A stretch of 64,000 bases of DNA from an uncultured Aliarcobacter sp. (lineage in GTDB: Bacteria > Campylobacterota > Campylobacteria > Campylobacterales > Arcobacteraceae). Where the stretch lies: positions 384,001 to 448,000 of the forward strand of contig CAXXLV010000001.1 of the NCBI GenBank assembly GCA_963664305.2. The letters are read 5' to 3'. Made by a program: the position numbers and the translations under genes. Under the pieces are notes generated by a model. The model saw nothing but the letters and a program-made list of their open reading frames with translations. It ran no database searches and was not told the DNA's origin. Shown one piece after another: positions 1 to 64,000 of the stretch; the first letter of the stretch is position 1, and each line of letters opens with the position of its first letter.

Positions 1-541
1 TCCAAGTAATAGGTTTTTTAAATAGAGGTATTAAAACTCTAGCTCCAAAACCAAGCAATGTAAACCAAAATGCAGAGGCACTAACAGCACCTATTAGAAA
101 ATAGATTTTTAAACTATCTTCAATATTTGCACCAATTCCACCAATCAATAAAACCGTGTCAAGATAAGTGTGTGGATTTAAATAAGTAAAAATCAAAACC
201 ATCGAAATAACTTTTTTCAATGGATTTGTTTTTATTTCATCATCAATTTTCATACTCTCATTTTTTAAAGCACTTTTAAAAGATAAAATTGCATAAAAAA
301 TTAAAAAAGCTATTCCAAATATTGCAATAGAATTTATAAGTATTTGATTTCCCTTTATAAAAAATCCTAAGCCCATTACACCAAGAAAGATAAGTAAAAA
401 ATCTGATAAGATACAAATGATAATAGCTGGTAAAACATATTGTCTTAAAAGCCCCAGTTTTAAGATATAAGCATTTTGAGCTCCTATTGCTACTATCAAA
501 GAAATAGTTACAACAAAACCTTTAAGAAAAATTTCAAGCAT
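1..541 (-). CDS. LysE/ArgO family amino acid exporter (3' end runs off the window)
   Basis: Not in the ORF track. Manual translation from ATG at 541 gives MLEIFLKGFVVTISLIVAIGAQNAYILKLGL...LNPHTYLDTVLLIGGIG, with the ArgO/LysE motifs IGAQNA and NPHxYLDT. Confidence 0.9.
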   Translation of the reverse strand, partial: MLEIFLKGFVVTISLIVAIGAQNAYILKLGLLRQYVLPAIIICILSDFLLIFLGVMGLGFFIKGNQILINSIAIFGIAFLIFYAILSFKSALKNESMKIDDEIKTNPLKKVISMVLIFTYLNPHTYLDTVLLIGGIGANIEDSLKIYFLIGAVSASAFWFTLLGFGARVLIPLFKKPITW

Positions 542-1172
542 TTAAATAGACTTTACTTAAATTAACTATTCCACTAACGATAAATTGAACTGCTATTGCT
601 CCAACAATTAGTCCCATTAGTTTTGTAATGATATTTTGACCTGTTTGTCCAAAATATTTTTTTATATAAATTGAGTTTTTTAATATCAGATAGAACAATA
701 AAGCATTTATACAAAAAGCCATTGAAATAGAAAATAAATCAAAAGCAGTTTGAGCTTGATGTTTAAAAATAATAATTGTTGTAAATAATCCTGTTCCAAA
801 TGCAATTGGAATTCCTATAGGAATTACAGCTAACTCTTCATCATTTTTTGTAGTATCTTTTCTATTTTTATTTTCTGTCGCTTTTCCATTTACCATTGAA
901 ATTGCCATTAAAATAAGAATAATTCCACCCATAACTTTTAATGAATTTTCATCAATACTAAAAAGTTTTAAAATCAAATCACCAGTTATTAAAACTATAA
1001 AAAAAGCTACTAAAATAGTAATCGTAGATTTATATGCGATTGTTGAGATTTGAGTTTTTGTGATGTTTGTATCTAAAATTGACAAAGCAATCGCACTTAT
1101 TCCAATTGGGTCTAAAATTGCAAAAAATGTGATTGTTTGTTGTAAGAAAGTTGCTAAGGCTAAGCTATCCAT
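534..1172 (-). CDS. MarC family inner membrane protein
   Basis: FAILDPIG, 'PIGIPIAFGTG' and 'ITKLMGLIVGAIAVQFIVSGI' are MarC-like motifs; multiple TM segments. Confidence 0.9.
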   Translation of the reverse strand: MDSLALATFLQQTITFFAILDPIGISAIALSILDTNITKTQISTIAYKSTITILVAFFIVLITGDLILKLFSIDENSLKVMGGIILILMAISMVNGKATENKNRKDTTKNDEELAVIPIGIPIAFGTGLFTTIIIFKHQAQTAFDLFSISMAFCINALLFYLILKNSIYIKKYFGQTGQNIITKLMGLIVGAIAVQFIVSGIVNLSKVYLNA

Positions 1173-2144
1173 TTAGCTTAACCCACCTTTTAATGCCATT
1201 CGTTTTTCTAATCTATGACCAATAAAACTTAATATAGAAGTAATTGATAAATAAACTAATGCTATAACTATCCATGTTTCAAATGGAGAGAAAGTATTTG
1301 CAACTATCTCTTTTCCAACTTTTGTTAAATCTGTAATTGAAATAACAGAAACTAAAGAAGAATCTTTTACTAAAGATATCATCTCTCCAACAAGTGTTGG
1401 TAAAGCTCTTTTAAAAGCTTGAGGTAAAATGATATATCTCATAGCTTGATAATTTGAAATACCTAAAGATTTTGCAGCTTCTAATTGTCCTTTATCTATT
1501 GATTGGATAGCTCCTCTTAAAATTTCAGCCATGTAAGCTCCAAAGAAAATTCCAAGAGCTAAAACCCCAGCTACAAATCTGTCAAGTTCAAAAATATTTG
1601 CAACTATAAAATAGAATAAAAATATCTGAACTAAAAGTGGAGTTCCTCTAACAATCGTAATATAAACACTTGCAATATCTTTTAGAAATTGGAAAGAAGA
1701 CAACTTCATAAAAGCTACAATAGTTCCCAATACAAAAGTTAAAATTGCAGCAAAAAATGAGATTTTTAAAGTAACCCAAAGTCCTGTTAAAACAGGTCCT
1801 ATTTTAGTTGTAGTTTTAGATGCGATATTATCGCCTTCATAAATATCTTCTCCAACTTTATATGAAATTTTAAAACTATCATCCATATTTAATTTTATTT
1901 GTTCATCATCTTTTGACTTCACATAATAAACATTATCTATTTTTTCTAAAACTCCATTTGCAGGTGCTTCAACATATTTTGTTTCATCATACATAAAATA
2001 GTTTGGAATGGTATTCCATTTCCAAACATAGTTCATATTTGCAGCTGCTAAATATAATAGATATCCAATAACAACATAAAAAAGTAGAGCAATAAAATGC
2101 CCTAAAGTCTTATTTTGTGCTAATAATTGTTTTCTTTTACCCAT
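1173..2144 (-). CDS. Polar amino acid ABC transporter permease (HisQ/GlnP family) with an extra periplasmic insertion
   Basis: RGTPLLVQ and EAA loop (GQLEAAKSLG); adjacent to the binding-protein and ATPase genes. Confidence 0.95.
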   Translation of the reverse strand: MGKRKQLLAQNKTLGHFIALLFYVVIGYLLYLAAANMNYVWKWNTIPNYFMYDETKYVEAPANGVLEKIDNVYYVKSKDDEQIKLNMDDSFKISYKVGEDIYEGDNIASKTTTKIGPVLTGLWVTLKISFFAAILTFVLGTIVAFMKLSSFQFLKDIASVYITIVRGTPLLVQIFLFYFIVANIFELDRFVAGVLALGIFFGAYMAEILRGAIQSIDKGQLEAAKSLGISNYQAMRYIILPQAFKRALPTLVGEMISLVKDSSLVSVISITDLTKVGKEIVANTFSPFETWIVIALVYLSITSILSFIGHRLEKRMALKGGLS

Positions 2145-2147
2145 AAA

Positions 2148-2963
2148 TTATTGAACTCTTTTTAACCAGTCAGTATCAACTAACCATTTTTGATATAACT
2201 CATCTGAGAAACCAATAACTTTATCCTCTTTCATTTGTCTTAAGAAATTATTTAACCAATTTATAAAATCTGGGTCACCTTTTCTAACAGCAAAACCTAA
2301 TGGTTCATAAGTTAAAGGAGTATCTAAATGAATTAATTTATCTTTACCTTTATCACTCATAAATAAAACATTATAAGGTTGGTCATATACCATTGCAGCA
2401 GCTTTTCCATTTAATACTTCAGCAGCAGCATCTACTTCTGTTTCAAAAGTTACAATTTTTGCATGTTTAAAGAATTTTTTAGTAGCAATTTCACCTGTAA
2501 CTCCAAGTTTTGTAACAATTGTATATTCAGGTTTATCTAAATCTTTTGCAGTTTTAACTTTACCTTCTAAATCTTTACTCATCATTACAGTTTGTCCAAC
2601 TACAATATATGGGTCAGAAAAATTAACAGTTAGATTTCTTTGTTGAGTTATTGTCATACCTGACATGATAATATCACATTTTTCAGTTATAAGTGCAGCA
2701 ATAATTCCATCCCACGCAGTTGGAATAAGTTTTAGTTTAACACCCATATCTTTCGACATTTGTCTTGCAATATCAATATCATAACCAATAATATTTCCCT
2801 TTTTATCAGTCATCTCAAAAGGCATATAACCAGGTTCAGTACATACTTGAAGTTCACCCCTTTGAACAATTTTATTCAATGTTGAATTTTGCCATAGATT
2901 AATATCTGATGCAAAACTATTTACAGTTGCTAATGCCACAAGTCCTAAGATAAATTTTTTCAT
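2148..2963 (-). CDS. Polar amino acid ABC transporter substrate-binding protein (SBP family 3)
   Basis: Signal peptide; GYDIDIA and 'DIIMSGMTITQQR...FSDPY' motifs. Confidence 0.95.
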   Translation of the reverse strand: MKKFILGLVALATVNSFASDINLWQNSTLNKIVQRGELQVCTEPGYMPFEMTDKKGNIIGYDIDIARQMSKDMGVKLKLIPTAWDGIIAALITEKCDIIMSGMTITQQRNLTVNFSDPYIVVGQTVMMSKDLEGKVKTAKDLDKPEYTIVTKLGVTGEIATKKFFKHAKIVTFETEVDAAAEVLNGKAAAMVYDQPYNVLFMSDKGKDKLIHLDTPLTYEPLGFAVRKGDPDFINWLNNFLRQMKEDKVIGFSDELYQKWLVDTDWLKRVQ

Positions 2964-2989
2964 ACTATTTCTCCTTGTTTAGTTTTAAT

Positions 2990-3730
2990 TTAATGAGTTA
3001 AAATTTCATTTAAAAATTTTTTTGCTCTATCACTTTTTGGATTGTTAAAAAACTCTTCTGGTGTACTTTGTTCAATAATTACACCATGGTCCATAAATAC
3101 TATTCTATCTCCTACTTCTTTTGCAAAACCCATTTCATGAGTTACACAAACAATTGTAAAATTCTCTCGTGCTAAATCTTTCATTACAGATAAAACATCT
3201 CCAATTGTTTCTGGATCTAAAGCACTTGTTGGTTCATCAAATAAAATTATCTTTGGTTTCATTGCTAAACTTCTAGCAATTGCAACCCTCTGTTTTTGTC
3301 CACCACTTAAATCGCTTGGATATGAATTTGCTTTATGTTCAAGTTTAACTTTTTTAAGCAATTCAATAGCAACTTCAGCAGCTTCACTTTTTTTTGTCTT
3401 TTTCACCAACGTGGGAGCTAGAATAATATTTTCTAAAATAGTTAAATGTGGAAACAAATTAAAATGTTGAAAAACCATTCCTACTTCGCTTCTAATCATT
3501 TGAAGATTTTTTTTACTTCCATGAATATCTATATTATCTACGATAATAGTTCCATCATCAATATCTTCTAAACCATTAATACATCGAATTAGTGTTGATT
3601 TCCCAGAACCACTTGGTCCACAAATCACAACAATTTCACCCTTTTGTACACTAAAATCAATATTTTTTAACACATGAAATTTGTCGTAAAATTTATTGAT
3701 TTTTGACATTGAGATTATATTTTCAATCAT
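2990..3730 (-). CDS. Polar amino acid ABC transporter ATP-binding protein (GlnQ-like)
   Basis: Walker A GPSGSGKS, signature [18 protein letters not shown]. Confidence 0.97.
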
Positions 3731-3877
3731 TAAACCTCTCTTTTAATTTTACTAAAGAGTAATAATACTAAACTTATCATTAAATGCAAACATCATTTAT
3801 ATATAATAATTATACAATTTATATATAATTTAATCTAAGAAAGTTTATAATCCACTTTTTTATTTGGGAGATATTAG

Positions 3878-4768
3878 ATGCAATTATCAAAAACAAAAGA
3901 ATTAAAAGCTGATTTATTATTATTGTCAGTTGCTATTGCTTGGGGTGTAACCTTTTTAATGGTTCAAGATGCTATTAATACAACACCTGTTTATTCATTT
4001 TTATTTTTTAGATTTACTTTAGCCTCAATTATAATGTTTATTATCTCTTATAAATTTCTAAAATATACTAACTTAAAAACTATGTTTTATGGAATAGTTT
4101 TAGGTATTTTTTTATTTAGTGCCTTTGCAACTCAAACTTTTGGATTAATTTATACACCAAGTTCTATCGTTGCATTTATTACAGGATTAAATGTAATTTT
4201 TGTACCATTTTTAACTTATCTATTTTTTAAAGATAAAATTAAAATCAACGTACTTATTGCAACTTTTGTTGCTGTAATTGGACTTTATTTATTAACTATG
4301 TCAGGAACATTAACTTTTGAAAAAGGTGAATTTTTAACTCTAATTTGTGCTGTTTTATTTGCACTTCAAATTATCTTTACAGGAAAATTCTCAAAAGAGG
4401 TAAATGTATTTTTATTAGTTTTATTCCAACTAATCACTGTTTCTATTTTGTCTTTAATTTTTTCATTATCACTTGATAAAGTAACATTTGATATTCCTTA
4501 TGATTTTGCATTTTTTAAAGCTGTAATTATCACTGCAATCTTTGCAACTGTTTATGCTTTTTTAATACAAACTTATATGCAACAATTCACAACAGCAACA
4601 AAAACAGCAATCATTTTTACTATGGAGCCAGTAAGTGCTGCAATTTTTGCGTATTTAACTGCAAATGAAATTTTAACAATCATTCAATTTTGTGGGGCTG
4701 TTTTAATAATTATTGCCACACTAATTGCAGAAATAAAATTTAACAACAAAACTAAACATAACGTATAG
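3878..4768 (+). CDS. DMT/EamA family transporter
   Basis: About ten TM segments in two EamA repeats; 'WGVTF' and 'MEPVSAAIF'. Confidence 0.92.
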   Translation: MQLSKTKELKADLLLLSVAIAWGVTFLMVQDAINTTPVYSFLFFRFTLASIIMFIISYKFLKYTNLKTMFYGIVLGIFLFSAFATQTFGLIYTPSSIVAFITGLNVIFVPFLTYLFFKDKIKINVLIATFVAVIGLYLLTMSGTLTFEKGEFLTLICAVLFALQIIFTGKFSKEVNVFLLVLFQLITVSILSLIFSLSLDKVTFDIPYDFAFFKAVIITAIFATVYAFLIQTYMQQFTTATKTAIIFTMEPVSAAIFAYLTANEILTIIQFCGAVLIIIATLIAEIKFNNKTKHNV

Positions 4769-5630
4769 GTAAATAATAGTCTAAAATAAACTCTTCATCG
4801 CTACTTAAAAAATGATTTTTATGATAAATAGTGTATGAAGGGCTTGGCGTTGTTTCATATCCACTTTCTATTAACCATGTATGATAAACCCATTGAATTA
4901 ATTTTATAACATCACCATACTTTCCAGTTAATGAAAATTTTGCATAAATACCTTTTGGAATTATCAAAGTAGGAAGTGATAAATCTTTTAGTTGTTCTTC
5001 TTCATTTTCTAAAACTACTATTGCAATATATTGACACTCTTCAAGTGGAGTAATAATTGGATTATCATGATGTAAAGCCATTTGTTTATACTCTTTAATA
5101 TCATTTGTATAAATCCATGTTTGAAGTTTTTGCCATGTTTTTTTAATACTTCTATCATAACCTTTATGTCTTATATAATAACCTTTTATTTCAGGCATTT
5201 TTACAATAGTTTGTTCTATCTTTGAAAAATCTATTGTTTCATTGTTTGTAGATATTTTTTCAACAATTTTATTTGAATACTCTTTATAACCACCATTTTT
5301 CCACATCTTTGGAGTCATTAAAAATCTCTCTTTAAATGCTCGTAAAAATGAAGTTTGAGAACTATATCCTGTCATTTTTGATATATCTGTAATAGTTGAA
5401 TATTTATTTGTTATTAGTAAATTTGCAGCTTTTTCAAGTCTTATTGATTTTATACTTTCATAAATATTTTTTCCAAATTCCTCTTTAAATATTCTATGAA
5501 GATGGAATTTACTTATATCAAGTTCCAAACTTAGTTCATCAATATTTATATTTGTTTCTATATATTTATATATATAATTCATCACATCATTTGCGATTCT
5601 TGCTCGTTTTTCATAAGTTGATTTTTTCAT
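4752..5630 (-). CDS. AraC family transcriptional regulator with C-terminal GyrI-like effector domain
   Basis: AraC HTH motifs (SKFHLHRIFK, GYSSQTSFLRAFK) plus a GyrI-like C-terminus. Start moved to the MKKSTYEK ATG at 5630; the track's 5669 start adds an implausible hydrophobic extension. Confidence 0.9.
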   Translation of the reverse strand: MKKSTYEKRARIANDVMNYIYKYIETNINIDELSLELDISKFHLHRIFKEEFGKNIYESIKSIRLEKAANLLITNKYSTITDISKMTGYSSQTSFLRAFKERFLMTPKMWKNGGYKEYSNKIVEKISTNNETIDFSKIEQTIVKMPEIKGYYIRHKGYDRSIKKTWQKLQTWIYTNDIKEYKQMALHHDNPIITPLEECQYIAIVVLENEEEQLKDLSLPTLIIPKGIYAKFSLTGKYGDVIKLIQWVYHTWLIESGYETTPSPSYTIYHKNHFLSSDEEFILDYYLPIRYV

Positions 5631-5754
5631 AAAAACAATTATAACAATAAATGTATATAAAAATAGCAAAAATAGATAATAATAAAAGCATTTTATGTAA
5701 AGAATAAAAGAGAAAATTGCTGTATTCTTTCAAAAAAAATTTAAAAGGATATAT

Positions 5755-6861
5755 ATGAAAAGATCATTTATTAGAGAAATCCTTGAAGCAATCGATGAAG
5801 AGACTATTTCCTTTGCAGGTGGACTTCCAAGTGAAAAACTATTTCCAGCTGAAGATATAAAAATAGCAACATTAAAAGCTATGGAAAATCCAAAAATATA
5901 CCAATATGGAATTAGTAATGGAATTAATGAATTAAGAACTCAAATTGCAGCTCGTTATACAAAAGAGGGATTTCCTACAACTAAAGATAATATTTTAATT
6001 ACAACAGGAAGCCAACAAGCTATGTATATTCTTGCTAAATATTTTGAAGGTAAAGATATTACTATAGAAGAACCTTCATATTTAGGAGCAATGAATATAT
6101 TTAGACTAAATCACTTAAATATGCAAGGTGTAAAACTTGAAAATGATGGAGTTAACGTAGAAGCATTTGAGAATAGCTTTAAAAATACAAAATTAACTTA
6201 TCTAATTCCAGATTTTCAAAATCCATCTGCAACAACTTATAGTGAAGAAAAAAGAGAAAAAATTGCAGATATTATAAAAAAATATGATGGAATTTTAATA
6301 GAAGATTCTCCTTATGGTGAACTTTTCTTTGATAAAAAAAATGTATCTATGAGTTCAAAACTTCCTAAAAACTCTTTCCACTTAGGAAGTTTTTCAAAAA
6401 CTTTAGTTCCAAGTCTTAGAATTGGTTGGATTAGAGCTGATGAAGAGTTATTAAAATCATTAATGATTATAAAAGAGAGTATAGATTTACACTCTTGTGG
6501 AATTTCTCAATATATCTTAACTGAATATTTAAAAGATGAAGAAAAATATGAAAAACATCTTCAAGATATTAGAGATGATTATGAGAAAAAAGCAAACTTC
6601 TTTTCAGAACAATTAAATCTAATTATGCCTGAGTTCAAACATGAAAAACCAAGAGGTGGAATGTTCTTATATGGAACTTTTGGAGATGGAATTGATACAT
6701 TTGCACTTGTTCAAGAATGTTTAAAAAAGAAAGTTGTTTTTGTTCCAGGAAATCAATTTTATATTGATAAAATTCCAAATGGAGAGATAAGATTTAACTA
6801 CACTCATTCTAATTTTGAACAAATTGAAAAAGGTATTAAACTTATTAAAAGTTGTCTATAA
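5755..6861 (+). CDS. PLP-dependent class I/II aminotransferase (LysN/2-aminoadipate transaminase-like)
   Basis: ISFAGGLP, ITTGSQQA, FQNP, EDSPY and GSFSKTLVPSLRIGW (PLP lysine); no N-terminal HTH. Confidence 0.92.
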   Translation: MKRSFIREILEAIDEETISFAGGLPSEKLFPAEDIKIATLKAMENPKIYQYGISNGINELRTQIAARYTKEGFPTTKDNILITTGSQQAMYILAKYFEGKDITIEEPSYLGAMNIFRLNHLNMQGVKLENDGVNVEAFENSFKNTKLTYLIPDFQNPSATTYSEEKREKIADIIKKYDGILIEDSPYGELFFDKKNVSMSSKLPKNSFHLGSFSKTLVPSLRIGWIRADEELLKSLMIIKESIDLHSCGISQYILTEYLKDEEKYEKHLQDIRDDYEKKANFFSEQLNLIMPEFKHEKPRGGMFLYGTFGDGIDTFALVQECLKKKVVFVPGNQFYIDKIPNGEIRFNYTHSNFEQIEKGIKLIKSCL

Positions 6862-6883
6862 AAAAGGCTCTAAAGCCTTTTTT
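6860..6883. terminator. Bidirectional intrinsic terminator
   Basis: AAAAAAGGCT-ctaa-AGCCTTTTTT between convergent genes. Confidence 0.85.
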
Positions 6884-6884
6884 A

Positions 6885-8042
6885 TTAGAATTTATAAGAA
6901 ACATAAAGTCTTGATCTATAACTCTCTTCAGCCAATTTATCATAAGTAGCAACTACTAAAGTTGTAGATAAATTTTTATTAAAACTATATTTAGTTACAA
7001 AATCTGTTTCAGATGCTCTTTTTTCATCACCTGTTTTCCATGCATAATATTGTACGTCAAATGATAAATCATCTAATATCTTATATCCAGCAGCTAATTT
7101 ATAAGCATCAGTATCTGCTGTATAAACTCCACCATAAATCCATGAAGCAGTATATAAATAATCAGCTCCATTTCCAATTCCAGGATAGATATCACCACTT
7201 TCATCAATATTTGTATATGCAGTACCTAAAGATAATTTTCCTAAATTAACATCTAAATTAATTCCGTATTCTTTACCTCTTGAATTTGTATCTTCACCGT
7301 TATCTGTTTGATATGATTGAAGTCCAATTGTGAATGGTTTAATATCATATGCTGTAGCGATATAAAATGCTTTTGTATCATCAGTAGAATCATTACTATT
7401 TAACTGTAAATATTGAGTATCTACATTTAAATTTTCAATTGATTTATTATTCACATATAAAGTATAAGCTCCATCTTCAATTTGTTCGAAATCAGAAACT
7501 TTTTTTACTTCATTTCCACCTGATGCAATATTTGTTCTATATTGTTCTTTATCAACATATGCAGCTAAAATTGTTGTATTTGGTAAATCACTATTTGTTA
7601 CAACAACTCCTTCAAATGCCTCTTTAAATATTCTAGAACCAGAACCTTCTAATAATGGAGTTGAAATATATTGTCTTCCAACTTTTACACTTGAATTATC
7701 AATTGTATATTGAATATAAGCTTGTGATAATACAGCTCCCGAAACATTTTGGTCTTTATTATATGCAGTTGTTGCATTATCTAAATCATCAGCAGTTACA
7801 GTTGAAGCTTGAACTGTAACACCTGCATTAAATCCATAAAAATCTCCAGTTACATATGATAAATTCCCACCATTAGTCCAAATACTAACTTTTTTGTCAG
7901 ATACTTCTTTTTGAAAATATTGAGATTTGATTTCACCACTTACTTTTCCCTCTTCAAATGCCTTTGCAAGAGTATCAGCACTAAATGCTTGTGTAGATAA
8001 AATTAAACTTGTAACTATTCCTAATTTTGTTATTTTTCTCAT
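6885..8042 (-). CDS. OprD-family outer membrane porin (Campylobacterota type)
   Basis: Signal peptide, 'LAKAFEEGKVSGEIK', 'KVGRQYISTPL', C-terminal beta-strand RLYVSYKF ending in Phe. Confidence 0.88.
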   Translation of the reverse strand: MRKITKLGIVTSLILSTQAFSADTLAKAFEEGKVSGEIKSQYFQKEVSDKKVSIWTNGGNLSYVTGDFYGFNAGVTVQASTVTADDLDNATTAYNKDQNVSGAVLSQAYIQYTIDNSSVKVGRQYISTPLLEGSGSRIFKEAFEGVVVTNSDLPNTTILAAYVDKEQYRTNIASGGNEVKKVSDFEQIEDGAYTLYVNNKSIENLNVDTQYLQLNSNDSTDDTKAFYIATAYDIKPFTIGLQSYQTDNGEDTNSRGKEYGINLDVNLGKLSLGTAYTNIDESGDIYPGIGNGADYLYTASWIYGGVYTADTDAYKLAAGYKILDDLSFDVQYYAWKTGDEKRASETDFVTKYSFNKNLSTTLVVATYDKLAEESYRSRLYVSYKF

Positions 8043-8130
8043 GTTTTTTCTCCCCTGAATTAATTTTTTTCTAAAGGAAATTTATCATTTTGAAGTGTGT
8101 ATAAAGTAGCTAAAAAGAGTTTACTGAAGG

Positions 8131-8173
8131 AAAAAAAAGATTAATTTTTAGAAATAAATCTAAAATTAATCTT
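8131..8173 (-). terminator. Intrinsic terminator after dedA
   Basis: Long inverted repeat AAGATTAATTTT(T)AGA...TCTAAAATTAATCTT followed by a T-run on the minus strand. Confidence 0.7.
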
Positions 8174-8777
8174 ATATAATTTTTGCTTTTTTTGCTCTTT
8201 TGTAATAAAAAAAGCATAAAATTGAAACTAGAAGTAAAAGTATGATGATAATATAATGTAAATACTCTTTTATCAATCCTTCATTATCTCCTAAGAAATA
8301 ACCTAGCATTGCTAAAATTATAACCCAAATTCCTGCACCTAAACTTGTATATAAACAAAATACAAAAAGGTTCATTTTTGCTAAACCAGCAGGGAAAGAG
8401 ATATATTGTCTAATTACAGGTATTAATCTTCCTGAAAAAGTTGAGATATGACCATGAGCTTTAAAGAATTTTTCCATTTTTACAATAGTTTCTTCTTTAA
8501 CAAAAAAATATTTACCATATTTTATTAAGACTTTTCGCCCTAATTTTATAGCAAGATAATAGTTAAACAAAGCGCCAGCTAAAGAACCTAATATTCCAAA
8601 AAGAATAACTAGATACATATTCATTTCACCCTTGTATGCCAAATAACCTGCTGGTATCATAACAACTTCTGAAGGAAATGGGAAAAAAGAACTTTCTAAA
8701 AACATCATAATAAAAATACCTATATAGCCTAAACTTCCTACAGTTTCAACTATAAAATTGATTATATTAGCTAGCAA
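8172..8777 (-). CDS. DedA family membrane protein
   Basis: [18 protein letters not shown] and [16 protein letters not shown]. Confidence 0.95.
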
Positions 8778-8786
8778 GAGGTTCCT

Positions 8787-9305
8787 TTAGATTAATTTCT
8801 TCCATTTTGAAATAGAATTATTTATAAGTTCAAAGATTTTTTCATTTGTAGGTTCAGTTTCATCAAAATAGTCAGATACAATTTTTAGAACATAATAATC
8901 TTTGATATTTTCTTTACAAATTTCAGAAAAAAACAAAGCTTGTTTATCCACAAGCAAAGTATCTAAATCTTCATCTGTTTCAAGATTTTTTTCTACAGTA
9001 GTAATATTAGCAAAGTTCAAACCACCAACAAAACGGTTTGTACAAAAAAGTGTTCCTAAAGCAATACTTCCATCACTACAAGAAGCTATACTTAAATCAA
9101 ATGCTTTTGAGATTGAGTAGTTTTTAAAGATATAATCTAATGACTTAACTATTAAATCTTTACTTGTTCCAGATATTATTAGTAAAGTATCATCGTTAGA
9201 ATATATTTTGTTTTCACAAGTAGTTTCTAATTCTTTTAAATTAAAAAAATCGATAATCGGTTTTGCTTCGATTATCGATGTTGTGTGAATTAAGATTTGA
9301 GACAT
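8787..9305 (-). CDS. Nucleoside phosphorylase (PNP/MTAN)-fold protein, motifs degenerate
   Basis: Spacing of 'IEAKPII', 'LIISG', 'ITTVEK', 'LVDKQA' and 'LKIVSD' follows the PNP_UDP_1 fold pattern. Confidence 0.55.
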   Translation of the reverse strand: MSQILIHTTSIIEAKPIIDFFNLKELETTCENKIYSNDDTLLIISGTSKDLIVKSLDYIFKNYSISKAFDLSIASCSDGSIALGTLFCTNRFVGGLNFANITTVEKNLETDEDLDTLLVDKQALFFSEICKENIKDYYVLKIVSDYFDETEPTNEKIFELINNSISKWKKLI

Positions 9306-9335
9306 AAATCAGAACTAAGACTAAGTCTTAATTTA

Positions 9336-9692
9336 CTATTTTTTTAACTCTTTAATTCTTGCAGCTTTACCTTTTAATCCTCTTAAGAAGTGAAGTTTAG
9401 CTCTTCTTACTCTTCCTTTTCTTACAACTTCAAAAGTTTTTAAAGACTCAGAGTATAATGGGAAAATTCTTTCTACACCAATTGAATTTGCACCGATTTT
9501 TCTAACTGTGAAAGTAGCATCAACACCATTTCCACTTCTAGCAATAACAATACCTTCAAAAAGCTGAATTCTTTTTTTCTCACCTTCTTTAATTTCAACA
9601 CCAAGTCTTACAGTATCTCCTGCTTTGAACTGTGGAATTTGTTTTTCTGCAATTTGCGCTGCTTCAAAGCTTGCAATGTATCTATTTTTCAT
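9336..9692 (-). CDS. rplS: 50S ribosomal protein L19
   Basis: PQFKAGDTV...[12 protein letters not shown]...GVERIFP...GRVRRAKL. True start is the ATG at 9692 (MKNRYI) with SD AAAGGG; the track's 9743 start is leader sequence. Confidence 0.98.
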
Positions 9693-9748
9693 TGTATTTC
9701 CCTTTGGCGAAAGTGCCCGCATTTGCAACTTGCGGGGTATCACACTTT
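9693..9748 (-). ncRNA. Putative structured cis-regulatory leader of rplS
   Basis: GC-rich hairpin AAAGUG-ugauac-CCCGCA-aguugcaaa-UGCGGG-CACUUU just upstream of the SD. Confidence 0.5.
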
Positions 9749-10437
9749 TATTTAAATTTTTTGTTTGTAACTAAACCTGGTCTAAAGTATTTTGTTTTGC
9801 AAATAGCCAGATTGGTTTTTAGGTCGGCAATTTTACTATGGTTTCCCTTTAAAAATTCTTTAACTACACTTAAATTTTGAAAATTTTCAGGTTTTGTAAA
9901 AGATGGTGCTTCAAGCATATTATTTTCATAGCTTTCAACATCCAAAGAATCAGCATTTCCAAGTACATTATCAACATTTCTAGAAATTGCATCTGCCATT
10001 ACTGTTGAAGCTAATTCTCCTCCTGTTAAAATATAATCACCAATACTAAATACTTCATTTGCATATTTTTCAATAACTCTTTCATCAATTCCTTCATATC
10101 TTCCACTTACAAATACAATATTTTTTTTCTTTGCTAATCTTTTTGCATCATTTTGTTTAAATGGTTTTGCAGCTGCTAGTGGAAATATAATATAGGCATC
10201 TTCATTTTTCTTTTTTATTTCATCTAAACAATCAAATAATGGTTGACAAAAAAGAAGCATACCTGCTCCTCCTCCTACAATTTGGTCATCAACCTTTTTA
10301 TGTTTATTAGTTGTAAAATCTCTTGGATTATAAAACTCGTAAGATATAAAATTTGATTCAACTGCTCTTTTTAAAATAGAATCTTGAAAATATGGTTCTA
10401 TAAGATTTGGGAAAAGTGTTACAAATGTAAATTTCAA
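9748..10437 (-). CDS. trmD: tRNA (guanine-N1)-methyltransferase
   Basis: [37 protein letters not shown] start. Confidence 0.97.
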
Positions 10438-10544
10438 AATAAAATCTAGCCTTTTTTAGTTGAAATATTAACATATTTATTTTTATTTATAATTAAGCAT
10501 TTATTCTTTACACTTCCCACCTTATTTAAATAAAAGGTTATTAC

Positions 10545-10889
10545 TTGAAATTACTAAACGGTTTTGGGAAAAAGTATTTTACACTTTCTTCAATACAAGC
10601 ACACTCTGTTGCACCAAAATTACATAGTATTGTTACATCTAGTAAAAATTATTTAAATAAAAAATTATCGATATCTTCAGAATGTGATGAAGAGGAAGAA
10701 TCACCTCCAAATCTTCAAGAAAATTTATCATTACCTATTTTATTAAATTCGAAACCTTGTCACTGTGATTGTTTTTTTAAAAGAAGAACTGCACTAGCAG
10801 TAAGTCTATTTAAATTTATTCCAAGATGTCCATTTTATTGCACATTTTTTGCTTTTAGAAGAACGGGTGTTCATCCTCCTATTACTTAA
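10545..10889 (+). CDS. Cys-rich upstream ORF/putative leader (arrest) peptide of metE
   Basis: A 114-codon open frame in very AT-rich DNA with SD AAAAGG, TTG start and a candidate -10 TACACT at 10509-10514. Contains CHCDC and CPFYC and ends RRTGVHPPIT, 62 nt before metE. Confidence 0.7.
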   Translation: MKLLNGFGKKYFTLSSIQAHSVAPKLHSIVTSSKNYLNKKLSISSECDEEEESPPNLQENLSLPILLNSKPCHCDCFFKRRTALAVSLFKFIPRCPFYCTFFAFRRTGVHPPIT

Positions 10890-10951
10890 TTAATCTAACA
10901 ACTTAACAAAAATATTTAAACAATAAATTATTAATAATCAAAGGATTAATT

Positions 10952-13222
10952 ATGCAAAAAAATTATGTAATAGGATTTCCAAGAATTGGAGAAAAAAGAG
11001 AACTTAAAAAAGTTTTAGAAAAATATTGGTCAAAACAAACTGATTTTAATGAAGTAAAATTTGTAGCAGAAAGTTTGAAAAAAAGACATTGGAATTATCA
11101 AAGAGAAGCAAAGATAGATTTTATCTCTTCAAATGATTTTTCATATTATGACAATATGTTAGATACATCTATATTATTAGGTGCTATTCCAAAAAGATTT
11201 GAAAACTTAAAAAATGAAGAACTATATTTTGCAATGGCAAGAGGAAATGACTCTTGTGTCGCAATGGAAATGACTAAATGGTTTAACACAAACTACCATT
11301 ATATTGTTCCTGAAATTTCAAAAGACACAATATTTAGATTAAATAGTAAAAAAGTAATTGAAGAGTACAAAGAAGCACTTGATTTAGGAATTAAAACAAA
11401 AATAAATCTAATTGGAGCAATAACATATCTTGGACTTTCAAAAAGTGTAGATAATAGTGATATTTTTTTACACATTAATAATGTAGTTGAAGTATATAAA
11501 GAATTATTGTTAGAAATTTCAAAACTAGATGATGAAATTATCGTTCAATTTGATGAACCATTATTTGTAAAAGATTTAGATACAAAAATTTTATCTTTAA
11601 TCAAACCAGTTTATGATGCCCTAGCTTTGGTTGCATCAAATATAAAAATAGTTGTAACAACATATTTTGAACATTCAAATGAAGCAACAAAAATATTAGT
11701 TAATACTCCAATTTGGGCATTAGGTTTAGATTTTATTCATGGAAATAAAAATCTTGAAGTTTTAGAACTTATCAAAAACTCAAATAAAATTTTAATTGCA
11801 GGAGTAATTGATGGAAGAAATATTTGGAAAAGTAATTTTCAAGATAAAGTAGAACTACTTGAAAAAATCTCAAAAACTATAAATAAAGAAAATATTATAG
11901 TTGGAACTTCTTGCTCACTTTTACATGTTCCATTTACTTTAAATTATGAAGAAAAATTAGATAAAGAGATAAAATCTTGGTTAGCATTTGCAAATGAGAA
12001 GTTAAAAGAGTTATCACTTGTATCTAAACAATTTTTTGACTTCAAACTAAATTTAGAAGAGTTATCTACAATAAAAAGAAATATTGAAGATAATAATCAA
12101 AGAAAGATTTCTTCAAAAATTCACAATATTAAAATTCAAGATGAAATAAAAAATCTTAAAAATTTTGAAAGAGTAGATAAGTTTCAAAATAGAATAAAAG
12201 TTCAAAGAGAATTTTTCAAATATGATTTTTTAACAACTACAACTATTGGTTCATTCCCTCAAACTCCAGAGATTAGAGAAAATAGAAAACAATATAAAGT
12301 AAATGCCATTTCAAAAGAGCAATATGAAAATGAAATCAAAAAATATATTGACGATTGTGTAGCTTTTCAAGATGAAATTGGACTTGATGTTCTAGTTCAT
12401 GGAGAACCTGAAAGAAATGATATGGTTGAATATTTTGGAGAATTAATGGATGGATTTGTATTTACACAAAATGCCTGGGTTCAATCTTATGGTAGTCGTT
12501 GTGTAAAACCACCTTTAATTTATGGTGATGTTTCAAGACCAAATCCAATGACTGTTGAGTGGATAAAATATGCTCAAAGTAAAACTAAAAAAGTTATGAA
12601 AGGTATGTTAACAGGACCAGTTACTATTTTAAATTGGTCATTTGTAAGAGATGATATATCAAGAAATGAAGTTGCAAAGCAAATTGCATTTGCTATAAAC
12701 AAAGAAGTAGATGATTTACAAAATGCTGGAATAAAAATGATTCAAGTTGATGAAGCAGCATTTAAAGAAGGTTATCCTTTAAGAGCTGAAAACATTAAAG
12801 CTTATGAAAATTGGGCAGTTGATAATTTCAAATTAAGTGTTAGTTGTGCAAAAGCAGACACTCAAATTCATACACACATGTGTTATAGCGAATTTAATGA
12901 CATTATTAAAACTATTGAAGCTATGGATGCTGATGTTATTTCAATCGAAACTGCACGTAGTGGAAATAGACTTTTAAAAATCTTTAAAGAAGTAGCTTAC
13001 AAACAAGAAATTGGTCCTGGAATTTATGATATTCATAGTCCTAGAGTTCCAAGTGTTGAAGAGATGGTGAAACAAATTGAAGCTTTAATCGAAGTTTTAC
13101 CAAAAGAACAATTATGGATAAACCCTGATTGTGGATTAAAAACTAGAAAATGGCCAGAAGTAAAACAAAGTCTAAAAAATATGGTTGAAGCAGTGAAAAT
13201 TGTTAAAGAAAAAAATTACTAG
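10952..13222 (+). CDS. metE: Cobalamin-independent methionine synthase
   Basis: GFPRIG, EMTKWFNTNYHY, TTIGSFPQT, HGEPERNDMVEYF, HTHMCYSEF and NPDCGLKTR (Zn ligands). Confidence 0.99.
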   Translation: MQKNYVIGFPRIGEKRELKKVLEKYWSKQTDFNEVKFVAESLKKRHWNYQREAKIDFISSNDFSYYDNMLDTSILLGAIPKRFENLKNEELYFAMARGNDSCVAMEMTKWFNTNYHYIVPEISKDTIFRLNSKKVIEEYKEALDLGIKTKINLIGAITYLGLSKSVDNSDIFLHINNVVEVYKELLLEISKLDDEIIVQFDEPLFVKDLDTKILSLIKPVYDALALVASNIKIVVTTYFEHSNEATKILVNTPIWALGLDFIHGNKNLEVLELIKNSNKILIAGVIDGRNIWKSNFQDKVELLEKISKTINKENIIVGTSCSLLHVPFTLNYEEKLDKEIKSWLAFANEKLKELSLVSKQFFDFKLNLEELSTIKRNIEDNNQRKISSKIHNIKIQDEIKNLKNFERVDKFQNRIKVQREFFKYDFLTTTTIGSFPQTPEIRENRKQYKVNAISKEQYENEIKKYIDDCVAFQDEIGLDVLVHGEPERNDMVEYFGELMDGFVFTQNAWVQSYGSRCVKPPLIYGDVSRPNPMTVEWIKYAQSKTKKVMKGMLTGPVTILNWSFVRDDISRNEVAKQIAFAINKEVDDLQNAGIKMIQVDEAAFKEGYPLRAENIKAYENWAVDNFKLSVSCAKADTQIHTHMCYSEFNDIIKTIEAMDADVISIETARSGNRLLKIFKEVAYKQEIGPGIYDIHSPRVPSVEEMVKQIEALIEVLPKEQLWINPDCGLKTRKWPEVKQSLKNMVEAVKIVKEKNY

Positions 13223-13239
13223 AGCTTTTGCTCTAGTAA
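13216..13239. terminator. Hairpin overlapping the metE stop codon (terminator/stabiliser)
   Basis: TTACTAGAGC-tttt-GCTCTAGTAA perfect 10-bp stem; no U-tract on the + strand. Confidence 0.55.
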
Positions 13240-13321
13240 GAATATGTTTTGTTATAACTTAATTATGATAAAACATATTTTTAGATAATATTCGGGAATT
13301 ATAAAAATGAGAAAAGAAACT

Positions 13322-14527
13322 ATGATTACATTAAATGATATAAAAGAAGCAAAAAAAAGATTATCAAATACAGTTCACGCAACTCCACTTATGAAAGCTC
13401 CTATTTTAAGTAAAGAAAAAAATGCAGAAATTTTTCTAAAAGAGGATAACTTACAATTAACAGGAAGTTTTAAAATTAGAGGTGCTTTTAATAGAGTTGC
13501 TTTGCTTGATGAAACTAGAAGAAAAAATGGTGTTGTTGCAGCAAGTGCAGGGAATCATGCACAAGGTTTAGCTTTTGCGGCACAACACTTCAATTGTGAA
13601 GCAACTATTTTTATGCCAGAAGCAACTCCACTTACAAAAGTTTCAGGAGTTAAATCTTATGGAGCAAATGTTGTTTTAACTGGTGAAAATTTTGATGAAG
13701 CATATGCAGCAGCTACAAAATTTGCAAAAGAAAACAATAAAGAGTTTATTCATCCATTTGCAGATGATGCTGTTATTGCAGGGCAAGGGACAATTGCATT
13801 AGAAATTTTAGAAAAAATTGACGATATTGACCACATTATTGTACCAATTGGTGGTGGAGGTTTAATCTCTGGAATTGCAATTGCGGCAAAAGCAATCAAT
13901 CCAAATATTAGAATCACAGGTGTTGTTGCAAGTGGTGCAAGAGGGATGAAAGACTCATTCGAAGCAAGACTTCCTATAGATTCTTCAAGTGTTAGAACAA
14001 TTGCAGATGGAATTGCAGTTCGTGATGTAACACCAAAATTACTTGAAATCATTTTAGAATATGTAGATGAAATTGTTGAAGTAAGTGATAATGAAACTGC
14101 TAATGCAATTTTATTTTTATTAGAAAAACATAAACTTATGGTTGAAGGTGCAGGTGCTGTAGCAACTGCTGCAATCATGCATAATAAAGTTAATGTTGAA
14201 AATGAAAAAGTTTGTGCAATAGTAAGTGGTGGAAATATTGATGTCACTATGTTATCTTTAATTATTGATAAAGGATTAGTAAAATCATTTAGAAAAATGA
14301 ATCTAATCGTAACACTTATGGATAAACCAGGTGCTTTAATGCATTTAACAGAAATTTTCAAAACTTGTTCAGCAAATATTGTTCAAATAGATTATGATAG
14401 AAACTCTATAAAACTGGAGTTTGGTGAAGCTCATGTTACAATTGCACTTGAAACAAAAGGTGAAGAGCATCAAGAACTAATAAGAGAAAATTTGAAACAA
14501 AATGGTTACAGATATAAACAAATTTAA
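13322..14527 (+). CDS. ilvA: Threonine ammonia-lyase (dehydratase) with C-terminal ACT domain
   Basis: LQLTGSFKIRGA, ASAGNHAQG, PIGGGGLISG, C-terminal ACT (DKPGAL). Start could also be 13307. Confidence 0.95.
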   Translation: MITLNDIKEAKKRLSNTVHATPLMKAPILSKEKNAEIFLKEDNLQLTGSFKIRGAFNRVALLDETRRKNGVVAASAGNHAQGLAFAAQHFNCEATIFMPEATPLTKVSGVKSYGANVVLTGENFDEAYAAATKFAKENNKEFIHPFADDAVIAGQGTIALEILEKIDDIDHIIVPIGGGGLISGIAIAAKAINPNIRITGVVASGARGMKDSFEARLPIDSSSVRTIADGIAVRDVTPKLLEIILEYVDEIVEVSDNETANAILFLLEKHKLMVEGAGAVATAAIMHNKVNVENEKVCAIVSGGNIDVTMLSLIIDKGLVKSFRKMNLIVTLMDKPGALMHLTEIFKTCSANIVQIDYDRNSIKLEFGEAHVTIALETKGEEHQELIRENLKQNGYRYKQI

Positions 14528-14619
14528 GTTAATTTTTTGTCTTTAGAAAGATTTTAGAAAATAAATACTATAATGCACGCATAATTTAGTACATGTAGAA
14601 ACAAAAAAAAAGGAAGAAA

Positions 14620-15306
14620 ATGGAAGGAAGACTGTTTACATTCTTGGGTGCAATTGGTGGGCACGGGCAAGAGTGGATAATCTTATCACACTTTGTTCTA
14701 GTTATTGGGATAATTTTCTTAATTTCAAGAGCAGCTACTAGAAAGTTACAATTAGTTCCAACTGGATCTCAAAATGTAATGGAAACGTTTGTAGGTGGTA
14801 TCGTTGCAATGGGAACTGATACAATGGGTGAAAAAAACGCTAGAACTTATATGCCTTTAATTGGTTCTTTAGCTTTAGTAATTTTTGTTAGTAATATGAT
14901 TGGAGTTATCCCTGGTTTCGAAGCTCCAACTTCAAATATTAACTTTACATTATCTTTAGCTTTAATAGTATTTGTTTACTATAACTATTTAGGTATTAAG
15001 AAAAATGGTTTCGTTGCTTATTTTAAACATTTTATGGGACCTATGCCTGTGTTAGCTCCATTAATGTTCCCAATTGAAATTATTTCTCACTTATCAAGAA
15101 TTGTTTCATTATCATTCAGACTTTTTGGTTCAATCAGAGGAGATGATATGTTCTTAATGGTACTTTTAATGTTAGTACCTTGGTTATTACCTCTTCCTGG
15201 GTTCTTCTTATTAACTGCGTTTGGTTTCTTACAAGCGTTTATTTTCAGTATATTAACTTATGTTTATATTGCTGGTTCTATTATGATGGAACACGAAGAA
15301 CACTAA
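14620..15306 (+). CDS. atpB: F0F1 ATP synthase subunit a
   Basis: APTSNIN and PIEIISHLSRIVSLSFRLFG (conserved Arg), LQAFIF. Confidence 0.97.
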   Translation: MEGRLFTFLGAIGGHGQEWIILSHFVLVIGIIFLISRAATRKLQLVPTGSQNVMETFVGGIVAMGTDTMGEKNARTYMPLIGSLALVIFVSNMIGVIPGFEAPTSNINFTLSLALIVFVYYNYLGIKKNGFVAYFKHFMGPMPVLAPLMFPIEIISHLSRIVSLSFRLFGSIRGDDMFLMVLLMLVPWLLPLPGFFLLTAFGFLQAFIFSILTYVYIAGSIMMEHEEH

Positions 15307-15327
15307 AAATTTTGATAAAAAATTTTG

Positions 15328-15362
15328 AAAAGGGAATAAGTTTTTACTTATTCCCTTTTTTT
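15328..15362 (+). terminator. Intrinsic terminator after atpB
   Basis: AAAAGGGAATAAGT-ttt(t)-ACTTATTCCCTTTTTTT. Confidence 0.9.
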
Positions 15363-15384
15363 ATATCTTTAAATAGAAAGACTT

Positions 15385-15939
15385 ATGAAAAAATATCTTA
15401 TAACTGACCCTCAATATTATACTAATGATATAGAAATATTTAAAAAAACTTTGATAAAAACCTTAACTAAACATAAAATTGATATTGCTTGTTTTAGAAA
15501 TAAAGAATCTGAAAATTTTGAAGAATTGGCAAAAATCTTTATAGAAATTTGTAAAAAATTTAACGTTAAAGAAATACTTATAAATTCAGATTATTTGTTA
15601 GCTAAAAAGCTAGGTGCAACAGGAGTTCATCTAAATTCAAAACAATTTGATAAAATCAAAGAAGCAAAAGAAAAAAATCTTTTTACAATTATCTCTTGTC
15701 ACACTTTTTTAGAGATTGAAGAAGCTATGAAATTAAAAGCAGATGCGATTACTTTTTCTCCTATTTTTAATACACCAAATAAAGGTGAACCTAAAGGAAT
15801 AGAAAAGTTAGAAGAGGCAACAAACTTATATAAAGATATAAAGATTATTGCTCTTGGAGGAATAGTTTCAAAAGAACAAATCTCTAAAATAGAAAATACA
15901 AAAGCCTATGGTTTTGCTTCTATTAGATATTTTGTTTAA
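15385..15939 (+). CDS. Thiamine phosphate synthase/TenI-like protein
   Basis: YLITD, GVHL, ISCH, FSPIF.TPNK, IALGGI. Confidence 0.85.
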   Translation: MKKYLITDPQYYTNDIEIFKKTLIKTLTKHKIDIACFRNKESENFEELAKIFIEICKKFNVKEILINSDYLLAKKLGATGVHLNSKQFDKIKEAKEKNLFTIISCHTFLEIEEAMKLKADAITFSPIFNTPNKGEPKGIEKLEEATNLYKDIKIIALGGIVSKEQISKIENTKAYGFASIRYFV

Positions 15940-18668
15940 ATCTCTTTTAGTGTGCAATTATTAGGTTTTAAATATACTAGATATGATTTCACATTTGATG
16001 TTTGAAATATCTCTTTTATAGCTTTTTTATAATATGAAACTTGAACTTTATGTTCATCAAGTTCTTCTTTTGTTGTCTTATAATCAATAATATAAAAACA
16101 ATCTTCTTTAAATAAAAGTAAATCTATAATCTTTATCTCTTCTTTATAAATCAAAGATTGTTCTGAAATAAACATTGAATTTTCTAATAAAGATTTAAAA
16201 ATTGAATTATTCAATAAAAATCTCAATCTATTTTTTATATCAAAAAAATCTTCTTCACTTAAATAGTTTGAATATCTAGTTTGTACTAAATCCATAGAAT
16301 AGTCTAAATTCTTTTCATCAAATTCATTCATCATTTCCAAACAATAGTGAGTTGCCAATCCAAAATATTTTGCATGTAAATGGTCAACTTCTAACTCTTT
16401 TTCTTTTGAGATTTGTTTTTCTTGTGTTCCTAAATCTAATGGAGTATATGAAACAATATTTTTTTCATCTTTGTTTATTACAAGATTAATACTCTCTTTA
16501 ATTTTTCCAATTTTACAAATATTCATATTTAAAATATCAAAAACAGAAGATTTAACTTTTTTAAATATAATCATATTGTTTTTAGCACGAGTTAAAGCAA
16601 CATATAAAATATTTATTTCATCTTCTAGACTTAGTGCCTTTTCTTTTGCTATTGCTTTTTCATAATCTTTATCAAAATTTTCATAACCTTTTATTTTGTA
16701 AAAAATATTTTTTAGTTCGAGATTTTCATACTCAAATAAAAGTGAAGATTTATCTACATTTTTTCTTTTAATTCTATCAAGTAAAATAACAGTATGAAAC
16801 TCCAAACCTTTTGATTTAAAAATAGTTAATATTTGAAGTCCAACTGATTCACTATTTTCCATATTTGCATCTAATTTATCTATCTCATAAACAAAATCTA
16901 CAATATTATTAAAACTTGAACTCACTTCAATTAATTTAACAACATTTTCATCTATGATTTTTAATTTTTTTGATAACTCTTTTATAATTTCTTGAACAGA
17001 TTTTTCTTCCAATTCAATTTGTAAATCCAATTCATTTAATATCTCTTTTCCAATAAGCGCATTTACATTCTCTTTATAAATTTCCTCTTTGAAATAAAGA
17101 TATTTCATAGCATTAATAACAGCTTTTACATTTTGTTGATTTATTAATTTTGAAGTCATTTCAGTTGATATTTTCATATCAGGAAACTTCTGTTTTAAAT
17201 AATAATATAAAGACAAAACATCATCATTTGTATAAGTTAGAATTGATATATCATTTGGATTAACTCCTAAATTAATCAACTCTTCAATCTTTTTTGCAAT
17301 ATTTACAAATTTTTCTTCTTCATCTAATGCTTCATCTTCACAAACTTCAACATAACCATCTTTTGCAACTGATTCTTGTTCATAATATTCATAATTACTA
17401 AGATTTAAAAAAAGTGAATTTACATAAGAGATAATATTTTCACATGAACGATAATTTGTATTTAAAACTTCTACTTCTAAAACTTTATTTGTATTTGCTA
17501 CATAATCAAAAAGTTCTCTTTTCCCACCTCTAAATCTATAAATAGATTGTTTTATATCCCCAACATAAAAAAATGTTTTAAATTTCGTTGTATCACCAGA
17601 AAGTATCTCTTTTATTAAAGGTTCTAAAATTTTATATTGTAAAAGTGAAGTATCTTGAAACTCATCCATCAAAATATGTGAATAAGTTGAATCAAGTCTA
17701 AAATATAAAAAATCTTTATCAATTTTTGTTGATAATAATTCATAAACTAAATTTGAGATATCGTTAAATTCTAAATAGTTTTTATTTTTGTTAAACTCAA
17801 ATTTAAAATCTTTAAACATTAAATAGAGTTCAAATAGTTTATTTAAACTGTACCCTGCTCTAATTTTATAATATATTGTTATCTCTTTTTTTAACTCTAT
17901 AAAATAAGATTCTATTGTTTCATTTGCACATTTTTTAAAATATGAATATTCAGCTAAACAATCTTTTTCAAGCCATGTTCTTCCAAATAAATCATCAAAT
18001 TTCTCAAAATCAACAGCTTTTTTTGCACTTGGGCTTGCAACACTACAATTTAAAATAAACTCTTTTATTTTAAAAGCATTTTCTAAAACTTTCTCTTTTT
18101 GGAAATCTATTAATTTAGCATCAATATTTAAAATATCTATTTTTTCATTTTTTTCTAAAAGTATTTTAAAAAGTTCAAAAAGAGAATTAAATTTCTTTTT
18201 TTCATAATGGGAAAAATCTATCAATGTTTCAAACTGTTTTAAATCAAGTGATTCTAAAAATTTTAAACTAAGAGTTTCAATATCATCTTCTTTTATTTCA
18301 AAATCATCTGAAATACCAATATATCCACAAAACTCTCTTAAGATTTTATTTACAAATTTATCAATAGTAAATATTGATAAGTTTGCACTTGAAAATGATT
18401 TTACTAAAAAACCTTTTTTACCTAAAATCTCCTCTTTTGAAAGATTTGATTGTTCAATAATTGCATTTAGATATGCTTCATCATCACCTAATGTAAGAAG
18501 TGTTTTATATATTCTTTCACTCATTTCATTTGCAGCTTTATTTGTAAATGTAAGAGTTAAAATCTCATTTGGTTTTGCACCAAGCAATAACAAAGAAATG
18601 TAACGAACCGTAAGAGCAAATGTTTTACCACTTCCTGCACTGGCTTTTAAAGCTAAATATTTTTTCAT
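15936..18668 (-). CDS. addA: AddA/RecB-like SF1 helicase-nuclease
   Basis: ASAGSGKT, LTFTNKAA, DEFQDTS, VGDIKQSIYRFRG, NYRS, KSKGLEF, YVALTRA, and a C-terminal IDLL...IIDYKT nuclease. Confidence 0.92.
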   Translation of the reverse strand: MKKYLALKASAGSGKTFALTVRYISLLLLGAKPNEILTLTFTNKAANEMSERIYKTLLTLGDDEAYLNAIIEQSNLSKEEILGKKGFLVKSFSSANLSIFTIDKFVNKILREFCGYIGISDDFEIKEDDIETLSLKFLESLDLKQFETLIDFSHYEKKKFNSLFELFKILLEKNEKIDILNIDAKLIDFQKEKVLENAFKIKEFILNCSVASPSAKKAVDFEKFDDLFGRTWLEKDCLAEYSYFKKCANETIESYFIELKKEITIYYKIRAGYSLNKLFELYLMFKDFKFEFNKNKNYLEFNDISNLVYELLSTKIDKDFLYFRLDSTYSHILMDEFQDTSLLQYKILEPLIKEILSGDTTKFKTFFYVGDIKQSIYRFRGGKRELFDYVANTNKVLEVEVLNTNYRSCENIISYVNSLFLNLSNYEYYEQESVAKDGYVEVCEDEALDEEEKFVNIAKKIEELINLGVNPNDISILTYTNDDVLSLYYYLKQKFPDMKISTEMTSKLINQQNVKAVINAMKYLYFKEEIYKENVNALIGKEILNELDLQIELEEKSVQEIIKELSKKLKIIDENVVKLIEVSSSFNNIVDFVYEIDKLDANMENSESVGLQILTIFKSKGLEFHTVILLDRIKRKNVDKSSLLFEYENLELKNIFYKIKGYENFDKDYEKAIAKEKALSLEDEINILYVALTRAKNNMIIFKKVKSSVFDILNMNICKIGKIKESINLVINKDEKNIVSYTPLDLGTQEKQISKEKELEVDHLHAKYFGLATHYCLEMMNEFDEKNLDYSMDLVQTRYSNYLSEEDFFDIKNRLRFLLNNSIFKSLLENSMFISEQSLIYKEEIKIIDLLLFKEDCFYIIDYKTTKEELDEHKVQVSYYKKAIKEIFQTSNVKSYLVYLKPNNCTLKEI

Positions 18669-18759
18669 AAAAGAATAATACTAAAGTAACTATTTCATTT
18701 TAGTTAATAAGATACTTTTAGATATAATCTTGCTTTAAAAATTACATAGGATTGTAAAT

Positions 18760-19674
18760 ATGCAAACTGATTATCCATTTTCAAAAGAACAAAAAGTTCA
18801 AACACTACTTGATGCAATTCCATATATTAAAAAATTTTTTGGGAAAACTATAGTTATCAAATATGGTGGTTCTGCTCAAACTAGTCCAGATTTAAAAGAA
18901 AAATTTGCTCAAGACATAGTTTTTCTTTCATTATTAGGTATTAAACCTGTAATCGTACATGGAGGAGGAGCAAGAATTACTGAACTATTAACAAAATTAA
19001 ATATTCCTTCTCATTTTGTTGATGGACATAGAGTTACTTGTGAAGATAGTATGAGAGTTGTTGAAATGGTATTAAGTGGAGAAATTAATAAAAATATCAC
19101 TTCTTTATTAAATCATCATGGAGCAAAAGCTATTGGAATTTCAGGAAAAGATTCAAGTATTATAAATGCTGTTCCAAAAGATGGTGGGAAATTTGGTTTT
19201 ACAGGTGAAATTACAAAAGTAAATGGCTCAATGATAAATAATTTAATAAAAGAAGGATTTATCCCAGTAATTGCACCAATTGCAGATAGTGCTGAACCAA
19301 ATCATCCAGGATTTAATATAAATGCAGATATCGCAGCTTGTGAAATTGCTGTTGCTATTGGAGCTCAAAAAGTTTTATTCTTAACAGATACAATTGGAGT
19401 TTTAGATAAAGAAAAAAATCTAATTCAAACTTTAGATAAACAAAGTGTTGAAAATTATAAGAAAAATGGAACAATTGCTGGAGGAATGATTCCAAAAGTT
19501 GATTCTTGTATTGATGCAATTGAAAATGGCGTAAACAAAGCTCATATAATTGATGGAAGAGTTGAGCACTCAATTTTATTAGAGTTATTTACAAGTGATG
19601 GAATTGGAACACAATTTATTAGAAAAGACAATCCAAATAATGGCATTGACTTAGAGAAATTATTAGAGAATTAA
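18760..19674 (+). CDS. argB: Acetylglutamate kinase
   Basis: VIKYGGSA, VHGGG, NINAD, GGMIPKV. Confidence 0.97.
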   Translation: MQTDYPFSKEQKVQTLLDAIPYIKKFFGKTIVIKYGGSAQTSPDLKEKFAQDIVFLSLLGIKPVIVHGGGARITELLTKLNIPSHFVDGHRVTCEDSMRVVEMVLSGEINKNITSLLNHHGAKAIGISGKDSSIINAVPKDGGKFGFTGEITKVNGSMINNLIKEGFIPVIAPIADSAEPNHPGFNINADIAACEIAVAIGAQKVLFLTDTIGVLDKEKNLIQTLDKQSVENYKKNGTIAGGMIPKVDSCIDAIENGVNKAHIIDGRVEHSILLELFTSDGIGTQFIRKDNPNNGIDLEKLLEN

Positions 19675-19682
19675 GGGGTATT

Positions 19683-21164
19683 ATGAATTTTATAGAAACA
19701 AGAGGAAACGATGGAATTAAACCTATCGAAGTTCCATTTAGCGAAGCGATATTAAATCCAAGTACTTCTTTTGGTGGATTATATGTACCAAAAGAACTAC
19801 CAAAACTAGAAGAAAACTTTTTACAAAATCACATAAATTCAACTTACAAAGAATTAGCTTATGATATTTTAAAAGCTTTCGAAATTGATATTGAAGAAAA
19901 TGAAATAAAAAAAGCTTTAGATTTATATGACAATTTTGATGATGCTTCAAATCCTTGTCCTGTTGTAAAAGTAAAAGATGATTTATTTGTTCATGAACAA
20001 TACCATGGACCAACACGTGCGTTTAAAGATATGGCATTACAACCTTTTGGTTCAATTTTAAGTTCAATTGCAAGAAAAAGAGATGAAAAATATTTAATTC
20101 TTGCTGCAACTTCAGGTGATACTGGACCAGCTGCTCTTAATACTTTTAAAAATAAAGAAAATATTCAAGTAGTTTGTTTATATCCAGATGGTGGAACTTC
20201 TGATGTTCAAAGATTACAAATGGTTTGCGAAGATGGAAAAAATTTAAAAGTTTTAGGAATTAAAGGAAATTTTGATGATGCACAAAATGCACTTAAAAAT
20301 CTTTTAGCATCAAAAACATTTAAAGAAGAATTAGAAAAAGATAATATTAAACTTAGTGCTGCAAATTCAGTAAACTTTGGAAGAATTATTTTTCAGATAA
20401 TTTATCATTTCTGGTCATATATCCAACTTTTAAAACAAAATGAAATCAAACTTGGAGAAAAAATATATTTAGTAGTTCCAAGTGGAAATTTTGGAAATGT
20501 TCTTGGAGCATTTTATGCACAAAATATGGGTGTACCAGTAGAAAAACTTTTAGTTGCTTCAAATGAAAACAACATCCTAACAGAATGGATAAATACAGGT
20601 GTTTACGATATTAGAGATAAAGAATTAAAACTTACTAAATCTCCTGCAATGGATATTTTAAAATCTTCTAATATTGAAAGAGTTATTTACTCTTTATTTG
20701 GTGCACAAAGAACAAAAGAATTAATGGAAGATTTAAATGAGAAAAAAATCTTCAAAATGAGTGAGAATGAAACAAAAGAATTAAAAAGATACTTTTCTGC
20801 CGTTTATTCTGATGATACTTTTGGTACAAGAACAATTAAAGAGTTTTTAGACTCAGGATACTTAATGGATCCACATACTGCAACTTGTATAAAAGCATAT
20901 AATGACTTAAAAGAAAAACCTTTAAAAACAGTTATTTATTCAACTGCTGAATGGACAAAATTCTCACCTACAGTGTTAAATGCGTTAAATCAAAATTCTA
21001 CAAAATATGCTGATAAAGAGGCTTTAGAAGAGATTTCAACAAAATATAATGCTAATTTACCACAAACTATCAAAGATTTATTTAGTGCAAAAATAAATCA
21101 TTCTTTAGTTATTAATAAAGAAGATATAGAAACTGAAATAGTAAATTTTATTAGAAAATCATAA
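19683..21164 (+). CDS. thrC: Threonine synthase
   Basis: HGPTRAFKD, ATSGDTG, ANSVNFGRI, VPSGNFGN. Confidence 0.97.
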   Translation: MNFIETRGNDGIKPIEVPFSEAILNPSTSFGGLYVPKELPKLEENFLQNHINSTYKELAYDILKAFEIDIEENEIKKALDLYDNFDDASNPCPVVKVKDDLFVHEQYHGPTRAFKDMALQPFGSILSSIARKRDEKYLILAATSGDTGPAALNTFKNKENIQVVCLYPDGGTSDVQRLQMVCEDGKNLKVLGIKGNFDDAQNALKNLLASKTFKEELEKDNIKLSAANSVNFGRIIFQIIYHFWSYIQLLKQNEIKLGEKIYLVVPSGNFGNVLGAFYAQNMGVPVEKLLVASNENNILTEWINTGVYDIRDKELKLTKSPAMDILKSSNIERVIYSLFGAQRTKELMEDLNEKKIFKMSENETKELKRYFSAVYSDDTFGTRTIKEFLDSGYLMDPHTATCIKAYNDLKEKPLKTVIYSTAEWTKFSPTVLNALNQNSTKYADKEALEEISTKYNANLPQTIKDLFSAKINHSLVINKEDIETEIVNFIRKS

Positions 21165-21177
21165 GATTTTCTAATAA
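21148..21177 (+). terminator. Hairpin with the thrC stop codon in its loop
   Basis: TTATTAGAAAATC-ataa-GATTTTCTAATAA, 13-bp perfect stem. Confidence 0.55.
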
Positions 21178-21246
21178 TAATCTAAAAAAACACTTATTTT
21201 GTAGTGTGTATTTTTTTCCCAAAAAACACTATAAAAACTAGCTTTC

Positions 21247-21288
21247 ATGACTTGAATCAATACATTTTAAGTAATTCCGTAATATAAT
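21247..21288 (+). promoter_or_regulatory. petABC promoter: -10 TATAAT with upstream CRP/FNR-like box
   Basis: ATGAC-ttga-ATCAA at 21247-21260 (2 mismatches to TTGAT-N4-ATCAA); TATAAT at 21283-21288. Confidence 0.5.
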
Positions 21289-21324
21289 ATCCAAATTCTA
21301 AAATTAAAAAAAAGGAAGCCAAAT

Positions 21325-21825
21325 ATGTCTAAAGAAACAAATAGACGAGATTTTATTGGTTACTCATTTGCTGCAGTTGCTGCAGTTGGTGGTGCCGCGT
21401 CGCTTGTTGGTATGAAGCAAGTTTGGGATCCACTTCCAAGCGTACTTGCTGGTGGATTTACAACTGTTGACCTTACTACACTAAAAGCTGGTGAGCCAGA
21501 AACATTTGTGTGGAGAGGAAAACCTGTTTTCGTACTTAAAAAAACTGCTGAAATGGAACAATCTCCAAGAGATTTACACATTGGTGAAGATAGATTTATT
21601 GTTGCAATTGGTCTTTGTACTCACTTAGGTTGTATTCCAGCATGGAAAAAAGATACGTGGAAATGTGCATGTCATGGGGGAGAGTATAACTCTAGTGCAA
21701 AACAAACTTTTGGACCACCACCAAGACCACTTGATTTACCACCATTCAGTGTAAAAGGATCTACTATCGTTTTAGGTGAAGAAGGTCCAGAATACAAAAC
21801 TATCGCTGAAACACTAAAAGCTTAA
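21325..21825 (+). CDS. petA: Ubiquinol-cytochrome c reductase Rieske Fe-S subunit
   Basis: Tat motif NRRDF; CTHLGC and CACHG. Confidence 0.98.
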   Translation: MSKETNRRDFIGYSFAAVAAVGGAASLVGMKQVWDPLPSVLAGGFTTVDLTTLKAGEPETFVWRGKPVFVLKKTAEMEQSPRDLHIGEDRFIVAIGLCTHLGCIPAWKKDTWKCACHGGEYNSSAKQTFGPPPRPLDLPPFSVKGSTIVLGEEGPEYKTIAETLKA

Positions 21826-21835
21826 GGAGTTATGA

Positions 21836-23086
21836 ATGGCAAAATTTGAAAAAGCTAACTCTGTTGGTGAATGGTTAGATCAAAGATTAAATCTAACAAC
21901 ATTCAACAAAGTTATGATGACTGAATATTGGATTCCAAAAGATATTAACTTCTTATGGGCAATGGGTGTATTATTAGCTACTACTTTTGGTATCTTAGTA
22001 ATCTCTGGTTTATTCTTAATGATGTATTACAAACCTGATGTTAATTTAGCATTTGATTCTGTTAACTATACAATTATGCAAGAAGTTGCATTTGGTTGGT
22101 TATTTAGACATATGCATGGTGTTGCAGCTTCTGTTGTTTTCTTAATCATTTATATTCACATGTTTACAGGTATCTACTATGGTTCTTATAAACAAGGTAG
22201 AGAAATGATTTGGATTTCAGGTATGTTATTATTTATGACATTCTCTGCTGCTGGATTCTCAGGATATATGTTACCATGGGGACAAATGTCTTACTGGGCT
22301 GCAATGGTTATTACTAACTTATTTGGTGGAGTTCCTGTTATTGGAGATGCACTTGTTGTTTGGATTAGAGGTGACTTTAACGTTGCTGATGCTACATTAA
22401 CAAGATTCTTTATGTTACACGTATTCTTATTACCTATTACAATCATGGGAATTATTGGTTTACACTTCTATACTTTAAGAATTCCTCACGTTAACAATCA
22501 ATCATCAGATGAATTTGATTTTGATGCTGAAGCTGAAAAATATTTATCAGGAAATAAAAAAGAATCAAAAGTTATTCCTTTCTGGCCAATCTTTATTTCT
22601 AAAGATTTAGCTGTTCTTGGTATTTTCTTAATTTTCTATTTCTACTTAGTATTCTTCCATTATAACTTTGCAATGGATCCAGTTAACTTTGACCCAGCAG
22701 ATAACATGGTTACACCTGCACACATTTATCCAGAGTGGTATTTCTTATGGTCATATGAAGTATTAAGAGGATTCTTCTTTGATATTGCTGGATTTAAAGC
22801 ATTTGATATTGGATTAGTTGCATTTGCATTCGCTAATGCTATTTTCTTAGTATTACCATGGTTAGATAGAGATCCAAAAATTTTACCAGCACACAAAAGA
22901 CCTGCGTTCTTTGTTTGGTTCTGGATTTTAATGGTAGATTTAATTGTATTAACTGTGTATGGTAAATTACCTCCAACAGGTACAAATGCATGGGTTGGAT
23001 TCTTTGCAGCAGTAGCATTTATATTATTATTTGTTGTATTACCAATCGTAACAAAAATTGATGCTAAGAAAAGGGGTTCACTATGA
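21836..23086 (+). CDS. petB: Cytochrome b of the bc1 complex
   Basis: GYMLPWGQMSYWA, PEWY, heme-ligand His residues. Confidence 0.98.
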   Translation: MAKFEKANSVGEWLDQRLNLTTFNKVMMTEYWIPKDINFLWAMGVLLATTFGILVISGLFLMMYYKPDVNLAFDSVNYTIMQEVAFGWLFRHMHGVAASVVFLIIYIHMFTGIYYGSYKQGREMIWISGMLLFMTFSAAGFSGYMLPWGQMSYWAAMVITNLFGGVPVIGDALVVWIRGDFNVADATLTRFFMLHVFLLPITIMGIIGLHFYTLRIPHVNNQSSDEFDFDAEAEKYLSGNKKESKVIPFWPIFISKDLAVLGIFLIFYFYLVFFHYNFAMDPVNFDPADNMVTPAHIYPEWYFLWSYEVLRGFFFDIAGFKAFDIGLVAFAFANAIFLVLPWLDRDPKILPAHKRPAFFVWFWILMVDLIVLTVYGKLPPTGTNAWVGFFAAVAFILLFVVLPIVTKIDAKKRGSL

Positions 23087-23967
23087 GAGAATTAAAAATT
23101 TTAGCAGTAGTAGTAGTTTTAACACTAGTTACTTACTGGGGAGTTGAGCCTTATGCTCACTCAGTTATGCATCCTCATGTTGCTCCAGCTGATTTTGCTT
23201 TCTCTGATACAAAAGAAGATGTTGCAGATGTAAAAGGTTTAGCTGGTGATGCAGCTAATGGAGAAGTTTTAGTTACTTCAAATTGTACTGCTTGTCACTC
23301 AATTGAATCTAAAGGTTTTCCAAAAGTTATGGATAATGCAAGTGCTGCATCTGCATATGGTGTAACACCTCCAGATTTAGGAAGTGCTGGAAAACTTTAT
23401 AATGCTGATTATTTAGCTTCATTTATTAAAGATCCTGCAAAAGCATCTAAAACTGCACACAAATATGTTGATGGAAAAGTTCATCCAATGCCTCAATTCA
23501 ACTGGATGCAACCTCAAGAAATTGCAGATATGGTCGCATATTTACAATCTATTGCTCCTAAAGAAATGACAAATAAAGAAGTATTCACTGATGCTTGTCA
23601 AAGATGTCACTCTATTAAATATGCTGATATGAAAGGTGGATCAATGGCTGCATTTACTCCACATGATGATATCAAACATTATATGGGTAAATTACCTCCA
23701 GATTTATCACAAATGATTAGATCAAGAGGTCATCATTATTTAGAAACATTTGTTAATGATCCACAAAAACTTTTAGAAGGTACTGCGATGCCAAGAGTTG
23801 GATTAACAGAAGAATCTCAAGCTCAAGTTGTTGCATACTTAGAAGAAGTTGGTGATTCTAAAAAAGCTCAAAGAGAAGAGTTAGGTCCTAAATTCTTAAT
23901 TTATTTAGTGATTTTTGCAATCTTTGCTTTCTTATGGAAATCAAGTAAATGGAGAGATGTTCACTAA
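23083..23967 (+). CDS. petC: Cytochrome c1 (diheme type)
   Basis: Two CxxCH motifs (CTACH, CQRCH), PPDL, GTAMP, C-terminal TM anchor. Confidence 0.95.
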   Translation: MRELKILAVVVVLTLVTYWGVEPYAHSVMHPHVAPADFAFSDTKEDVADVKGLAGDAANGEVLVTSNCTACHSIESKGFPKVMDNASAASAYGVTPPDLGSAGKLYNADYLASFIKDPAKASKTAHKYVDGKVHPMPQFNWMQPQEIADMVAYLQSIAPKEMTNKEVFTDACQRCHSIKYADMKGGSMAAFTPHDDIKHYMGKLPPDLSQMIRSRGHHYLETFVNDPQKLLEGTAMPRVGLTEESQAQVVAYLEEVGDSKKAQREELGPKFLIYLVIFAIFAFLWKSSKWRDVH

Positions 23968-23996
23968 GAACATCTCTTTTTAAAACAGGAGAACAA

Positions 23997-24392
23997 ATGA
24001 AATTATTAAAAATTTTAGTAGCATCAACTTTATTAGTAGCTACTGCAAATGCAAATGATGTAATGCAAAAATCTATGTCTAACATGGAAAAAGGTATGAC
24101 TCAAATTCAACAAGGTTTTTTAAACAACAACTTAAATGCAATTAAAGATGGTGTTAAACTTGTAAAAGAAGGTAATGCTTTATTTTCTGATGCAAAAGTT
24201 ATAGCTTCTTATTTACCAGACAATAAAAAACATATGGTAAATGTTGCTGAAAATGCTTCAAAAAGAATTGCTTTAGATATTAATGTATTAGAACTAAATT
24301 TAGATAACAAAGCTTATGTAAATGCTGCTAATGCATATTCTGACATGTTAAATGCATGTTCAAGCTGTCACTCAATCGTAAGAAATTGGTAA
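23997..24392 (+). CDS. Periplasmic class II (cytochrome c'-like) monoheme cytochrome
   Basis: SD AGGAGA then ATG at 23997; signal peptide MKLLKILVAS...ANA; helical body; C-terminal CSSCH. Confidence 0.8.
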   Translation: MKLLKILVASTLLVATANANDVMQKSMSNMEKGMTQIQQGFLNNNLNAIKDGVKLVKEGNALFSDAKVIASYLPDNKKHMVNVAENASKRIALDINVLELNLDNKAYVNAANAYSDMLNACSSCHSIVRNW

Positions 24393-24397
24393 TAGTA

Positions 24398-24429
24398 TTT
24401 ATAAAAGAGGAGTTTTTCTCTTTTATAAA
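24398..24429. terminator. Bidirectional terminator between the cytochrome and rsmE
   Basis: TTTATAAAAGAG...CTCTTTTATAAA inverted repeat between convergent genes. Confidence 0.7.
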
Positions 24430-25094
24430 ATAATTTTAGAACTTGCTGCAATTATTGCAGTTTCACTTCGTAGTATTAAATTAGATTCAAATCCAACAAC
24501 TAAATTTTCATTAAATTTTTCTCTCTCTTTTTGTGAAAAACCACCTTCACAACCAATAACTAAAGTTTTAATATTATCTTTCTTTTCATCAATAGAAGTT
24601 GTAGAAAAGTCTAAGAAATATGCATCAATATGATTTTTCATAAACTCTCCTAAATTTTTTGAAATATCTAATTTTATAATATCTGAACGTCCACATTGAG
24701 ATGATGAATTTACAAGAATTTTTTCTAATTTCTCAATATTAATTTTAAAATTCTTTTGAGAATAATCACTATATATAAAAGTTATCTTATCAACACCCAT
24801 TTCATTTAATGATGGAATATATTTTTCTATTGTTTTAGGATCAACAACACACCAACCAAGATGTAATTTTTTGTCATTTCCTAAAACTTTTTTTTCACTT
24901 GAAATAAGATTTAATATTGCTTTTTTCTTATCTATTAAACCTATTTTATATAAATAAATATTTTCATCTTTCAAATTTCTAAAATAAATTTCATCTGATA
25001 TTTTATGTCGTCTTGCTTTTATTAAATAATTATAAACTTCATCTTTTATTTCTAGGATTTCATTTCCACAAAATTCATCATATGTAAATTGCAT
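24423..25094 (-). CDS. rsmE: 16S rRNA m3U1498 methyltransferase
   Basis: EMGVDKI, SQCGRS, IGCEGGFS, ILRSETA. Confidence 0.92.
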   Translation of the reverse strand: MQFTYDEFCGNEILEIKDEVYNYLIKARRHKISDEIYFRNLKDENIYLYKIGLIDKKKAILNLISSEKKVLGNDKKLHLGWCVVDPKTIEKYIPSLNEMGVDKITFIYSDYSQKNFKINIEKLEKILVNSSSQCGRSDIIKLDISKNLGEFMKNHIDAYFLDFSTTSIDEKKDNIKTLVIGCEGGFSQKEREKFNENLVVGFESNLILRSETAIIAASSKIIL

Positions 25095-25498
25095 TAAAAT
25101 ACCTTACTTATAATATAAACTACAACTATTACTGATATTTCTATAGTATAAATCTTTTTTGCATATCTTAAAAATTCATTTTGCAGTTCTATTTGGTCAT
25201 GTTTAATAACTCTCATTTTTTTATATCTTTTTATTTCAATTACTAATAAAAAAATTGAAGCAGGAATCATTAAAGCAATCGTTGGACTAAATTCTTGTGC
25301 ATAAAAAGCAACAATTGTTCCAGTATAAATAACTATAGCATTTGTTAAATGATATAAAGGTGTCATAAATTTTAATCTTTTTGCTAATACTAAAAAGTCT
25401 TTTTCTTTTGTCACTGAATATAAATTAAATAACATTATTCCTAAGAAAAAATATATTGTATATACGTGTGTCTGAATTGCACTTTGCATTAATTCCAT
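25094..25498 (-). CDS. Hypothetical membrane protein (about 4 TM)
   Basis: Hydrophobic segments; stop overlaps the rsmE start. Confidence 0.8.
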   Translation of the reverse strand: MELMQSAIQTHVYTIYFFLGIMLFNLYSVTKEKDFLVLAKRLKFMTPLYHLTNAIVIYTGTIVAFYAQEFSPTIALMIPASIFLLVIEIKRYKKMRVIKHDQIELQNEFLRYAKKIYTIEISVIVVVYIISKVF

Positions 25499-25580
25499 AT
25501 CTGTTTATCTCACTTTTAAAAAATTTTGGTATTATATCTAACTTGTCATAAGTTTTTATTTTAACTAAAAAAGGGATAAT

Positions 25581-26804
25581 ATGGCTATTTCAGTTGATAC
25601 TGCATTAGAAATCATTACAAATATAAAAACAAATTTAAAATATGAAATTCTACCAATTGAAAATTGTCTAAATAGAATATGTGCTAAAGAAATAGTAGCT
25701 AATAGTTTTTTACCTAAATTTGATAACTCTGCAATGGATGGATATGCGATTATTTTTGAAGATAAAGATGAAGAACTAAAAGTAATAGATACAATTTTTG
25801 CAGGTGATAATAATACAAAACTTTTAGAAAAAAATAGTTGTATTAAAATAATGACTGGTGCTAGAATTCCTCAAAATGCAACAGCAATTATTCCCAAAGA
25901 AGATACAGAAGAACTAAATGACAATAAAATAAAAATTTTACAAAAAGTTAATAAATTTCAACATATCAGATATATTGGTGAAGATATAAAAAAAGATGAA
26001 ATTCTTATAGAAATGGGAGAAGAGATAAATTTCTCAAAAATCACTCTTCTAGCAAGTCAAGGAATTTCACATATAAAAGTTTTCAAAAAACCTAAAATCG
26101 TAGTTTTTGCAAGTGGTGAAGAGTTAAAGCTTCATTATGAAAAAATTGAAGATTATCAAATCTATAATTCAAATACACCTACATTTTTAGCAAGAGCAAA
26201 AGAATTAGGTTGCGATGTTACATTTATAGGACAATCAAAAGATAGTATAAGTGCAATTAAAGAACTTATTTTAAATTCTACAGATGCTGATTTAATTATA
26301 ACATCTGGCGGTGTTTCAGTAGGTGATGCTGATTTTACAAAAGATGCTTTTAAAGAATTCAATTTTGAAACAATTTTTGAAGGTATCCAAGTAAAACCTG
26401 GAAAACCAACTATGTTTGGTAAAATAGAAAATTCTTATATATTAAATCTTCCAGGAAATCCACTTGCATCAGCTTTAATATTTGAACTATTTGGAAGAAT
26501 TTTAATTCAAAAACTCATAGGTTCAAAAAATATTTTTCACAATTTTATTTATGGAAAAATGAAAGAAGATTTCAAAACAAAAAAAGGAAAGATTACAATT
26601 ATTCCAGGTGATTTTAATGGAGAATACTTTGATATTTCACAAAAAAGATCTCCAGGAATGGTATCAACACTTGGTTCTTGTAACTCTATGATTGTAATTA
26701 CTGACAAAGTTGAAAATATAAATAAAGATGATTTTATAAAAATACTACCAATTAACTGGAAATTTTTTAGCAATATTAATAAGGATTTTTTTACACATGA
26801 ATAA
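25581..26804 (+). CDS. moeA: Molybdopterin molybdotransferase
   Basis: [35 protein letters not shown]. Confidence 0.96.
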
Positions 26805-27477
26805 TTCAACAAAAAAAGCTATATGTATTTTAAGTGGAGGGATGGACTCGACTTTAGCATCATACATAGCAAAAAATGATGGATATGAAATTATTGCTGT
26901 TCATTTTAATTATGGACAAAGAACACAAGATAGAGAATTAAAAGCATTTAGAGATATTTGTGAAGATTTAAAGATTTTAGAAAAATATGAAATTGATATT
27001 CCTTTTTTCACACAAATTGGAGCAAGTGCACTAACAGATAAAAGTATTGATGTTCCAACAGGAGGTATTGAAGCTGGAGTTCCAATAACTTATGTACCAT
27101 TTAGAAATGGTATTTTTCTGTCTATTACTGCAGCAATTGCAGAAAAAGAAGGTGCAACAGCAATGTATATTGGAGTTGTTCAAGAGGATAGTTCTGGTTA
27201 TCCAGATTGTACAGATGAGTTTATAGATAAAATGAAAAAAGCTATAAATCAAGGAACAAAAGAATCAACTTGTATTGACATTATTACACCTTTAGTTCAT
27301 CTGACAAAAGCCCAAATTGTTCAAGAAGCAATAAAACTGAATGTTCCTCTTGAACATACATGGTCATGTTATAAAGAAGAAAATGAAGCTTGTGGAGTTT
27401 GTGATTCGTGTAGATTAAGACTTAATGGTTTTAAAATTGCAGGTGTTAAAGACCCTATTTCTTATAAGGCTTCATAA
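26797..27477 (+). CDS. queC: 7-cyano-7-deazaguanine synthase
   Basis: SGGMDS, YGQR, YVPFRN, YPDC, TWSCY...CGVCDSC. Confidence 0.97.
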
Positions 27478-28010
27478 TGCATTGGAAAATATCAAAAGAG
27501 TTTGAATTTTGTTATGGGCACAGAGTTTGGTCACAAACATTAAATACAGAATTTTCACTTGATGGTTGTTTAAAATGTAGACATTTACATGGACATCAAG
27601 GAAAAATATTAGTTTATCTTGAAGCAAATGAGTTAAAAGATGGAATGGTAACAGACTTTAAACATCTAAATTGGTTTAAACAATTCATTGATGATGTACT
27701 TGACCATAAATTTATTTTAGATATTAATGATCCACTTTTTAATACCCTACTTCCTCATATTAGTAAAGACGAACTAATCAAATTTGAAGAGAACTATTAT
27801 TTAGTAGACTTAACAAAATTCAAAGATGATGAAATTCATATAAAAGAGTTATACGAAGGTTATGTTTTAGTAGATTTTGTTCCAACAAGTGAAAATTTAT
27901 CAGCTTGGTTTTTAAAAATTGTTCAAAAAAAGATGGATAAACTAAATATAAAAGTTTCACATGTTGAATTTTTAGAAACTCCAAAAAGTAAAAGTACTTT
28001 TTATGCTTGA
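27477..28010 (+). CDS. queD: 6-carboxytetrahydropterin synthase (long form)
   Basis: GHRV, CRHLHGH, DFK, LDHKF, PTSENL, ETPKS; lies between queC and queE. Confidence 0.92.
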   Translation: MHWKISKEFEFCYGHRVWSQTLNTEFSLDGCLKCRHLHGHQGKILVYLEANELKDGMVTDFKHLNWFKQFIDDVLDHKFILDINDPLFNTLLPHISKDELIKFEENYYLVDLTKFKDDEIHIKELYEGYVLVDFVPTSENLSAWFLKIVQKKMDKLNIKVSHVEFLETPKSKSTFYA

Positions 28011-28767
28011 AATAAATGAAATATTTGGTCCTACAATCCAAGGTGAAGGAAAGCTTGTAGGAACTCCTTCAATTTTTATTAGATTTGGAAAATGCAATTT
28101 TAAATGTGAAGGTTTTCAAGTTGAATATGAAACACCCAGTGGAATTAAAAAATGTGCTTGTGATTCATATTTTGCTGTTGATACTGAATTCAAAGATACA
28201 TGGACAAAATATAAATCTTATGATGAAATAGTAAAAGAAGTAGATGATTTATTATCAAGCTATCCAAATAATTATAAGATTGATATAGTAATAACTGGTG
28301 GTGAACCTTTATTGTATTGGAATAAAATTGAATTTCAAAAACTATTAGAACATTATATCAATGATGGACATAAGGTAACTATTGAAACTAATGCTTCTTT
28401 AAATCTAAATTTTGAATTTGATTATCAAAAAAATATTTTATTTTCAATGAGTGTAAAACTAAGCAATTCTTTGGAACCATTAAAAAAGAGAATAAATAAA
28501 GAAACCCTAACAAAAATTTTGACAAATACAAAAGAGTCTTATTTAAAATTTGTAATTGGAAAAGATTTTTTAGAAAATGCAAATGAAGAAATAAATGAAA
28601 TTTTAAAAGATATCCCAAAATGTGAAGTTTATCTTATGCCTCTTGGAGATACAGCAGATGAAATCAATAAAAATTGTGAAGATGTGATTAATATGGCAAT
28701 AAAAAATGGTTTTAAATATTGTGATAGATTACATATAAGAGTGTGGAACAACAAAAGAGGCGTTTAA
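28003..28767 (+). CDS. queE: 7-carboxy-7-deazaguanine synthase (radical SAM)
   Basis: EIFGPTIQGEG, FIRFGKCNFKC...CDS, ITGGEP, IETN, RLH. Confidence 0.93.
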   Translation: MLEINEIFGPTIQGEGKLVGTPSIFIRFGKCNFKCEGFQVEYETPSGIKKCACDSYFAVDTEFKDTWTKYKSYDEIVKEVDDLLSSYPNNYKIDIVITGGEPLLYWNKIEFQKLLEHYINDGHKVTIETNASLNLNFEFDYQKNILFSMSVKLSNSLEPLKKRINKETLTKILTNTKESYLKFVIGKDFLENANEEINEILKDIPKCEVYLMPLGDTADEINKNCEDVINMAIKNGFKYCDRLHIRVWNNKRGV

Positions 28768-28838
28768 ATATAGTCAAATACATTATTTATAAAAGTGTTG
28801 CTATAATATACAATTAATGTAAATTAAAAAGGAAAAAA

Positions 28839-29582
28839 ATGAAATTTTCAGGTTCTAATGTATTAGTTACAGGTGCAAGTAGAGGAATTGGTGCAGAAAT
28901 TGCAAAAACACTTGCAAATTTTGGACTAAAAGTTTGGATAAATTATAGAAGTGGAGCTGAAGCAGCTGAAGCTATCAAAGAAGAAATTGAAAAGGCTGGA
29001 GGAATTGCTGCTATCATCAAAGCTGATGTAACAAATGAAGAAGAATTTTCAAATGCAATTAAAACAATAGTAGATGCTGATGGAGAATTATCTTATTTAG
29101 TTAATAATGCAGGTATTACAAAAGATAAATTAGCATTAAGAATGAGTGTTGCTGATTTTAATGATGTTATTAATGCAAATTTAACTTCTGCATTTATTGG
29201 ATGTAGAGAATCTTTAAAAGTTATGGGTAAAAAAAGATTTGGTTCAGTTGTTAATATTTCTTCAATTGTTGGAGAAATGGGAAATCCTGGTCAAACTAAT
29301 TATTCAGCTTCAAAAGGTGGATTAAATGCGATGACTAAATCTTTTGCAAAAGAGGCAGCATCAAGAGGTATCAGATATAATGCTGTTACTCCAGGATTTA
29401 TCCAAACTGATATGACTCATGAATTAAAAGAAGAAGTTAAAGCAGAATATGAAAAGAATATTCCTCTTTCAAGATTTGGAAAGCCTAGTGAAATCGCTGA
29501 TGCAGTGGCATTTTTATTAAGTGATCATGCATCATATATTACTGGTGAAATATTAAAAGTTAACGGTGGACTATACGTTTAA
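28839..29582 (+). CDS. fabG: 3-oxoacyl-ACP reductase
   Basis: TGASRGIG, NNAGIT, YSASK. Confidence 0.97.
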   Translation: MKFSGSNVLVTGASRGIGAEIAKTLANFGLKVWINYRSGAEAAEAIKEEIEKAGGIAAIIKADVTNEEEFSNAIKTIVDADGELSYLVNNAGITKDKLALRMSVADFNDVINANLTSAFIGCRESLKVMGKKRFGSVVNISSIVGEMGNPGQTNYSASKGGLNAMTKSFAKEAASRGIRYNAVTPGFIQTDMTHELKEEVKAEYEKNIPLSRFGKPSEIADAVAFLLSDHASYITGEILKVNGGLYV

Positions 29583-29675
29583 TATAGTCTTAAAAAGTTT
29601 AAATATATAATTTAAAAGAGTTTTTAAAAACTTTTTTGGTATAATACAAAGATAATTTTATAAAAGGAAATAAAT

Positions 29676-29906
29676 ATGGCATTATTAGATGATGTAAAAG
29701 CAGTAGTTGTTGAGCAATTAGATTGTGATCCAGCAGAAGTAAAAGAAGATTCAAAATTCATTGAAGATTTAGGTGCTGATTCACTAGATGTAGTTGAACT
29801 TGTAATGGCTTTAGAAGAGAAATTTGACATTGAAATCCCTGATGAAGATGCTGAAAAAATCTTAACTGTTGCTGATGCTATAAAATACATCGAAAATAAC
29901 GCGTAA
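29676..29906 (+). CDS. acpP: Acyl carrier protein
   Basis: [18 protein letters not shown]. Confidence 0.99.
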
Positions 29907-29916
29907 TTTATACGCT

Positions 29917-29945
29917 GTAAATAGAAGAGAAAATCTTCTATTTAT
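29917..29945 (+). terminator. Hairpin after acpP
   Basis: TAAATAGAAGA-gaaaa-TCTTCTATTTA. Confidence 0.65.
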
Positions 29946-30015
29946 ATATTTAAACTATTGAGTTTTTTGTAAAAAAAATTGAATAATTCAAATAATTAAC
30001 ATGGAGCATATTTAA

Positions 30016-31275
30016 ATGAGAAGAGTTGTTGTAACAGGTATAGGTACTATAAATTCTACAGGGCATAACGTAAAAGATTCTTTTGAAGCTGTTGTGAATG
30101 GGGTTTGTGGTATTGATACTATAACACTATTTGATGCAAGTGATTTTTCAGTACAAATTGCTGGAGAAGTAAAAGATTTTGATCCAACTACAGTAATGGA
30201 TAAAAAAGAAGTAAAAAAAGCAGATAGATTTATTCAATTAGGTATTAAAGCTGCACTTGAAGCAATGGTTGATTCTGGATACGTAACAGAAGAAAATAAA
30301 AAAGTTGATGCATCAATTGCTGATAGATTTGGAATTATTTCAGGTTCAGGAATTGGTGGTTTATCAACTATTGAAAAGAACTCTGTAGTTTGTGAAACAA
30401 AAGGGTCAAGAAAAATTTCACCATTTTTTATTCCTTCATCTTTAGCAAATATGTTAAGTGGATTTATTTCAATTGAACATAATTTAAAAGGTCCATCATT
30501 ATCTCATGTAACAGCTTGTGCTGCATCAACTCATGCTTTAAATGATGCTGTAAAAACTATTATGTTAAATGGTGCAGATAGAGTTCTTGTTGTAGGAGCT
30601 GAATCAGCTGTTTGTGGAGCTGGTGTAGGTGGATTTGCAGCGATGAAAGCATTATCAACAAGAAATGATGATCCTAAAAAATCTTCTAGACCATTTGATA
30701 TGGATAGAGATGGTTTCGTTATGGGTGAAGGTGCAGGAGCACTTGTAGTTGAAGATTTAGAGTTAGCTTTAGCAAGAGGTGCTAAAATTTACTGTGAAAT
30801 CATTGGATTTGGTGAATCAGGTGATGCAAATCATATCACATCTCCAGTTACAGATGGTCCATTAAGAGCTATGAAAGCAGCATTTGAAATGGCTAAAAAT
30901 ATAACTGGAGAATATCCAAAAATTGATTATATCAATACACATGGTACTTCTACTCCTGTTGGAGATAAAAATGAAACTGCTGCAATTAAAGAAGCATTTG
31001 GTGGAAAAGAAAATTGTCCTCCAGTATCTTCAACAAAAGGACAAATTGGTCATTGTTTAGGAGCAGCTGGTGCAATTGAAGCTATTATGGCAATAAAAGC
31101 ATTAGAAGAAGGAATTATTCCTCCAACAATTAATGTAGAAAATCAAGACCCAGATTGTGACTTAGATGTTGTTCCAAATGTTGCAAGAAAAGCTGAATTA
31201 ACAACTGTAATGAGTAATAATTTTGGTTTTGGTGGAACAAACGGTTCTGTTATTTTTAAGAAATACATTAAATAA
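30016..31275 (+). CDS. fabF: 3-oxoacyl-ACP synthase II
   Basis: TACA, HGTST, GHCLGAAG, FGFGGTN. Confidence 0.97.
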   Translation: MRRVVVTGIGTINSTGHNVKDSFEAVVNGVCGIDTITLFDASDFSVQIAGEVKDFDPTTVMDKKEVKKADRFIQLGIKAALEAMVDSGYVTEENKKVDASIADRFGIISGSGIGGLSTIEKNSVVCETKGSRKISPFFIPSSLANMLSGFISIEHNLKGPSLSHVTACAASTHALNDAVKTIMLNGADRVLVVGAESAVCGAGVGGFAAMKALSTRNDDPKKSSRPFDMDRDGFVMGEGAGALVVEDLELALARGAKIYCEIIGFGESGDANHITSPVTDGPLRAMKAAFEMAKNITGEYPKIDYINTHGTSTPVGDKNETAAIKEAFGGKENCPPVSSTKGQIGHCLGAAGAIEAIMAIKALEEGIIPPTINVENQDPDCDLDVVPNVARKAELTTVMSNNFGFGGTNGSVIFKKYIK

Positions 31276-31295
31276 TTTAAAATAAACCTAACAAC

Positions 31296-31328
31296 AAAAG
31301 AGCTAATAATCTTAGCTCTTTTTTTTTT
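31296..31328 (+). terminator. Intrinsic terminator between fabF and accA
   Basis: AAAAGAGCTAA-taatc-TTAGCTCTTTT with a 10-T run. Confidence 0.85.
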
Positions 31329-31339
31329 AAGGAAAAACT

Positions 31340-32278
31340 TTGGCAGCTTACTTAGAATTTGAAGATAAAATCAAAAAAATTGAAGAAGAAATTATAATAG
31401 CTAAAACAAAAGCTGATGAACATGCAGTGGAAATTTTAGAAAAAAAACTAGAAAAAGAAGTTGAAAAAACATTTAAAAACTTAAGTGATTATCAAAAACT
31501 TCAACTTGCACGTCATCCAGACAGACCTTATGCTCTTGATTATATTACAGGATTACTAACTAATTCTTATGAAATACATGGTGATAGACATTACGTTGAT
31601 GATCATGCAATTGTATGTTATTTAGGATATATCGGAACTCAAAAAGTATTAGTAATTGGTGAACAAAAAGGTAGAGGAACAAAAGATAAACTTTACAGAA
31701 ATTTTGGAATGCCAAGTCCAGAAGGATATAGAAAAGCATTAAGAGCTGCAAAAATGGCTGATAAATTTCAAATTCCAATTTTAATGCTTGTTGACACTCC
31801 GGGTGCATATCCAGGAATTGGAGCAGAAGAAAGAAATCAAAGTGAAGCAATTGCAAAAAACTTATATGAATTTGCTGACCTGACAACTCCAACTATTTCT
31901 GTAGTTATTGGAGAAGGTGGTTCGGGTGGAGCATTAGCTATATCAGTTGCTGATAAACTTGCAATGATGAGATATTCTGTTTATGCCGTTATTTCACCTG
32001 AAGGTTGTAGTGCAATTTTATGGAATGACCCAGCAAAAGTTGAAACTGCAGCAAATGCATTAAAAATTACAGCTGAAAATTTAAAAGAATTAAATCTAAT
32101 TGATGATGTAATTAATGAACCATTAATTGGTGCACATAGACAAAAAGAAGAAGCTATTTTTGCTTTAAGAGAATATTTCTTAAATTCATTAGAAGAGTTA
32201 AAAAAATTAACTCCAGCACAAAGATCTCAAAGAAAATATGAGAAAATCATGGCTTTAGGATCTTTCGAAGATAAATAA
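31340..32278 (+). CDS. accA: Acetyl-CoA carboxylase carboxyltransferase alpha subunit
   Basis: [35 protein letters not shown] start. Confidence 0.98.
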
Positions 32279-32287
32279 TAGACAAGA

Positions 32288-32632
32288 TTAAATATCTTGT
32301 CTATCTCTTACTAATCTACCAACTGGCTCACCACCAATTAAATGAAAATGTAAATGATGTACTTCTTGTCCACCATCTTTCCCGATATTTGTAATTAATC
32401 TATAACCACTTTCTCTCACATTCAGTTTTGAAGCAACTTTTTGAATAAATTCAGTCATTCCAGACATAATTTTTGGAGGAATTACATCAAATGAATCATA
32501 ATGCTCTTTTGGAATAATTAAAACATGAATCTTTCTTGTTGGATTTATATCATTAAAAGCTAAAAAATTTTCATCTTCTAATATAGTTTGATTTGGTATT
32601 TCACCTTTTACAATCTTACAAAATATACACAT
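32288..32632 (-). CDS. Histidine triad (HIT) nucleotide-binding protein
   Basis: CIFCKI, GQEVHHLHFHLIGG. Confidence 0.96.
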   Translation of the reverse strand: MCIFCKIVKGEIPNQTILEDENFLAFNDINPTRKIHVLIIPKEHYDSFDVIPPKIMSGMTEFIQKVASKLNVRESGYRLITNIGKDGGQEVHHLHFHLIGGEPVGRLVRDRQDI

Positions 32633-32762
32633 TAGTTTTCCTTGAATTTAATTAGTAAATGATTATAACCAAACTCTAATAAATCTTTATGTATAATCGC
32701 AATTTCATAGAATTATATAGTTTATTTATACAAATAATTATTCAACAAAATAGGGAGAAAAA

Positions 32763-33755
32763 GTGACACAGTGGATTGAAAAAATAACCAATGCAGCATC
32801 ACTTGAAGAGTTAGAAAATTTAAGAATTGACACTTTAGGAAAAAAAGGTGTACTTACTTTAGAATTTGCTAAAATGAAAAGTGTACCAAATGAAGAAAAA
32901 AAAGCTTTTGCTGAAAATTTAAACAAACAAAAAACTTTAATAACAGAAGCTTTAGAAGCAAAAAAAATTGTTTTAGAAAAAATTGCATTAAATGCAAAAT
33001 TAGAAAATGAAAAAATTGATGTAACTAGATTTAACAATGAATTATCATGTGGTGCAACTCATCCAGTTGTTGAAACAATGGATAGAATTATTAAATATTT
33101 TCAGAATTTAAATTTTGCAGTTGAAGAAGGTCCACTAGTAGAAGATGACTTCCATAATTTTGAAGCATTAAATCTACCAAAATATCACCCTGCTCGTGAT
33201 ATGCAAGACACATTTTACAATAAAGACTACACTCTTTTAAGAACACATACTTCTCCTGTACAAATAAGAACTATGCTTAGTCAAAAAACTCCTATTAGAA
33301 TGATTGCACCAGGAACTGTATTTAGAAGAGATTTTGATATTACTCATACACCAATGTTTCATCAAATTGAAGCTTTAGTTGTTGATGAAGCAGATAAAGT
33401 TTCATTTGCTAACTTAAAACATGTTTTAGTTGAATTTTTACAACATATGTTTGGAGATGTTGAAGTTAGATTTAGACCATCATTTTTCCCATTCACTGAA
33501 CCATCAGCTGAAGTAGACATTTCATGTGTATTCTGTAAAGGAGATGGTTGTAGAGTTTGCTCACAAACTGGATGGCTTGAAGTTTTAGGTTGTGGCGTTG
33601 TTGATGAAAATGTATTTAAAGCAGTTGGATACGAAAATAAATCAGGATATGCATTTGGATTAGGTGTTGAAAGATTTGCAATGCTAATTCATAATATTGG
33701 AGATTTAAGATCACTATTTGAAAGTGATACAAGACTATTAGGACAATTCAAATGA
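32763..33755 (+). CDS. pheS: Phenylalanine-tRNA ligase alpha subunit
   Basis: [35 protein letters not shown]. Confidence 0.99.
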
Positions 33756-36073
33756 TTATTACAAAAAATTGGTTAGAAGATTTTATCGATATTTCAAAAA
33801 TTTCTGTTGATGAGATTTGTAAAACATTAAATGCTATTGGTCTTGAAGTTGACAGTGTAGAAAATCTTTCTATTCCTTCAAAAGTTGTTGTTGGAAAAGT
33901 ATTAGAAAAAATTAAACACCCTGAAGCAGACAAACTAAATATTTGTCAAATTGATTTAGGTGATAAAGTTGTTCAAATTGTTTGTGGTGCAAAAAATGTT
34001 GATGTTGACCAATATGTACCAATTGCAACTATTGGTTGTGATTTAGGAAATGATTTTATTATTAAAGAAGCAAAATTAAGAGGTGTAGAATCAAATGGAA
34101 TGATTTGTTCATCTACTGAATTAGGACTTCCAAAGCTAAATGATGGGATTTTAGTTTTAGATAATTCAATTGGAGAATTAATTTTAGGAAAAGAGTTAAA
34201 AGAATATCCAAAATTAAATGATTCAGTAATTGAAATTGGATTAACTGCAAATAGAGGTGATTGTTTAAGTATTTATGGAATAGTAAGAGAATTAAGTGCA
34301 TTTTATTCTCTACCATTATTAGAACTTGATAAACAAATTAATTACAATGAATTTGGAATTGGTCAAGTATTTGAAATTGATTGTGAAAGTTGTGTTGATG
34401 CATCTTTATCATTTAAAGCTGTAAATTTTGAAAATTTCAAATTAAATGTGTTAGCAAAATATAGAACAGCAATTATTGGAAAATATCAAGATAACAACGA
34501 TATTAAAAATGTTTTAACTTATGTTACACATTCAACAGGTGTAATTTTAAATGCATATTCAAAAGAGAAAACTTTAAAAAATAATAATTTAAGTATTTTA
34601 CATGTAAAAAAAGATGAAGATGGATTTGATAATATTTATGGTTCTGAACAATTAAGTAAAATTTGTGTTGAACAAAAAGATATTGAATTAATTGGAAATG
34701 ATTTTATAATTGAAGCTTCATATATTAATCCTGAATTAATATCAAAAAAAGTTTTTGATAAAAAAATCAAAACTGGTGATGTGTATTATAAAGCTTCAAG
34801 AGGAAGTGAACCAAATATAGAATTTGGTATAGATTATTTATCAAATTTAGTTTCAAAATCTGGTGCATTAATTTATAGAGGAAGTGAAACATTTATTGAA
34901 GATAAAGAAAAATTAACATTAGATGTAAGTACAAAAAAAATCAATTCAATAATTGGTCAAGAAATCCCTAAAATTGAAATTGAAAGAATTCTTATTTCAT
35001 TAGGATTTGAAGTAAAAGATACAGTTGATAATGTTTTAGCAATAAAAATTCCTTACTTTAGACATGATATCAAAAACGTTGCAGATGTAACTGAAGAGAT
35101 AGTAAGAATTATTGGAATTGATAATATTGTTTCTAAACCTCTACAAATTGATGAAGTAAATAGAATAAATAAAACATCAATTGATTTAATTAAAAAAAAT
35201 AAATTAAGATTTAAAGCTATTGAAAATGGTTTTTTTGAAACATTAACTTATGTATTTGCTTCAAAAGAAAATCTAGAAAAATATGGTTTTAAAACTGTAA
35301 AAGAAGAACTTGAACTTATAAATCCAATTGTAAAAGAGTTAAATACATATAGAACTACAATGCTATTAAATCTAGTTGAAGCTTGTGCAAATAACTTTAA
35401 AATTGGAGCTAGATCAACTGCATTTTTTGAAATTGGTACAATTTTCGATGAAAATAGAAAAGAGAGTAAAAAAGTTTCTTTCATCCAAACAGGTTTTTCT
35501 GAACTTGAAGAGATAGAAAATGCTGGTAAACCAAAAAATATAGATTTTTTCTCTTTCGCTAAAAAGATTTTAAATACTATTGGTAAATTTGATTTAGAAG
35601 CAATGATTACAATTAATAATCAATTTATTCATCCATATCAAAATGCAAATGTTTTAATTGATGGAAAAGTTGTTGGATTTATTTCAAAATTACATCCAAG
35701 TGTTTGTGAAGATTATGATTTAAGTGATACTTTTATTGCTGAAATCGATTTTGAAGCAATTAAAAATGATATTATTAAAACAACATCATATTCAAAATTT
35801 CAATCATCAAAAAAAGATTTAAGTATTATTGCTCCAAAATCTTTAGAATATAAAGAGATTAAAAAAGCAATTGATTCATTAAACAATAAAAACATCAAAC
35901 AGTTTAATTTAATTGACGTTTATAACGATGAAAAATTAGGTGAAAATGAAAGTTTAACAATTAGATTTGTTTTACAAAATGATGAAAAAACGATGGAAGA
36001 AGAAGATATCACAACAACTATGAATTCAATTCTTGATGTATTAAATCAAAAATTATCAATTGGCTTAAGATAA
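33752..36073 (+). CDS. pheT: Phenylalanine-tRNA ligase beta subunit
   Basis: [34 protein letters not shown]. Confidence 0.98.
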
Positions 36074-36088
36074 TAAAAAAGGGAAAAA

Positions 36089-37369
36089 GTGGAAAAATTT
36101 AGTATAAAAAAATTAACAAAACCATTTAATGTAGAGATAGATTCAATTGCTAGTGATAAATCAATATCACATAGATGTGCAATGTTTTCACTTTTTTCAA
36201 ATGAAACTTCTTATATAAAAAACTATTTAACAGCTGAAGATACTTTAAATACTTTAAGTATTGTTGAACAACTTGGAGCAAAAATAAAAAGAGATGGAAG
36301 TTATGTTGAAATAACTCCAACTTCTACTTTAACTGAACCATCAGATGTTCTTGATTGTGGAAACTCTGGAACTGCAATGAGACTGTTTTGTGGTTTATTA
36401 GCTAGTGTTGATGGAGCATTTACACTAACAGGTGATAAATATTTAAGAAATAGACCTATGAAAAGAGTTGCTGATCCATTAAGAAGTATTGGTGCATTAA
36501 TTGATGGAAGAGAAAATGGAAATAAAGCTCCTTTATTTATTAGAGGTGTAAAAGAACTTCAGCCATTTACTTATCACTCTCCTGTTGATTCAGCACAAGT
36601 AAAATCAGCTATGATACTTGCAGCTTTAAGAGCAAATGGTATTTCAAAATATAAGGAAAATGAGTTAACAAGAGACCATACGGAGCGAATGTTAAAAGGT
36701 ATGGGAGCAATTTTAGAAAATGATTCTGAAGGATTTATAAACATTCATCCATTAACAGGTCATTTAAAACCATTGAATATTACAGTACCAACAGATCCTA
36801 GTTCAGCATTTTTCTTTGCAGTTGCGGCTGCTATTACTCCAAACTCTAGAGTTTTAATAAAAAATGTAACTTTAAATCCAACTAGAGTTGAAGCTTATGA
36901 AGTTTTAAAAAGAATGGGTGTTATTGTTAATTTTATTGAAAAAGAAAATGTATATGAACCAATAGGTGATATTGAAGTAATAAATAATGAATTAAATGGC
37001 GTTGAAGTTCATGAAAACATTTCTTGGCTAATTGATGAATTACCAGCACTTTCAATTGCTATGAGTTTAGCAAATGGCAAATCAAAAGTATCAAATGCAA
37101 AAGAATTAAGAGTTAAAGAGAGTGATAGAATTTCTAGTGTTGTGAATAATCTGAAACTTTGTGGTGTTGAATATACAGAATTTGAAGATGGTTATGAAAT
37201 TATTGGTGGAACTATGAAAAAAGCTGTAATAAATTCTCATGGTGACCATAGAATTGCAATGAGCTTCTCAATTGCTGGTTTAAATTGTGATATGGATATT
37301 GAAGATACACAATGTATAGAAACTTCTTTCCCAAATTTTAAAGAAATACTAGATTCTTTATTCAATTAA
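36089..37369 (+). CDS. aroA: 3-phosphoshikimate 1-carboxyvinyltransferase
   Basis: [35 protein letters not shown]. Confidence 0.98.
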
Positions 37370-37377
37370 GGTAAATT

Positions 37378-38214
37378 ATGGAAATAAAATTAGCATCAAA
37401 TTATGGATTTTGTTTTGGTGTAAAAAGAGCTATAAAAATTGCTGAAGACTATAAAGATTCGGCAACTATGGGACCACTAATTCATAATCAAGATGAAATA
37501 AATAGATTAAAAAATGATTTTAATGTAGGTTTATATACAAAATTAGATGACGTAAAAGAAAATGATACTGTAATCATTAGAACACATGGTATTCCTAAAA
37601 ATGATTTAAAAAATTTAAGAAAATTAAATGCAAAAGTCATAAATGCAACTTGCCCTTTTGTTACTACTCCTCAACAAATAGTTAAAAAAATGTCAAGAGA
37701 AGGGTACTCTATTCTTATTTTTGGAGATGCTGATCATCCTGAAGTAAAAGGTGTACAATCATATGGAGAAGACCAAGATGATGTACATATTATTTTAGAA
37801 CCATCTGATTTAGAAGAAATTACTTTTAAAAATAATAAAATTGCAACTGTTGCACAAACTACAAAAAAGAAAGAAAACTATCTTGAAATTGTTAATGCCT
37901 TAATTTTAAAAAATAAAGAAGTTAGAGTATTTAACACAATTTGTGATGCTACATTTGAAAATCAAGATGCAGCAAGAGAACTATCAAAAGAAGTTGACAT
38001 TATGATTGTAATTGGTGGTAAAAATTCATCAAATACAAAACAATTACACTCAATTTGTATTGAAAATTGTCCTGATTCATATCTAATAGAAAATGAAAAT
38101 GAACTAGATATTAATTGGTTTAAAAATAAAAATTTATGTGGAATAACTGCTGGTGCAAGCACGCCTGATTGGATAATTCAACAAGTTATAGACAAGATTA
38201 AATCATTTAACTAA
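37378..38214 (+). CDS. ispH: 4-hydroxy-3-methylbut-2-enyl diphosphate reductase
   Basis: GFCFGV, ATCPFV, TICDAT, SSNT, TAGASTP. Confidence 0.98.
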   Translation: MEIKLASNYGFCFGVKRAIKIAEDYKDSATMGPLIHNQDEINRLKNDFNVGLYTKLDDVKENDTVIIRTHGIPKNDLKNLRKLNAKVINATCPFVTTPQQIVKKMSREGYSILIFGDADHPEVKGVQSYGEDQDDVHIILEPSDLEEITFKNNKIATVAQTTKKKENYLEIVNALILKNKEVRVFNTICDATFENQDAARELSKEVDIMIVIGGKNSSNTKQLHSICIENCPDSYLIENENELDINWFKNKNLCGITAGASTPDWIIQQVIDKIKSFN

Positions 38215-38281
38215 GAGTTTTTAAGCCTTTTTTCTGTATAATCGTTCCATTTAATAAAACTGGTAAATATGAAGGAATAAA

Positions 38282-39934
38282 ATGGGTATCGAAGATATTG
38301 ATTTAGGTGAAGACTTTGATTTTGAGCAAATGCTTAATGAGTCTTTTGAGAATTCGGAAAATAATTCTGTTGTTGATGGTGTAATTGTTGAAATTACTAA
38401 TGAAAGAGTATTAGTTGATGTTGGTCAAAAAATTGAGGGTCAATTATCTGTTTCAGAAATTACAATCGGTGGTGAAATAAAATATAAAGTTGGTGATGTA
38501 ATCCCTGTTATGTTAATGGGTAACAGAGGAGAAAGACCAAATATATCTCACAAAAAAGTTTTACAAAAAGAAAAATTTGATGCTTTTGTAAAAGCTCATG
38601 GTGAAAACTTCGAAGATGTAACTATTGAAGGTAAAATTGTTTCTGTAAAACAAAGAGGTGGTTTTATCATTGAAGATGCTGATGGTTGTGAATATTTCAT
38701 GCCTATGGCACAATCTTATCTAAAAGCACAAGGTGCAATTGGAAAAACTGTAAAAGCTAAAGTTATCAAAGTTAATAAAGCTCAAAATTCAATTATCGTT
38801 TCTAGAAAAAAATTAATTGAAGAATCTAAAGCTGTTAAAGATAACAAAGTTACTGAAATTTTAGATAATAAAGAACCAATCAATGGTATTATCAAAAAAA
38901 TCACTTCTTATGGAATGTTTGTAGATTTAGGTGGAATTGATGGTTTAGTAAACTACAATGAAATCTCTTACAAAGGTCCAGTAAATCCTGCAAATTATTA
39001 CAACGAAGGTGATGAAGTTTCTGTTGTAGTTTTATCTTATGACAAAGCAAAACAACACTTATCATTATCAATTAAAGCTGCTTTATCTAATCCTTGGGAA
39101 GAGATTAAAGATGAATTAGAAGTTGGTGATACAATTACTGTTACTGTTTCTAACTTCGAATCTTATGGTGCATTCGTTGATTTAGGAAATGACATTGAAG
39201 GTTTATTACATATTTCTGAAATTTCATGGAATAAAAACTTAAAAAATCCAAAAGAACTTTTAACAATCGGTGAAGAAATCAATGTTGAAGTTATTGAATT
39301 AAATGTTGAACAAAAAAGATTAAGAGTATCTTTAAAAAATTTACAAGAAAAACCTTTCACTAAATTTACGAATGAGCACAAAGTTGGTGATGTTATAAAA
39401 GGTAAAATTGCTACTTTAACTGATTTTGGTGCATTTGTATCAATTGGTGAAGTTGATGGTTTATTACACAATGAAGAAGCTTCTTGGGAACCAAATGCTA
39501 AATGTAAATCATTATTCAAAAAAGGTGATGATGTTGAAGTAAAAATTATTAAAATTGATAAAGAAAAAGAAAATATTTCATTATCAATAAAAGAAATTGC
39601 TGATTCTCCTGCAAAAAGATTCCAAGATACATATAAACTTGGTGACATTGTAAAAGGTACAGTTAAAGATACTAAAGATTTTGGTGTATTCATCAAATTA
39701 GAAAACAATCTTGACGGATTAATCAGAAATGAAGATTTCGGACCATTAAAACCTGAAGAAATCAAAAATGGTGATGAAATTGAAGCTGTAATCGTAAATA
39801 TTGATACTAAAAAAAATAGAGTTAGATTATCAGTAAAAAGATTAGAGCAACAACAAGAAAGAGAAGTTTTAAAATCTGTTAATGATGATTCATCTATGAC
39901 TTTAGGTGATATTTTAAAAGATCAAATAAAATAA
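38282..39934 (+). CDS. rpsA: 30S ribosomal protein S1
   Basis: Repeated S1 domains (YGAFVDLG...GLLHISEISW). Confidence 0.97.
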   Translation: MGIEDIDLGEDFDFEQMLNESFENSENNSVVDGVIVEITNERVLVDVGQKIEGQLSVSEITIGGEIKYKVGDVIPVMLMGNRGERPNISHKKVLQKEKFDAFVKAHGENFEDVTIEGKIVSVKQRGGFIIEDADGCEYFMPMAQSYLKAQGAIGKTVKAKVIKVNKAQNSIIVSRKKLIEESKAVKDNKVTEILDNKEPINGIIKKITSYGMFVDLGGIDGLVNYNEISYKGPVNPANYYNEGDEVSVVVLSYDKAKQHLSLSIKAALSNPWEEIKDELEVGDTITVTVSNFESYGAFVDLGNDIEGLLHISEISWNKNLKNPKELLTIGEEINVEVIELNVEQKRLRVSLKNLQEKPFTKFTNEHKVGDVIKGKIATLTDFGAFVSIGEVDGLLHNEEASWEPNAKCKSLFKKGDDVEVKIIKIDKEKENISLSIKEIADSPAKRFQDTYKLGDIVKGTVKDTKDFGVFIKLENNLDGLIRNEDFGPLKPEEIKNGDEIEAVIVNIDTKKNRVRLSVKRLEQQQEREVLKSVNDDSSMTLGDILKDQIK

Positions 39935-39948
39935 TAGGAATTATTTAA

Positions 39949-41532
39949 ATGAGTAAACATACAATTGTAGTTTGTGATCATATACATGAAGCTGGTTTAC
40001 AAATTCTTCAAAATACTGAAGATGTAAACTACGTATATGCTGCAGACGTAAATAAAACAGAGCTATTAGATATTATAAAAGATGCTCATGTAGCAATTAC
40101 AAGATCTTCAACTGATGTTGATGAAAAATTTTTAAATGCTGCGACAAATTTAAAAGCAATTATTAGAGCTGGTGTTGGATACGATAATGTTGATATTGAT
40201 GGATGTAGTAAAAGAGGAATAATCGCAATGAATGTTCCAACTGCAAATACAATAGCAGCAGTTGAATTAACAATGACACATATGTTATCTTGTATGAGAA
40301 AATTCCCATATGCTCATAATCAATTAAAAAATGATAGAGTATGGAAAAGAGAAGATTGGTATGGTAATGAGCTTTATGGAAAAAAATTAGGTGTTATTGG
40401 TTTTGGTAACATTGGACATAGAGTTGCATTAAGAGCTAAATCATTTGAAATGGAAGTAATCACTTACGATCCATATATTCCTTCAACAAAAGCAACTGAT
40501 TTAGGTATCAAATACACTACTAATTTCGAAGATATTTTAGCTTGTGATATTATTACAATTCACACACCTAAAAACAAAGAAACTATTGATATGATTAGTT
40601 TTGATGAAATTGCAAGAATGAAAGATGGTGTAATTTTAATTAACTGCGCTAGAGGTGGATTATATAACGAAGATGCATTATATGAAAACCTTAAATCTGG
40701 GAAAATTGCAATGGCAGGTATAGATGTATTTAAAAAAGAACCAGCAACAAACAACCCATTATTAGATTTACCAAATATAACTGTAACTGCACACTTAGGT
40801 GCAAATACAAAAGAATCACAAAAAGAGATTTCTATTCAAGCAGCAAATAATGCTATTGAATCTGCAAGAGGAATTGCATATCCAAATGCTTTAAATTTAC
40901 CAATAGATGAAAGTAAAATTCCTTCATTTGTAAAACCATATATTGAATTAACACAAAAAATGGCATTTTTATTAGCACAAATTAGTAAAAGTGAAATTAG
41001 ATCAATCAATATTTCAGCTGAAGGTAAAATTTCTGAATATTTAGACTCATTACAAACTTTTGCTACTGTTGGCGTTTTAGCAGTTAGTTCAGGGAGTGAA
41101 GTTAATTACGTTAATGCAAACTTCATCGCAAAAGAAAAAGGTATTGAATTAACAATGTCTGAATTATCTAACTTAAGTGGATATCAAAACAAAGTTACAA
41201 TCAAAATAACAACTCCAACAGGTGTTAAAACTATTTCTGGAACTGTATTTAATGATGATGTACAAAGAATTGTTGAACTAAGTGGATTCCCATTAGACAT
41301 TGAACCAAAAGGTAAAATGATTATCATGAGAAACAATGATGTACCAGGTGTAATTGGTGAAGTTGGAAGAATCTTAGGTGATAATAAAATAAATATTGCT
41401 GACTTTAGACTATCAAGAGGTAAAGAAGGTGCATTAGCAGTTATTCTTCTTGATGAAAAACCAAGTTCAGAAGTAATTAAAAAACTTGATAATTTAGAAG
41501 CTGCAATTGCAGTTGCTTACGCTGAAATATAA
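39949..41532 (+). CDS. serA: D-3-phosphoglycerate dehydrogenase
   Basis: RAGVGYDN, GFGNIG, INCARGG, HLGANT, C-terminal ACT domain. Confidence 0.97.
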   Translation: MSKHTIVVCDHIHEAGLQILQNTEDVNYVYAADVNKTELLDIIKDAHVAITRSSTDVDEKFLNAATNLKAIIRAGVGYDNVDIDGCSKRGIIAMNVPTANTIAAVELTMTHMLSCMRKFPYAHNQLKNDRVWKREDWYGNELYGKKLGVIGFGNIGHRVALRAKSFEMEVITYDPYIPSTKATDLGIKYTTNFEDILACDIITIHTPKNKETIDMISFDEIARMKDGVILINCARGGLYNEDALYENLKSGKIAMAGIDVFKKEPATNNPLLDLPNITVTAHLGANTKESQKEISIQAANNAIESARGIAYPNALNLPIDESKIPSFVKPYIELTQKMAFLLAQISKSEIRSINISAEGKISEYLDSLQTFATVGVLAVSSGSEVNYVNANFIAKEKGIELTMSELSNLSGYQNKVTIKITTPTGVKTISGTVFNDDVQRIVELSGFPLDIEPKGKMIIMRNNDVPGVIGEVGRILGDNKINIADFRLSRGKEGALAVILLDEKPSSEVIKKLDNLEAAIAVAYAEI

Positions 41533-41541
41533 GGAGAAAAT

Positions 41542-42102
41542 ATGGCAATTGGTATGAGTGAATTAAAAAAAGGATTAAAAATCGAAGTTGATGGAATTCC
41601 TTACAAAATTACAGAATATCAACATGTAAAACCTGGAAAAGGGGCAGCATTTGTAAGATGTAAAATTAAATCATTTTTAAATGGAAAAGTAATTGAAAAA
41701 ACTTTCCACGCGGGTGATAAATGTGAAGTTCCAAACTTACAACAAAAACAAATGCAATTTTTATATGATGATGGTGAGTTATTACAATTTATGGATAACA
41801 CAACTTATGAGCAAGAAGGATTAACTTACGAGCAAGTTGGTGATGCATTTGATTGGATTATTGATGGTATGACTTGTGATATGATGTACTTTAATGGTAA
41901 AGCAATCACAGTTGAACCACCTATGGTAGTTGAATTAAAAATTGTTGAAACTCCACCTAACTTTAAAGGTGACTCTCAAGGTGGAAGAAAACCTGCTACT
42001 TTAGAATCAGGTGCAGTTGTTCAAATTCCTTTCCACATCTTAGAAGGTGACGTTATTAAAGTAGACACTAGAACTGGTGAATACTTAGAAAAAGTAAAAT
42101 AG
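41542..42102 (+). CDS. efp: Elongation factor P
   Basis: [26 protein letters not shown]. Confidence 0.99.
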
Positions 42103-42120
42103 TAGCAAAGCTACTATTTT
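42096..42120. terminator. Bidirectional terminator efp/ribD
   Basis: AAAATAGTAGC-aaa-GCTACTATTTT containing both stop codons. Confidence 0.8.
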
Positions 42121-43118
42121 CTTTTTAAGAAAATAATTTTATCTTCTCCAATAAAATTCTCATGCATTATTTCAAAATCTAAATTAATTTCATTTAAAGC
42201 ATTTTGCCCTTTTTTTATTTTTGAATTAACTATTAATATTAAAAAATCTATTCTTTCTTTTAATTTATCCAATAAAGTATAAATACCTTCAATCATAATA
42301 AACTTATAATCTAGTAATTTAAATAAATCATCTGAAATTATGACATTTCTATTTGGAATTTTAAACAATGGAATATTATTATCAAATATTTTATTTTTAC
42401 TATATATAAAAACATCAGGAGCTCGACCGGCAATATATCTTGCATCTAATGTTGGCTTGTCAATTCTAACGCTGTTTCCACCAATTACTAATAAATCTAT
42501 TTTATCTCTTAATGTATGAACATATGCAAGTGCTCTATTACCTGATATTTTACCATCTATACTTCCATTTAATGTTTGTGCCATTTTAAAAAAAACACAA
42601 CTCTTATTTTGCCAAGAAATAAAAGGTAATAAAAGGTCATTTCCTTCTTTTTCTAATATTCCAATAGTCACATCAATGTTTGCATCTTTTAACGTTTCTA
42701 AACCACCTGTAGCTTCTACATTTGGATCTTTAACAGATATAATAACTCTTTTTGGTTTTATAACTTTTAAAAGATTTGCACATGATGGTGTTTTACCTAT
42801 ATGATTACATGGTTCTAATGTAACATATAATTCACAATCATTAAAAAAATTATCATGATTCTTTAAAAAAAATTCATGAATGTCATGTGAATTATTTTTT
42901 GTTTTTAATACAGAATTTGGATAAATTTTTAAGTATGCAGATTTAAGTGCATTTATTTCTGCATGAGGCATTCCAGCTTCTTTATGTGCTTCTACAGCTA
43001 AAAGTTTCCCATCTTTAAGAACAACACAACCAACAGCAGGATTAGGATAAGTTAAAAGTTGATATTTCCATGCTTCATCAATTGCTAATTTCATATAAAA
43101 ATTATCATCTATTTTCAT
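42114..43118 (-). CDS. ribD: Riboflavin biosynthesis deaminase/reductase
   Basis: PNPAVGCV, HAE, TLEPCNH...PSC. Confidence 0.95.
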   Translation of the reverse strand: MKIDDNFYMKLAIDEAWKYQLLTYPNPAVGCVVLKDGKLLAVEAHKEAGMPHAEINALKSAYLKIYPNSVLKTKNNSHDIHEFFLKNHDNFFNDCELYVTLEPCNHIGKTPSCANLLKVIKPKRVIISVKDPNVEATGGLETLKDANIDVTIGILEKEGNDLLLPFISWQNKSCVFFKMAQTLNGSIDGKISGNRALAYVHTLRDKIDLLVIGGNSVRIDKPTLDARYIAGRAPDVFIYSKNKIFDNNIPLFKIPNRNVIISDDLFKLLDYKFIMIEGIYTLLDKLKERIDFLILIVNSKIKKGQNALNEINLDFEIMHENFIGEDKIIFLKRK

Positions 43119-43215
43119 TTTATAAATCGCTTTTTAATAAATTTTAGGAAAGTAGTATATATTAAGTAGTTTTAATTAGTAGTTAAAATTAAAAGAGAAA
43201 ATTCCCTTCTAATTT

Positions 43216-43644
43216 TTACCATTCAAAGTATGTAGATGCAGCTAAAATAGAATCATATGATAATTCATCTTCCCCAAATTCAGTTTTGATTATTATCTTT
43301 TGTTCATCAGCATAAATTAATTGCCCTTTATAAACTTCAGTTGAGAAATCTTTTACTCTTATATTCTCACCAACAGAAGCTATAAAATGTTCTTTCTTTT
43401 TTAATTTTCTTTCAATTCCAGGAGAACTTACTTCTAATACATATTCTCCACTCATTGGTTCATTTACATCTAATATTGGAGAAATCATTCTTGAGATTTC
43501 TGCACATTTATCTAAACTTACTCCACCTTCTGCTGTAACAGAAACTCTAAAAATATTTTTATCATGCTCTTTTACAGTAGATATATCATAAAGTTTTGCA
43601 CCTAAGCTTTCAACTGCTAACTTAATTGATTCTTCTAAATTCAT
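43216..43644 (-). CDS. rimP: Ribosome maturation factor RimP
   Basis: LDKCAEIS...[14 protein letters not shown]. Confidence 0.96.
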
Positions 43645-44000
43645 TCTTCACTACTCTTTGTTTTTCGAATTTGTGCAAATAGATCTTCAAGATGTTTTGA
43701 TTTTTCTAATGAAGTATCATTTACAAATGTAAAATTTGGACATTTATACCAACCAGTACTTGCTAATATATGAGTTTTTAATCTTCCATTAGCCTTATTC
43801 AAAGATGAAATAATCTCTTTTATTTCAGTCTTGTCGTAATCTGAACCATCAAAATAAACAATTGCATCATACTTACCATTTTTACAGTTAACACCTGTAA
43901 TTGGTAAAGAGTTGATTTTTGCATCACTTAAATTTGATAATGCTTCCGGAATCAACTCCATAAGTAATGATTCTGTTCTTTGTAAATTTATACTTTTCAT
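43641..44000 (-). CDS. rbfA: Ribosome-binding factor A
   Basis: Follows infB; '[16 protein letters not shown]' C-terminal pattern. Confidence 0.93.
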
Positions 44001-46699
44001 TAATTGTCTACAGATACTTTTTCTTCAATTTGGATAAATGTTTCGATAAAATCTCCAACTTTTATATCATTGAATTTTTCAAACATAATTCCACATTCAT
44101 ATCCATTTGCAACTTCTTTAACATCATCTTTGAATCTTTTTAGTGATGAAATTTTACCTGTATAAGTTACAACACCATCTCTAATAATTCTTGCATGTCC
44201 ACCTCTGATTACTTTACCATCAGTTACTAAACATCCTGCAACTGTTCCAACTTTTGGAACAACGAATGTATCTCTAACTTCAGCTTGACCTGTGTTTTCT
44301 TCTCTAATAACTGCACTCATCATTCCAGATAATGCGTCTTTAATATCATCAATTAAATCATAAATAATTGAATAAGTATTAATAGTTACACCATCAGCTT
44401 TTGCTTTAGCTTTAATTGAACCAGTTGGTCTTACATTAAATCCTAAAATAATACATCCATCAGATGCACCAGCTAATACTAAATCAGATTCAGTAATACC
44501 ACCAACTGCTGCATGGATAACTTTTACTTTTACTTCATCATTTGCAATTTTTTCTAATGAACCTTTAATTGCTTCTAATGAACCACCAACATCTGCTTTT
44601 ATAATTACTGGTAATTGTTTAATTTTACCTTCAGCAATCAATCCACTCATTTCTTCTAAAGAAACTTTTGTAGATTTTGATAATTCTTTAGCTCTTGCAT
44701 GTTCTGCTCTTGTTGTTGCAATATCTCTAGCTTCTTTATCTGAATCCATTACAACCATGATTGAACCAGTTGATGGAACTTCATTTAATCCTAAAACTGT
44801 ACCTGTTTCAGAAAGTCCTAACTCTTTAACTGGTTTCCCATTATCATCAGTAATTGCTTTAACTCTACCAAAAGTAGTATCACAAACAATATTATCACCA
44901 ATTCTTAATGTACCATTTTGAACAATGATATTAGCAACTGGACCTCTTCCTTTTTCTAATGAAGATTCAATAACTGTTGCTTTTGCTTTAGCAGTTGGAT
45001 CAGCAGTTAATTCTAATAATTCTGCTTGAATTAAAATATTTTCTAATAATTCATCAATTCCATCACCAGTTTTTGCTGAAACACCAATAAATTCAGTATC
45101 TCCACCCCAATCAACAGGAGTTAATTCTCTTTCTGCCATTTGAGCTTTTACCATATCTGGATTTGCATTTTCTTTATCCATTTTATTCATAGCAACAATA
45201 ATTGGACATCCACTTGCTTTTGCATGAGAAATTACTTCTTCTGTTTGTTGTTTAACACCATCGTCTGCTGCAACAACGATGATAATAATATCTGTTACAT
45301 TTGCACCTCTTGCTCTCATTGCTGAGAATGCGGCGTGACCTGGAGTATCAACAAATGTAATTTTTTGTCCATTTTTAGTAACAGTGTATGATGAAATATG
45401 TTGTGTAATTCCACCAGCTTCACCAGCTGCAATTTTAGAACTTCTAATTTTATCTAATAATGAAGTTTTACCATGGTCAACATGTCCCATGATTGTTACA
45501 ACAGGAGGTCTTGTTACAAAAGATGATTCATCAACATCTTCATCATGATAATCTCCAACATAATTAACATCTTCAAGAGCATCTTTTACAGTAACTTCAA
45601 TACCAAATTCTTCTCCAAGAATTTCTAATTCATCTTGTTTTAAGAAGTCATTTTTTGTTACCATCATACCTAAACTAAATAAAACAGTTATAACTTCAGC
45701 TGGAGATTTTCCACAAGCTTCAGCAAATTCATAAACTCTAATATCTTCAGGAATTGTAACTTCTTTTATTTCAACAACTTCATTTGTTCTTGCAATTCTT
45801 TTCTTTCTTTTTCCTCTTTTTAAACCTTGAGGAGCGTTTCCAAATGCTGCTGGTCTTGAACTTCTTGACTGTTTAGCTGGATTTTGTGGTTTTGGCTCAT
45901 CAAATATTTTATATGAATCACCTAAATCCATATCAAGTAAAACTACTTCTTCACCTAATAATGAATCATCAGAACTTGAAAAATCATCAGAATATTCTCT
46001 TGAAACTTCTAACTTCTTACCATGATCTTGTGCTTTTACAATAGTTTTCTTTTTCTCTTTTTTAATTTTTGCTTTTTTTGCTTCTTCACTTGTGTTAAAA
46101 GAGAAATTATTGTTATTAGTTGTTTTTTCTTCTTCTTCATTTCCACCTAAAATTTCACTCAATGATTTCATTTGTTTTTTAGGTTGAATTTCAGAATCAA
46201 TTGGATTTCTAACATCTTCAAAATCATCTTTTGCTTTTTTCTTTTTAATAATAACTAGTCCTCTTCTTTTAGGAACTATTTTATTTGAATTATCAGCATT
46301 TAATTCAGGTTTGTCAAATTCATCTTGAGTTTTCGAAGGAGCTTTAGAAATTGGTTTAGATATTGCAACTTTTTTTAATTCAGGTTTTCTTATTTGATCA
46401 TTCTCTTTTTTCACTAGAATTTCTTCTTTTTCTTTTTTCTCAGTTAAAACTTCAGGTTCTTTGTTCTCTTTAGTTTCTTCTTTTTTAATTGGTTTTTTTA
46501 TCTTCGAAGGTGATTTATCAGAAATTCGTGAACTTTTTCCTGTCATAATATAGTTAGCAATCTCTTCAGCATCTTCAAATGATACTGCACTTTGCGGAGA
46601 TTTTAGTTCTATTCCTAAATCTTTGGCTTTCGTAATAACATCTTGACTACTTGCTCCCGCTTCTTCTGCAATTTCATAAACTCTTACTTTATCTGACAT
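44000..46699 (-). CDS. infB: Translation initiation factor IF-2
   Basis: RPPVVTIMGHVDHGKT, DTPGHAAF, NKMD. Confidence 0.99.
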   Translation of the reverse strand: MSDKVRVYEIAEEAGASSQDVITKAKDLGIELKSPQSAVSFEDAEEIANYIMTGKSSRISDKSPSKIKKPIKKEETKENKEPEVLTEKKEKEEILVKKENDQIRKPELKKVAISKPISKAPSKTQDEFDKPELNADNSNKIVPKRRGLVIIKKKKAKDDFEDVRNPIDSEIQPKKQMKSLSEILGGNEEEEKTTNNNNFSFNTSEEAKKAKIKKEKKKTIVKAQDHGKKLEVSREYSDDFSSSDDSLLGEEVVLLDMDLGDSYKIFDEPKPQNPAKQSRSSRPAAFGNAPQGLKRGKRKKRIARTNEVVEIKEVTIPEDIRVYEFAEACGKSPAEVITVLFSLGMMVTKNDFLKQDELEILGEEFGIEVTVKDALEDVNYVGDYHDEDVDESSFVTRPPVVTIMGHVDHGKTSLLDKIRSSKIAAGEAGGITQHISSYTVTKNGQKITFVDTPGHAAFSAMRARGANVTDIIIIVVAADDGVKQQTEEVISHAKASGCPIIVAMNKMDKENANPDMVKAQMAERELTPVDWGGDTEFIGVSAKTGDGIDELLENILIQAELLELTADPTAKAKATVIESSLEKGRGPVANIIVQNGTLRIGDNIVCDTTFGRVKAITDDNGKPVKELGLSETGTVLGLNEVPSTGSIMVVMDSDKEARDIATTRAEHARAKELSKSTKVSLEEMSGLIAEGKIKQLPVIIKADVGGSLEAIKGSLEKIANDEVKVKVIHAAVGGITESDLVLAGASDGCIILGFNVRPTGSIKAKAKADGVTINTYSIIYDLIDDIKDALSGMMSAVIREENTGQAEVRDTFVVPKVGTVAGCLVTDGKVIRGGHARIIRDGVVTYTGKISSLKRFKDDVKEVANGYECGIMFEKFNDIKVGDFIETFIQIEEKVSVDN

Positions 46700-46964
46700 T
46701 TGTTAGCATCTCCTTAAGTTGTGTAACATACTTATCTTTATTTTTACACTCTTTACAAAGTGATTTTTCAATTTTTTTATAATCTTTTCCATTTATATCT
46801 GAATGTAATTTTAAACTACACTCATTACAGATATAAAAACTTCTTCCAGAATTGTCATAAAAAGACAATTTCTTATCTTCACATTTTAATCTTATTAACT
46901 CTTTTTGTTCCAATTTATTCTTACAAATAATGCAAGTTCTTAAGATTCTTTTTAAACTAGGCAA
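46689..46964 (-). CDS. YlxR/DUF448 family RNA-binding protein
   Basis: RTCIICK...LIRL...GRSFYIC; directly upstream of infB; start uncertain. Confidence 0.85.
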   Translation of the reverse strand: MPSLKRILRTCIICKNKLEQKELIRLKCEDKKLSFYDNSGRSFYICNECSLKLHSDINGKDYKKIEKSLCKECKNKDKYVTQLKEMLTNVR

Positions 46965-47000
46965 ACATTATACCCAAAATATACTTAATATCAAAAATTA

Positions 47001-47882
47001 TCAAATTTCTATTCTCACACCAGTATTATCAAAATCTGTTATAAAAACTCTAAAATGAGGGAATTTAAGTTTTAAAACTTTTTCTAAATTTTTACTATCA
47101 TCAGCATATGCTATTGAGAATAGTGTTGAACCTGAACCTGATAATGTACTCATTAACGCACCCTCTTTTAATGCTGTTTTTTGTACATCAAAAAGCTCTG
47201 GCATCTGTTTCATTCTATATTTTTGATGTATTTGGTCATTAGATGCATATTTTAACATCTCCCAATTTTCAGCCATAAATGCTGCAGTTAATAATGATGA
47301 ATGAGAAATATTAAAAACTGTATCCTCTTTAGAATATTTAAAAGGTAAAGTTTTTCTTGATAATTGAGTTGATATTGCTCTATTTGGTACAACTATAACA
47401 GCTTTTAAACTCTTAGGAATTGCTTTATTTATATACTTAACTTCATTTTCTTGAACACAAGCAACATTAAATCCACCCATTACAGCTGGCGTAATGTTAT
47501 CAGGATGACTTTCATATGCAAGAGCTAAGTTTAATAATTTATCTTTTTCTAGTTTAATTCCTTCAATTGCATAAGCACTAGCAATTGCAGAAACAATGAC
47601 AGCAGATGAACTTCCTAAACCACGTGATAATGGAATCTCATTTTGAAATTCAAATCTAAAATGTCTTTTTTTATTTGATAAATTATGATAAAAATCATTA
47701 AAAATAGAGATAAACATATTGTTATCTTTAAGTGCTGGATTATTAGCACCTTCACCTTTTAACGATACGCTGTGAAATTTTGATGGTCTGATAATTACCT
47801 GATTTTTCATTGAGATTGCAAGACCAAGACAATCAAAACCTGGTCCTAAGTTTGCACTAGTAGCTGGAACGCTTACTTTCAT
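47001..47882 (-). CDS. thrB: Homoserine kinase
   Basis: [32 protein letters not shown]. Confidence 0.98.
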
Positions 47883-47893
47883 CCATTTCCTTC

Positions 47894-48346
47894 TTAAACT
47901 GCTGGTAAATTATATATTGGCAGTGTTTCTTCATTAAAATTATATTTTTCTATACCAATCGGTAATTCAAAGTCGTGGATTATACAATCTTTTTCTAAAA
48001 AATCTACTTTAATTTTATTTTCTTCTTTAATAAAATATTTTTTACCCAAAGCCTTAATTGGAGAATTTTTATTAAAATAAAAGCCATCTATTGCATTAAA
48101 TTCTATATTTTTAGTTATGCAAATAGTTTTTAAAAATATATAAGCAACTTTAATGGCCATAAAAGAACCAGGAGAATTTACATAAATTATTTTTTTTATA
48201 TTAAATTCTAATAAAAGATTTTCAAATAAACTTGGCAGTAAATCAGATGTTTTACCGTCAAGTTTATACTCCTTTATCAATTTCTTATTTTCATAAATTC
48301 CAATTAATAATGGATTTGAAATTGTTATAACTAAAACTTCAATCAA
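47894..48346 (-). CDS. Short TsaB-like (glycoprotease family) protein
   Basis: '[13 protein letters not shown]' resembles the TsaB GPGSFTG motif; located between lpxC and thrB. Confidence 0.75.
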
Positions 48347-48349
48347 TTC

Positions 48350-49255
48350 TTAACTTTCAACTTTCGCATAAGCCATTTCAAACACACTAGCTTCACTACT
48401 TGCTTCTTCTAAATCAATTATTTCATAATTTGATTCATCTTCGTAAAGTTTTTTTGTTAAAAGATGATTTAAATGATGACTTCCAGCAATTGCATCATAT
48501 TCACCAACTAAAGTATATTCTAAAAGTGCCATATCACCAATTGCATCTAAAATTTTATGTCTTACAAATTCATCATCAAATCTTAAACCTTCTGGATTTA
48601 AAACTTTTGTTTGGTCAAGTACAATTGCATTTTCCATTGAACCACCTTGAGCAAGTCCAATACTTCTTAGATATTGAACTTCATGTAAAAATCCAAAAGT
48701 TCTTGCACGACTAATATTTTCTTTATATTCTGAAATTGAATAATCAAAGTGGAAATTTTGTTTTCCAATTGCAGGATGTTCAAAATTGATTTCAAAATCA
48801 TATACAATTCTATTTGATGGCTTTAAACAAACTTTTTTTCCATCAGGAGTTGTAACTTCAACCATTTTTTTGATTTTTATAGCTTTTTTTGATTTATCTA
48901 ATTCTTTAATTCCAGCTTCTTCTATTAACATACAATAACCAGCAGAACTTCCATCAAGAACAGGAACTTCATCATTATCTATAATAATTCTTAAGTTATC
49001 TATTCCATATGCATAAACAGCAGATAATAGATGTTCTATTGTAGAAATAACTACTCCATCTTTTCCAATAACTGTTGCCATTTTTGTATCAACAACAAAC
49101 TCTTTTTTTAATGGAATTGTAACACCAGCATCAACTCTATAAAAAACTATCCCCATATCACTATCAAGAGGTTCTAGTTTCATTTTAACTGGAACACCTT
49201 TATGAAGTCCAATACCAACTATTTCAACACTTTTTGCGATTGTTCTTTGTTTCAT
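48350..49255 (-). CDS. lpxC: UDP-3-O-acyl-N-acetylglucosamine deacetylase
   Basis: MKQRTI, GLHKG, TIEHLLS, ARTFGF, HKILDAIGD. Confidence 0.98.
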   Translation of the reverse strand: MKQRTIAKSVEIVGIGLHKGVPVKMKLEPLDSDMGIVFYRVDAGVTIPLKKEFVVDTKMATVIGKDGVVISTIEHLLSAVYAYGIDNLRIIIDNDEVPVLDGSSAGYCMLIEEAGIKELDKSKKAIKIKKMVEVTTPDGKKVCLKPSNRIVYDFEINFEHPAIGKQNFHFDYSISEYKENISRARTFGFLHEVQYLRSIGLAQGGSMENAIVLDQTKVLNPEGLRFDDEFVRHKILDAIGDMALLEYTLVGEYDAIAGSHHLNHLLTKKLYEDESNYEIIDLEEASSEASVFEMAYAKVES

Positions 49256-50637
49256 TTTTTTGTTCCATCTATAATTTTAATTGAATCATTAATTGTTTTA
49301 GTTAAATTTACTTTTATCCAATCATAATCAAGCCATTCGTTTGGATTTGCTTCAATTCCTTGAATTAAAATACCAAAATGTAAGTGATCTCCAAAAACAG
49401 CTCCAGTTGAACCAGTATTTGCTATTTTATCACCTACTTTAACTTCATCATTAACTTCAACATTTTGACTACTTGTATGAGCATATAATGAAGCTAATCC
49501 TAATCCATGATCAATAATAATTGAATCTCCATAGATTCCTAAATAATCTTTAAAAATAACTTTTCCAGGATTTGTAACTATTACATCTGCTCTTTTTGTA
49601 CTTGCCCAATCCATACCTAAATGCCAAGCTTGGTCAATTTCTTGTTCATTATAAAAGTAATGTCTTCTCTCACCAAATTGAGCAAAAGTTGCAGCATTTG
49701 ACATTCTTGTAAATGTTTTTACATCAAATGGAATTTTTCCACTATTTGCTAAATTCTTTCTTACTACATCTTTTATAGCTTTAACATTTTTTTCTCTTAA
49801 CTCTTTATTTGTTTTAACAAAAGCTTCTATAGTATCAGAAGGAACTGTCATATTACTATTTTCTAATACATGTTTACTTACGCTATTTACAAATTCATCA
49901 GAAACTTTTATATCATCAACTTTTTCTTTAAATGGTTTTATATAAAATGGAACTTTAGTTACTGTTTTATTATTTGCCATATCAATTGCAACTAGATTTA
50001 CTCTTTTAAACTCTTTAATATCAACTGGCCAAGTTATAATTGAAATATAATATCCTTTTTTATAAAAAGGGAATAATTCAAATATCTCTTCATCATTAAA
50101 TGTTATGTAATAATCTTTTAAATTTTCATCAGAAATTTCAACAACTATAACACCACTTCCACCTTGTCTTAATAAATATGAATTTGTTACAACGTTAGCA
50201 ATAGGACTTCTTTTATCAATAATAATATTAGATTTTATTGTTGCTTCATTTCCTCTAAAGAAATTCCATTTACTTGTATCAAATACATGAATTTGTAATA
50301 CACCATTTGTTGGTTTATAAAATTCATCAAACACAGGAGGAGTAATTTCTAAATCTAATGAACCATTTTCATTTTTTAAAACTTTTGTGTCTAATCTTAC
50401 TTGTTTTTCTCCATCAATGAATAAAATTTCATAAGATTTTATATCTTCATCATCAGAAATATTAATTTTTATTGGCTTTTGTAAATTCCAATAAATTTGA
50501 TCTTCAACTGTTATTTTAGGTGCATTTCTCTCAAAAGTAGGAGATAAAAATAAAAAACCAACTATTCCAATTAATATAAATAGAACTACATAAATCCATA
50601 ATCCCTTAATACTATTTTTATTATTTGTAAACTTCAA
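49252..50637 (-). CDS. M23 family metallopeptidase, membrane anchored
   Basis: N-terminal TM; HLGMD and HLHF M23 zinc motifs. Confidence 0.93.
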   Translation of the reverse strand: MKFTNNKNSIKGLWIYVVLFILIGIVGFLFLSPTFERNAPKITVEDQIYWNLQKPIKINISDDEDIKSYEILFIDGEKQVRLDTKVLKNENGSLDLEITPPVFDEFYKPTNGVLQIHVFDTSKWNFFRGNEATIKSNIIIDKRSPIANVVTNSYLLRQGGSGVIVVEISDENLKDYYITFNDEEIFELFPFYKKGYYISIITWPVDIKEFKRVNLVAIDMANNKTVTKVPFYIKPFKEKVDDIKVSDEFVNSVSKHVLENSNMTVPSDTIEAFVKTNKELREKNVKAIKDVVRKNLANSGKIPFDVKTFTRMSNAATFAQFGERRHYFYNEQEIDQAWHLGMDWASTKRADVIVTNPGKVIFKDYLGIYGDSIIIDHGLGLASLYAHTSSQNVEVNDEVKVGDKIANTGSTGAVFGDHLHFGILIQGIEANPNEWLDYDWIKVNLTKTINDSIKIIDGTKK

Positions 50638-51607
50638 GAATTTCCTTTAAAACTATATTTTTTGCTTTTTCAACATCAAGCATATCTAATGTACAACCAG
50701 AGGCATTAAAATGCCCTCCACCACCAAAATGACCAGCAATTGCAGAAACATCAATTTTACCTTTTGAACGTAAAGATACCCTTGATACTCCATTCACAAC
50801 TCTTACAAAAAAAGCAATCTTTACAATTGCAATACTCATCACCATATCTAAGGCATCTTCACAATCTCTATTGTGTGCACCTGTTTCTTTAAACCACTCC
50901 TCTTTTGCAATTATAGAAGCTACTTCTCCCTCTTTAAAAAGTTCAAGACTCTCTAAAACTTTTGGAATAATTCTATATTTTGCTAAAGAATCTCTTCTTA
51001 AAAGTTTATTTGCAATATCAGAAGGACTTGCTCCACATTCAACTAAAAAATTAATTTTTTCAAATGTAACTTCATCACATCTAGCTAATGAAAATGCTAA
51101 CGTATCATCATAAATTCCAACATACAATGCTGTTGCAGAATTTTTTGTAATATATAAACCATTATGCTTAAAAAATTCATATACTAATTCAGCAGTTGAA
51201 CTTTTCATTGGATCTACAATATTTACAGTTCCAAATTTATTATTTGATTTATGATGATCAAAATTTATAAGAGGAATTGATGGATCTAATTCAAATCCTA
51301 ATCTTTTATAAGTTCCACAATCAACACTAATTGCCAAATCAAAAAATGCAGGTAATTGATCTGTTATTTTTTCAAATCTTGGTATAAAATCAAGATTTTG
51401 AGGTAAATCAGAACTAATATTATAAACTTTATGTTTTATCTTATTTTCATGAAATAGATTTGATAAAGCTAATGCAGAACCTATTGAGTCAGGATCAGGA
51501 TTTACATGTGTAATAATTAAAATATATCTACTTTTTTCAATAAGTTCTAAAGCTTTTGTATATTCTGACATATCAACTTTATTACTAGTTATAAAATCCT
51601 TTTTCAT
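50621..51607 (-). CDS. DHH family phosphoesterase (NrnA-like oligoribonuclease/pAp phosphatase)
   Basis: HVNPDPD, DCG, DHH, SLRS, GGGH. Confidence 0.93.
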   Translation of the reverse strand: MKKDFITSNKVDMSEYTKALELIEKSRYILIITHVNPDPDSIGSALALSNLFHENKIKHKVYNISSDLPQNLDFIPRFEKITDQLPAFFDLAISVDCGTYKRLGFELDPSIPLINFDHHKSNNKFGTVNIVDPMKSSTAELVYEFFKHNGLYITKNSATALYVGIYDDTLAFSLARCDEVTFEKINFLVECGASPSDIANKLLRRDSLAKYRIIPKVLESLELFKEGEVASIIAKEEWFKETGAHNRDCEDALDMVMSIAIVKIAFFVRVVNGVSRVSLRSKGKIDVSAIAGHFGGGGHFNASGCTLDMLDVEKAKNIVLKEILEVYK

Positions 51608-51673
51608 CCTTCTCCTTTCTTATATTTTTTAATTTAACAAAAAGTTACTAACAAAAAGTTAATCAAATAATTT

Positions 51674-52495
51674 TTAATCAAATTTCATTGAAAAATCAAG
51701 CCAAGTTGATTGATGAATAATACTTCCACTACTAATTGCATCAACGCCTGTAGTTGCATACTCTTTTATTGTTTTTAAATTTATATTACCACTAGCTTCT
51801 AATAAAATATGTGGATAATTTGCATTTCTAAATTCAACAACTTCTTTTATTTGTTCAATATTCATATTATCACACATTATTATGTCACCACCAGCATGCA
51901 TGGCTTCTTTTACTTGTTCAAAAGTTTCACATTCAATTTCGATTTTTGTAACCCAAGAAATTCTTTTTCTTGCTTTTTTTATAAATTCTTCTAAATTACT
52001 TATTGTTCTTAAGTGAGTATCTTTTAACATTAAACAATCATCAAGTCCAAGTCTATGATTAATTGCTCCACCAACTCTTGAAGCATATTTTTCAAAATCT
52101 CTTAATTGTGGTCTTGTTTTTCTAGTATCTAGTAAGACAACACCTGTTCCTTCAATTAATTTTGCATATTTATTTGCCATTGTTGCAATTCCACTTGCAT
52201 GTTGAAGCATATTTAAAAATGTTCGCTCTGACGAAAGTAAAATAGATGCTTTTCCTTCAAGTTCAGCAATAACATCACCTACTTTTATCTCATCACCATC
52301 ATTTTTTAAAAATTTACAATCAAATTTTTCTGTTCTTGCTAATACTTTTGCATATTGAACACCTGCTAGTATTCCATCAGATTTACAAATAGCACGTGCC
52401 GTAAATCTTCCTTTTGGAGCAACATCGAAGAATAAATCCCCTCGTCCATTATCTTCAATAATGGCATTTTTTACAAATTTTTTGATATTAATCAT
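51674..52495 (-). CDS. nadC: Nicotinate-nucleotide pyrophosphorylase
   Basis: DTRKT, HRLGLDD, LKDTH, EASGNI. Confidence 0.97.
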   Translation of the reverse strand: MINIKKFVKNAIIEDNGRGDLFFDVAPKGRFTARAICKSDGILAGVQYAKVLARTEKFDCKFLKNDGDEIKVGDVIAELEGKASILLSSERTFLNMLQHASGIATMANKYAKLIEGTGVVLLDTRKTRPQLRDFEKYASRVGGAINHRLGLDDCLMLKDTHLRTISNLEEFIKKARKRISWVTKIEIECETFEQVKEAMHAGGDIIMCDNMNIEQIKEVVEFRNANYPHILLEASGNINLKTIKEYATTGVDAISSGSIIHQSTWLDFSMKFD

Positions 52496-53481
52496 ACTTC
52501 AAACATCCTTTCTAATGCTACTTTGGCCCATTTTGCTGTTTCATCACTAACAAATATTTCATTCTCTTTTGAAATATTATCATCTTTAATTGATTTTAAT
52601 GTTTTGTATACATCTTCTAATGTTGTTTCGTTCATTGTTGGACATTCAGGTTTTGTAGAACTTAAAATATATGTATTTTTGCTTCTTAATCTATTAACCA
52701 TATTAAATTCTGTTCCAACTGCTATTTTCTGCTCAGGGTCTAAATTTTTAATATATGTTATTAATTGTGAAGTTGAACCTACAAAATCTGCTTTATCGCA
52801 AACACTAGGATCACATTCAGGATGAACTGCAATCAAAATATCAGGAAATTTTTCTCTATAAAAATCTATATCATCAGCAGTGAACTGTTGATGAACAGAA
52901 CAAAATCCGTTATAACAAATAATATCAGCCTCTTTTAAATCACTTCCATCACCAACAACAGCAGATTTAAGATTCAATGATTTTGCAAAATTTTGCCCTA
53001 AACATCTGTCTGGAACAAAAAATATTTTTTTACCTGATTGTAAACCTTTTTCTATGATTTTATAAGCATTTGAAGAAGTACAAACCATTCCGCCCATTTG
53101 TCCAACTTTTGCTTTCACTGCTGCACTAGAGTTTATATATGTTATTGGTAAAATATTTTCGTTTGGAATTCCAGCTTCATTTATCTTTTTTAAATTTTGT
53201 TCAAAATAACCTTCATCAATCATTCTTGCCATTGCACAACATGCAATTTTTGGCATAAGAACTCTTTTTTGGGGGCTCATTACTTTTACACTTTCACCCA
53301 TAAAACCAACACCACAGAAAACCACAAATTTAGAATCAGTAAGCATTACTTTTTTTGCAAGTTCTAATGAATCTCCTGTAATATCAGCCAACTCAAAAAC
53401 TTCATCTCTTTGATAAAAATGTGCCACTAAAGTCACATCTAACTCTTTTTTTAGTTTTATTATCTCTTCTTTTAAATCCAA
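52492..53481 (-). CDS. nadA: Quinolinate synthase
   Basis: AHFYQ, GDSL, FCGVGFM, YINS, CTSSNA, HPEC, CPTM. Confidence 0.97.
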   Translation of the reverse strand: MDLKEEIIKLKKELDVTLVAHFYQRDEVFELADITGDSLELAKKVMLTDSKFVVFCGVGFMGESVKVMSPQKRVLMPKIACCAMARMIDEGYFEQNLKKINEAGIPNENILPITYINSSAAVKAKVGQMGGMVCTSSNAYKIIEKGLQSGKKIFFVPDRCLGQNFAKSLNLKSAVVGDGSDLKEADIICYNGFCSVHQQFTADDIDFYREKFPDILIAVHPECDPSVCDKADFVGSTSQLITYIKNLDPEQKIAVGTEFNMVNRLRSKNTYILSSTKPECPTMNETTLEDVYKTLKSIKDDNISKENEIFVSDETAKWAKVALERMFEV

Positions 53482-53570
53482 AATAAACCTTCAAATTTTT
53501 ATTAAATGTGAATATAACAAAAGTTTAGTTATAATCTCATTTAATTATAGACTTTAAACAAAGGTAATAA

Positions 53571-54194
53571 ATGGATTTTTTCACAAATACAAATATTCTA
53601 TTTTTTATAGCAGCATACTTAATAGGTTCTATTCCTTTTGGTTCAATTTTAGCAAAAACGTTTGCAGGTGTTGATATAACAACAGCTGGAAGTAAATCAA
53701 TTGGAGCAACAAATGTTCTTCGAGTTGTAAAGGAAACAAACCCTAAATTAGCTAAAAAATTAGGAATTGCAACTGTTTTATTAGATGCTTTAAAAGGAAC
53801 TGTTGTTTTATTATTTGCTATGTATTATGGTGTTAGTGATTCAACTTTATGGGCAATTGCAATACTTTCTGTTTTAGGACATTGTTACTCTATTTATTTA
53901 GGACTTGAAGGTGGGAAAGGTGTTGCAACTGGACTTGGTGTTTATATTGTACTAATTCCATATGCTACATTAATAGGTGCTCTTGTTTGGATAGTTTGTG
54001 CAAAAGTTCTAAAAATCTCATCTTTATCATCACTTTTAGGTTTAGTAGCCGTTGTTGTTAGTGCAACTTTTATAAATGATGGATTAAATGTAGGGTCAAA
54101 TGTTCCTATGTATTTAATTGCTTTTATAATCATTTATAAACATATTCCAAATATCATAAGAATCATCAAAGGTGAAGAGAAAAAAGTTATATGA
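53571..54194 (+). CDS. plsY: Glycerol-3-phosphate acyltransferase
   Basis: YLIGSIPFG, GSKSIGATNVLR, GGKGVAT, KHIPNI. Confidence 0.97.
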   Translation: MDFFTNTNILFFIAAYLIGSIPFGSILAKTFAGVDITTAGSKSIGATNVLRVVKETNPKLAKKLGIATVLLDALKGTVVLLFAMYYGVSDSTLWAIAILSVLGHCYSIYLGLEGGKGVATGLGVYIVLIPYATLIGALVWIVCAKVLKISSLSSLLGLVAVVVSATFINDGLNVGSNVPMYLIAFIIIYKHIPNIIRIIKGEEKKVI

Positions 54195-54505
54195 AAATAC
54201 ATATAAATGATTTAAACTTCAAATGTATCATCGGTATACTTGACTTCGAACGAATAAAAAAACAAAAAGTTCTAATAAACTTATCTTTTGAATATGAGTT
54301 TTCAAAAGATAAATTTATAAACTACGCAGAAGTTTCAGAACTTCTAAAAACAACTATGAAAAAAGAAAAATTTCTTTTACTTGAAGATGCTATCTTACAT
54401 ATAGAAAATCTTCTAAATCAGACTTATGAAATATCAAATTTGTATATCAAAATCTCAAAACCTAATATTTTAACAAACTGTATAGTTAGTCTTTCAAATA
54501 AATAA
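54191..54505 (+). CDS. folB: Dihydroneopterin aldolase-like protein
   Basis: IIGILDFER...Q, INYA, LLE, ISKP; plsY-folB linkage. Confidence 0.85.
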   Translation: MKIHINDLNFKCIIGILDFERIKKQKVLINLSFEYEFSKDKFINYAEVSELLKTTMKKEKFLLLEDAILHIENLLNQTYEISNLYIKISKPNILTNCIVSLSNK

Positions 54506-54558
54506 TTTTCTCTTAAACATATTAAAAATATATAAGAGTAAAAAAGTCCTAAAATAGC

Positions 54559-54666
54559 ATTAACACAGCATTCTTTTTCTGTTAATTAAAAAATAACTTA
54601 AATTAACAGTTAATTAACACAGAATTAACCATTTTAAGAAAACTTTAAAATTTAGTGGTGTAGAAT
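54559..54666 (+). promoter_or_regulatory. Porin promoter with phased AATTAAC repeats and -10 TAGAAT
   Basis: AATTAAC at 54601, 54612 and 54623 (11-bp period); ATTAACACAG at 54559 and 54613; TAGAAT at 54661-54666. Confidence 0.6.
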
Positions 54667-54672
54667 GGTCGC

Positions 54673-54766
54673 AACGGTATGTCGGAAAAGGTTTAAAACC
54701 TATGTTTTAGATGAGTTCGCGCGCTCCGGTAGACTGATAATAGATTTCGAAATTTTAGGAGAACAA
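54673..54766 (+). ncRNA. Structured GC-rich 5' UTR of the major porin mRNA
   Basis: CGGUAUGUCGGA (54675-54686) pairs with UCCGGUAGACUG (54725-54736); inner hairpin AGGUU-uaa-AACCU. Confidence 0.55.
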
Positions 54767-55963
54767 ATGAAAAAAATCGCAAAATTAAGTTTAGTAGCTG
54801 CTGTTGCAGTTGCAGGATTAACTTCAGCTAACGCTCAACCATTAGAAGAAGCAATCAAAAATGTAGATGTATCTGGATCTGTAGTTTATAGATATAATGA
54901 TTATAACAATAATAATATTGATAATCAAGGAGATGCTTCTACATCTAAAAATTATTATAAAGTAGGTGTAAACTTATCTTCTAAAGTTAATGATGATGTT
55001 AAATTTAATTCAAGAGTATTAGTAGCAAAAGAAGATGGTGATTTTGCAGCTGGAGGTTTAGATACTCAAGGTGGAAATGATGCTAATCCAAGTTTAACAT
55101 TATCACATGCAAACTTTGCATATACAGGTATTGCAAATACAACTGTTATGGTTGGTAAACAAGGGTTAACTACTCCATGGACAATGGCTTTAGACTCAGA
55201 TGGAAATGAACAAACTGGAACAGGTATTTTAGCTCTATCAACAGTTGGACCTGTTACTTTAGCTGGTGCATATTTCAATCAAACTAATTTAAATAACTCT
55301 GGTGACCACACTACAACATTAAATTCTTTAGCTAATACAAATACAGGGAATAATGATATTGCAACTGTTGGAGCAATTGGAGCATTAGGTGTTGTTACAT
55401 TAGATGCTTGGTACTTAGATATGAACCAAGTTTTTGACAGTTATACTGTTGGTGCAAAAGTTGCTGATGAAGTATCTGGAATTAAATTAGGTGGAGAAGC
55501 TAGATATACTTCTGTAAATGCAGATGATTTAACTACAGATAATGCAGGTGGTAAAATTGTTTTAACTGCTGATGCTGGTTTAGTTGATGCTAAAGTTGCT
55601 TATGGTTGGACAGATAAAGAAGGTGGTCTTATCGCTTTAGATAAAGATGCTTCTACAGCTTTAATTGGATGGAATTTATGGTTAGATGGAAAAGCTGATG
55701 CTGATTATTGGCAAGCGGTATTAGGATTTGATATTTTATCAAACTTAAACTTATCAGCTAACTATGGTAATTTACAATACTCTGATGGAACAGAAGACAT
55801 AGAACAAGAAGAAGTATATGCTCAGTTATTATACAAAATGAGCAAAAACTTAACTACATATATTAGATATGGTACTTATACTATGGATACAACAGATGCT
55901 GGTGTAAATTCTGAAGACAATGACGATACAAGAGGAAGATTACAAGTTGAATATACATTCTAA
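54767..55963 (+). CDS. porA: Major outer membrane porin (Campylobacter MOMP/PorA family)
   Basis: SD AGGAGA then ATG at 54767; MKKIAKLSLVAA signal, 'PLEEAIKNVDVSG.V.YRY', C-terminal RLQVEYTF. The track's 54665 start lies in promoter/UTR. Confidence 0.9.
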   Translation: MKKIAKLSLVAAVAVAGLTSANAQPLEEAIKNVDVSGSVVYRYNDYNNNNIDNQGDASTSKNYYKVGVNLSSKVNDDVKFNSRVLVAKEDGDFAAGGLDTQGGNDANPSLTLSHANFAYTGIANTTVMVGKQGLTTPWTMALDSDGNEQTGTGILALSTVGPVTLAGAYFNQTNLNNSGDHTTTLNSLANTNTGNNDIATVGAIGALGVVTLDAWYLDMNQVFDSYTVGAKVADEVSGIKLGGEARYTSVNADDLTTDNAGGKIVLTADAGLVDAKVAYGWTDKEGGLIALDKDASTALIGWNLWLDGKADADYWQAVLGFDILSNLNLSANYGNLQYSDGTEDIEQEEVYAQLLYKMSKNLTTYIRYGTYTMDTTDAGVNSEDNDDTRGRLQVEYTF

Positions 55964-55991
55964 TATTTTTAGAATTATTTAATTTTCTTTC

Positions 55992-56023
55992 AAAGGGTTG
56001 GAGTTTACTCCAGCCCTTTTTTT
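55992..56023 (+). terminator. Strong intrinsic terminator after the porin
   Basis: AAAGGGTTGGAGT-tt-ACTCCAGCCCTTTTTTT. Confidence 0.92.
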
Positions 56024-56082
56024 ATTATGATTATTTAATCTTATTATGATAAAATCTACAAATTTAAAAAAAGGATTAAATC

Positions 56083-56706
56083 TTGAAAAAAGTTATTCTT
56101 TCATCTATACTACTACTTAGTTCTACATCAATATTTGCTGAAACAACAATGTGTTTTAAAGAAAATGCTTCTATGAGTACAATTGAAAATACACCTCTTG
56201 ATGGTGGAGTTTGTAATGGAAAATTATCTGTAAATGATATGAAAGCAAAAGGTTGGAGTGTAGATGATATAAAAATATCACAAAGCCAAACTGGTATGAA
56301 TTTTATTTATATTCTAAAAACAGCATCAGCTCCTGTTCAATCTTCACAATTTGTTGGGAATCAAGCTCAAATGGAAGCAAATATCTTGGCTAAACTTGAA
56401 GCAAAAAAAGAGGCTGAAGAAAAAGCAAAAGTTGAAAAAGAACTACAAGAAGCAAGAATAGATGCAAAAACTCTTTATGTAGATAAGTGTCAAAAATGTC
56501 ATGGACAAAATGGTGAATTAACTGCTTATAATACTTCTAGACCTTTAAAAGATTTGTCTTTAGAAGATATGGAAGAATCAATTAGAAACTATAAAGTTGG
56601 AAAAGCAACTTCTATGACTGCTAATGTTATGGCACCTTATGCAAACTTTATTGATTATAAAGAAATCAAAGGTATCCACGCTTATTTACAAAGTATCAAC
56701 AAATAA
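56083..56706 (+). CDS. Periplasmic c-type cytochrome (c553-like C-terminal domain plus N-terminal domain of unknown function)
   Basis: Signal peptide, CQKCHG, distal Met (VMAPYA), TTG start with SD AAGGA. Confidence 0.85.
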   Translation: MKKVILSSILLLSSTSIFAETTMCFKENASMSTIENTPLDGGVCNGKLSVNDMKAKGWSVDDIKISQSQTGMNFIYILKTASAPVQSSQFVGNQAQMEANILAKLEAKKEAEEKAKVEKELQEARIDAKTLYVDKCQKCHGQNGELTAYNTSRPLKDLSLEDMEESIRNYKVGKATSMTANVMAPYANFIDYKEIKGIHAYLQSINK

Positions 56707-56732
56707 AGAAAAAGGATTTTATTCCTTTTTCT
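56707..56732 (+). terminator. Intrinsic terminator
   Basis: AGAAAAAGGA-ttttat-TCCTTTTTCT. Confidence 0.7.
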
Positions 56733-56805
56733 CTTCTTTTTTACTCTAATCACTCTTTATACAAACTTTAAGTATAATTTCCTTTTTTAAAGGATTAAAG
56801 CTAAT

Positions 56806-57906
56806 ATGGACGCATACGAATATTCAGAACTATTAAAACTTCTAAACACAAAACTTAGTAACATAAAAGGTATTTTAAAACCTGATGATTTAAACAAAAG
56901 ATTAGAAGAGATACAAGAATTAGAATCATCTCAAGATTTTTGGAATGATGTTGAAAATGCAACTAAAATTGGAATTGAAAAAAATAGAATTTTAGGGAAG
57001 CTAAACAAATTTAATAAAGCAAATGATTCATTAAAAGGAACAAATGAGCTTTATGAAATGGCAACAGAAGAAAAAGATGAAGAAACATTAGAGATGCTTT
57101 ATGATGAAGCAGAAGAGTTAGAAAAACTAATCAAATCTACTGAAATTTCTGTAATGTTATCTAATCCAGATGATGCTTCAAATGCAATAGTTTCTATTCA
57201 TCCAGGAGCTGGTGGTACAGAATCACAAGATTGGGCAAGCATACTTTATAGAATGTATCTTAGATGGGCAGAAAGAAATGATTTTAAAGTTGAACTTCTT
57301 GATTATCAAAATGGTGATGAAGCTGGTATCAAAGATGTTTCTTTTATCATCAAAGGTGAAAATGCTTATGGATATATGAAAGCTGAAAATGGTATTCATA
57401 GACTTGTAAGAATATCTCCTTTTGATTCAAATGCAAAAAGACATACGTCTTTCTCTTCAGTTATGGTATCTCCTGAAATTGATGATAATATCAATATTGT
57501 AATAGAAGATAAAGATATTAGAATTGATACATATAGAGCAAGTGGAGCTGGTGGACAACACGTAAATAAAACTGAATCAGCTATTAGAATCACGCATATT
57601 CCAACTGGAATTGTAGTTCAATGTCAAAATGATAGAAGTCAACATAAAAATAAAGATAGTGCTTTTAAAATGTTAAAATCAAGACTTTATGAATTTGAAC
57701 TAGAAAAACAACAAGCAACTAAAGATGGTGTTGAAAAAAGTGAAAATGGATGGGGACATCAAATTAGATCTTATGTTTTACAACCATATCAACAAGTAAA
57801 AGATAGTAGAAGTAACATTGGTTATTCAAATGTTGATGCTATCTTAGATGGTGATATAACTAAAATTATTGAAGATGTATTAATAGCAACTTCAACTTCT
57901 AAATAA
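56806..57906 (+). CDS. prfB: Peptide chain release factor 2
   Basis: SPF motif and GAGGQHVN; continuous reading frame. Confidence 0.98.
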
Positions 57907-57930
57907 TGAATCATTTTTGATTCATTATTT
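57901..57930. terminator. Bidirectional terminator prfB/efflux operon
   Basis: AAATAATGAATCA-tttt-TGATTCATTATTT perfect 13-bp stem containing both stop codons. Confidence 0.8.
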
Positions 57931-58812
57931 TTCTTCTTTCTTTGGCTCTATTTTAATCGTACAAGTTATTCCTGCTCTTAAAATAAATCCATCTGGTACT
58001 TCATCTATTTCAATTCTTACAGGTATTCTTTGAGCTAATCTAACCCATGTAAATGATGGATTTACATTTGCTAAAAGTCTTTTACCTATTTCATTGTCTC
58101 TATCTGTTATTCCACTTGAAATACTATCAACATGCCCTTTTAAAGTAAAATCTGTACCTAAAGGTTGTATAGTTGCTACGTCACCTTCTTTTATAAGTGG
58201 TATTTTATGTTCTTCAAAATATCCATAAATCCAAAAAGAGTTATTACTGATTAATGCTAATGTGTTTTCTCCTCTATTTACAAAATCACCACTTTTTAAA
58301 ACTAGATTTGATATCCAACCATCTTCAGTTGCAATTACACTTGAACGCTCTAAATTTAATTTTGCTATATTTAAATCAACTACAGCTTTATCATAGTTTG
58401 CTTTTGATATTTCTAACTGATATTTAGCTGTTTCATGTTCTTCTTTTGACACAACACTATTATCAACTTTAAACCTTCTATCAAACTGTTTTTTTTTCAT
58501 AAAATATTCAGATTTTTGTATTTCAAGAAGTGCTTCAGCTTTTGATACATCTTCTAAAAATCTTTTTTTATCAATTTGAAAAAGTAAATCACCCTTTTTA
58601 ACAAACTGATTATCTTTTACATAAACTTTATCTACTAAACCACTAACATCTGGAGAAATCATAATTATATCTGCACGAATTCTTCCATCTCTTGTCCATG
58701 GATTATTCATATAGTTATGCCAAAGTTTTAATGCTAAAAAAATTGCTATTACAACTACAAAAAAAGTTATTGCAAATTTTATAAATTTTATTAATTTACT
58801 ATTTTTATTCAT
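57925..58812 (-). CDS. HlyD/AaeA-type membrane fusion protein
   Basis: PWTRDGRIRA, V.DNQFVKKGDLLF, FTWVRLAQRIPVRI. Confidence 0.95.
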   Translation of the reverse strand: MNKNSKLIKFIKFAITFFVVVIAIFLALKLWHNYMNNPWTRDGRIRADIIMISPDVSGLVDKVYVKDNQFVKKGDLLFQIDKKRFLEDVSKAEALLEIQKSEYFMKKKQFDRRFKVDNSVVSKEEHETAKYQLEISKANYDKAVVDLNIAKLNLERSSVIATEDGWISNLVLKSGDFVNRGENTLALISNNSFWIYGYFEEHKIPLIKEGDVATIQPLGTDFTLKGHVDSISSGITDRDNEIGKRLLANVNPSFTWVRLAQRIPVRIEIDEVPDGFILRAGITCTIKIEPKKEEK

Positions 58813-58824
58813 ATTATTTATTCC

Positions 58825-59025
58825 TTATTTATAAATCAAAAGAGATGGTATTACAAAAATACATACAAATAATGCCGTTCTAAAAAGCCCTGGATGCCAT
58901 ACATAATTATAAACTCCAAGGTCAGCTAAAATTCTATTTATAAAAATCTGAACTACACCTGCAATTATAAATACCACTACTAAAGTTGGTATTTCATTTC
59001 CTAATAAAGTCATTACTAAATTCAT
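58825..59025 (-). CDS. DUF1656/AaeX-like small membrane protein
   Basis: YNYVWHPGLF motif; lies between FUSC and the MFP. Confidence 0.9.
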   Translation of the reverse strand: MNLVMTLLGNEIPTLVVVFIIAGVVQIFINRILADLGVYNYVWHPGLFRTALFVCIFVIPSLLIYK

Positions 59026-61145
59026 ATTATTTCTCCTTTTGAAGGAAGAGATATCTTATTTGATAAAAGTGTGTAAATCAAAGATATCTCTAATAAAATA
59101 TTTTGCATAGATTTTTGGTCATTAACCAATTTATAGTTTGTATTTTTTTCTAATTCAACAAAATCTTCTTTTAAACTTTGAAAAACTCTCTCTTTTTCTT
59201 TTTCATCAACTTGTAAAAAATACTCTTTTATTGAATTTAAAATTGAATATACAAATGTTGGCTTATTCTCATTTTTAAACTCTTTCAATTTTTCTTTTAT
59301 ATCAATAATTGCTCTTGCAATTTCAATACTTGATAATAACCATTTAAAAATCAAAATATTTGATTGAGTATTTAATTTTCCTTGCGTTGAAAAATGTTGA
59401 ATTAAATCTAAACCACGACTTTCCAAAACAACTCTTTTAAAACTATTTTTATCATCGATTATTTTTATAATTCTATTTATCAATAAATTTGAAACTCTTT
59501 TTTTAGTCCAAGATTCAGACCAAGAATTGACAAGTTCATAGGCAAGTCCAGCTATAACTATTCCTATCAAAGAAGCTACACTTGATTCAAAAAAAGTTAT
59601 ATAATCCATAGTATAATGCAAATTCATAGAGCAAACTGTAATAATTATAAATATAAAACCAAAAGCAAATAATCCTCTTTGAGGAGAACTTCCAAGCCAA
59701 GCTGCAAATGCAAAGATAGGAGCCATAATAAAACAAAAAGTTGGAATATCATTTACATATGTTGGAATTAAATAAAAATTATAAATTCCTGCAACAAAAA
59801 AAGATATTATTGAACCTTTTAAAAAATTTTTACTTGCATCAACTGGATTTGGAATTGAACTAAACATCAAAGTTGGTGCAACTGCAGAAATTATTGCAAA
59901 AGGAGCATATCCCCAAGCTGTCATTATCCAAAAGATTGTAGTTGCAAGTAATACAATAACTGCTCTAAAAGAAGTTAATAATACAAGTAAATTATCTGTA
60001 TATGTAGATAGTTTATATGATTGTATATTAGTCTCTAAATCTTCATTTTTTGATTTACTATTTAAAAATGATATATATGTTTTTGTATATTCACAAAACT
60101 CCATATAAAACCTTACTATCAAATTTGCAGCAGTAGTGTAATCATTTTGTAAATCAAAATCTAAGGATTTAAATTCAACTTTTTTTATATCAATATTTTC
60201 TTTTATATTTTTTTTTACATCTTCAAAATCACTCAAAATAGTATTAAAATCATTTTCAACAATATTTTGTAAATTATTTTCTAAAGAATTTTTAATTGGT
60301 TTATATATTTCTTCTAAAGCTATTACTATCTTTTCATCAACTTTTTCATTATTTGATATTGTATTTATTATATTTTTTAAAGAGTGAAAAGTTATAGATA
60401 AATGCATAAATTCAGAATTTAATCTTTGATAATACATCTTATCTTTTTTATTTATATTACTTTCAAAAACAGAATTAACCCTTAAAGAATCTGGACCTAA
60501 AATATTTCTTGAAAAATTTGTTGTACTATTTTCTTTTGAAAAGATATTATTCATATCAATAATAGATGAATAAATATTTTTATATCTTTGTTTTTCACTT
60601 TCAAAAAGTGTATTAGATAATTTCTTTGGAAATAAAACTTCGCTAACTACGCTAGAGCTCAATAAACCAACAGTAACTTCTGAAATTCTTTCAATTGCAA
60701 AACCATATATATTTAATGGATTTTCAATATTTGGTAAAACAATCAAAGCAACTGTATATCCAGATAATACAAATCCATAAGAAAGAAAATTTCTATATTT
60801 AAATCCTAAAGCTGCACAAATTGCAATCCAAACTGTAAAAAATCCCATAAACCAAACTCTATCTTGAGAAAAGGCTGATGTTAATAATAAAGCTACCAAA
60901 AATCCAAGAATTGTTCCCATAAATCTATAAAAACTTTTAGAAAAAACCATCCCACTATGCATTTGCATAACGATAAATACTGTAAACACAGAAGTTTGAG
61001 GACTTGAAAGATTAAAATACATAGATACACTCATAGCAAGAAGTGCTGCTATTGTCACTTTTACTACAAAAATCATTATTGATAAATCACTATTTTTCCA
61101 TTCTAAAAAGGCTGTTTTAAATATTGAAACATTAACTTGTTGCAT
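59022..61145 (-). CDS. FUSC family (AaeB/FusC-like) inner membrane efflux protein
   Basis: TVFIVMQ..SG...KSFYRFMGT and YGFVLSGYT; two hydrophobic blocks. Confidence 0.93.
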   Translation of the reverse strand: MQQVNVSIFKTAFLEWKNSDLSIMIFVVKVTIAALLAMSVSMYFNLSSPQTSVFTVFIVMQMHSGMVFSKSFYRFMGTILGFLVALLLTSAFSQDRVWFMGFFTVWIAICAALGFKYRNFLSYGFVLSGYTVALIVLPNIENPLNIYGFAIERISEVTVGLLSSSVVSEVLFPKKLSNTLFESEKQRYKNIYSSIIDMNNIFSKENSTTNFSRNILGPDSLRVNSVFESNINKKDKMYYQRLNSEFMHLSITFHSLKNIINTISNNEKVDEKIVIALEEIYKPIKNSLENNLQNIVENDFNTILSDFEDVKKNIKENIDIKKVEFKSLDFDLQNDYTTAANLIVRFYMEFCEYTKTYISFLNSKSKNEDLETNIQSYKLSTYTDNLLVLLTSFRAVIVLLATTIFWIMTAWGYAPFAIISAVAPTLMFSSIPNPVDASKNFLKGSIISFFVAGIYNFYLIPTYVNDIPTFCFIMAPIFAFAAWLGSSPQRGLFAFGFIFIIITVCSMNLHYTMDYITFFESSVASLIGIVIAGLAYELVNSWSESWTKKRVSNLLINRIIKIIDDKNSFKRVVLESRGLDLIQHFSTQGKLNTQSNILIFKWLLSSIEIARAIIDIKEKLKEFKNENKPTFVYSILNSIKEYFLQVDEKEKERVFQSLKEDFVELEKNTNYKLVNDQKSMQNILLEISLIYTLLSNKISLPSKGEII

Positions 61146-62556
61146 TATTCAAATCCTCTTCTTTAAATCCACCACCTGTTGCTTTGATTAATTCAAGTTT
61201 TAATTTTTCACTACTTTCTATTAAATCAAGTTCATTCATATGTGTCATTAGACTATTTATTTTTGAATCAAAATATGGAAGTTTATTTGTAAGTCCTATT
61301 TTAAATCTTTTATTTGCCACTTCTTCATTTAACTCAATAGATTTTATTTGATTATGATGCATTTCTAATTGTAATTTTTTATAATCTATTCTTTTTAAAA
61401 CAGTTACAACTTCATTTACTGCTTTATTTACTACTTCATTATATTCATAAACTGAACTGTTGTAGGCTATTACTTTATCATCTAAATTAGCTTCTCTTTT
61501 TCCCCAATCAAATATTGGTAAATCTAAAGCTACTCCAGCAGAAGGTACAGATGAAGATTTTGTTAAAAATTCATTTGAAACAAAAGAAGTAAATCCCAGT
61601 AATGCTGACAAATTTATATTTGGATAAAACTTTGTTTTAGCAACATTAATATTTTCATCATTACTTAAAACTAAATATTTTTGTATTGCTATATCAGCTC
61701 TTTGAGATAAAAAATTCAAATATATATTATCTTGTACTCCTATTTCTGATGCTTTTTCTATTATTGGTTTTGTTAAACTTTCTGAAAAACTTGGTAATTG
61801 TCCAGATAAAATACATATAGTTGATAACTCTTTTTTTATTATTTCATTTATAGAATATTCATTTAATCTCATTTGAAATATTTGAGCTTTTTTATCATTT
61901 AATGTTCTTTCATCAATTAATCCATTATCATATTTTGATTTTATAATTTCATATTCTTCATCTAATATTTCTAATACTTCTTTTATTACATCTAATTTTT
62001 TTTCATTATAATTCCAAGATAAATATACTTCTGTTATTGCTAGTGATAAATTTAATTTACTATTTTCTATAAATGCTTTTTGTGCATATGCTAAATTTTT
62101 TGCTGACAAAATTCTTGATTTTCTTTCATCCCAAAAATCAAATTTATAATCCAATGTTGTTGCTGTGTGATATTGAGTGAAATAACCTCCACCTAAAGGT
62201 GCAGGAAAAATATGATTTTCACTAAATCTTTCTCTTGATAAACTTGATTCAAAAGATATATTTGGTAAATTTTCTGATTCTATTGCTTTTATTATTGTAT
62301 TTGCTTTTGCAAATCTTTGTTCTATACTTTTAAGTGATGGAGAATTTATTAATGCTTTGTCTATGATAAAATTTAATTGTTTATCATTAAAAGATTCCCA
62401 CCAATTTATATAATTTTTATTTGTTTCTTCACTTTTAACTATCTTTAATTCTTCATATATTTTTAAATTATCTATTTTTTCTACTTTCTCATATTTTGGA
62501 ACACATCCAATTAGTAATATTGAAAAGAAACAAAAAATTAAATAATTAATTCTCAT
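61132..62556 (-). CDS. Outer membrane efflux lipoprotein (NodT/OprM/TolC family)
   Basis: Lipobox LIGC, WWESFND.QL, FDFW, FYPNINL, LPIFDWG, ATGGG. Likely start ATG 62556 (62568 possible). Confidence 0.93.
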   Translation of the reverse strand: MRINYLIFCFFSILLIGCVPKYEKVEKIDNLKIYEELKIVKSEETNKNYINWWESFNDKQLNFIIDKALINSPSLKSIEQRFAKANTIIKAIESENLPNISFESSLSRERFSENHIFPAPLGGGYFTQYHTATTLDYKFDFWDERKSRILSAKNLAYAQKAFIENSKLNLSLAITEVYLSWNYNEKKLDVIKEVLEILDEEYEIIKSKYDNGLIDERTLNDKKAQIFQMRLNEYSINEIIKKELSTICILSGQLPSFSESLTKPIIEKASEIGVQDNIYLNFLSQRADIAIQKYLVLSNDENINVAKTKFYPNINLSALLGFTSFVSNEFLTKSSSVPSAGVALDLPIFDWGKREANLDDKVIAYNSSVYEYNEVVNKAVNEVVTVLKRIDYKKLQLEMHHNQIKSIELNEEVANKRFKIGLTNKLPYFDSKINSLMTHMNELDLIESSEKLKLELIKATGGGFKEEDLNNATS

Positions 62557-62992
62557 TTTCTTCGCCATCGTTTAGATTTTTAAAGATTTTGTCTAAAATG
62601 GCAATAAAATCTTTTTTCTCTTTCTCTGTAATTCCTTTTAAAACTTTAGCTTCAACATCATTTGCAACTTTTTGTAATACAGTTTCTAACTCTCTTCCTT
62701 TATCTGTTATTGCAATCAGATAAGCTCTTCTATCTTTTTCTTTTGATTCTCTAACAACTAAATTTTTTAGTTCTAATTTATCAAGTATCAATGTCAAAGC
62801 AGATTGTTTATATTTCGTCTCTTTAGCCAAATCCTTTTGTGTCATTCTATCTTCTTCACATAATTTTAATAAAACAACAAACTGTGTTGTACTTATTTCA
62901 TAAGGAGAAAGCGCAATTTCCATCTCATTTCTAATACTATTTCTTACATTGGCGATTTTAACACCTAAACGTTCATTTAATTTAGTATCCAT
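62546..62992 (-). CDS. MarR family transcriptional regulator
   Basis: TQKDLA...LDKLE...DRRAYLIAITDKG winged helix. Confidence 0.96.
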   Translation of the reverse strand: MDTKLNERLGVKIANVRNSIRNEMEIALSPYEISTTQFVVLLKLCEEDRMTQKDLAKETKYKQSALTLILDKLELKNLVVRESKEKDRRAYLIAITDKGRELETVLQKVANDVEAKVLKGITEKEKKDFIAILDKIFKNLNDGEENEN

Positions 62993-63039
62993 TTTTTTCC
63001 TTTTCTTTTTTTAAAGAATATAATAAAGTTAATTAATTT

Positions 63040-63059
63040 ATAGTTAATATATTAACTAT
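63040..63059. promoter_or_regulatory. Putative MarR operator
   Basis: Perfect 20-bp palindrome ATAGTTAATATATTAACTAT about 48 bp upstream of the marR start. Confidence 0.75.
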
Positions 63060-63095
63060 TTATATATTAAAAAAAATTAATCTCAGAATTGAAGT

Positions 63096-64000
63096 TTATT
63101 CTCTATCACAAATAATATTGTAGATACAATAATTACATATAGATTTATCTTCACATTTTGAAAAAGAAATCACTTGTTTTGAAACTTCTTTTAACTCTTC
63201 AAATTTTTGATTTAATAGTTCCAATTTACTTTCTAAAGCAATTTCAGGAATTAGTTGAGTGTTATGCAAATCATAATAATATGCGTGTATTTTATTTGTT
63301 TTAAAATATTGATTCATTGCTATATAATAAAATTCAAGTTGGAAATCATTAGTCTTTTCATAATTTTTAAGTGTATCAACACTTAAATTTGATGATGTTT
63401 TATAATCAATCAACTCATACTCATTTTCAAAACTATCAATTCTGTCAATTATTCCTTTTATTTTTATTCCATTAAATTCACACTCAAAGTTTTTCTCTAA
63501 AGCAATAATTTTTCTATTTTTTAATCGCTCTTTATCATGTAAATAAAATTCATAAAGTTTTTTCTTCCAGATTTCCAAATCCAAAATCAAAAATGGATTT
63601 GAACTTTTGTATTTTGTAAATAAAGTCTCAATTTTTTCAAAACTTAATTCATTAGCATTTTCATCAATAGTATAATAATCTTCTAAAATAGAGTGAATTA
63701 TATCTCCCAATTCATAAGCTTTTGGTTTTAATGAAATCGAATGTTCTTTTATTTTTAAAATATATTGTAAATAAAATTTTCTTTTACATTGTAAATAAGT
63801 TCTAAATGAAGTTACTGACCAAATAAATTTTGCTAAATCAATTTGTGCAATTATCTCTTCTTCAAAATGCGATATTTTATGATTATCATAAAGTATATGT
63901 TTATAAAAATTGTCATTTGTATCAGTAATTATTCTTTTTCCAAATAATTCATTTGCAAATCGTGAAATTTGATTTGTATCTGAATTAACATATGAAATAA
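63096..64000 (-). CDS. addB: AddB-like PD-(D/E)XK nuclease with Fe-S staple (5' part outside the window)
   Basis: Frame stays open to the window edge (ISYVNSDTNQISRFANEL...SFRTYLQCKRKFY). Nuclease motif GIIDRID...LIDYKT, QLEFY, and C-terminal CNYC...IC. Confidence 0.85.
   Translation of the reverse strand, partial: ISYVNSDTNQISRFANELFGKRIITDTNDNFYKHILYDNHKISHFEEEIIAQIDLAKFIWSVTSFRTYLQCKRKFYLQYILKIKEHSISLKPKAYELGDIIHSILEDYYTIDENANELSFEKIETLFTKYKSSNPFLILDLEIWKKKLYEFYLHDKERLKNRKIIALEKNFECEFNGIKIKGIIDRIDSFENEYELIDYKTSSNLSVDTLKNYEKTNDFQLEFYYIAMNQYFKTNKIHAYYYDLHNTQLIPEIALESKLELLNQKFEELKEVSKQVISFSKCEDKSICNYCIYNIICDRE

Follow-up and report, generated by a model that had tools for sequence, protein, structure and literature searches.

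The leader open reading frame and its setting

Control of metE and btuB by vitamin B12 is the textbook riboswitch case, and the question raised by this locus is what a translated open reading frame is doing in the place where such an RNA would be expected. The window, a 64,000-nucleotide stretch of an uncultured Aliarcobacter genome, carries a metE gene (10952–13222, plus strand) whose 756-residue product, the cobalamin-independent methionine synthase, scores 1024 bits against TIGR01371 (cut-off 929.95). On the same strand, a leader ORF at 10545–10889 has a TTG start, 114 codons plus a stop, and a Shine-Dalgarno-like AAAAGG (10532–10537) 7 nt before the TTG; the metE ATG follows 62 nt past its stop. 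The first-pass annotation had described this frame, with six cysteines, an acidic EEEESPP stretch and no internal methionine, and all of these features are present in the sequence.

The leader peptide opens with an N-terminal motif, G-F-G-K-K-Y-F-x-L-x-x-I-Q-A (residues 6–19; 10560–10601), followed by an acidic stretch that ends in Pro-Pro (residues 46–55; 10680–10709). A C-terminal module (residues 70–112; 10752–10880) comprises K-P-C-H-C-D-C, a basic and aromatic stretch, and R-R-T-G-V-H-P-P; within it C-H-C-D-C (residues 72–76) is a putative metal-binding Cys/His motif. The six cysteines lie in SEC, CHCDC and CPFYC, and the C-terminus reads RRTGVHPPIT. The two proline codons, CCT CCT (10875–10880; P111 and P112 of 114), are the proposed arrest point, and are followed by a variable two-residue tail and the TAA stop (10881–10889, the stop itself at 10887–10889). 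The spacer between leader and metE (10890–10951) contains no G until the metE Shine-Dalgarno sequence, AAAGGA at 10940–10945.

The leader ORF exceeds chance expectation. When the 514-nt intergenic region is shuffled 20,000 times, 4 shuffles yield a frame of at least 114 codons and the longest ORF has a median length of 37 codons; the other five frames over the leader stretch contain 6–15 stops. The candidate promoter proposed earlier is present to the extent that a –10-like TACACT can be read at 10509–10514, but a promoter scan does not list it and reports 4 promoter-like sites against 5.7 expected from shuffles. A palindrome inside the leader ORF (10788–10801) is the sole site resembling a terminator, and its codons vary among relatives. 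The absence of methionine is real but is not significant for this single sequence (P about 0.11, given 1.96% Met in the long ORFs of the window); across 150 representatives of the leader family the Met content is 0.59%, compared with the same 1.96%. Classical methionine attenuation was considered and rejected, as the leader has no internal Met codon and is not followed by alternative hairpins of the terminator and antiterminator kind.

Conservation of the leader as a protein

The leader is a genuine coding sequence, and purifying selection acts on its protein. An open and conserved copy occurs in 32 of the 36 further genomes from the genus, and all 33 genus loci (this one included) keep the TTG start and a Shine-Dalgarno sequence, AAGG or AAGGAG, at equal distance. 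In the genus codon alignment of 113 columns, 65, 50 and 105 columns vary at codon positions one, two and three respectively, and the median dN/dS is 0.27 (496 pairs). Invariant residues are encoded by two to four synonymous codons, including leucine codons that differ at both the first and third positions, and the frame remains open down to 25–40% protein identity and over a GC range of 0.28 to 0.57. Conservation at the protein level, for which the first-pass annotation had proposed a check, is thus borne out. The Pro-Pro pair is likewise invariant as protein although its codons differ among CCA, CCT and CCC; a role for the proline codons as an anti-Shine-Dalgarno sequence fails on this variation.

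C74, P111 and P112 are invariant in all 52 diverse members of the family, as is Y11, and G6, F7, F12, L14, I17 and A19 are kept in at least 90% of them. The expectation that the C-terminus would be better conserved than the N-terminus does not hold, the two being equally conserved. The earlier view of the cysteine clusters as the conserved core does not survive: C74 is the sole invariant cysteine, His73 is frequent in the family, and CPFYC is replaced by CPYYD or CPYYT within the genus. The acidic residues followed by PP at positions 46–55 are the family majority consensus and are not invariant within the genus. The sharpest boundary of conservation is the C-terminal x-G-x-x-P-P, beyond which tails vary in both sequence and length; of the 150 representatives listed, 83 have G-x-x-P-P, and in 52 of these the tail is 1–6 residues long. 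Conservation ending at an invariant Pro-Pro with a variable tail behind it is what would be expected of a ribosome-arrest leader. The C-terminal module also occurs alone, forming short metE leaders of 49–80 aa in other families.

Assignment to the RAPP/RGPP and DUF2946 class, as first suggested, finds no backing, since the family-wide motif is [ST]-G-[ILV]-[AHS]-P-P, here with V-H-P-P and no arginine at the RAPP position, and no Pfam family is matched. Arginines lie six and seven positions ahead of the first proline. That the motif is V-H-P-P, and not RAPP or RGPP with their proven arrest, counts against the explanation that we favor below.

Searches with the leader peptide returned no Pfam family at E-values up to 10 (DUF2946 included), nothing but a chance match at E 0.11 in NCBIfam, and no usable match in the ESM Atlas. 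The family comprises 685 database proteins, of which the listed named ones are called 'hypothetical protein', the annotation that the leader itself receives in several public genomes. An AlphaFold2 model (pTM 0.41) contains two helices, one of them, at residues 14–46, with pLDDT of 86–89, and no globular fold is predicted. At 114 aa the peptide is long for a leader, and conservation of the N-terminal part would be compatible with a free-standing protein as well.

No riboswitch accounts for the region

The first reading had recognized no cobalamin or SAM riboswitch here, and an Rfam scan of 9500–12000 at E-values up to 10 agrees, giving six unrelated matches, all with E of at least 2.6, that explain nothing of the leader region. 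Sixteen other leader loci are also without a riboswitch at the Rfam gathering threshold. Genome-wide scans for cobalamin RNAs, which used RF00174 only, detect none among 35 genomes of family f15 and a single positive genome among 151 from the phylum; the genome containing the window has one cobalamin riboswitch, located elsewhere.

Linkage to metE

The leader is consistently placed, always lying immediately 5' of the gene that it accompanies and on the same strand. It adjoins metE in 31 of 33 genus loci, with the remaining two stopping at a contig edge, and in all six loci with a significant match in other families. Among the matches listed (a further 121 profile matches lie beyond those), 52 of the 54 leader-type matches with a listed metE position are 61–482 nt upstream of metE. 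The suggested linkage to metE is thus borne out across families of Campylobacterota, in nearly all cases open to the test (these same 52 of 54). Distances between leader and metE run from 41 to 309 nt, a spread that no single model of coupling accommodates easily. In the 13 genus loci with short spacers, the spacers sum to 495 nt and contain 68 C and no G.

Not every metE carries such a leader. Fourteen metE upstream regions were taken from genera with no profile match; two hold a divergent short leader, and the other 12 have neither a PP-ending ORF nor an Rfam match at E-values up to 0.01, so that in many lineages metE is found without this leader.

In four wastewater RNA runs compared with 10300–11400, coverage by contigs of relatives is good over trmD and metE and thin over the leader, although such metatranscriptome contigs are blind to transcript starts and levels and divergence is greater in the leader than in metE. 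One 412-nt contig in run X15, from a relative with a shorter spacer, runs from the 3' part of the leader into the start of metE.

BtuB-like receptor operons and MetH

The same leader family is also found before, or fused to, BtuB-like receptor operons, which is a new result. Of 19 further leader loci, 14 are directly upstream of, or fused to, BtuB-like TonB receptors; the best match of these receptors is mostly the B12 receptor, and BtuF- and BtuC-like genes follow. One of the operons (L105) includes CobQ (473.8 bits, cut-off 273), and at another locus (L095) the leader is fused in frame to the receptor. Short ORFs of 50–53 aa with the N-terminal motif and an SPP end lie 42–54 nt ahead of BtuB-like receptors, and the N-terminal motif also opens BtuB-like TonB receptors of the same phylum, being homologous to their signal peptides. 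All of the receptor, BtuF and BtuC matches score under the NCBIfam equivalog cut-offs, and IsdE (heme) or FhuB does equally well or better than BtuF or BtuC in some cases, with IsdE above BtuF in L068; the receptor operons may therefore serve heme or siderophore uptake.

BtuB-like uptake operons are present in the phylum, and MetH, the B12-dependent methionine synthase, was found in 135 of its 401 genomes. Outside one family, the family-level distribution of the leader tracks that of MetH: leader and metH are found in 22/23 and 22/23 genomes of f1, 34/34 and 33/34 of f15, 19/19 and 19/19 of f23, 0/7 and 0/7 of f13, and 20/21 and 20/21 of genus g36, counts that overstate independence because the genomes are related. 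The exception is family f11: 75 of its 158 genomes have short metE leaders but none of the 158 has a metH match, and thus the C-terminal module cannot be solely a B12 device. A simple division of labor, with the N-terminal module as B12 sensor and the C-terminal module as a bare arrest platform, was also entertained and is weakened by one metH-bearing genus that has short leaders lacking the N-terminal motif.

A proposed mode of action

A family that occurs upstream of both metE and B12 uptake genes is probably a translated switch that replaces a B12-sensing RNA. Judged from comparative sequence data, we give a little better than an even chance to the reading that the metE leader is a translated, cis-acting peptide of the Pro-Pro arrest type and that it subjects metE and the uptake operons to one common form of control, probably responsive to B12. 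CutF and CruR, for which this layout has been published (PMC9973294, bioRxiv 10.1101/2025.02.05.636593 and PMC12992588), lend support as precedents. Of the signals that the first-pass annotation had listed, which ranged from metals and redox status to methionine, these data favor cobalamin.

Under this arrangement the last ~43 residues, from the H-C-x-C motif to Pro-Pro, would fill the ribosomal exit tunnel, and elongation would pause or arrest at Pro111-Pro112, a few codons short of the stop. The dwell time of the ribosome at Pro-Pro would then set metE expression by way of the G-free spacer, with either Rho-dependent polarity or termination and re-initiation as the possible coupling route. 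The signal would most likely be cobalamin status, with the leader serving metE and the uptake operon in the way of a B12 riboswitch in other bacteria. The likeliest sensor or docking part is the N-terminal motif, which would stem from the signal peptide of a receptor but is now too polar to pass for one, and the scarcity of Met codons would keep the leader readable under methionine starvation.

A conserved hairpin masking the metE ribosome-binding site is a less likely route. In a fold test of 37 loci, this site is not consistently unmasked by a ribosome at Pro-Pro, its median unpaired probability being 0.40 in the free RNA, 0.44 when a ribosome occupies the prolines and 0.40 with a control footprint, and a hairpin hiding the site is thus unsupported.

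It is also conceivable, though we regard it as rather doubtful, that the nascent peptide and the ribosome together form the cobalamin sensor, with a corrinoid at or near the tunnel exit altering the dwell at Pro-Pro. Contact might then be made, for example, through Cys74 and His73, or through the N-terminal motif, and the Campylobacterota may have swapped the B12 riboswitch for a peptide switch over metE and the uptake operons.

Alternative explanations

The strongest competitor retains an arrest-type leader and changes only what it responds to: a metal (zinc or cobalt bound at the Cys/His residues), methionine, SAM, homocysteine, or thiol or redox state. MetE is a zinc enzyme, C74 is invariant with His73 common beside it, and f11 retains the short metE leader with no metH at all; moreover, the transporter matches that point to B12 are under their cut-offs, with the heme-type IsdE ahead of BtuF in L068, and CutF-like leaders are described as sensing metals in PMC9973294. 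Nevertheless, metE together with BtuB/BtuF/BtuC-like operons, and once CobQ, constitutes the classical B12 set, in a phylum that uses B12 enzymes almost without B12 riboswitches (1 of 151 genomes). Methionine sensed by attenuation would call for a Met-rich leader, and the actual one is Met-depleted. The leader-associated transporters, a FecCD permease with a class-A2 binding protein, are presumably not of the zinc type, which speaks against zinc. A signal other than B12 is therefore possible, but in our view not probable.

A second alternative, which we consider unlikely, is a free-standing small protein that acts after release, as a corrinoid or metal chaperone or a regulator in trans, with Pro-Pro marking merely the end of a fold. 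The length of 114 aa, dN/dS of about 0.27 over most of it, the confidently predicted helix and the hypothetical-protein annotations would suit such a product. However, nothing globular is predicted and no Pfam, NCBIfam or ESM Atlas family is matched, the tail past Pro-Pro is unconserved, and the frame is invariably directly 5' of its partner gene on the same strand. Its modules are also freely lost, giving the 49–80 aa forms on one side and 50-aa forms with the N-terminal motif only on the other, and in L095 the leader is part of a receptor.

A third possibility is a nascent sensor exported as CutF is: the N-terminal motif would function as a signal peptide, Sec would take up the chain during its synthesis, and binding of B12 or a metal in the periplasm would change the pulling force and so the arrest. 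The homology of the N-terminal motif to signal peptides of BtuB-like receptors in the same phylum would fit, as would precedent: CutF is described as working in this way in PMC9973294, and according to passages of PMC12992588 nearly all products of RAPP/RGPP uORFs before TonB receptors have predicted signal peptides. In the leaders, however, the hydrophobic core is degraded, many having Arg, Gln or Thr inside it, and by a crude test, the maximum 10-residue Kyte-Doolittle mean, this leader reaches 0.83 and leader medians 1.1–1.2, compared with 2.2 for real receptor signal peptides. As MetE is moreover cytoplasmic, export appears quite improbable.

Finally, that a conserved RNA, a riboswitch or attenuator of a new type, is the functional entity and the open frame its by-product is scarcely credible, for although the long leader region at the usual riboswitch position and the palindrome at 10788–10801 could be read that way, there is no Rfam match, variable columns number 105 of 113 at the third codon position and 50–65 at the others, synonymous codons differ at invariant residues, the codons of the palindrome vary among relatives, and the frame stays open through wide divergence in protein identity and GC content.

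Significance

A literature search found no description of such a metE or btuB leader peptide, in keeping with the statement in the first-pass annotation that no metE leader of this kind was known. The family occupies the usual place of a riboswitch and is a testable candidate for control of the B12 regulon in Campylobacterota, among them the Arcobacter group and sulfur-oxidizing members. If the proposal is correct, Pro-Pro arrest leaders of the CutF/CruR class would reach from metal homeostasis and secretion into cofactor and amino-acid metabolism, ribosome studies would gain a new arrest motif, and a hypothetical family of 685 proteins would acquire a name. It would also provide an example of a single regulatory peptide module copied among operons to build a regulon.

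Comparison with known systems

One close likeness is to CutF of Rhodobacter capsulatus, a DUF2946 protein. The rules for CutF-like proteins given in the main text of PMC9973294 are a length below 150 aa, a putative signal peptide, a Cys and/or His motif and a C-terminal Pro-Pro. The leader has 114 aa, C-H-C-D-C, P111-P112, and metE 62 nt downstream on the same strand; with regard to the signal peptide, its N-terminus is homologous to those of TonB receptors, with a hydrophobicity of 0.83 against 2.2 in the crude test. As described in PMC9973294 and bioRxiv 10.1101/2025.02.05.636593, CutF shares with the leader a size below 150 aa, a reading frame placed shortly before its target on that gene's strand, a signal-peptide-like N-terminus, a central Cys/His motif and Pro-Pro in the last 15 residues, and the proposed logic is alike, with proline stalling controlling the downstream gene. 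The differences are that no sequence relation is detected (Pfam, E-values up to 10), that the leader N-terminus is too polar to resemble a working signal peptide, that its target is a cytoplasmic enzyme, that its associated regulon points to B12 and not to copper, and that no conserved hairpin covers the ribosome-binding site on the leader side (37 loci). The words metE, cobalamin and B12 are absent from the main text of PMC9973294.

CruR of Bordetella pertussis and the RAPP/RGPP uORFs have a C-terminal Pro-Pro before a TonB-dependent receptor, as the sister leaders do, and CruR regulation is described, in the main text of PMC9973294 and passages of PMC12992588, as independent of a Sec signal and dependent on Rho-mediated termination; neither that main text nor those passages mention a metE context. 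The G-free spacer of the metE leader would suit the Rho route. The families nonetheless differ, the leader motif being [ST]-G-[ILV]-[AHS]-P-P with no arginine at the RAPP position.

In arrest peptides of the SecM, ApdA and ApdP type, the N-terminal part outside the tunnel modulates release. Like the metE leader, these carry a conserved arrest module at the C-terminus, with a proline as its last residue and a few codons behind it that are not conserved (see PMC7897499, PMC10951233 and PMC10987492). What they monitor is protein export or insertion into the membrane, and their targets are Sec/YidC genes, whereas the leader accompanies a biosynthetic enzyme and uptake genes. TnaC, of 24 aa, senses tryptophan inside the tunnel and stalls at the stop codon, and this ligand-dependent stall at the end of the leader ORF controls access of Rho to the spacer before the tna structural gene; the stall proposed for the metE leader would be at Pro-Pro, two codons ahead of the stop. 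Campylobacter jejuni MetL is a 20-aa leader of metB and, as far as the covered parts of PMC11955535 extend, not a member of the metE-leader family; neither Cj1201 nor metE has a match in the supplement files covered, which were 12 of the 17 in the first search.

A further comparison is with the cobalamin riboswitch (RF00174). It shares the genomic positions of the leader, ahead of metE and btuB-type uptake operons, and the physiological purpose is presumably common to both; the riboswitch is an RNA aptamer, whereas the conserved entity of the leader is a translated peptide.

A probable leader peptide gene upstream of metE

trmD (minus strand, 9748-10437) and metE (plus strand, 10952-13222) are separated by a 514-nt intergenic region (24.5% GC) containing a single long open reading frame (10545-10889, plus strand) of 114 codons, with a TTG start, AAAAGG 7 nt upstream of it, and a stop codon 62 nt before the metE ATG. 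The encoded peptide has six cysteines, no internal methionine, an EEEESPP stretch and the C-terminus RRTGVHPPIT; the first-pass annotation, which proposed this Cys-rich, Met-free ORF as a nascent-peptide arrest leader of metE, described it correctly in every detail. An ORF of at least this length occurs in 4 of 20,000 shuffles of the region (median longest ORF, 37 codons), and each of the five remaining frames has 6-15 stops across the same stretch. The product belongs to no recognised family in Pfam or NCBIfam. Within the ORF, at 10788-10801, lies a 14-nt palindrome (ACTGCACTAGCAGT) that is terminator-like on both strands (two such sites observed, 0.1 expected from shuffles); it is probably not conserved, as its codons differ among relatives.

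When 61 related genomes are searched in six frames, the leader frame is full length and open in 32 of the 36 other genus genomes (60-91% identity), and six further families of the order give weaker matches. All 33 genus loci keep the TTG start, preceded at the right distance by AAGG or AAGGAG. An alignment of 32 genus sequences by codon has 113 columns, of which 65, 50 and 105 vary at the first, second and third codon position respectively, and unchanging residues are encoded by two to four synonymous codons (Gly GGT/GGC/GGA; Cys TGT/TGC; Pro CCA/CCT/CCC; Leu CTT/TTA/TTG/CTA). Median pS, pN and dN/dS over 496 pairs are 0.50, 0.22 and 0.27, which together with the codon-position pattern indicates selection on the peptide and not on RNA structure.

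By tblastn, 31 of the 33 genus loci have a leader homologue immediately before metE, the remaining two stopping at a contig edge; so do all six significantly matching loci of other families, in which the neighbor is a gene other than trmD. A profile built from 52 diverse members and searched in a sample of 401 phylum genomes matched 205; where a metE position is listed, 52 of 54 leader-type matches share the strand of metE and precede it by 61-482 nt. Protein-level conservation and linkage to metE both speak for the earlier claim, and the leader is almost certainly a genuine translated gene with a cis linkage to metE. Relatives in the protein database number 685 at E up to 0.01; of the 120 listed, all named entries are 'hypothetical protein' and none has a Pfam domain. 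The exhaustive representative library contains 160 clusters of the family. In one genus genome (G013; L013:1981-3331) metE stops after 224 codons and is abutted by an opposite-strand 229-aa ORF, a break that looks like an insertion, and the upstream leader is intact. In one genome of another family a tRNA gene (L022:2859-2944, plus strand) lies immediately upstream of the metE leader, which there has no space for a long 5' untranslated region.

Peptide anatomy

The leader can be divided into three: the N-terminal motif G-F-G-K-x-Y-F-x-L-x-x-I-Q-A; a middle that varies and usually ends in acidic residues and Pro-Pro; and a C-terminal module of ~43 residues with K-P-C-H-C-[DN]-C, a basic and aromatic stretch, and then [ST]-G-[ILV]-[AHS]-P-P. 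Across the 52 diverse members Y11, C74, P111 and P112 are invariant, and at least 90% keep G6, F7, F12, L14, I17 and A19. Conservation ends sharply at the second proline, beyond which the tail varies in sequence and length, being 1-6 residues in 52 of the 83 representatives with G-x-x-P-P (among 150 listed) and up to 40 in a few. Given the alignment of 52 sequences, AlphaFold2 models helices at 14-46 and 75-89 and no compact fold (pLDDT 74, pTM 0.41).

By analogy, a C-terminal module of about exit-tunnel length with an invariant Pro-Pro end and an unconserved tail is the signature of an arrest peptide, and SecM and the RAPP peptides share it (a tunnel-length module, terminal proline or prolines, and an unconserved tail). 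The earlier arrest-leader reading is supported as to its Pro-Pro-ending anatomy, but its emphasis on Cys clusters was largely wrong: C74 is the invariant cysteine, and in many species within the genus the second cluster, CPFYC, gives way to CPYYD or CPYYT. Methionine makes up 0.59% of residues family-wide versus 1.96% in the long ORFs of the window, a scarcity that fits a leader still needing translation under methionine shortage; its absence from the window's leader taken alone is not significant (P about 0.11).

Relatives at receptor operons

The N-terminal part of the profile also matched the starts of 620-690 aa open frames that encode TonB-dependent receptors. In NCBIfam, most of these score best against the vitamin B12 receptor (207-308 bits versus an equivalog cut-off of 599.7), and the leader motif sits in the receptors' own signal peptides. 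Within the first 40 residues, peak hydrophobicity over 10 residues is 0.83 in the window's leader, with medians of 1.17 in 10 genus leaders, 1.12 in 6 leaders of other families, 1.23 in 10 receptor-type leaders, 2.20 in 7 receptors opening with the leader motif and 2.26 in 7 ordinary receptor signal peptides. Arg, Gln or Thr is often found within the hydrophobic core of receptor-type leaders. The N-terminal motif is clearly derived from a signal peptide and has since turned polar.

One family has receptor, leader and metE in that order (loci L025, L049 and L050). In another, such receptors are preceded at 42-54 nt by ORFs of 50-53 aa that carry the N-terminal motif and end in [AN]-S-P-P. The genes after those receptors have best matches to BtuF or IsdE, an ABC ATPase, and BtuC or FhuB in 10 of 13 loci read; in the remaining three a gap of ~2 kb is followed by a gene for a BtuF-like protein or a 190-aa membrane protein. 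Nineteen further loci were taken from genomes with a second full-length match or without metE. Five are metE leaders; in the other 14 a TonB receptor directly follows (gap -26 to 117 nt) a full-length leader that has the N-terminal motif, HCxC and SPP or APP at its C-terminus. The operon at L105 includes cobyric acid synthase CobQ (473.8 bits versus a cut-off of 273). At L095:3132-5303 (minus strand, genome G177) a full-length leader is in frame with the receptor without a stop, giving a 724-aa frame in which the receptor's own signal-peptide-like stretch comes after the Pro-Pro; the two are naturally fused or a stop codon has been lost. One peptide family thus heads two gene sets, metE and B12-type receptor/transporter operons.

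Leader-headed receptors are repeatedly followed closely by a ~190-aa membrane protein unmatched in Pfam and NCBIfam (L089:2218-2802, L101:3323-3910 and L105:3217-3792; also in L067, L090, L095 and L102), and as a guess it is a candidate inner-membrane corrinoid transporter. A YcaO-domain gene (L092:6353-7501, plus strand) follows one leader-headed receptor/BtuFCD-like operon on the same strand. On contig 2 of the window's own genome (G000:C2), a 59-aa ORF (L108:2328-2507, minus strand) ends 23 nt before a BtuB-like receptor gene (633 aa, ~665192-667048). Its Lys-rich start and subsequent Y-F-S-F-F-G-I-L are reminiscent of the leader N-terminal motif; it has no C-terminal Pro-Pro and is not matched by the leader profile, and from its sequence may be a decayed or divergent receptor-type leader.

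Cobalamin as the candidate effector

The cobalamin riboswitch has two classical targets, metE and uptake operons of the btuB type. Scanned against Rfam at E up to 10, positions 9500-12000 give six unrelated families, all at E of at least 2.6, and no cobalamin or SAM model, as the first-pass annotation had supposed. The cobalamin riboswitch (RF00174) was detected in none of 35 genomes of family f15 sampled across 23 genera, and no riboswitch was detected at any leader locus scanned or in 14 metE upstream regions of leaderless genera. RF00174 was detected in 1 of 151 phylum genomes, the window's own, as a single copy on the other contig (G000:C2:150748-150950, equivalent to L045:1501-1703, plus strand; 83 bits) with a different gene downstream, a long ORF with an N-terminal hydrophobic stretch whose product, judged from its sequence, looks like a CobN-type chelatase subunit. 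The isolation of this copy in a phylum otherwise without the element suggests horizontal acquisition.

MetH, the B12-dependent methionine synthase, is present in 135 of 401 phylum genomes, and by family leader-profile matches and metH co-occur, with the caveat that these counts come from related genomes and are not independent: leader and metH are found respectively in 22/23 and 22/23 genomes of f1, 34/34 and 33/34 of f15, 8/8 and 7/8 of f17, 19/19 and 19/19 of f23, 4/4 and 4/4 of f4, 15/20 and 19/20 of f6, 0/7 and 0/7 of f13, 1/3 and 1/3 of f16, and 20/21 and 20/21 of genus g36. The exception is f11 (75/158 and 0/158), in which the three leaders read (L070, L071 and L073) consist of the C-terminal module alone (49-92 aa). 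The receptor operons may instead take up heme or siderophores, since all transporter matches fall below curated cut-offs. Cobalamin is the most likely effector, and we give a response of the leader to B12 an even chance.

From a proposed pause to metE expression

The Pro-Pro arrest-type reading of this putative leader is well supported by comparative anatomy but unproven; action as a cis-regulatory leader is quite probable, and we lean, with less assurance, towards action through a pause at Pro-Pro. A thermodynamic test of 37 loci reveals no conserved structure that masks the metE ribosome-binding site and is opened by a ribosome at Pro-Pro (median unpaired probability 0.40 free, 0.44 with the ribosome at Pro-Pro and 0.40 in the control). 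The distance from leader stop to metE is 41-309 nt, and the short spacers (13 genus loci, last 12 nt left out) contain 0 G and 68 C in a total of 495 nt. Such G-free, C-bearing, unstructured RNA would suit the loading of Rho, reported for CruR and known for the spacer of the tna operon, and would also suit ribosome re-initiation past the leader stop. Long spacers (98-309 nt) in many genus species hold inserted palindromes (L002, L008, L013, L020 and L030-L042), for example a repeated 'gttatctaca...tgtagagaat' hairpin and, adjoining the metE ribosome-binding site on its 5' side, GGTTCC...GGAACC; they look like small mobile or repeat elements.

Comparison with known systems

Full-text literature searches turned up no account of a leader peptide for metE or a B12 operon, and neither metE, cobalamin nor B12 occurs in the main text of PMC9973294. 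A C. jejuni translatome paper (PMC11955535) describes a different leader, the 20-aa MetL before metB. The RAPP/RGPP uORFs lie upstream of TonB receptors according to PMC9973294 and PMC12992588, which also report Rho involvement for CruR; the leader motif is neither RAPP nor RGPP, and the leader has no sequence match to DUF2946, the CutF/CruR family.

CutF and CruR are the closest known systems. The leader agrees with the CutF-like rules, as given in PMC9973294, in size, C-terminal Pro-Pro, Cys/His motif and downstream gene, and the arrest-peptide signature is also reported for CutF (PMC9973294; bioRxiv 10.1101/2025.02.05.636593). The leader's fit to the signal-peptide rule is doubtful (hydrophobic window 0.83 versus receptor medians of 2.20-2.26), and CutF-like export is doubted because N-terminal hydrophobicity is low, as judged by hydropathy score.
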